This document shows, one piece after another, positions 1-4,246 of a stretch of 4,246 bases of DNA (positions within the stretch are counted from its first letter, which is position 1; every line of letters begins with the position of its first letter). The DNA lies in the IMG/VR virus record IMGVR_UViG_2645727970_000009, one strand, 5' to 3'. The stretch is from a virus. Lineage: Duplodnaviria > Heunggongvirae > Uroviricota > Caudoviricetes. Made by a program: the position numbers and the translations under genes. The notes under the pieces were generated by a model. It was not told where the DNA came from, made no database searches, and was given only the letters and a program-made list of their open reading frames with translations.

Positions 1-105
1 TAGGATAGCCAACCATCAGATGCTGCATTTGCATAGTGCAATCTCCCCTTACTTATCCGGAGGCAATTGCAATATCTCTGTGAACTTACACAGGAGAAGC
101 AGGCT

Positions 106-261
106 ATGAAGCAGCAAAAGGCGATGTTAATCGCCCTGATCGTCATCTGTTTAACCGTCATAGTGACGGCACTGGTAACGAGGAAAGACCTCTGCGAGGT
201 ACGAATCCGAACCGGCCAGACGGAGGTCGCTGTCTTCACAGCTTACGAACCTGAGGAGTAA
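106..261 (+). CDS. hokD: Hok/Gef-family type I toxin, 51 aa small membrane peptide
   Basis: ATG at 106 preceded by AGGAG (92-96); translation MKQQKAMLIALIVICLTVIVTALVTRKDLCEVRIRTGQTEVAVFTAYEPEE matches from memory the Hok/RelF family (single TM helix, conserved C-terminal Cys and Glu-rich tail); stop TAA 259-261. The track ORF 67..261 is the same frame extended to an upstream TTG. Confidence 0.9.
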   Translation: MKQQKAMLIALIVICLTVIVTALVTRKDLCEVRIRTGQTEVAVFTAYEPEE

Positions 262-268
262 GAGACCC

Positions 269-290
269 GGCGAGGGAGAAATCCCTCGCC
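269..290 (+). promoter_or_regulatory. Perfect 8-bp stem-loop (GGCGAGGG-agaaat-CCCTCGCC) in hok 3' UTR; candidate mRNA fold-back/stability element
   Basis: Inverted repeat read directly from sequence 8 nt after the hok stop; hok-family mRNAs are known to carry structured 3' elements (fbi) that pair with the 5' end. The 5' partner lies outside the window so pairing cannot be confirmed. Confidence 0.4.
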
Positions 291-330
291 ACCTCTGATG
301 TGGCAGGCATCCTCAACGCACCCGCACTTA

Positions 331-356
331 ACCCGCTTCGGCGGGTTTTTGTTTTT
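331..356 (+). terminator. Rho-independent terminator of the hok transcript
   Basis: ACCCGC-ttcg-GCGGGT hairpin (GC stem, 4-nt loop) followed by TTTTTGTTTTTATTTT. Confidence 0.7.
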
Positions 357-369
357 ATTTTCAACGCGT

Positions 370-399
370 TTGAAGTTCTGGACGGTGCCGGAATAGAAT
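370..399 (+). promoter_or_regulatory. Putative sigma70 promoter upstream of the rem-like gene
   Basis: TTGAAG (370-375), 18-bp spacer, TAGAAT (394-399), located downstream of the hok terminator and ~80 nt upstream of the rem start. Sequence-pattern call only. Confidence 0.3.
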
Positions 400-477
400 C
401 AAAAATACTTAAGTAGCGCGCAGGGATAAGAGGGATGGTCCCTTAAAGGGGAGAGCTAATTATCCGGAAGGATTCTG

Positions 478-729
478 ATGATGAACATCGAAGAACTGCG
501 TAAAATTTTTTGTGAAGATGGCCTCTATGCTGTGTGCGTTGAAAATGGAAATCTTGTTAGTCATTACCGCATTATGTGTTTGCGAAAGAATGGGGCTGCG
601 TTAATTAATTTTGTGGATGGTCGAGTGACAGACGGATTTATCTTGCGCGAAGGTGAGTTTGTCACTTCATTACAGGCACTGAAAGAGATCGGAATAAAAG
701 CAGGCTTTTCAGCTTTTGCAGAAGAATAA
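478..729 (+). CDS. rem: Rem-like small prophage protein (83 aa), function unknown
   Basis: ORF of 83 aa with GGAAG Shine-Dalgarno 8 nt upstream; the length and the gene order hok - 83-aa gene - DUF968 gene match the hokD-rem-ydfU arrangement of the E. coli K-12 Qin prophage as I recall it. Identity is from synteny and length, not verified alignment. Confidence 0.6.
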   Translation: MMNIEELRKIFCEDGLYAVCVENGNLVSHYRIMCLRKNGAALINFVDGRVTDGFILREGEFVTSLQALKEIGIKAGFSAFAEE

Positions 730-795
730 ACTCATCTACAATCTTGCGCGGGGCTGAACTCCCGCTGAGTAACACCGTGCCACCGGAGAAAACCG

Positions 796-1074
796 ATGGC
801 ACGCAACGTAAAATATTACAATTCTGATAATTCGCCCGTTCTTGTCTGCACGCACGAGCGGTATTCTCACGCATTCAAGTCTGAATGGTTCCAACACCCT
901 CCATGCACTGAAGAGCAGGCTGAATGGATAATTCAGTGTTACCGCAGGCGCGGATACGAGGTTAAGAAAGCCCTTAGCCTCGACTACCGTCACTGGATAA
1001 TCTCAGTCAGATTGCCTTACTCCGAACGCCCACCACGTGCGTCCCGCACTTTCCAGCAACGGATCTGGAGGTAA
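796..1074 (+). CDS. Hypothetical Cys/His-rich protein (92 aa)
   Basis: ATG at 796 with GGAGA Shine-Dalgarno (785-789, 6-nt spacer); stop TAA 1072-1074 sits inside a GGAGGTAACGTG arrangement that positions the next gene's start 1 nt downstream (translational coupling). Contains several Cys and His residues in the first 50 aa (possible metal site). No recognised family. Confidence 0.5.
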   Translation: MARNVKYYNSDNSPVLVCTHERYSHAFKSEWFQHPPCTEEQAEWIIQCYRRRGYEVKKALSLDYRHWIISVRLPYSERPPRASRTFQQRIWR

Positions 1075-1075
1075 C

Positions 1076-2125
1076 GTGCGGGTATTACTTAGACCTGTTC
1101 TGGTGCCTGAGCTTGGGCTGGTGGTCCTTAAGCCGGGCCGTGAATCCATACAGATATTTCATAATCCTCGAGTGCTGGTGGAACCGGAACCAAAAAGCAT
1201 GCGTAATCTGCCATCCGGAGTCGTTCCTGCCGTTCGCCAGCCGCTGGCGGAAGACAAAACATTGCTGCCGTTTTTTAGTAACGAACGGGTGATTCGTGCT
1301 GCTGGCGGTGTTGGCGCATTGTCTGACTGGCTATTACGTCATGTTACATCCTGCCAGTGGCCTAATGGCGATTACCATCACTCTGAAACAGTCATTCACC
1401 GTTATGGTACCGGCGCAATGGTGTTGTGTTGGCACTGCGACAACCAACTGCGTGACCAGACATCGGAATCACTGGAGCTGCTTGTTCAACAAAATCTGAC
1501 AGCATGGGTGATTGACGTCATCCGTCACGCAATAAGCGGTACGCAGGAGCGGGAATTATCTTTGGCTGAATTATCCTGGTGGGCGGTCTGCAATCAGGTG
1601 GTGGATGAACTACCTGAGGCTGTATCGCGTCGTTCGCTGGGATTACCAGCGGAAAAAATCTGCTCGGTGTACCGCGAAAGCGACATCGTACCGGGAGAGC
1701 AGACCGCCACCAGCATATTGAAACAACGCACAAAAAATCTTGCACCGTTGCCTTACGCCCACCAGCAACAAAAAACACCACAGGAAAAGACGGTGGTAAG
1801 CATCACCGTTGATCCGGAGTCTCCGGAATCCTTCATGAAACGACCTAAACGTCGCCGCTGGGTAAATGAGAAATACACACGCTGGGTAAAGACACAGCCG
1901 TGTGCGTGTTGTGGTAAGCCAGCGGACGATCCTCATCATCTGATTGGTCATGGTCAGGGTGGAATGGGAACAAAATCCCACGATATTTTCACGCTACCGC
2001 TGTGTCGGGAGCATCACAACGAGCTTCATGCGGATCCGCTGGCGTTCGAAGAAAAGCATGGTTCCCAGGTTGATTTAATTTTTCGTTTTCTTGATCACGC
2101 TTTTGCAACCGGCGTGCTCGGGTAA
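1076..2125 (+). CDS. ydfU: YdfU-like DUF968 protein (349 aa from GTG 1076) with C-terminal Cys/His HNH-like motif
   Basis: Long ORF, frame open from 1037; GTG at 1076 is preferred as the start because GGAGG (1067-1071) precedes it and it gives 349 aa, the length I recall for K-12 YdfU. C-terminus CACCGKPADDPHHLIGHG...LCREHHNELH resembles HNH / NinG(Rap)-type metal-binding nuclease motifs. Start is uncertain (alternatives GTG 1037, ATG 1199). Confidence 0.65.
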   Translation: MRVLLRPVLVPELGLVVLKPGRESIQIFHNPRVLVEPEPKSMRNLPSGVVPAVRQPLAEDKTLLPFFSNERVIRAAGGVGALSDWLLRHVTSCQWPNGDYHHSETVIHRYGTGAMVLCWHCDNQLRDQTSESLELLVQQNLTAWVIDVIRHAISGTQERELSLAELSWWAVCNQVVDELPEAVSRRSLGLPAEKICSVYRESDIVPGEQTATSILKQRTKNLAPLPYAHQQQKTPQEKTVVSITVDPESPESFMKRPKRRRWVNEKYTRWVKTQPCACCGKPADDPHHLIGHGQGGMGTKSHDIFTLPLCREHHNELHADPLAFEEKHGSQVDLIFRFLDHAFATGVLG

Positions 2126-2137
2126 AAGAGGTTACTG

Positions 2138-2512
2138 ATGCGTATAGAGTTTGTTTTGCTTTACCCGCCGACGGTGAACACCTACTGGCGACGTCGTGGC
2201 AGCACATATTTTGTATCAAAAGCCGGTGAGCGTTATCGCCGGGCTGTGGCGCTTATTGTTCGCCAGCAGCGGCTGAAATTAAGCCTGTCCGGAAGGCTGG
2301 CGATAAAGATTATTGCCGAGCCACCGGATAAGCGCCGCCGTGACCTGGACAATATTCTGAAAGCGCCGCTGGATGCGCTGACACATGCGGGGTTGCTAAT
2401 GGACGATGAGCAGTTTGATGAAATCAATATCGTTCGTGCTCAGCCAGTATCTGGTGGACGTCTGGGGGTGAAGATTTACCCCATAATGCTTGAAGGGCAG
2501 GTCAAAAAATGA
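2138..2512 (+). CDS. rusA: RusA-family Holliday junction resolvase (124 aa)
   Basis: AAGAGG Shine-Dalgarno 6 nt upstream of ATG 2138; translation contains LLYPPTVNTYW and the acidic catalytic cluster PDKRRRDLDN...LMDDEQ that parallels E. coli RusA (PDRRRRDLDN...LDDAQ, from memory); conserved position immediately upstream of Q as in lambdoid nin regions. Confidence 0.85.
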   Translation: MRIEFVLLYPPTVNTYWRRRGSTYFVSKAGERYRRAVALIVRQQRLKLSLSGRLAIKIIAEPPDKRRRDLDNILKAPLDALTHAGLLMDDEQFDEINIVRAQPVSGGRLGVKIYPIMLEGQVKK

Positions 2513-3330
2513 AACTGGAAGATTTACCGAAATACTACTCCCCAAAATCCCCCGGCCTGACTGATGCATCGGCCTCAACGTCGAAAGATACGCTGAGTAT
2601 CACTGATGTGATGGCCGCGCAGGGCATGACACAGAATTGGGCTGAGATGGGGTTTTCTGCGTTCCTTGGGAAAATGGGCATTAGTATGAATGACAGAGAG
2701 CGGGCAACAGAATTGCTGACAGAATATGCACTCAGTCGGTGTGATCGCGTGGCGGCGTTAAGAAAACTCCCGGCAGAAATAAAACCGGCAGTGATGCGTA
2801 TTATGGCTTCGTATGCGTTTGAAGATTATGCCCGTAGCGCGGCGAGCAAAAAACAGTGCCCCTGTTGTCACGGAAAAAAATTTATTGAAAGCGAGGTTTT
2901 TACAAACAAGATCCAGTATCCGGATGGTAAGCCGCCAGTGTGGGCAAAGTGCACAAAAGGCGTGTATCCGTCTTACTGGGAGGAATGGAAAAAAGTTAGG
3001 GAGGTGGTAAAAGTTGCCTGTCCGGAGTGTGGAGGGAAGGGGGAGGTTTCCACCGCCTGTAAAGATTGTCGTGGGCGCGGTGTTGCCATTCATCGTGAAG
3101 AGTCGGTAAAACGTGGTATGCCTGTTATCAGAGACTGCCAGCGTTGTGGTGGTCGTGGCTATGAAAGATTACCTTCAACGGAGGCATTTAATGCCATATG
3201 TAATGTAACCGATGCCATATCTCTTGATACATGGAAAAAAACAGTTAAACGTTTTTACGATACGCTGGTGGTGCAGTTTGATATTGAAGAAGCATGGGCA
3301 GAACAACAACTGAAAAAGGTGACCAGATAG
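2509..3330 (+). CDS. Q: Lambda-Q-family late-gene antiterminator (273 aa) with expanded Cys-rich zinc-binding region
   Basis: ATG 2509 overlaps the rusA stop (ATGA). N-terminus MKLEDLPKYYSPKSP...TDVMAAQGM, central ASYAFEDYARSAA, and C-terminus TWKKTVKRFYDTLVVQ...KKVTR parallel lambda Q (MRLESVAKFHSPKSP..., ATFAYADYCRSAA, TWSRTVKPLYDALVVQ...NAVTR, recalled). Followed immediately by a pR'/qut-like site and terminator. Confidence 0.85.
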   Translation: MKLEDLPKYYSPKSPGLTDASASTSKDTLSITDVMAAQGMTQNWAEMGFSAFLGKMGISMNDRERATELLTEYALSRCDRVAALRKLPAEIKPAVMRIMASYAFEDYARSAASKKQCPCCHGKKFIESEVFTNKIQYPDGKPPVWAKCTKGVYPSYWEEWKKVREVVKVACPECGGKGEVSTACKDCRGRGVAIHREESVKRGMPVIRDCQRCGGRGYERLPSTEAFNAICNVTDAISLDTWKKTVKRFYDTLVVQFDIEEAWAEQQLKKVTR

Positions 3331-3332
3331 CT

Positions 3333-3363
3333 TTGTTGATTTTTCCCGAATCTGTGGTAAATT
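3333..3363 (+). promoter_or_regulatory. Late promoter pR'-like (Q-dependent late operon promoter)
   Basis: -35 candidates TTGTTG (3333-3338) or TTGATT (3336-3341); -10 TAAATT (3358-3363) embedded in GGTAAATTTG, matching the lambda pR' -10 context GGGTAAATTTGACTC as I recall it; located 3 nt after the Q stop. Confidence 0.55.
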
Positions 3364-3386
3364 TGCCCTAACGATGGGCGTTTTAT
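3364..3386 (+). promoter_or_regulatory. qut-like initial transcribed region with sigma70-dependent pause-inducing element (AACGATGGG)
   Basis: AACGATGGG at 3370-3378 is identical to the -10-like pause element at the start of the lambda pR' transcript (recalled as ...CAACGATGGG...). Predicted transcription start near 3370. Confidence 0.4.
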
Positions 3387-3410
3387 GCCTGACGTTAGAA
3401 GATTTTTTAC

Positions 3411-3434
3411 ACCCGTCGCCAGGCGGGTTTTTTT
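3411..3434 (+). terminator. tR'-like rho-independent terminator of the short pR' leader transcript
   Basis: Hairpin CCCGTC-gcca-GGCGGG (3412-3427, one G-U pair) followed by seven T (3428-3434), about 65 nt downstream of the predicted start. Confidence 0.7.
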
Positions 3435-3497
3435 ATGACTGAAATCACGCCAGTACAGTAAACGCGCTGGTGGTTGTGAATACCGGTCTTTCAGCTT

Positions 3498-3930
3498 GCT
3501 GGCTTTTTCGACAAGAGTTATTGGTGTGTCACGTTAACCGGAAAAAGGAAAGTTTGAGAAACGCGATCTGGCACAGGCGGTGATTAACGCCGCATACCTG
3601 GTGGCCTGTGCAGATGGTGAATGTGAGGCTTCCTAGAAAGCGAAGATCGAACAGGTACTGCGTAATCAGCCAGCGCTGTCCGCGTTTACGTCAGAAATTA
3701 ATGCGATTAGCGCAACCATTATCGGTCAGCTGGATACGAACTTTAAAACTGGTCGTCGTGCGGCGTTACGTGAGATCGAGGATGTGAAACACGATACGCG
3801 TGAAGCGGAAGATGTGCTGGATGTGGCGGTGGCCATTGCGGAGGCAGACGGCGAAATTGAGCCGGAAGAGCGCAAGGTGCTGGAAGAGATTGCCGGTGTT
3901 CTGGGGCTTCGTCTGGAGAATCACCTGTGA
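3498..3930 (+). pseudogene. TerB-family (tellurite-resistance TerB-like) gene remnant with nonsense and frame lesions
   Basis: Frame 1 from 3538 reads PEKGKFEKRDLAQAVINAAYLVACADGECEAS*KAKIEQVL...VAIAEADGEIEPEERKVLEEIAGVLGLRLENHL*, showing the paired ADG-x-acidic motifs of TerB (recalled ...VASDGVSSEEKQKM... and ...AKSDGNFDDDEKSAVREIARSLG...). In-frame TAG at 3634-3636 sits where TerB has Glu. No in-frame start exists upstream (TAA at 3535-3537); a possible N-terminal piece (GFFDKS, frame 3) ends at TGA 3555-3557, consistent with a +1 indel in the A5 run 3542-3546. 5' boundary is approximate. Confidence 0.5.
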
Positions 3931-4094
3931 CGGTAAAACTGCGCCTGGCTGTGGCTGCACTCCTGCTGTTTCTGGTGGTGATGGTGGATTTCACCAGCAG
4001 AATCATGTCGGTGCTGGCGGATGGGGGGCTGGTCTGCGGCATTGTGGTATTGCTGTGGCCGGTGATAAAAAGAAACAGCCTGCATAATGCTTGA
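3927..4094 (+). CDS. Hypothetical small hydrophobic protein (55 aa from GTG; 37 aa if ATG 3981), probable two-helix membrane peptide
   Basis: GTG 3927 overlaps the TerB-like stop (GTGA) with GGAGA (3915-3919) 7 nt upstream; translation VTVKLRLAVAALLLFLVVMVDFTSRIMSVLADGGLVCGIVVLLWPVIKRNSLHNA has two hydrophobic stretches; stop TGA 4092-4094 followed by a T7 run. Not in the ORF track because it is shorter than 60 aa. Confidence 0.35.
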   Translation: MTVKLRLAVAALLLFLVVMVDFTSRIMSVLADGGLVCGIVVLLWPVIKRNSLHNA

Positions 4095-4150
4095 TTTTTT
4101 TGTTTACTGTTTATTAAAAATACTACTGCATGGTGAATCCCCCTGTGCGG

Positions 4151-4169
4151 CTGTCTCTTGATCAGATCT
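4151..4169. repeat. Terminal inverted repeat of the IS (IS50 IE-type 19-mer)
   Basis: Exact 19/19 match to the recalled IS50 inside-end sequence; contains two GATC Dam sites. Confidence 0.7.
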
Positions 4170-4183
4170 CCTGATCAAGAGAC
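4153..4183. repeat. Perfect 13-5-13 palindrome (GTCTCTTGATCAG-atctc-CTGATCAAGAGAC) carrying three GATC sites
   Basis: Read directly from sequence; arms are exact reverse complements; overlaps the IS terminal repeat and the last codons of the transposase. Confidence 0.9.
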
Positions 4184-4246
4184 TTCATCACCAGGTAACC
4201 CTCAACCATATCCTGAAGTCTGAACCAGCCATCCCACATGACGACC
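4162..4246 (-). CDS. Transposase C-terminal fragment (IS50/Tn5 Tnp-like), partial, 28 codons in window
   Basis: Minus-strand translation ...VVMWDGWFRLQDMVEGYLVMKSLDQEI* resembles the Tn5 transposase C-terminus (...ALWEGWEALQSKLDGFLAAKDLMAQGIKI*, recalled); stop is the reverse complement of TCA at 4162-4164. Confidence 0.6.
   Translation of the reverse strand, partial: VVMWDGWFRLQDMVEGYLVMKSLDQEI

Follow-up and report, generated by a model that had tools for sequence, protein, structure and literature searches.

In phage lambda the role of the AACGAT-type pause element has been described, and polymerase loaded with Q is known to run through pauses and terminators for thousands of base pairs (PMC9388147). 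The earlier note on this DNA had started from the premise that the lysis genes of lambdoid phages follow right after the terminator tR'. This arrangement is found in lambda, P22 and phi80, but not in Stx-type E. coli prophages, in which accessory genes amounting to 2-7 kb separate tR' from the lysis genes (PMC8065619; PMC10462455). Accessory genes such as stx and nanS-p sit in this region between Q and the lysis cassette, which is variable (PMC8065619, PMC10462455), and a Q protein of 273 aa has been recorded in a Stx2 prophage (PMC10462455). The stretch of DNA analyzed here, 4,246 nucleotides in length and referred to as the window, very probably represents the region for late regulation in a lambdoid prophage of E. 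coli, of the Stx-phage or Qin-site type, with an accessory-gene slot and a simple intergenic IS insertion. The locus is an ordinary one, a standard late-gene switch with a degenerate accessory gene and a mobile-element insertion behind it, and arrangements of this kind are already known.

The late-gene antiterminator Q is encoded at positions 2509..3330 on the plus strand and has a length of 273 aa. It matched PF03589 over its full length (E 4.7e-50; 168.1 bits, curated cut-off 26.7), the match to phrog_127 spans residues 1-273, and with BLASTP it could be aligned end to end with lambda Q (residues 1-273 versus 1-207, 32% identity, E 9e-41). The zinc-ribbon arm is enlarged by an insertion of roughly 66 aa when compared with lambda Q, and four CxxC motifs could be identified. 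The protein is identical to RefSeq WP_000762928.1 and also to the Q protein of the Stx2a phage Stx2_EH1910. Judged from its sequence, Q is an intact member of the lambda family of antiterminators.

The late promoter pR' was identified via comparison with lambda and six other phages and is predicted at 3336..3363 on the plus strand, where it was aligned with the pR' of lambda and P22 and with the annotated pR' of phi80. It comprises the -35 element TTGATT (3336-3341), a spacer of 16 nt and the extended -10 element TGgTAAATT (3355-3363), which is followed by TGCCCT and then AACGATGGG (3370-3378), and it aligns base for base with the lambda pR' TAAATT-TGACTC-AACGATGGG. Because pR' and AACGATGGG align with lambda pR', the transcription start is predicted at ∼3370. 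From homologous cassettes, the AACGAT at 3370..3375 (plus strand, +1 to +6) was assigned as a -10-like, sigma70-dependent pause element. The arrangement TAAATT-N6-AACGAT (3358-3375) has the same sequence and spacing in lambda, P22, mEp237, Kpn_R1 and mEp460, and five homologous cassettes share it besides those of lambda and P22. Weak points of pR' are the -35 element, which matches at 4/6 positions, and the spacer of 16 instead of 17 nt. The generic promoter scan did not report pR', since its score of 8/12 lies below the scan threshold of 9.

The presumed Q-binding element TTTCCCGAATCTGTGG is located in the pR' spacer (3342-3357). The spacer TTTCCCGAATCTGTG differs from those of lambda and P22 and is shared with mEp237, Kpn_R1 and Midgardsormr38, which encode Q proteins of 51-62% identity. 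Its sequence tracks the Q subfamily, a pattern consistent with a putative Q-binding element.

At ∼+42 to +65 of the predicted pR' transcript, the terminator scan identified the intrinsic terminator tR' (3411..3434, plus strand), which consists of a hairpin (3411-3428) with a 7-bp stem including 5 GC pairs and a T run that extends to 3434. The RNA from 3370 to 3440 has a predicted fold of -21.3 kcal/mol (z = -3.0). A terminator lies at an equal distance in the homologous cassettes; the annotation of P22 names it tR', and that of phi80 lists a putative terminator. A further terminator-like hairpin at 3364-3380 was rejected as a terminator, since the predicted start falls downstream of its 5' arm. 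The earlier note had called Q intact, the start of pR' at ∼3370 and tR' at 3411-3434, and these assignments agree with the Pfam and lambda alignments, the start predicted from lambda and the terminator scan and RNA fold, respectively. By comparison with related cassettes, it is a well supported prediction that Q, pR', qut and tR' are functional.

At the left boundary of the window, the right end of an IS481-family element is present (1..92, minus strand), where an IS481-family transposase is annotated by PGAP in L001; the start codon of this transposase is at 32-34 on the minus strand. A 5-bp duplication, GGAGA, is found beside this end at 93-97, and comparison of the near-identical contig L024 with L005 and L002 showed that the native hokD leader is interrupted at the IS481 end. 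On the plus strand, the type I toxin gene hokD of the nin-like region upstream of Q (106..261; PF01848, E 1.2e-23; annotated as hokD in relatives) is followed by rem (478..729; annotated as 'protein Rem', PF27490 in relatives), by a gene for a DUF968/HNH-like protein of the ydfU type (1076..2125; PF06147, E 4.1e-77; phrog_96) and by the gene for the Holliday-junction resolvase RusA (2138..2512; PF05866, E 4.8e-16), the stop of which overlaps the start of Q. No tRNA genes were found within the window. An isrK-like RNA (270-351) and a suhB/mmgR-like RNA (3358-3443) were rejected, as their Rfam scores were far below the gathering scores; the sub-threshold suhB/mmgR-like match corresponds to the pR' leader and its terminator. 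In the PADLOC search, neither TerB, DUF3927 and Q nor the genes next to them gave a significant match to a defence system.

Downstream of tR', a reading frame of the TerB family (P1 TciA-like) was identified at 3538..3930 on the plus strand (PF05099, E 1.3e-7), its C-terminal 97 codons scoring 32.4 bits against a cut-off of 24.4, and PGAP annotates it with an 'internal stop'. This in-frame TAG (3634-3636) is GAG in intact copies: the codon is TAG in 22/22 fetched loci linked to the 273-aa Q and GAG in 4/4 intact loci. The start codon and the first 17 codons are also missing, and a TAA stands in frame at 3535-3537. Intact homologues have 143 aa and are 98% identical to the remnant. In alignments with L034 and with the intact-TerB locus L016, a mosaic junction was located at 3549..3551, where the Q module is fused to TerB codon 18; up to window position 3551, the Q module is identical in Stx2_EH1910. 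The gene was probably lost in two steps, with recombination first fusing the present Q module to codon 18 and the change from GAG to TAG occurring after the first 17 codons had been lost at the module junction. The promoter scan revealed no promoter-like site ahead of TerB in the window.

The TerB stop overlaps the GTG start (GTGA) of an intact gene for a TciB-like small membrane protein of 55 aa with a DUF3927 domain (3927..4094, plus strand; PF13064, E 1.5e-16, 60.5 bits, cut-off 25; phrog_1470). The protein is identical to WP_000216629.1 and is listed in exactly this form in 4166 blocks of a public collection. Both the TerB and the DUF3927 proteins are classed as morons in PHROGs. The intact overlap, the TAG allele conserved in all fetched Q273-linked loci and the fact that some annotators call a C-terminal 48-aa ORF a TerB gene could be taken to mean that the TerB frame is still expressed, by read-through of the amber codon or by re-initiation at GTG 3784, and provides a working partner for DUF3927. 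However, these loci are near-identical, and conservation of the TAG thus reflects shared descent and not selection. As, in addition, the start region is missing, the TAA is in frame and intact 143-aa alleles are abundant elsewhere, continued expression is considered extremely unlikely. The TerB frame is a pseudogene, a family member that no longer works. A disrupted TerB-family gene, a small membrane ORF and an IS end had all been noticed before, although the loss of the start and first 17 codons had been missed.

Between tR' and the lysis cassette, the locus has a slot already known for carrying accessory genes ("morons"). The same Q together with the same broken TerB is found in hundreds of E. 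coli prophages, and in these relatives the order after the broken TerB is DUF3927, NanS-p esterase, DUF1378, DUF826, holin, lysozyme and Rz. At least 80% of the window is present in each of 556 complete E. coli genomes. In O26 RM10386, intact TerB and DUF3927 occupy the same slot and the lysis genes follow. The intact pair also occupies the slot behind other Q types, again with the lysis genes next, and the 5' part specific to the intact TerB gene was identified in 1093/5426 complete E. coli genomes. The slot holds the TerB remnant and DUF3927 in the window, intact TerB and DUF3927 after tRNAs in L016 and L041, tRNAs only in E2348/69, and a methylase, tRNAs and stx2 in Stx2_EH1910. Its cargo is thus present or absent at one position between otherwise collinear phages. 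In the Stx2a-converting phage Stx2_EH1910, the identical Q-pR'-tR' module precedes stx2 and the lysis genes. Two explanations had been put forward in the earlier note, a moron block separating Q from the lysis genes and an IS-associated replacement of the late region. The first is confirmed by the prophages that share Q and the broken TerB with the window, and the intact genes followed by lysis genes in O26 RM10386 mark the block as an ordinary moron.

The second explanation bears on the right boundary of the window. Here the left end of ISEc13, an IS4-family element with the IS50-like end CTGTCTCTTGATCAGATCT, was identified at 4151..4246 through matches to annotated ISEc13 transposase elements, with the transposase on the minus strand. 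It adjoins the target sequence CTGTGCGG (4143..4150), which is duplicated beyond the IS in L024; the empty site is present in L001. As the window stops 96 nt into the IS, it cannot show that the late operon reads into decayed genes 'instead of a lysis cassette'. A 4.47-Mb contig (L024), retrieved by searching for exact copies of the DUF968 protein, matches 4244/4246 window bases, with 2 mismatches and with the IS junction included. In this contig ISEc13 has a length of 1564 bp, IS50-like ends CTGTCTCTTGATCAGATCT and CTGTCTCTTATACACAAGT, an 8-bp target duplication CTGTGCGG and a 457-aa DDE transposase with a weak PF01609 match. The esterase and lysis genes follow the element, and the late genes have normal lengths. 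As read in near-identical L024, ISEc13 is a simple intergenic insertion, and a replacement of the late region that might have cost the prophage its lysis genes is not supported, since in this contig the late genes lie to the right of the IS, where the earlier note had suggested they be sought. The genome of the window itself probably continues past ISEc13 as L024 does, in which case the far flank would read CTGTGCGG-AGGGGCAATCAGC / nanS-p sequence.

TerB, DUF3927 and ISEc13 occur together in no complete E. coli genome of the collection. Exact-pattern scans with the 101-nt and 47-nt junction gave no match in genome contigs, a scan of metagenome contigs gave none either, and the scan of viral contigs gave 4 matches, all of them E2348/69-type junctions without TerB. 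The insertion at this site is kept in E2348/69 and many other genomes, and the E2348/69 copy is 95.5% identical to that of L024. The ISEc13 junction was found in 834 complete genomes. The CTGTGCGG site and the 8-bp duplication recur in prophages with different Q modules, in which the ISEc13 copies are only 95.5% identical.

In other lineages, ISEc13 copies have rearranged the late region. In UTI89 the element has hybrid flanks and joins the late-region site on its left to the IS481 end on its right (window 50-94), and in L032 and L033 another copy is located close to hokD, at window 49/50. The window's IS-junction segment matches 32 places in E2348/69, which means that substrates for recombination exist, and the window ends within the IS with the far side unseen. 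ISEc13 might then be a recombination joint, at which a deletion or inversion between IS copies parted Q and pR' from the esterase and lysis genes. This is nevertheless judged quite improbable, as the only contig found with the exact junction, L024, has a clean insertion with the 8-bp duplication and an intact late region. The left side of the window is, moreover, an IS481 end and not a second ISEc13, and repeat ends at both borders are the break pattern of short-read contigs and not evidence for a rearrangement.

With a simple insertion as the preferred reading, the following late switch is proposed. After induction, rightward early transcription would lead to the production of Q, which would bind the presumed element in the pR' spacer (3342-3357) and load onto RNA polymerase that sigma70 retains at the -10-like AACGAT after initiation at ∼3370. 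In its Q-modified form, the polymerase would read past tR' (3411-3434) and past every terminator farther downstream. The late transcript would first cross the variable slot with the dead TerB/TciA-like gene and the intact DUF3927/TciB-like gene, next the 1.56-kb ISEc13, antisense to its transposase, and then NanS-p, DUF1378, DUF826, holin, lysozyme and Rz/Rz1, before it reaches the packaging genes. We infer that pR' is active, that Q loads and that the IS is read through.

Alternatively, the lysis genes might be present and the IS polar, with terminators or Rho-dependent sites in ISEc13 stopping late transcription, so that no lysis occurs. On the late strand, terminator-like hairpins with T runs are indeed found inside the IS (L024 13632-13650 and 13695-13713), which would become relevant with inefficient Q modification; the element also adds 1.56 kb that is untranslated in the late direction. 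Against this, Q-loaded polymerase heeds neither pause nor termination sites for thousands of base pairs (PMC9388147), the native slot is already closed ahead of nanS-p by a strong terminator that Q has to override (L024 14793-14811), and the same-site insertion has been retained in E2348/69 and many other genomes. A polar effect is therefore unlikely, and read-through of the IS by Q-modified polymerase is preferred. More speculatively, and with a rather low probability, CCCCTGTGCGGAGGGG, a conserved hairpin that separates the moron slot from nanS-p, might be an insertion hot spot for ISEc13 and, separately, DUF3927 might be kept intact after the loss of TerB for a function independent of TerB. 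If the hot spot is real, the IS would be carried along in Q-driven late transcription and might modulate it.

In Stx-type E. coli prophages, it is normal that genes other than lysis genes follow the Q module, and the result matters mainly for annotation: the stretch from tR' to the holin gene is a slot for stx, tRNAs, methylases, NanS-p or TerB/DUF3927, and loss of lysis should not be concluded from failing to find S, R and Rz in the first 1 kb beyond tR'. Since the same module drives stx2a in another phage, the activity of Q-pR'-tR' bears on toxin expression, a link that is already recognised in the literature.

When compared with the lambda cassette, the locus is alike in its homologous Q, the -10 TAAATT, the length of the 6-nt gap, the AACGATGGG pause element, a terminator shortly downstream and late genes beyond. 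It differs in the size of Q (273 versus 207 aa, with ∼66 additional residues and further CxxC motifs in its zinc-ribbon arm), in the 16-nt spacer with the presumed Q-binding element, in the position of tR' (∼42-65 nt from the start versus ∼190 nt in lambda) and in the distance from tR' to the holin gene, which is ∼3.6 kb here (5.2 kb with the IS) and ∼0.4 kb in lambda. ISEc13 resembles described copies in its ends CTGTCTCTTGATCAGATCT and CTGTCTCTTATACACAAGT, its 457-aa DDE transposase and its short target duplication. As in P1 TciA/TciB, for which the relevant papers concern P1-like and D6-like phage-plasmids, a TerB-family protein is followed by a TciB-like small membrane protein (phrog_632, phrog_1470; PMC9603915), but here the TciA-like gene is a pseudogene and no tciC was seen. 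With the late regions of Stx-converting and related EHEC lambdoid prophages such as Stx2_EH1910 and 933W, the locus shares the order NanS-p, DUF1378, DUF826, holin, lysozyme and Rz (PMC8065619; PMC10462455), whereas its slot contains the TerB remnant and DUF3927 in place of the methylase, tRNAs and stx2AB of Stx2_EH1910.

The gene content of the window was taken from the agreement of the ORF list, the Pfam scan and the RefSeq annotation of near-identical records. Upstream of Q (2509-3330), rem (478-729), a 92-aa ORF (796-1074), a DUF968/HNH protein (1076-2125) and RusA (2138-2512) were identified. No tRNA genes were found in the window, and an Rfam search of it gave no match reaching threshold. 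At least 80% of the window is present in 556 of 5426 complete E. coli genomes. The best-matching complete record (NZ_CP090612.1) is labelled as the 420-kb 'plasmid pDCE7-1'; since the prophage in it is surrounded by the core chromosomal genes ynfEF, speG and rspAB, this record could represent a piece of the chromosome or a faulty assembly.

The Q protein (273 aa) matched PF03589 in the Pfam scan with an E-value of 4.7e-50, which is by definition the Q-lambda family (PMC9388147), and aligned along its whole length with the whole of lambda Q (32% identity, E 9e-41). It has ~66 residues more than lambda Q, with additional CxxC motifs, around the zinc-ribbon arm, which in lambda Q touches the Q-binding element and sigma region 4 (PMC9388147). 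Judged from the sequence, the extra residues would amount to an enlarged zinc-ribbon arm. An identical Q is annotated in O103:H2 12009 and pDCE7-1, and the quuQ product of the Stx2a-converting phage Stx2_EH1910 is 100% identical. Four CxxC/CxxCxGxG motifs lie in the extra residues, within Q residues about 118-218 (window 2860-3160), and a sub-threshold match of Q to the DnaJ central domain (E 4e-7) was also observed.

Directly after the Q stop codon, TTGATT (3336-3341), TTTCCCGAATCTGTGG, TAAATT (3358-3363), TGCCCT and AACGATGGG (3370-3378) follow each other, while the lambda counterpart reads TTGACT, TATTGAATAAAATTGGG, TAAATT, TGACTC and AACGATGGG. The -10 and the -10-like pause element are identical to those of lambda, and the gap has the same length of 6 nt, so that the start of the late promoter pR' is predicted at about 3370, as the earlier note had proposed. 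A TAAATT-like -10, the gap and AACGAT were also found downstream of the Q genes of P22, mEp237, Kpn_R1 and mEp460, whereas phi80, in which pR' and the Q site are annotated, has AACGCT in place of AACGAT. The spacer TTTCCCGAATCTGTG (3342-3357) recurs almost unchanged in three phages whose Q proteins have only 51-62% identity to that of the window, namely coliphage mEp237, Klebsiella phage Kpn_R1 and Erwinia phage Midgardsormr38; lambda and P22 have one spacer in common, which differs from that of the window. This is the pattern expected of a Q-binding element, and the spacer is a candidate for that role in this Q subfamily. In a generic promoter scan, the site scored 8/12 against a threshold of 9, the sole reason for which pR' was missed.

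The terminator tR' was identified by a terminator scan as a hairpin with a T run at 3411-3434, and the RNA of 3370-3440 has a predicted fold of -21.3 kcal/mol (z = -3.0). Terminators are located at comparable distances in homologous cassettes, including the annotated tR' of P22. The features described in the earlier note proved accurate. The 5' end of the predicted pR' transcript (27 nt, 3370-3396) can form a separate stem-loop, AACG..GGGCGU...ACGCCU..CGUU, before the terminator hairpin.

Downstream of tR', a TerB-family pseudogene (3538-3930) and a DUF3927 ORF (3927-4094) were found. In translation, the TerB frame lacks a start codon, has a TAA in frame at 3535-3537 and is interrupted by a TAG at 3634-3636. 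When the repaired TerB was used as query, many TerB-family proteins of 142-144 aa with 98% identity were obtained, in clusters of 848, 680 and 354 members. Full-length homologues start with MFGIFKKKTRRAAAEIKKFEKRDL, and the window keeps only KFEKRDL onward. In alignments, homology to an intact TerB locus starts at 3549 and identity of the Q module to Stx2_EH1910 extends to about 3551 before diverging, which places at 3549-3551 a module-exchange junction by which the first 17 codons were removed. For the GAG-to-TAG change, TAG was present in 22 of 22 fetched loci with this Q and GAG in 4 of 4 intact loci. TerB carries two independent lesions and is a pseudogene in the PGAP annotation, flagged for an internal stop; that it is still expressed is extremely improbable. 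DUF3927 is intact, and its GTG start overlaps the TerB stop. PHROGs places TerB among the morons, under 'tellurite resistance', and labels DUF3927 'TciB-like'; the 'Tci' names derive from the phage P1 genes tciA/tciB (PMC9603915). A PADLOC search gave no significant defence match.

For the region beyond, a moron block and an IS-associated replacement with possible loss of lysis had both been proposed. In pDCE7-1, O103:H2 12009, ten O157-type contigs and several draft contigs, DUF3927 is followed by a NanS-p esterase (645 aa), DUF1378, DUF826, a class II holin, DUF1327/YdfR, lysozyme, Rz/Rz1 and terminase, which argues for the moron block. An intact TerB followed by lysis genes, regarded beforehand as the mark of an ordinary moron, was found in O26 RM10386, where TerB and DUF3927 stand after three tRNAs and before the same esterase, holin, lysozyme and Rz. 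Another locus carries intact TerB and DUF3927 at the same position behind a Q82-type Q and three tRNAs, and the 5' portion specific to intact TerB was found in 1093 of 5426 complete genomes.

The final 96 nt of the window (4151-4246) match ISEc13, which belongs to the IS4 family and has IS50-like ends; in pDCE7-1 the site is empty, with the sequence GGTGAATCCCCCTGTGCGGAGGGGCAATCAGC. Exact-pattern scans did not recover the source of the window itself, and this junction behind TerB/DUF3927 was present in none of the complete genomes of the E. coli collection. Exact look-up of the DUF968 protein led to a 4.47-Mb contig of GCA_976941965.1 (L024), which covers 4246 of 4246 window bases with 2 mismatches. 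Its IS measures 1564 bp, has a minus-strand gene for a 457-aa transposase and lies between the two copies of an 8-bp duplication, CTGTGCGG. Beyond it, native sequence, a terminator, NanS-p (645 aa), DUF1378 and DUF826 are followed by holin (71 aa), DUF1327, lysozyme (177 aa), Rz (155 aa) and PerC. In this contig ISEc13 is a simple intergenic insertion, 57 nt past the DUF3927 stop. The earlier interpretation is half right, in that the moron block is supported and the replacement of the late region is not.

The far side of ISEc13 lies outside the window, and IS-mediated rearrangements of this region exist in other strains: in UTI89 (L004 9035-10620), ISEc13 is flanked on the left by the late-region site and on the right by the IS481 end (window 50-94), and in two contigs, L032 (880-930) and L033 (1-55), an ISEc13 end abuts window 49/50. 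Such a rearrangement in the window's own genome is nevertheless very unlikely, since the nearest contig, L024, speaks against it. The window starts 92 nt within one IS and stops 96 nt within another, edges that a repeat-bounded short-read contig would explain.

In the E2348/69 prophage (L003 9042-10591), where Q is of another kind and tRNAs stand in place of TerB, ISEc13 is inserted at the same nucleotide (window 4109-4160, L024 13076-14639) with the same CTGTGCGG duplication; the copies of L024 and E2348/69 have only 95.5% identity. The target site lies within the hairpin CCCCTGTGCGGAGGGG, and at least 80% of the IS-junction query is present in 834 complete E. coli genomes. The shared site could reflect a single old insertion that recombination between prophages has spread, or else a hot spot for insertion.

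At the left edge, an IS481-family element, the end of which occupies 1-92, is inserted in the Shine-Dalgarno sequence of hokD (106-261), with a 5-bp duplication GGAGA at 93-97, and hokD still has a ribosome-binding site. The element, with a 1.1-kb transposase gene inside, separates hokD from its native upstream leader, in which mok/sok-type control elements are situated in related loci. The hairpin and T run 3' of hokD (330-347) are probably just its terminator; a weak isrK-like Rfam match at 270-351 reached 25.7 bits, below the gathering score of 50.

By homology, the early rightward transcript would yield Q, which would bind the pR' spacer element and load on polymerase held by the sigma70 pause at AACGAT. 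The modified polymerase would pass tR', the TerB remnant, DUF3927, the IS (antisense to the transposase) and a second terminator, and nanS-p, the lysis cassette and the packaging genes would be transcribed last. Terminator-like hairpins are present on the late strand within the IS, by which polarity could block late transcription. This is unlikely, since Q-loaded complexes disregard pause and termination sites across thousands of base pairs (PMC9388147).

A strong terminator, GGCTGCGCATGGCGCGGCC with T8, is located ahead of nanS-p (L024 14793-14811, corresponding to 24298-24320 of the pDCE7-1 locus L001), so that the slot, the accessory-gene stretch between tR' and the lysis genes, is bracketed by tR' and this second terminator. 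Behind the identical Q module of Stx2_EH1910, the slot holds a methylase, three tRNAs, stx2AB and iraM, with nanS-p and the lysis genes next, whereas that of E2348/69 holds two tRNAs. In published prophages, stx lies after Q and before S-R-Rz and is controlled by pR', the Q-to-stx interval is variable, nanS-p occurs in Stx and non-Stx prophages alike, and a 273-aa Q is recorded in one Stx2 prophage (PMC8065619, PMC10462455). The TerB/DUF3927 block therefore belongs to the ordinary contents of a known moron slot. Its arrangement is common, has RefSeq annotation and agrees with published late regions of Stx-type prophages.

Follow-up and report, generated by a model that had tools for sequence, protein, structure and literature searches.

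Late-gene antiterminators of the Q-lambda family correspond to the Pfam family PF03589 (Yin et al. 2022, PMC9388147). In lambda Q, the body is formed by residues 61–113 together with 153–207 and is a four-helix bundle containing a helix-turn-helix; the arm, residues 114–152, is a zinc ribbon. The arm touches positions 11–13 of the Q-binding element and its tip (residues 133–137) touches region 4 of sigma, while the zinc-binding domain of the β′ subunit is contacted by residues 110–112, 117 and 122–126. Binding, engagement of the paused complex, formation of the nozzle and read-through are established steps for lambda Q, and the lambda pause element takes part in Q loading (PMC9388147). The protein has exactly two cysteine motifs of the CxxCxGxG type, CRDCHGTG at residue 118 and CGRCKGVG at residue 144, and it functions with these alone (PMC9388147).

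The phage phi80 and the E. coli K-12 chromosome both encode a longer relative. The phi80 protein (gp17, 269 aa) has a long arm with four cysteine pairs, at residues 115, 169, 182 and 207, and its record carries an annotated pR′, Q-binding site and terminator downstream of Q. Guo and Roberts (2004, J Bacteriol 186:3599), cited in PMC9388147, reportedly examined it together with lambda Q. E. coli K-12 YdfT/QuuQ (b1559, 250 aa), from the cryptic prophage Qin, likewise has four motifs. Outside this family, repeated CxxCxGxG knuckles of similar spacing are found in the cysteine-rich (CR) domain of DnaJ/Hsp40 (PF00684; PDB 1EXK) and in B. subtilis anti-TRAP (2BX9). Zinc pairing in DnaJ is nested, motif 1 with 4 and motif 2 with 3, and in anti-TRAP one zinc is common to adjacent motifs.

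The gene considered here occupies positions 2509..3330 on the plus strand of the window, by which is meant the whole stretch of 4,246 nucleotides that was analysed. It encodes 273 amino acids plus a stop codon, and its ATG start and the stop codon of rusA, the gene before it, overlap as ATGA. Upstream of Q come, in order, hokD, rem, a hypothetical gene, DUF968/ydfU and rusA, so that Q ends the nin/rusA region. The window is part of an E. coli lambdoid prophage, and gene, family and context are ordinary and were annotated before; the RefSeq entry WP_000762928.1 (‘antitermination protein’) matches it at 100% identity, and an annotated ‘antitermination protein’ on pDCE7-1 is likewise identical. 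Among the upstream genes, an ORF for a toxin of the Hok/Gef family lies at 67–261 (PF01848; RefSeq places hokD at 106–261) and a rem homologue at 478–729, a neighbourhood as in the K-12 Qin prophage. The DUF968/YdfU protein (1037–2125; RefSeq start 1076) contains CxxC and His motifs and shows weak similarity in its C-terminal part to models of HNH nucleases (PF16784, 1e-4, and several HNH PHROGs).

Membership of the Q family is strongly supported by profile searches, as had been claimed from the 273-residue reading frame: PF03589 (Antitermination protein Q) is matched at 4.7e-50 with 168.1 bits against a cutoff of 26.7, and PHROG 127, ‘anti-termination protein Q-like’ (phrog_127), at 1.8e-112 across the whole length. 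Among solved structures only lambda Q matches (phmmer against the PDB; 7ubm_Q, 9e-41), at ~41% identity across the shared parts. The match is colinear and falls into two blocks. Residues 1–113 (2509..2847) align with lambda Q 1–113 and comprise the N-terminal segment and the first half of the helical body, modelled by AlphaFold as helices within 31–112; the nozzle-forming N-terminal segment of lambda Q thus lies within the region of full-length homology. Residues 182–273 align with lambda Q 116–207. Within this second block, residues 182–219 (3052..3165) are the counterpart of the lambda Q arm (116–152), and residues 220–273 (3166..3327) form the second half of the body, with the helix-turn-helix and C-terminal helix of lambda Q 153–207; helices are predicted here at 223–233 and 239–272. 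Between the blocks, residues 114–181 (2848..3051) fall in an alignment gap, 68 residues standing against two in lambda Q, a net gain of ~66 that agrees with the ~65 residues originally proposed. The lambda Q anatomy and this alignment together place the extra segment at the junction of body and arm, inside the surface that contacts the polymerase.

When the full AlphaFold model was compared with known structures by Foldseek, eight lambda Q chains were recovered (E 6e-13 to 1e-6; target-normalised TM 0.64–0.73), followed at E ~0.8 by the cysteine-rich region of DnaJA2. Both parts of the lambda fold, a helical body with helix-turn-helix and a four-cysteine arm, are recognisable in this match and in the alignment of C184, C187, C210 and C213 with the arm of lambda Q. 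The ORF therefore has the appearance of a functional late-gene antiterminator of the Q-lambda family in its common long-arm form, and its antitermination activity is putative, being read from sequence.

What sets the protein apart from the 207-residue lambda Q, with its single zinc ribbon, is a long hairpin together with two further CxxC knuckles, both conserved. The four motifs named in the original prediction were all located. Motif 1 is C117-P-C-C120 (CPCCHGKK; 2857..2868) and motif 2 is C171-P-E-C174 (CPECGGKG; 3019..3030), both within the extra segment, whereas motif 3, C184-K-D-C187 (CKDCRGRG; 3058..3069), and motif 4, C210-Q-R-C213 (CQRCGGRG; 3136..3147), correspond to lambda Q C118/C121 and C144/C147. 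All are encoded on the plus strand. Motifs 2–4 fit CxxCxGxG; motif 1 does so in many relatives but reads CPCCHGKK here. Further cysteines are present at residues 78, 119, 148 and 231.

Conservation was assessed in an alignment of 109 full-length homologues of 55–95% identity. C171, C174, C184, C187, C210 and C213 are invariant in this set, C117 and C120 are present in 108 of the 109, and the glycine two residues past the second cysteine of each motif is conserved. The motifs are no accident of sequence. The pattern extends to a distant set made up of one representative of each 50%-identity cluster from ~15 billion proteins, where the four cysteine pairs recur in full-length representatives down to ~30% identity, with motif 3 taking the form CxC instead of CxxC in many distant relatives. 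A failure of the extra cysteines to be conserved, which would have counted against the proposal, was thus not seen in either set. The interval between motifs 1 and 2 is by comparison highly variable in sequence, and the extra module ranges from 28 to 77 residues among relatives. In intact proteins motifs 1 and 2 are either jointly present or jointly absent. The four cysteine pairs and the variable hairpin between motifs 1 and 2 place the protein in the long-arm subgroup of phi80 Q and YdfT/QuuQ.

Proteins that carry motifs 2–4 and lack motif 1 were considered as evidence on motif pairing and rejected, as each consists of a Q C-terminus joined to DUF968, RusA or an unrelated N-terminus and, judged from their sequences, they are probably products of deletions within prophages. 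Many such ORFs (P0203, P0205, P0208, P0212, P0242 and P0254) have QuuQ-type Q C-termini, beginning at motif 2 or 3, on unrelated N-termini that include DUF968 and RusA, and they look like the outcome of recurrent prophage deletions that remove the Q N-terminus. Separately, in one homologue (P0001; 337 aa, 85% identical) the normal sequence is preceded by a second copy of residues ~96–177, which span the end of the body, motif 1, the hairpin and motif 2; its one source is a 1.8-kb contig, and either a rearrangement or faulty assembly could account for it. Most long-form Q proteins also have a precomputed match to a newer Pfam family, PF27659.1, which partial proteins place inconsistently.

Identity to phi80 Q is ~40%; its hairpin sequence FTEAQVFTNKVSYPWGKPP is similar to that of the query, and its promoter, binding site and terminator follow Q in the same layout, but its motif 3 is CxC and the spacer of its promoter differs in sequence from that in the window. 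YdfT/QuuQ is 40% identical over its full length and shares the neighbourhood hokD-rem-ydfU-Q; it differs in having a shorter hairpin between motifs 1 and 2, and Qin has no rusA between ydfU and Q.

The predicted structure of the module was obtained from the full-length AlphaFold model (mean pLDDT 78) and from a separate model of residues 108–224 (mean pLDDT 75); within the extra module pLDDT is ~70–83 in both, which is moderate confidence. The order of elements is the same in the two models: a strand at 114–116, motif 1, a strand at 125–136, a loop with two short helices, a strand at 159–170, motif 2, a strand at 179–181, motif 3, a strand at 192–194, a helix at 196–202, a strand at 207–209 and motif 4. 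Motif 1 thus precedes and motif 2 follows a β-hairpin of 12+12 residues, and both lie at its base. Motifs 3 and 4 flank the strand-helix-strand unit 192–209, whose elements come in the B1-H3-B2 order seen in the arm of lambda Q. Among the solved structures searched, none covers residues 114–181. As to whether the extra segment forms a second ribbon, the models bear this out so far as they place motifs 1 and 2 at the base of a separate hairpin, and they do so at moderate confidence only.

Taken together, the observations are probably best explained by a long-arm Q protein with two tandem zinc ribbons, one closed by motifs 1 and 2 and the other by motifs 3 and 4, so that each would consist of a pair of CxxCxG knuckles, and in which the second ribbon is ancestral and the mechanism is that of lambda Q. 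Two zinc sites are likely on the conservation of the cysteines and on the models. A structural metal site at motifs 1 and 2 is suggested because the cysteines and the glycine are near-invariant while the sequence between the motifs varies freely. The second ribbon most likely forms a structural module in its own right, since two closely related family members (P0132 and P0168) differ by its clean absence, from motif 1 to motif 2, and lambda Q works with the counterparts of motifs 3 and 4. Literature searches found no published account of long Q proteins with a second zinc site, though one may still be in print.

The alternative that survives best is a nested pairing of the DnaJ type, in which motif 1 would pair with 4 and motif 2 with 3, the arm would be one V-shaped domain with two zincs, and lambda Q would have re-paired its cysteines after a deletion. 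The likeness to DnaJ on which it draws had also been proposed for the four repeats, and it holds at the level of the motifs. PF00684 (DnaJ_CXXCXGXG) matches residues 171–218 at 4e-7, and most homologues have a precomputed hit to it in a later Pfam version. In structure comparisons the isolated module was closest, although weakly, to DnaJA2, anti-TRAP and the cysteine-rich domain of E. coli DnaJ, and in a viral fold library to CR-type and small cysteine-rich proteins, again weakly. The alignment with anti-TRAP covers motifs 2 and 3 (query 167–195), which would favour a pair made of these two, and the body helix is about as far from the first knuckle in lambda Q as from motif 1 here.

The likeness to DnaJ does not extend beyond the motifs. 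The PF00684 score of 30.6 bits is below the gathering cutoff of 32.7, no Pfam match to the J domain or to DnaJ_C is found in the protein, and NCBIfam DnaJ models match the cysteine-rich region only, far below cutoff; the Q module is embedded instead in a DNA-binding helical body. Three points favour sequential over nested pairing. Lambda Q has only motifs 3 and 4, and these make its zinc ribbon; in the Pfam alignment, motifs 2, 3 and 4 of Q fall on motifs 1, 2 and 3 of DnaJ, so that the DnaJ pair 2+3 is equivalent to Q 3+4; and P0168 lacks everything from motif 1 up to motif 3 relative to P0132 with the unit of motifs 3 and 4 left intact. We therefore infer that pairing in Q is likely sequential, unlike that in DnaJ, and regard the nested arrangement as unlikely.

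A less probable reading still is that the extra cysteines bind no second zinc, being relics, disulfides or additional ligands of the same single site, and that the 68-residue segment is a passive loop. The absence of the second glycine from motif 1 (CPCCHGKK), the high variability of the hairpin between motifs 1 and 2 in both length and sequence, and the fact that short forms work without the module are all compatible with such a loop. A passive loop does not readily account for four cysteines and a following glycine that are essentially invariant from 95% down to ~30% identity, nor for motifs that occur or are missing together in intact proteins. Disulfides are unlikely, since the cytoplasm is reducing. 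We accordingly consider a loop that binds no metal very improbable, and the tandem-ribbon arrangement is retained in what follows.

Comparison with lambda Q alone might suggest that the segment was inserted recently in a single lineage, or that it is an artefact of assembly or annotation of the window. Both ideas are ruled out by how widespread the identical protein and its architecture are in phages, E. coli genomes and protein clusters: 4,648 sequences belong to the 90%-identity cluster of the protein, 556 complete E. coli genomes contain at least 80% of the window, and the four-motif architecture occurs in phages of Escherichia, Salmonella, Klebsiella, Erwinia and Yersinia as well as in phi80 and K-12 Qin. 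Matches to Q were found in 249 phage records, in 131 of which a single-place match covers at least 80% of the query.

The segment had been described as an insertion, and it is indeed missing from lambda Q; the direction of change is probably the reverse. When the query, lambda Q and the cluster representatives are considered together, 32 of the 37 full-length clusters have four cysteine pairs and five have two, namely lambda Q, P0184, P0168, P0194 and P0270. In quick neighbour-joining trees built from ~207 shared body columns with 100 bootstraps, the short forms are scattered over at least three places and are monophyletic in none of the replicates. One such case is P0132, with 269 aa and four pairs, and P0168, with 200 aa and only two, which are sisters in 100/100 bootstraps and near-identical outside the arm, P0168 lacking the stretch from motif 1 through motif 2. 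Just before the first knuckle, short forms read A/N-R-C, which is similar to what long forms show ahead of motif 3 and unlike what they show ahead of motif 1, and for this reason a deletion reaching from motif 1 to just before motif 3 fits the short forms. On these sequence comparisons, the long two-ribbon arm appears to be ancestral and to have been lost several times, including in the lineage of lambda Q, which would be a reduced derivative. Gain of the arm by recombination could also have occurred amid the mosaicism of lambdoid phages. No close relative of P0132 or P0168 was found among the phages searched with tblastn, and scans of viral, genome and metagenome contigs for their genomic context returned irrelevant motif matches only. 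The original interpretation is thus upheld as regards a likely second four-cysteine site, and not as regards a special insertion, the long arm being the normal state of a known family.

Directly downstream of Q lie, on the plus strand, a late promoter, a pause element and a terminator, colinear with those of lambda and phi80. The pR′-like promoter (3336..3363) was recognised by column-by-column alignment with lambda pR′ and the annotated pR′/Q site of phi80; its assignment rests on this alignment, and a consensus scan did not call this promoter. It consists of a −35 element TTGATT (3336–3341), a 16-nt spacer and an extended −10 element TGGTAAATT (3355–3363). The spacer sequence TTTTCCCGAATCTGTG (3341–3356) is a candidate Q-binding element and is common to phage mEp237, whose Q is 56% identical. 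Six bases past the −10 box, exactly as in lambda, is AACGAT (3370..3375), a −10-like element for sigma-dependent pausing; TAACGATGGG is conserved in the window, lambda and mEp237, and its counterpart in phi80 is TAACGCTGGG. An intrinsic terminator at 3411..3434, with a stem of seven pairs (five of them G-C) followed by a T run, is the presumed target of Q; a terminator is annotated at the corresponding position in phi80. At 3364–3380, TGCCCTAACGATGGGCG and the TTTT after it resemble a further terminator hairpin, which overlaps AACGAT within the opening bases of the late transcript that is predicted; it may be due to chance or may influence pausing or early termination. The arrangement at 3336–3434 predicts a short transcript of ~65 nt, much shorter than the 6S RNA of lambda, which is 194 nt long.

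By homology with lambda Q, the protein would bind the candidate spacer element of the downstream late promoter through its helix-turn-helix and arm, and would then load onto RNA polymerase paused at the sigma-dependent element AACGAT. With NusA, its N-terminal part would refold into a nozzle on the RNA-exit channel, after which the polymerase would read through the terminator at 3411–3434. In this scheme the lambda-type arm would be formed by motifs 3 and 4 (C184, C187, C210 and C213), while motifs 1 and 2 (C117, C120, C171 and C174) would close a separate β-hairpin of variable length. The hairpin is predicted to emerge at the junction of body and arm, adjoining the residues which in lambda Q touch the zinc-binding domain of β′. 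Since lambda Q, phi80 Q and the present protein face promoters of equal geometry, the extra ribbon needs no different layout of the promoter region.

The first ribbon, that of motifs 1 and 2, might further be a functional second arm that contacts RNA polymerase, region 4 of sigma, NusA or the DNA flanking the Q-binding element, lambda Q being a stripped-down derivative; we put this forward tentatively, as a possibility with the balance somewhat against it. Were it true, contact by the second arm could tune the efficiency of loading and hence late-gene output, including that of Stx2, and the textbook lambda Q would descend from an ancestral antiterminator with two zincs. The point matters more widely in that all structural knowledge of the Q family, and most mechanistic knowledge, comes from lambda Q, on the evidence here a minority and apparently reduced form. 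Most of the diversity of the family carries the second conserved four-cysteine module, including phi80 Q, K-12 QuuQ and the Q allele upstream of stx2a.

The last of these is found in the Stx2a-converting phage Stx2_EH1910, where the gene annotated quuQ encodes a protein 100% identical to the one described here. In this record (4001–8079) the identical Q lies ~2 kb upstream of stx2A/stx2B, separated from them by a methylase gene and three tRNA genes, and the promoter, pause element and terminator that follow it are base for base the same as those at 3336–3434 of the window. In some STEC, therefore, the long-arm Q allele presumably drives Stx2a expression as an antiterminator. If the extra module alters loading or the specificity for promoters, it would matter for the strength with which different prophages turn on their late genes and Shiga toxin.

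In the window itself, the late terminator is separated from the rest of the late region by a TerB-family gene at 3568–3930, which has an internal stop and is annotated as a pseudogene, and, after it, by a gene for a small DUF3927 membrane protein at 3927–4094. Prophage homology ends at 4150 in all top E. coli matches. The last ~120 bases (~4125–4246) match the end of an IS4-like ISEc13 element, which indicates that the late region is interrupted there.

Follow-up and report, generated by a model that had tools for sequence, protein, structure and literature searches.

The terB gene of this window, i.e. the whole 4,246-nt stretch of DNA analysed here, is with a probability of about 90% the dead remnant of a two-gene accessory cassette, made up of a tciA-homologous TerB gene and a tciB-like DUF3927 gene, that is carried in the late region of lambdoid prophages. 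No complete translatable gene is left: a deletion has taken codons 1-17 together with the ribosome-binding site, and codon 46 is amber. Because the start is missing and the stop at codon 46 of 143 replaces an invariant residue, the window was shown to be incapable of encoding full-length TerB.

Late-region position of the remnant in a lambdoid E. coli prophage

The ORF listing, family scans and annotated near-identical records together identified the window as part of a lambdoid E. coli prophage. Its features are as follows.

106-261: hokD
478-729: rem-like gene
796-1074: 92-aa ORF
about 1076-2125: DUF968 gene
2138-2512: rusA
2509-3330, plus strand: antiterminator Q gene, 273 aa (PHROG 127/25523 'anti-termination protein Q-like', E about 1e-112)
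3336-3363, plus strand: putative late promoter pR' (TTGATT, 16-nt spacer, extended -10 TGgTAAATT; inferred from sequence)
3411-3435, plus strand: intrinsic terminator, tR'-like (GC-rich hairpin followed by a T7 run; 7-pair stem with 5 GC pairs, terminator scan)
3436-3551, plus strand: conserved post-terminator leader, not TerB coding (collinear with L005 355-576 and with L007)
3549-3552, no strand: deletion junction with AAAG microhomology
3550-3930, plus strand: TerB/TciA-like pseudogene remnant, codons 18-143 and stop
3634-3636, plus strand: amber codon (GAG to TAG) for Glu46
3784-3930, plus strand: residual 48-aa GTG-initiated ORF spanning the second ADG motif
3927-4094, plus strand: intact DUF3927/TciB-like small membrane protein gene, 55 aa
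4151-4246, no strand: end of the insertion sequence ISEc13 (IS4 family), 56 bp downstream of tciB

The Q gene, labelled 'antitermination protein' in relatives, marks the start of the late region. The pR' region was nearly identical among relatives with the same Q type; the promoter itself scored under the threshold of a consensus promoter scan and is hence labelled as inferred. The position of the terminator was kept in two related loci, L005 and L007 (UTI89). The first-pass annotation had the gene expressed from the late promoter, and the coordinates of Q and of the terminator support a position behind the Q-dependent late promoter and terminator. The remnant thus occupies a late-region moron position, 3' of Q, pR' and tR', and the relatives run on to holin and lysozyme genes.

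A record from a pig E. coli was 100% identical across window positions 1-4150. The prophages of O55:H7 and O157:H7, including Sp6 of strain Sakai, were 99.4-99.9% identical in DNA over 3331-4150 and shared both the TAG and the deletion junction with the window (Sakai ECs_5711 region), but lack the window's ISEc13 at 4151 and its upstream rem-like gene. In such records, e.g. prophage Sp6 of O157:H7, PGAP labels the gene 'tellurite resistance TerB family protein', a pseudogene with 'internal stop'. The locus is therefore already known, as a routinely annotated pseudogene of a known phage accessory family.

An Rfam scan of the window gave a sole match, sub-threshold and unrelated to the TerB finding. 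This was an isrK-like (Hfq-binding sRNA) match at 270-351 (25.7 bits versus a gathering score of 50, E=0.012), located directly downstream of hokD with a terminator-like hairpin at its end.

The interrupted frame encodes a TerB domain of the TciA type

The frame ending at TGA 3928-3930 translates as ...KFEKRDLAQAVINAAYLVACADGECEAS*KAKIEQ...AEADGEIEPEERKVLEEIAGVLGLRLENHL. With the stop read as Glu for Pfam scoring, the repaired 128-aa ORF reached 56 bits against PF05099 (cut-off 24.4, E=6.2e-15), which substantiates the TerB-like frame that had been recognised from the letters; the 97 codons 3' of the TAG by themselves gave 32.4 bits against Pfam TerB. The paired ADG-acidic motifs reported at the same time are present at 3610-3633 (ADGECEAS) and 3844-3870 (ADGEIEPEE). 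In a 26-sequence family alignment extending to about 51% identity, D39 and G40 were nearly invariant and D117, G118 and E124 were invariant. Klebsiella TerB (PDB 2JXU) was matched in sequence over residues 13-137 (E=4e-8), with the D-G-acidic motifs aligned. An NCBIfam scan returned sub-threshold partial matches only, e.g. the DjlA TerB-like region (27.6 bits versus a cut-off of 162).

The fold evidence concerns an intact relative, P0003, and not the truncated product of the window. Its AlphaFold2 model (pLDDT 88.8) was all-helical, with eight helices. A Foldseek search of the PDB with this model gave a probability of 1.0 for the chains of 2h5n alone, which we take to be a TerB-like structure (TM 0.54-0.63, at weak E-values of 0.02); the NMR structure 2JXU was absent from the top matches. 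By homology, the intact protein would be a helical TerB-domain protein carrying acidic motifs.

Intact orthologues, predicted in the first-pass annotation, were found, e.g. in seven loci (L004, L005, L018-L022), and a protein database search recovered orthologues in Escherichia, Klebsiella, Salmonella, Serratia, Pantoea and Enterobacter. The intact protein matched PHROG 632 ('tellurite resistance', moron category) over positions 1-143 of 143 (E=8.8e-69). In tblastn searches the intact orthologue was 41-51% identical to P1 tciA at 100% coverage, and the protein occurred in 130 phage records, including P1, D6, SJ46, jumbo Erwinia phages, the N4-like phage Pollock, and Vibrio and Pseudomonas phages. 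By this homology, the terB remnant is the lambdoid homologue of phage P1 tciA.

One 28-nt terB match, in H255, lay within a gene labelled 'DUF3927 domain-containing protein' and was set aside as a small misannotated remnant beside IS elements.

A widespread amber allele replaces an invariant glutamate

The in-frame TAG at 3634-3636 stands where the family has Glu, as had been stated from the sequence, and the single G-to-T change proposed to explain it (GAG to TAG) is supported by the GAG codon of all seven intact orthologues sampled (L004, L005, L018-L022). This residue, E46 of the 143-aa protein, was invariant in the 26-sequence alignment and aligned with a Glu in Klebsiella TerB (2JXU).

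Allele frequencies were obtained from 5,426 complete E. coli genomes using 51-nt queries, with each 28-mer seed forced across the diagnostic base. The TAG allele was found in 577 genomes, at 1,006 places and in up to five copies per genome. At least 456 genomes had the GAG allele with near-identical flanks, a minimum figure, since intact alleles that have diverged, e.g. that of L004, cannot seed a match; with the same caveat, the TAG allele is about as frequent in complete genomes as the intact one. The full deletion junction (51-mer) was present in 502 of the 5,426 genomes.

These counts bear on whether the TAG, the A5 run at 3542-3546 or both are sequencing or assembly errors that mask an intact gene. 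This had been raised earlier as a general possibility, and nothing specific speaks for it. Against it, the exact 28-mers across the T of the TAG recur in hundreds of independent complete genomes, the junction 51-mer is nearly as common, and one record is identical to the window up to position 4150. An assembly error is thus virtually certain not to be the explanation and, judging from this recurrence, both lesions are genuine, widespread alleles.

The 5' end was lost through a deletion and not through a frameshift

The first-pass annotation had found no usable start codon, which the reanalysis upholds: the interval from the in-frame TAA at 3535-3537 to the TAG contains no ATG. Its start candidates are limited to two GTG codons (3580 and 3601) and two CTG codons (3568 and 3598), all of which lack a convincing ribosome-binding site. 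The same annotation correctly located an A5 run at 3542-3546, and attributed the missing N-terminus to a probable homopolymer frameshift there. According to this model the gene would be near-complete, and besides the amber codon it would carry one extra base in the A run that puts its N-terminus, of the LAGFFDKSYWCVTLTGKGKFEKRD type and starting at 3498 in frame 3, out of register. Removal of one A does join frame 3 to the TerB frame, the leaders of L005 and L007 do have A4 at the corresponding run, and there is a loose resemblance between the frame-3 'GFFDK' and the 'GIFKK' of genuine TerB N-termini.

However, comparison with intact relatives assigned this segment to a different gene. Positions 3331-3551 could be aligned base by base with the sequence behind a Q gene of this type in L005 and in UTI89 (L007). 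In both, this leader ends in a Shine-Dalgarno-like GGAAAAGG(G)AAAA(A)GACATG that starts a 65-aa ORF, so that the A5 run and the Shine-Dalgarno-like AAGGA at 3545-3549 lie within the leader, in the Shine-Dalgarno region of an ORF that the window has lost. The exact 47 nt at 3495-3541, taken earlier as the N-terminal piece in another frame, were present in L005 about 1,983 nt ahead of the core of an intact terB that has its own ATG; they also occurred in UTI89, in whose fetched locus no terB is seen. Further, the frame-3 peptide had no BLASTP similarity to genuine TerB N-termini (MFGIFKKKTRRA..EIKKFEKRD), frame 3 likewise lacks a start codon, and native terB homology begins only at 3549. The frameshift model is hence refuted, and the remnant begins at 3549/3550 rather than at the 3498 given for the feature.

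With terB homology starting at 3549 and leader homology ending at 3551, the junction falls in an AAA(G) microhomology. The intact arrangement runs Q, leader, 65-aa ORF, DNA methyltransferase, three tRNA genes, terB (143 aa, own ATG), DUF3927 and a SASA/NanS-type esterase. About 1,928 bp are missing in comparison with L005, comprising the 65-aa ORF, the methyltransferase gene, the three tRNA genes, the ribosome-binding site of terB and its codons 1-17. These alignments indicate that terB lost its 5' end to a deletion of about 1.9 kb and not to a frameshift. The junction was identical in all seven deletion alleles sampled (L001, L002, L006, L010, L012, L016 and the window). What is gained over the first-pass annotation is this corrected mechanism of 5' loss, together with the finding that the methyltransferase and phage tRNA genes went with it.

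Two side observations concern this region. The leader at 3436-3551 (roughly 115 nt) was 94-95% conserved in well over a thousand E. coli genomes, hundreds of which matched the leader only; it carries no annotated gene or other feature and corresponds to the 5' UTR of the 65-aa ORF in intact arrangements. Separately, genuine homopolymer polymorphism does exist in terB, but within the part deleted from the window. The native 5' end reads ATGTTTGGTATTTTTGGTAAAAAA(A)GCC, with A6 or A7 (L003, L011, L013-L015, L017, L019 and L020 versus L018), at a site about 45-50 nt upstream of the terB core. In A7 alleles the ATG is out of frame, and PGAP annotates these alleles as intact from a TTG 3 nt downstream (142 aa).

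The amber codon most likely preceded the deletion

Two independent lesions account for the present state of the gene: a G-to-T transversion that turned the invariant Glu46 codon into amber, and an illegitimate deletion of ~1.9 kb between short A-rich microhomologies, which fused the untranslated leader, 3' of the Q-dependent terminator, to terB codon 18. The amber codon most likely arose first, since TAG is found on alleles with a native 5' end as well as on those with the deletion, and since none of the seven deletion alleles sampled lacks it. A further seven TAG alleles (L003, L011, L013-L015 and L017 among them) kept the native 5' end behind tRNA genes. From the same comparison, the deletion most likely happened once, on a TAG background. 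TAG was present on several haplotype backgrounds, pointing to recombination among prophage copies; the decayed module would have spread through such recombination and through clonal expansion, e.g. as part of Sp6 in O157:H7.

Decay beyond these lesions was shallow. Compared with the intact allele of L020 (WP_001434745.1), codons 18-143 of the window encode an identical protein save for E46*, i.e. the other 125 codons all match, and the DNA has 10 synonymous differences. Some TAG alleles carry private non-synonymous changes (S60Y, H142Y), which fit relaxed constraint, although the numbers are small. None of 14 TAG alleles (the window and 13 further loci) had a second stop or frameshift, a result that is uninformative at a divergence of at most about 2%.

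We asked whether the interrupted gene is still used, either through amber read-through or suppression, or through a functional C-terminal fragment, namely the 48-aa ORF from GTG 3784 or the 97 codons after the TAG. The frequency of the allele (about 10% of complete E. coli genomes, with multiple copies in some, on several haplotypes and otherwise undamaged) and the 14 alleles free of additional disabling mutations could be read in its favour. The 48-aa ORF, moreover, is annotated in Sakai (ECs_5711, 'TciA/TerB-like protein') and has its own PHROG, 3920, a 48-aa profile. Set against this, the 5' truncation took the start codon and ribosome-binding site and left read-through nothing to extend. 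ARAGORN called no tRNA, suppressor or otherwise, in the window, and the related loci had only CAT, Arg, Lys, Thr and Gly anticodons. The 48-aa piece covers only two helices of an eight-helix domain, and H142Y, private to TAG alleles, falls within it; it is probably an annotation by-product and not a real gene. The alleles are also too little diverged for the absence of further lesions to inform, and their frequency is explained by hitch-hiking with successful prophages and clones, e.g. O157:H7. Continued use of the gene is therefore improbable. It is similarly improbable that the amber allele has been kept for reasons beyond hitch-hiking, whether for a useful residual product, such as a C-terminal half of the TerB domain or a little read-through protein, or because silencing TciA while keeping TciB benefits the prophage or host. 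If such silencing did pay, the deletion would have put the late terminator immediately in front of tciB.

The downstream tciB-like gene is intact

In contrast to terB, the adjoining gene at 3927-4094 is complete and is annotated as intact in relatives. Its product matched PF13064 (E=1.5e-16) and PHROG 1470, 'TciB-like inhibition of cell division or resistance to colicin' (E=1.5e-29). The GTG start overlaps the terB stop (GTGA) on the same strand and is preceded by a GGAG about 9 nt upstream; by its sequence, the gene should still be translatable from the late transcript. This transcript would start at the Q-modified late promoter (3336-3363) and read through the terminator at 3411-3435.

The region that natively precedes terB, which the window has lost, was analysed in the intact locus L005, where there was no consensus promoter upstream of terB and where terminator-like hairpins were located at 2295-2312, between the last tRNA gene and terB, and at 3284-3303, after tciB. 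A hairpin between the last tRNA gene and terB, together with the lack of a consensus promoter in intact relatives, suggests that the cassette depends on antiterminated late transcription. The intact TerB-domain protein would act together with its small membrane partner and be expressed upon antitermination by Q.

The GTGA overlap is such that a one-base change could fuse the two genes. A 197-aa protein of E. coli PA11 (P0004) has both the TerB and the DUF3927 Pfam domains and is apparently a TerB-TciB fusion.

Relationship to P1 tci, ter operon and Stx phage modules

The lambdoid cassette resembles P1 tciA/tciB in its full-length TciA similarity (143 residues) and in the DUF3927 gene that follows, with its match to the 'TciB-like' PHROG. 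This copy differs from that of P1 in its lambdoid, Q-dependent late leader and in being a pseudogene, and no tciC-like third gene was present in the window between the tciB-like gene and the IS. With the TerB of terZABCDE (Klebsiella, 2JXU; IncHI2 plasmid R478) it shares PF05099 and the paired D-G-acidic motifs, at a distant level of similarity. Unlike that TerB, it is a stand-alone gene paired with a gene for a small membrane protein. The ter-operon genes terZ, terA, terC, terD and terE were all absent from its neighbourhood, which consists of Q, DUF3927 and the IS in the window and of tRNA genes, DUF3927 and the SASA esterase in intact relatives (Q ... tRNA(CAT)-tRNA-Arg-tRNA-Arg - terB - DUF3927 - SASA/NanS-p esterase - holin). 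By sequence and context, therefore, the protein belongs with the TciA-type TerB-domain proteins and is not the TerB of terZABCDE. The slot 3' of Q is presumably the one that holds stxAB in phage 933W; relative to Stx-converting lambdoid phages, the equivalence of position was deduced from the 933W layout, and the cargo is unrelated.

The evidence for the phage-exclusion or tellurite-resistance role suggested earlier is distant homology to the TerB of ter operons, and such a role stays conjectural. A search of PADLOC-DB 2.0 gave only a weak partial match to PDC-S48 (E=0.0025, 35 residues) for the TerB protein and none for DUF3927. The tci names themselves go back to homology with terB of the IncHI2 ter cluster and not to experiments on these genes (PMC4319500, PMC9603915). 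In the literature covered, tciA, tciB, DUF3927 and ECs_5711 were the subject of homology remarks only (PMC4319500, PMC9603915), with no functional experiments.

By itself the locus matters little, as it is an ordinary pseudogene in a well-studied class of E. coli prophage, and the dead copy sheds no light on the role of the TciA/TciB cassette. The biological interest lies in the intact family, since intact cassettes of the tciA/tciB type are common in very different phages, from P1 to the jumbo Erwinia phages.

In L004, PGAP annotates a 'tRNA-OTHER' (2107-2187) among the phage tRNA genes just upstream of the intact terB. ARAGORN did not call this element and it is probably a degenerate tRNA.

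ISEc13 insertion and variable occupancy of the slot

ISEc13 begins at 4151 with the IS50-like end CTGTCTCTTGATCAGATCT, inserted after ...CCCCCTGTGCGG (flank 4125-4150); IS-free relatives read ...CTGTGCGGAGGGGCAATCAGC at this site. The same insertion point was used in a prophage of E2348/69 (L009 3030-3050 and 4583-4603), where the element is flanked by an 8-bp duplication, CTGTGCGG. The site may thus be a preferred target in lambdoid backbones. In the same E2348/69 locus (2911-3041) the tRNA-Arg gene and the ISEc13 site have no terB-DUF3927 cassette between them, so that presence of the cassette at this slot is variable.

Follow-up and report, generated by a model that had tools for sequence, protein, structure and literature searches.

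Within the IS4 family, ISEc13 belongs to the IS50 subgroup and is an autonomous insertion sequence of the cut-and-paste type; it is named, widespread and already known, and was first annotated in EPEC O127:H6 E2348/69. A paper that names ISEc13 uses it solely as a gene-map label, and none of the titles and abstracts listed for the literature on it deals with its mechanism or target. In ISfinder, two elements are regarded as the same IS at >95% amino acid or >90% nucleotide identity. IS4-family transposases are characterized by DDE residues with the spacing D(60-110)D(100-150)E and by the YREK signature Y(2)R(3)E(6)K; for the IS50 subgroup, the definition includes a size of 1350-1550 bp, ends that begin with 5'-CT and follow the consensus CW------Y---CA-A--W-, and direct repeats of 8-9 bp (PMC2266710). 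The sequences of the Tn5 outside end (OE), CTGACTCTTATACACAAGT, and of the engineered hyperactive mosaic end, CTGTCTCTTATACACATCT, are those given in PMC2566895; the OE reference was drawn from the literature, since the IS50 copy of the plasmid used for comparison (L013) is an IS50L without outside end.

The window analyzed here is the whole stretch of 4,246 nucleotides from the IMG/VR record IMGVR_UViG_2645727970_000009. Its last 96 bases (4151-4246) are, almost certainly, the inside-end side of an ISEc13 copy that transposed into a lambdoid E. coli prophage, at a small site flanked by pyrimidines and purines in its late region. As a kind of object, nothing in the window is new; an annotation should record positions 4151-4246 as one end of ISEc13 within a lambdoid prophage. 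The features at and around this end are as follows.

4138-4142, plus strand: pyrimidine arm TCCCC of the target motif, according to the statistics of 39 non-redundant flanks
4143-4150, plus strand: target sequence CTGTGCGG, an 8-bp direct repeat in an IMG/VR contig with the whole insertion (L018/L015); the empty site in the prophage L002 has one copy
4151-4169, plus strand: 19-bp terminal inverted repeat of the inside-end (IE) type, CTGTCTCTTGATCAGATCT, identical to the IS50 IE and fitting the IS50-subgroup end consensus
4151-4246, minus strand: terminal 96 bp of an ISEc13 copy, IE-type side, running off the window; 95/96 nucleotides identical to E2348/69 and many other E. coli
4153-4183, no strand: perfect palindrome with 13-bp arms, GTCTCTTGATCAG and CTGATCAAGAGAC, and a 5-nt loop; the outer arm corresponds to repeat positions 3-15
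4160-4163, 4165-4168 and 4173-4176, no strand: three GATC (Dam) sites, the first two at repeat positions 10-13 and 15-18
4162-4246, minus strand: 3' end of the transposase gene, comprising the last 27 codons and the TGA at 4164-4162, equal to residues 431-457 of the 457-aa ISEc13 transposase

The ISEc13 end in the window

The terminal 96 bp differ from ISEc13 in a single base, a synonymous G for T at 4243. Used as a query, they find matches in 2464 of the 5426 complete E. coli genomes, at up to 99% identity, and at 30 places in the chromosome of EPEC O127:H6 E2348/69. The feature underlying these matches is annotated as 'IS4-like element ISEc13 family transposase', and an identical protein was named 'transposase of ISEc13' by the authors of the E2348/69 genome. 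Near-identity to the E2348/69 copies amounts to 95/96 nucleotides and 27/27 amino acids, a comparison that covers the 96 bp only. The minus-strand frame 4245-4162 translates into VVMWDGWFRLQDMVEGYLVMKSLDQEI followed by the stop; this TGA (4164-4162) occupies positions 12-14 of the repeat, and the stop codon of the IS50 transposase is found at the equivalent spot in its own repeat, just as the original prediction had stated. Within the window, no second match to CTGTCTCTTGATCAGATCT exists at up to three mismatches, and 0 out of 200 shuffles gave a match.

An end of this kind could also stem from an insertion of Tn5/IS50 itself, either natural or introduced by laboratory mutagenesis or a vector. 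All 19 bases of CTGTCTCTTGATCAGATCT are those with which the IS50L copy adjoining aph(3')-IIa begins on plasmid NZ_CP024153.1, which bears out the earlier claim of an exact IS50 inside end; at this end, ISEc13 and IS50 are identical (19/19). Directly after the 19-mer, however, the window reads TCCTGATCAAGAGAC, whereas IS50 reads TGATCCCCTGCGCC; the IS50L copy, which begins CTGTCTCTTGATCAGATCTTGATCCCC, parts from the window at precisely this point. The encoded C-terminal 27 amino acids are just 37% identical to those of Tn5 (10/27 in a global alignment, and not about half, as estimated before). Furthermore, nucleotide similarity between ISEc13 and IS50 is limited to the terminal ~25 bp and to stretches of 37 and 75 bp, and ISEc13 matches the 96 bp at 99% identity. 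We therefore consider a Tn5/IS50 insertion extremely improbable; the sequence past 4169 rules it out. The original prediction of an IS50-group relative distinct from Tn5 was right, and the 99% identity of the 96 bp to ISEc13 copies gives this relative its name.

The IS50 material used for comparison deserves a short description of its own. A 121-nt IS50 inside-end query matched 243 records of the plasmid collection, 231 of them at an identity of at least 99%. In NZ_CP024153.1 (L013, 2501-4000), the IS50L with its ochre codon adjoins aph(3')-IIa, which confers the kanamycin resistance of Tn5. The Tn5 outside-end sequence was found neither at the expected position nor elsewhere in this locus, which identifies it as what is left of a Tn5; the plasmid, a multiresistance plasmid, contains IS26 and an IS91-family element as well. 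The Pantoea ananatis plasmid NZ_CP022428.1 includes 16 separate IS50 inside-end matches, unusually many for a record of 34.6 kb.

The three clustered GATC sites that had been noted are present within 17 bp. Over the whole window, GATC occurs at chance frequency (15 observed vs 14.8 expected); hence, the triple at 4160-4176 represents a local cluster. The positions of the first two sites within the repeat equal those in the IS50 IE, and the third lies 4 bp further in. As in the Dam-regulated IS ends of IS50 (IE) and IS10, GATC is thus located within the transposase-binding end.

The palindrome at 4153-4183 was also seen in the ISEc13 copy of E2348/69. At the OE-type end of the element there is likewise a perfect hairpin, with an 11-bp stem that includes part of the terminal repeat (L018 1348-1373). 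RNA folding gave -29.4 and -28.0 kcal/mol, with z = -4.9 and -6.3, and the two end hairpins fold far better than shuffles. A T-run is absent after either of them, so they are not classical terminators.

Insertion site and target preference

The part of the window from 67 to 3330 is a typical lambdoid nin/late-regulator region with the following genes.

67-261: hok/mok-type toxin ORF
796-1074: 92-aa ORF
1037-2125: DUF968 protein
2138-2512: RusA resolvase
2509-3330: Q antiterminator

Upstream of a DUF3927 gene, a TerB-family gene (3608-3930) is apparently split into two ORFs, 3608-3787 and 3784-3930; its counterpart in L002 is a RefSeq pseudogene with an internal stop. In Rfam and tRNA scans of the window, no Rfam family and no tRNA gene reached the threshold.

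The boundary of the element is sharp. In a megablast search of 3900-4246 against the 5426 complete E. coli genomes, O55:H7/O157-type prophages match at 100%, all of them ending at 4150, and the best match to a phage record stops at the same position. The uninterrupted prophage L002 continues across the site (...CCCCCTGTGCGGTGGGGCAATCAG...) and possesses a single copy of CTGTGCGG. Contigs encoding the neighbouring DUF3927 protein contain uninterrupted prophages at 10/10 places among the matches listed. The insertion is located downstream of the DUF3927 gene, between this gene and the position at which related prophages carry a SASA-family esterase gene.

These comparisons bear on the idea that the palindrome is native to the prophage, a regulatory element or terminator with a chance resemblance to an IS end. 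Its perfect 13-bp stem and its site between late-region genes would suit such an element; but related prophages without it are continuous across the site, and the sequence runs on as a transposase gene. The probability of a native element is accordingly negligible, and the empty site in L002 rules it out.

Searches of the 5426 complete E. coli genomes, of species-representative genomes and of metagenome contigs did not recover the exact junction between prophage and ISEc13; the species-representative genomes also lacked the far-end junction expected for a repeat of 8 or 9 bp. Among the collections searched, only IMG/VR contains the window's junction, in four contigs. In the contig IMGVR_UViG_643348548_000006 (L015/L018), this junction belongs to an entire element of 1550 bp, and CTGTGCGG recurs past the far end; in the orientation of the window, L018 reads ...GGTGAATCCCCCTGTGCGG / CTGTCTC...GAGACAG / CTGTGCGGAGGGGCAATCAG..., with slashes at the borders of the element. 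Because the whole insertion is flanked by CTGTGCGG on both sides, the target duplication is 8 bp long, which replaces the 9-bp duplication CCTGTGCGG (4142-4150) proposed originally.

In the IMG/VR contigs that have this junction (L014-L018), the prophage upstream of ~4109-4125 consists of a different module, which in L018 holds a 229-aa ORF unlike the Q gene of the window. The combination of different upstream modules with the same junction indicates that the site is a hot spot for insertion or that mosaic prophages have exchanged an old insertion.

The duplications flanking ISEc13 measure 8 bp at five sites (including L018, L001, L021/L023 and L025) and 9 bp at two (L022, L048). Matching direct repeats are absent in three of nine distinct full-length copies (L019, L020, L035), pointing to recombination among the copies or to deletions beside them. 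Such rearrangement could have produced the end seen here as well: the window stops 96 bp into the element, and what remains could be a truncated or rearranged remnant, either a solo end or a copy that recombined with another one and thereby lost its far side. However, the L018 element with the same junction is intact over its 1550 bp and flanked by the 8-bp repeat, and the 96 bp carry one change only, a synonymous one; we regard a remnant as unlikely. The ISEc13 copy of the window is thus probably complete, in which case ~1454 more ISEc13 bases would follow past 4246, ending ...ATTTGTGTATAAGAGACAG; next would come CTGTGCGG and then the sequence that precedes the esterase gene.

The choice of target was analyzed with 109 ISEc13 end flanks from IMG/VR, metagenome and genome loci, which were collapsed to 39 non-redundant ones. 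These flanks reveal a symmetric target motif, 5'-CCYCY-N8(9)-RGRGG-3': in 27 out of 39, every base from +9 to +13, counted outward from either end, is a purine (RGRGG), compared with ~1-2 out of 39 at distant offsets. The window displays the pyrimidine arm TCCCC, and its purine counterpart, AGGGG, stands after the repeat at the far end in L018 (site coordinates 1316-1335 and 2886-2905). Many ISEc13 sites are small hairpins or terminator-like palindromes; the satP-mog intergenic site of E2348/69, for instance, is palindromic and reads ATCCCCCC-GAGC-GGGGGGAT in the orientation of the transposase. The target preference may direct ISEc13 to terminator loops and small hairpins rather than to genes.

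The full element and its proposed transposition

Full-length copies of ISEc13 were obtained from E2348/69 (L001) and from IMG/VR and metagenome contigs. Their length is 1550 bp in L001, L015/L018 and L019-L023, and 1551, 1539 and 1545 bp in L025, L035 and L048, respectively. The element spans from the IE-type repeat CTGTCTCTTGATCAGATCT to the OE-type repeat CTGTCTCTTATACACAAAT (L018 1336-1354, corresponding to L001 4032-4050 on the reverse strand) and contains a single 457-aa transposase ORF without frameshift. Full ISEc13 copies therefore show what had been anticipated beyond the window, namely a transposase of the DDE type and another terminal repeat. The size of ISEc13 agrees with the range of the IS50 subgroup; CTGTCTCTTGATCAGATCT, in the window, and CTGTCTCTTATACACAAAT both start with 5'-CT and fit the subgroup consensus. 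The direct repeats of the ISEc13 copies have the expected 8-9 bp, the window showing one end only.

The transposase is 39% identical to that of Tn5 according to BLASTP (480 columns, E = 2e-95) and 42% identical in a global alignment; it also matches the Tn5 transposase structures in the PDB (E = 7e-83). Two Pfam domains, Tnp_DNA_bind (70 bits) and DDE_Tnp_1, are matched, while Dimer_Tnp_Tn5 scores 24.1 bits, slightly below the cut-off of 26.7; the NCBIfam model transpos_IS4_3 reaches 511.6 bits (cut-off 160). Homology to the IS50R transposase, by which the subgroup is recognized, extends over the full length and includes the N-terminal DNA-binding and the C-terminal dimerisation domains. D93, D193 and E323 align with D97, D188 and E326 of Tn5, and Y316, R319, K330 and W295 with Y319, R322, K333 and W298. 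The spacing of the DDE residues in the reference copies L001 and L018 is that of the IS4 family, the window itself holding the last 27 codons only; Y316, R319, E323 and K330 form the YREK signature.

Based on homology to Tn5/IS50, the 457-aa transposase would bind both 19-bp ends, the IE-type CTGTCTCTTGATCAGATCT and the OE-type CTGTCTCTTATACACAAAT. A transposase dimer would then form the synaptic complex, and the DDE/YREK residues would excise the element through a hairpin intermediate; integration would probably proceed with an 8-bp, sometimes 9-bp, staggered cut. This scheme draws on the Tn5 mechanism and on knowledge of the IS4 family (PMC2266710, PMC2566895, PMC3347997).

Dam control of ISEc13 transposition is plausible, because two GATC sites are equally placed in a 19-mer identical to that of IS50. 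Yin, Krebs and Reznikoff (1988, reference 4 of PMC3347997) reportedly observed that Dam methylation depresses the use of the IS50 inside end, an effect that is established for Tn5/IS50. In ISEc13, the transposase probably binds less well when the GATC pair in the IE-type end is fully methylated; transposition would then be coupled to the passage of the replication fork. Since transposition of a single IS invariably involves one IE-type end, control by Dam of every ISEc13 event appears to be the most likely form of regulation. Another GATC is located at element position 130, 36 bp ahead of the transposase ATG. At the position of the Tn5 inhibitor (Inh) start, a start codon is absent in ISEc13, which has Q52 and then V53 (GTT); hence, regulation of ISEc13 need not copy that of IS50. 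A simple strict scan of the element revealed no sigma-70 promoter, a second point against a plain transfer of the IS50 model.

Comparison with Tn5, IS50 and IS231A

Some properties of ISEc13 may have escaped description until now. Tentatively, and with rather less than even confidence, we propose as such its symmetric target preference, its terminal hairpins and ends so Tn5-like that the two systems might mobilise each other's ends. In the searchable literature, no description of the target motif, the hairpins or the mosaic-end likeness of ISEc13 was found. Cross-mobilisation, if true, would be relevant to Tn5 mutagenesis in E. coli that carry ISEc13. The wider value of these observations is modest: Tn5-type ends stay nearly unchanged despite the divergence of the transposases to ~40% identity. 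The apparent choice of symmetric targets flanked by pyrimidines and purines, and a natural outer end that resembles the engineered mosaic end, are of similarly modest value.

ISEc13 and IS50R/Tn5 have a common gene layout, in which the transposase reads from the OE to the IE and stops inside the repeat. The DDE and YREK residues and the equivalent of W298 are kept in ISEc13 as in Tn5. The OE-type end CTGTCTCTTATACACAAAT equals the Tn5 OE at 17/19 positions, with the TTATACACA core kept, and it shares its first 16 bases with the mosaic end.

The differences from IS50R/Tn5 are equally clear. The transposase of ISEc13 has 457 aa, that of Tn5 476 aa, and their identity is 39-42%; the duplications are mostly 8 bp in ISEc13 but 9 bp in Tn5. 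ISEc13 further differs in its strong symmetric target motif and in its end hairpins, with stems of 13 bp (IE) and 11 bp (OE), whereas the IS50 IE has only a 5-bp version of the hairpin. Finally, ISEc13 occurs as a single IS, and Tn5 is a composite resistance transposon with IS50 arms.

With respect to the target, ISEc13 resembles IS231A, another member of the IS4 family, whose target is GGG(N)5CCC. As in ISEc13, this target is palindromic and G/C-rich, and its arms flank the duplicated core. IS231A differs from ISEc13 in that it belongs to another subgroup, has 5'-CAT ends and generates duplications of 10-12 bp (PMC2266710, in which its insertion specificity is also cited).

What the first reader, a model, noticed from the sequence alone, without database searches (positions are those of the whole stretch)
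4153..4183. Perfect 31-bp palindrome built from the IS end core
The core GTCTCTTGATCAG is repeated in inverted orientation 5 bp further into the element, giving an exact 13-5-13 palindrome that overlaps the transposase stop codon. IS50 itself, as recalled, has a direct repeat (TCTTGATC) rather than an inverted one here. Such a hairpin-capable end could be a regulator binding site, a transcriptional barrier against read-in from the prophage late promoter, or a site prone to cruciform formation.
Basis: seen in the sequence. Interest (0 to 1): 0.5.

Follow-up and report, generated by a model that had tools for sequence, protein, structure and literature searches.

The report
Conserved hairpin at ISEc13 inside end
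The 13-5-13 inverted repeat is a real, evolutionarily conserved part of the end of ISEc13, a Tn5-like mobile element; its function is untested, and when the element is lost it leaves a 35-bp palindromic scar found in about 15% of complete E. coli genomes.

Summary
Observation confirmed. Window 4153-4165 and 4171-4183 are a perfect 13-nt inverted repeat with a 5-nt spacer; 0 of 300 shuffles reach 13. It lies in the inside end (IE) of ISEc13, an IS50/Tn5-group element. The outer arm is positions 3-15 of a 19-bp end identical to the IS50 IE and holds the transposase stop codon. The inner arm is the transposase's last codons. It is not a local mutation. It is intact in every near-full-length ISEc13 copy examined and in relatives down to about 50% protein identity. 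The inner-arm codons are frozen (TCT 15/15, CTT 14/15), while other invariant residues use 3-6 synonymous codons. The feature defines one clade, which alone also carries a terminator-like hairpin plus T-run just inside the other end; IS50 has neither. It is not an intrinsic terminator (no T-run), so the proposed barrier to phage late transcription is unsupported. The most likely role, inferred and not shown, is a nucleic-acid stem-loop, probably a built-in 3' stem-loop of the transposase mRNA and an insulator. New by-product: the inner arm directly repeats the other end's tip, and deletion between them gives exactly the solo 35-bp palindromes seen at about 10 loci, one in 797 of 5,426 E. coli genomes.

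The parts
4151..4246 (-). IE-proximal 96 bp of an ISEc13 copy (IS4 family, IS50 group); the element runs off the right edge of the window
   Evidence: Megablast hits are annotated 'IS4-like element ISEc13 family transposase'. A full 1,550-bp copy is in L001.
4151..4169 (+). 19-bp inside-end (IE) terminal sequence CTGTCTCTTGATCAGATCT, identical to the IS50/Tn5 IE
   Evidence: Read directly. The IS50 IE is confirmed by a published aphII-promoter primer and by the Tn5 IS50L-aph(3')-IIa junction, found at 99% identity or more in 232 plasmid records, 100% in all five listed.
4153..4165 (.). Outer arm of the inverted repeat (IE positions 3-15)
4166..4170 (.). 5-nt spacer or loop (ATCTC; GAGAT on the transposase strand)
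   Evidence: The spacer varies in copy L112 (AGCTC) while both arms stay perfect.
4171..4183 (.). Inner arm, an inverted copy of IE positions 3-15; on the minus strand it is codons (AA)G TCT CTT GAT CAG, encoding (K)SLDQ
   Evidence: Codon-level conservation is shown.
4162..4164 (-). Transposase stop codon TGA, inside the outer arm
   Evidence: The stop at this position is conserved in all 28 distinct IE ends that selected as ending in the terminal TGA.
4165..4245 (-). Last 27 codons of the ISEc13 transposase (a Tn5 transposase homologue)
   Evidence: The full protein matches Tn5 transposase structures at E = 6e-84. Pfam hits: Tnp_DNA_bind and DDE_Tnp_1 above their cut-offs, Dimer_Tnp_Tn5 just below its cut-off.
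4160..4176 (.). Three GATC (Dam) sites at 4160-4163, 4165-4168 and 4173-4176; the first two are at the same positions as in the IS50 IE
   Evidence: Read directly.
4139..4150 (.). Left half of the insertion target: C-run (4139-4143) plus one copy of the 8-bp duplication CTGTGCGG (4143-4150)
   Evidence: Empty site in O55:H7 (L059: gaatccccctgtgcgg|tggggcaatc). The occupied homologous site in E2348/69 has CTGTGCGG on both sides.

Best explanation
The repeat is an inherited, selected component of the inside end of ISEc13 and its relatives, which form one clade of the IS50/Tn5 group. The outer arm is fixed because it is the transposase recognition and cleavage sequence and contains the stop codon. 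The inner arm is the last codons of the transposase gene, kept complementary to the tip by selection on the nucleotides. I think it most likely works as a nucleic-acid stem-loop, probably in RNA. The stop codon lies only 11 nt from the end of the element, so there is no room for a conventional 3' structure. Pairing the tip with the preceding codons gives the transposase mRNA a stable 3' stem-loop (about -28 kcal/mol within the 61-nt folded region) that does not depend on where the element has landed. This would protect against 3'-exonucleases and keep the stop codon. Being palindromic, the same stem-loop forms at the start of any transcript that reads in from that side. It would be the partner of the terminator-like hairpin plus T-run that the same clade carries just inside the outside end. 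These elements insert into host terminator-like hairpins, so read-in transcription should be common for them. What is shown: the repeat's existence and non-randomness, its conservation, the nucleotide-level constraint, its restriction to one clade together with the OE hairpin, the absence of terminator features, and scar formation. What is inferred: that the selected form is RNA rather than DNA, and that the role is stabilisation or insulation. A demonstrated side effect is that the inner arm is a direct repeat of the outside-end tip, and deletion between the two leaves a 35-bp perfect palindrome.
For: The repeat is not a chance match: 0 of 300 shuffles reach 13 nt. The RNA fold is -28 and -29.4 kcal/mol (z = -6.3 and -4.9). 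It is intact in E2348/69, UTI89, E. whittamii and another E. coli, and in Scandinavium (77%), Phytobacter (76%) and Pantoea (73%). It has 12 bp in Buttiauxella and a Klebsiella plasmid, and an 8-11-bp base of stem in marine lineages at about 49-50% identity. Synonymous constraint: TCT 15/15 and CTT 14/15, against 6 codons at another invariant Leu and 3-4 at invariant Gly columns. On 21 distinct ends, 81.9% of cells pair against 36-50% when the partner is slid; pair 15 shows double changes (C-G 7, G-C 5, U-G 4). The conserved part is the base of the stem at the very tip, while the loop-proximal part and the loop vary; this fits a stem better than a complete second protein site. In a copy at another site both mismatches fall outside the arms, whereas a truncated dead plasmid copy has an arm mutation. 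The transposase tree places the inner arm and the OE hairpin plus T-run in one and the same clade, and the OE stems differ in sequence between subclades. Insertion sites are GC-stem hairpins, many obviously host terminators.
Against: There is no expression or RNA-end data. One arm is invariant, so true covariation is limited to one pair and could reflect relatedness. No excess of G-U pairs on the sense strand distinguishes RNA from DNA. A ribosome terminating at a stop codon inside the stem must melt it on every round. In several marine lineages the stem is only 8-9 bp with a 13-nt loop, and the local fold is not significantly better than shuffles (z = -1.1 to -1.6). Sister clades and IS50 manage without the feature. 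In 7 of 21 lineages the inner copy extends to the cleavage triplet CTG; a second-end model also predicts this.
Confidence: 0.4

Rival explanations
1. DNA-level protein site. The inner arm is a second, inverted copy of the transposase recognition sequence, or a symmetric site for a host factor such as Fis, or a Dam/SeqA-sensitive GATC cluster. It would modulate IE use, for example as a decoy or auto-inhibitory binding site next to the real end.
For: In ISEc13 the inner arm copies IE positions 3-15 exactly. In 7 of 21 distinct lineages it extends to the full tip including CTG. IS50 has a second partial copy of the same core in direct orientation, which suggests that a reiterated core may matter in this group. 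Three GATC sites lie in the 31 bp. Dam methylation and DnaA are known regulators of Tn5 ends (background and references in PMC3347997).
Against: In the marine half of the clade only positions 1/3-11 are kept, and positions 12-19 are not conserved. From my memory of the Tn5 co-crystal work, those positions carry much of the N-terminal-domain contact. GATC in the inner arm is not conserved across the clade. The co-occurring OE structure has the form of an RNA terminator, which points to a transcript-level theme.
Confidence: 0.25
2. DNA hairpin or cruciform. The palindrome extrudes in supercoiled DNA, or folds in single-stranded DNA at the replication fork or during conjugation, and so gates access of transposase to the IE, for example coupling transposition to replication.
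For: The single-strand DNA fold is -13.5 kcal/mol (z = -5.8), against -2.7 for the IS50 IE. The arms cover most of the transposase site. The recurrent deletions ending in the inner arm are of the kind attributed to slipped or snap-back structures in Tn10 excision (Foster et al. 1981, cited).
Against: A 13-bp arm is short for cruciform extrusion in vivo (general knowledge). There is no direct evidence. The shortened 8-9-bp arms with 13-nt spacers in marine relatives would extrude even less readily.
Confidence: 0.15
3. No function. The palindrome is a mutational product (quasi-palindrome correction by template switching) that arose once and persists by descent or because of protein constraint on the C-terminal helix (K-S-L).
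For: It has a single origin on the tree. Tn5 has K-D-L at the aligned residues, so some protein constraint exists. The C-terminal helix is needed for synapsis (Steiniger-White and Reznikoff 2000, cited).
Against: Synonymous sites are frozen in the arm (TCT 15/15, CTT 14/15) but saturated in neighbouring invariant codons across about 50% protein divergence. The residue before the arm varies (K, M, I, R, L) while its third base stays G in 19 of 21. Mismatches accumulate in a dead copy but avoid the arms in a near-full-length copy.
Confidence: 0.1
4. One reading: an intrinsic terminator or roadblock that stops transcription from the prophage late promoter, or any outside promoter, from entering the element at the IE.
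For: The stem is strong. The element sits about 720 bp downstream of the Q gene's tR'-like terminators and is antisense to late transcription.
Against: No T-run follows the stem in either direction: CTTCATCACC inward, AG plus variable flank outward. The consensus scan does not call it, while it does call the tR'-like sites. The tail is not T-rich in relatives either. The feature is conserved outside prophages. Q-modified RNA polymerase is terminator-resistant (established lambdoid biology).
Confidence: 0.05

Closest known systems
IS50 / Tn5 inside end (IE)
   Same: The 19-bp terminal sequence CTGTCTCTTGATCAGATCT is identical. The transposase stop codon TGA lies inside the end, and the first two GATC sites are at the same positions. 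The transposase is homologous (E = 6e-84). OE/IE asymmetry is retained; I read the TTATACACA motif (the DnaA box, by memory) in the OE sequence, and the GATC sites lie at the IE.
   Different: IS50 follows the core with a direct repeat (TCTTGATC-AGA-TCTTGATC) and cannot fold (DNA fold -2.7 kcal/mol against -13.5). ISEc13 and its clade have the inverted copy, plus a hairpin just inside the OE that IS50-like outgroups lack.
Protective RNA structures at IS ends (IS200 left-end terminator hairpin; IS10 and IS50 structures that blunt read-through transcripts), recalled from the literature and not tested here
   Same: These are hairpins built into the extreme ends of an IS that insulate the transposase gene from outside transcription. 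The OE-side hairpin plus T-run of this clade fits that pattern well.
   Different: Those structures lie at the 5' (upstream) end and either terminate (they have a U-run) or hide the ribosome-binding site. The IE palindrome is at the 3' end, overlaps the stop codon, lacks a U-run, and is built partly from coding sequence.
REP/BIME-type 3' stem-loops that stabilise upstream mRNA against 3' exonucleases (recalled: Newbury, Higgins and colleagues, 1987)
   Same: A stable stem-loop at the 3' end of a coding region with no terminator tail; the proposed mode of action is the same.
   Different: REP elements are intergenic host repeats. Here one arm is the transposase-binding tip of a mobile element and the other is coding sequence. 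No stability data exist.
Tn10 'nearly precise excision' remnant (Ross, Swan and Kleckner 1979; Foster et al. 1981; references seen)
   Same: A deletion between short direct repeats located inside the inverted ends of the element removes almost all of it and leaves a small palindromic remnant at the site. Simulating this for ISEc13 gives exactly the observed 35-bp solo palindrome.
   Different: This is a single IS, not a composite transposon. The direct repeat is only 7 bp (GTCTCTT) and exists only because of the inner arm. The remnant is 35 bp with two complete tips.
IS186 target choice (SaiSree, Reddy and Gowrishankar 2001; title seen, consensus recalled from memory)
   Same: It is an IS4-family element that inserts into G/C-run-flanked sites with duplications of variable length. 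Compare the C-run...G-run hairpin targets and the 8-12-bp duplications seen here.
   Different: It belongs to a different subgroup of the family. This concerns the target, not the palindrome itself.

Membership tests
IS4 family, IS50 group (ISEc13) | DDE transposase homologous to Tn5 transposase, with an N-terminal DNA-binding domain and a C-terminal dimerisation domain | tested here: met
   phmmer against Tn5 transposase structures gives E = 6e-84 over residues 6-453. Pfam: Tnp_DNA_bind and DDE_Tnp_1 above cut-off; Dimer_Tnp_Tn5 at 24.1 bits, just below the 26.7 cut-off. RefSeq annotation reads 'IS4-like element ISEc13 family transposase'.
IS4 family, IS50 group (ISEc13) | Terminal inverted repeats beginning 5'-CTG, with about 19-bp OE/IE-type ends | tested here: met
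   IE is CTGTCTCTTGATCAGATCT (window 4151-4169). The OE of the full copy is CTGTCTCTTATACACAAAT.
IS4 family, IS50 group (ISEc13) | Fixed 9-bp target-site duplication, as for Tn5 | tested here: not met
   The duplication is 8 bp (CTGTGCGG) at the site homologous to the window. Intact relatives show 8, 9, 10 and 12 bp. This is a deviation in behaviour and does not put the family assignment in doubt.
Rho-independent (intrinsic) terminator | GC-containing stem-loop | tested here: met
   13-bp stem with a 5-nt loop, about -28 kcal/mol in the 61-nt context.
Rho-independent (intrinsic) terminator | U-rich tract immediately 3' of the stem | tested here: not met
   The tail is CUUCAUCACC inward and AG plus flank outward. 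The consensus scan does not call it, although it calls two sites at 3364-3428. The tails in relatives are not U-rich.
3' mRNA-stabilising stem-loop (REP-like mode of action) | Stable stem-loop at the 3' end of the transcript's coding region, conserved independently of the protein sequence | tested here: met
   Folds, frozen synonymous sites, pair counts.
3' mRNA-stabilising stem-loop (REP-like mode of action) | Transcript 3' ends map at the stem, and the stem increases mRNA half-life | not testable with these tools
   Needs 3' RACE or Term-seq and decay measurements.
Second transposase-binding site (subterminal repeat) | Carries the full set of end positions needed for transposase binding | tested here: inconclusive
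   Positions 3-15 are copied exactly in the enterobacterial lineages. Only positions 1/3-11 are kept in the marine lineages, and positions 16-19 are never copied.
Second transposase-binding site (subterminal repeat) | Bound by transposase | not testable with these tools
   Needs gel shift or footprinting.
Nearly-precise-excision remnant (Tn10-type) | The remnant equals the product of a deletion between short direct repeats inside the element's ends, and occurs at former insertion sites | tested here: met
   GTCTCTT occurs only twice in ISEc13, at the OE tip and in the inner arm. The simulated deletion product is identical to the solo 35-bp sequence. Solo copies lie at about 10 distinct loci within REP- or terminator-like hairpins. 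Caveat: at lldD-trmL the flanks also differ by about 80 bp from the unoccupied allele, and no locus was found with a full IS, a scar and an empty site all present.

The most novel reading that the evidence does not exclude
This clade of Tn5-like elements is specialised to land in the loops of host terminator or REP hairpins, and it carries replacement hairpins at both ends: a true terminator inside the outside end, and the coding-sequence-plus-tip palindrome at the inside end. Whichever way it inserts, the interrupted host transcript quickly meets a stable 3' structure, and the transposase gene is insulated from the strong read-in such sites impose. When the element is lost by deletion between the OE tip and the inner arm, the 35-bp palindrome it leaves rebuilds a hairpin at the site. 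That would be an IS architecture evolved to minimise the cost of insertion, with structure-guided targeting and variable duplication length that are unusual for a Tn5-type transposase.
Probability: 0.15. Interest if true: 0.7.

Novelty: new variant of a known kind. Interest (0 to 1): 0.45.

Why it matters
Tn5/IS50 is the best-understood cut-and-paste transposon and the basis of tagmentation. A natural sister clade has the same 19-bp inside end plus an obligatory hairpin, a terminator-like hairpin at the other end, hairpin-directed targeting and duplications of variable length. That offers a ready comparison for how end architecture controls expression and end use. Practically, the 35-bp solo palindrome is an unannotated IS footprint present in about 15% of complete E. 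coli genomes. It is a simple marker of past ISEc13 residence and a potential source of hairpin-related effects on neighbouring genes. The palindrome sequence was not found in any paper in the searchable library.

Tried and rejected
- **Terminator scan.** The window scan does not call the palindrome, so the terminator reading is rejected. The same tool also failed to call the OE hairpin plus T-run in L014 and L011. Probably the upstream A-run pairs with the T-run and the tool counts it as stem, though I did not test this. I therefore relied on folds and on reading the sequences directly.
- **Rfam.** Nothing at the palindrome; there are only weak sub-threshold hits elsewhere in the window.
- **Literature.** The 8 papers mentioning ISEc13 only list it. 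The IS4-family review does not mention ISEc13 or a hairpin at IS50-group ends. There is no hit for the palindrome sequence in either orientation. PMC95536, the IS186 target paper, is not held, so the IS186 consensus rests on memory.
- **RNA versus DNA by G-U asymmetry.** There are too few informative pairs (U-G 2 at pair 13, 4 at pair 15), so this is undecided.
- **The GAGC/GCTC double change in solo scar L090/L096.** I considered it as covariation evidence but rejected it. In a dead scar it can arise by quasi-palindrome correction, and a related scar (L095) has it in one arm only.
- **Clean target duplications around scars.** Only L084 shows a near-direct 9-mer. Others have inverted flanks, or, at lldD-trmL, an extra difference of about 80 bp. 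The precursor-product relation therefore rests on sequence identity of the scar to the simulated product, not on an allelic series.
- **IS50 on the tree.** The IS50L copy fetched (L113) lacks its OE, so IS50 could not be placed on the tree. Its lack of the inner arm was shown from the junction sequence instead.
- **Mobile 35-bp MITE.** I considered that the 35-bp unit might be mobile but rejected it on geometry: two 19-bp ends overlapping on one 35-bp duplex cannot be synapsed by one transposase dimer. This is an inference.

Full report
**1. The observation**

Window 4153-4165 (GTCTCTTGATCAG) and 4171-4183 (CTGATCAAGAGAC) are perfectly complementary around the 5-nt spacer ATCTC. It is the only inverted repeat of at least 10 nt with a gap of 60 nt or less in the 4,246-bp window. 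In 300 dinucleotide-preserving shuffles the best repeat was 11 nt, in 5 of 300; none reached 13. The spacer is not self-complementary, so this is a 13-5-13 inverted repeat and not a strictly perfect 31-bp palindrome. On the minus strand the last 27 codons of an ORF (…EGYLVMKSLDQEI) end at 4165, and the stop codon TGA occupies 4164-4162, inside the outer arm.

**2. What the element is**

- The last 96 bp of the window match sequences annotated 'IS4-like element ISEc13 family transposase'. They occur in 2,489 of 5,426 complete E. coli genomes, with about 30 copies in EPEC E2348/69.
- A full copy (L001) is 1,550 bp.
- Its 457-aa transposase matches Tn5 transposase structures at E = 6e-84 and has the Tn5-type DNA-binding and DDE domains.
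- The end in the window, CTGTCTCTTGATCAGATCT (4151-4169), is identical to the IS50 inside end. I confirmed that sequence from a published primer and from the IS50L-aph(3')-IIa junction, which is present at 99% identity or more in 232 plasmid records (100% in all five listed).
- The other end of ISEc13 is CTGTCTCTTATACACAAAT, which is OE-like.

**3. Context in the window**

The window is a lambdoid prophage segment. In order it holds a Hok-family toxin, DUF968, RusA, antiterminator Q (2509-3330), tR'-like terminators (3364-3428), a TerB-family pseudogene, DUF3927, and then the IS. An O55:H7 genome is 99.9% identical up to 4150 and carries the empty site, gaatccccctgtgcgg|tggggcaatc. E2348/69, UTI89 and ColV-type plasmids carry an ISEc13 copy at the homologous junction. 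So this is an old insertion in a phage late-region module that has since spread.

**4. Is the palindrome a local accident?**

No.

- It is intact in E2348/69, UTI89, E. whittamii and another E. coli.
- In a copy at a different chromosomal site (L112), the two differences from the window fall in the loop and just beyond the inner arm. Both arms stay perfect.
- A truncated, dead plasmid copy has a substitution in the inner arm.
- Relatives from other genera keep it. Scandinavium (77% protein identity), Phytobacter (76%) and Pantoea (73%) have the identical 13-5-13. Buttiauxella and a Klebsiella plasmid have 12 bp. Marine Alteromonadales-type lineages (about 49-50%) keep the 8-11 bp nearest the tip with a longer loop.
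- A metagenome scan added lineages whose preceding codon is CTG, so the inner copy reaches the very tip. It is 11-13-11, often with a further 3 bp after a single mismatch.

**5. Selection on nucleotides, not amino acids**

Across 15 lineages the two central inner-arm codons are TCT (15/15) and CTT (14/15). Other invariant residues nearby use 6 Leu codons, 3-4 Gly codons and 2 Glu or Gln codons. The residue before the arm varies (K, M, I, R, L), yet its last base is G, which pairs with the tip, in 19 of 21 distinct ends. On those 21 ends, 81.9% of cells form pairs in the 15-pair model, against 36-50% when the 3' partner is slid by 1-3 columns. Pair 15 shows double changes (C-G 7, G-C 5, U-G 4). 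Because the outer arm is the invariant transposase site, little more covariation can be expected, and relatedness inflates such scores.

**6. Phylogenetic pattern and a second hairpin**

On a neighbour-joining tree of the transposases, every element with the inner arm falls in one clade. Four outgroup lineages of similar divergence lack it, and separately IS50 (which could not be placed on the tree) lacks it too. The same clade, and only that clade, has a 12-13-bp stem beginning at OE position 16, followed by a run of 6-8 T. An example is AAATCCCCCGG-TTTTTAC-TGGGGGATTTTTTGAAC. The stem interiors differ in each subclade, and RNA folds are -16 to -22 kcal/mol. By its form this is an inward-facing intrinsic terminator. 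In ISEc13 itself the T-run has decayed. The consensus scan did not call these hairpins, probably because their A-run pairs with the T-run.

**7. Targets**

Reconstructed empty sites are GC-stem hairpins, with a C-run on one side and a G-run on the other. Many are plain host terminators with flanking A/T runs. The apparent duplications are 8, 9, 10 or 12 bp, centred on the hairpin loop. That is unlike the fixed 9 bp of Tn5 and is reminiscent of IS186 (from memory; reference seen). At the window's site the duplication is 8 bp (CTGTGCGG) within CCCCC-TGTGCGG-TGGGG.

**8. What the palindrome is not**

It has no T-run on either side, is not called by the terminator scan and matches no Rfam family. 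A role as a barrier to the phage late promoter is also at odds with its conservation outside prophages and with the terminator resistance of Q-modified polymerase (established knowledge).

**9. Most likely mechanism (inferred)**

The conserved part is the base of a stem anchored on the very tip. The loop-proximal part and the loop are free to vary, and the partner structure at the other end is a transcript-level device. I therefore favour a nucleic-acid stem-loop, probably RNA. The stop codon is 11 nt from the element's end, so the only way to give the transposase mRNA a 3' stem-loop that is independent of the insertion site is to pair the tip with the preceding codons. The same palindrome folds at the head of transcripts reading in from that side. 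I put this at about 0.4. Rivals:

| Explanation | Confidence |
|---|---|
| Second, inverted protein-binding site in duplex DNA | 0.25 |
| DNA hairpin or cruciform gating IE use | 0.15 |
| No function (mutational product kept by descent) | 0.10 |

None of these can be settled without experiments.

**10. A demonstrated consequence: 35-bp scars**

The inner arm is inverted relative to the IE, so it is a direct repeat of the OE tip. GTCTCTT occurs only at those two places in ISEc13. Deleting between them gives CTGTCTCTTGATCAGGAGATCTGATCAAGAGACAG. Exactly this 35-bp perfect 15-5-15 palindrome, with no transposase, lies between lldD and trmL in strain WAT and in 797 of 5,426 complete E. coli genomes. 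K-12-like genomes lack it. Metagenome contigs show solo copies at about 10 distinct sites, typically in the centre of REP- or terminator-like inverted repeats. They include marine-type cores. This parallels Tn10 'nearly precise excision' (references).

Caveats: the lldD-trmL allele also differs from the unoccupied allele by about 80 bp. Several scars have inverted rather than direct flanking 9-mers. I found no locus showing all three states.

**11. Novelty and verdict**

ISEc13 is a catalogued element, and hairpins at IS ends, 3' stabilising stem-loops and nearly precise excision are known ideas. New here, as far as the searchable literature shows:

- the clade-defining inverted copy of the IE tip written into the transposase's last codons;
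- its pairing with an OE terminator;
- the widespread 35-bp scar.

I rate it a new variant of a known kind, with moderate interest (0.45).

Noticed in passing
L014:1105-1160, L006, L011, L021 (OE side of relatives); L001:4020-4076 for ISEc13: Immediately inside the 19-bp outside end, all members of the clade have a 12-13-bp stem followed by 6-8 T, which is the form of an inward-facing intrinsic terminator. Stem sequences differ between subclades. ISEc13 itself keeps the stem but has lost the T-run. Outgroup IS50-group elements have no such hairpin.
   Followed up: partly
L011, L013, L014, L017, L018, L020-L022, L039, L040, L064 flanks; window 4139-4150 with L059:3300-3330: Insertion sites are GC-stem hairpins (C-run...G-run), and many are obvious host rho-independent terminators. 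Apparent target duplications are 8, 9, 10 or 12 bp, centred on the hairpin loop, unlike the fixed 9 bp of Tn5.
   Followed up: partly
L057:1502-1536 (E. coli WAT, lldD-trmL spacer); L061-L105 metagenome loci: A solo 35-bp perfect palindrome (two complete IE-type tips, no transposase) is present in 797 of 5,426 complete E. coli genomes at lldD-trmL and at about 10 other loci in metagenomes. It is unannotated. It equals the product of a deletion between the OE tip and the inner arm of ISEc13.
   Followed up: partly
L037, L103, L087/L099, L080/L104, L107 flanks: Some copies and scars are flanked by inverted rather than direct 9-mers, for example GGCAAAGCC|IS|GGCTTTGCC, and scar L103 sits inside a perfect 16-bp inverted repeat. 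Near-palindromic duplications, quasi-palindrome correction and MAG chimeras are all possible causes; this is unresolved.
   Followed up: no
L019 and L031 (Alishewanella jeotgali): The flanks of two IS copies are swapped: the duplication halves match across loci. This indicates recombination or inversion between two copies of the element.
   Followed up: no
L059:3290-3330 compared with window 4109-4150; L001, L003, L058: O55:H7 genomes carry the empty site of the window's insertion. E2348/69, UTI89 and ColV-type plasmids (next to iss and Rz remnants) carry ISEc13 at the homologous junction. So this is one old insertion in a lambdoid late-region module that has been spread by phage recombination. 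No complete E. coli genome in the collection reproduces the window's exact junction at more than 95% identity.
   Followed up: partly
window 106-261 (+) and 270-351 (+): A Hok/Gef-family toxin ORF (Pfam E = 1e-23) is followed by a structured region with a weak, sub-threshold Rfam match to isrK (25.7 bits against a gathering score of 50).
   Followed up: no
window 3540-3930 (+): A TerB-family ORF is interrupted by an in-frame stop. The identical region is annotated as a pseudogene with an internal stop in O55:H7. It is followed by an intact DUF3927 ORF at 3927-4094.
   Followed up: no
window 3364-3380 and 3411-3428 (+): Two terminator-like hairpins with T-runs lie just downstream of the Q antiterminator gene, consistent with a pR'/tR' late-leader region. 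The IS lies about 720 bp further downstream and is antisense to late transcription.
   Followed up: no
L001:4058-4076 (OE of ISEc13): The ISEc13 outside end CTGTCTCTTATACACAAAT contains the motif TTATACACA, which I recall as the DnaA box of the Tn5 OE. It differs from the engineered Tn5 'mosaic end' only at positions 17-18; the mosaic-end sequence is from memory.
   Followed up: no
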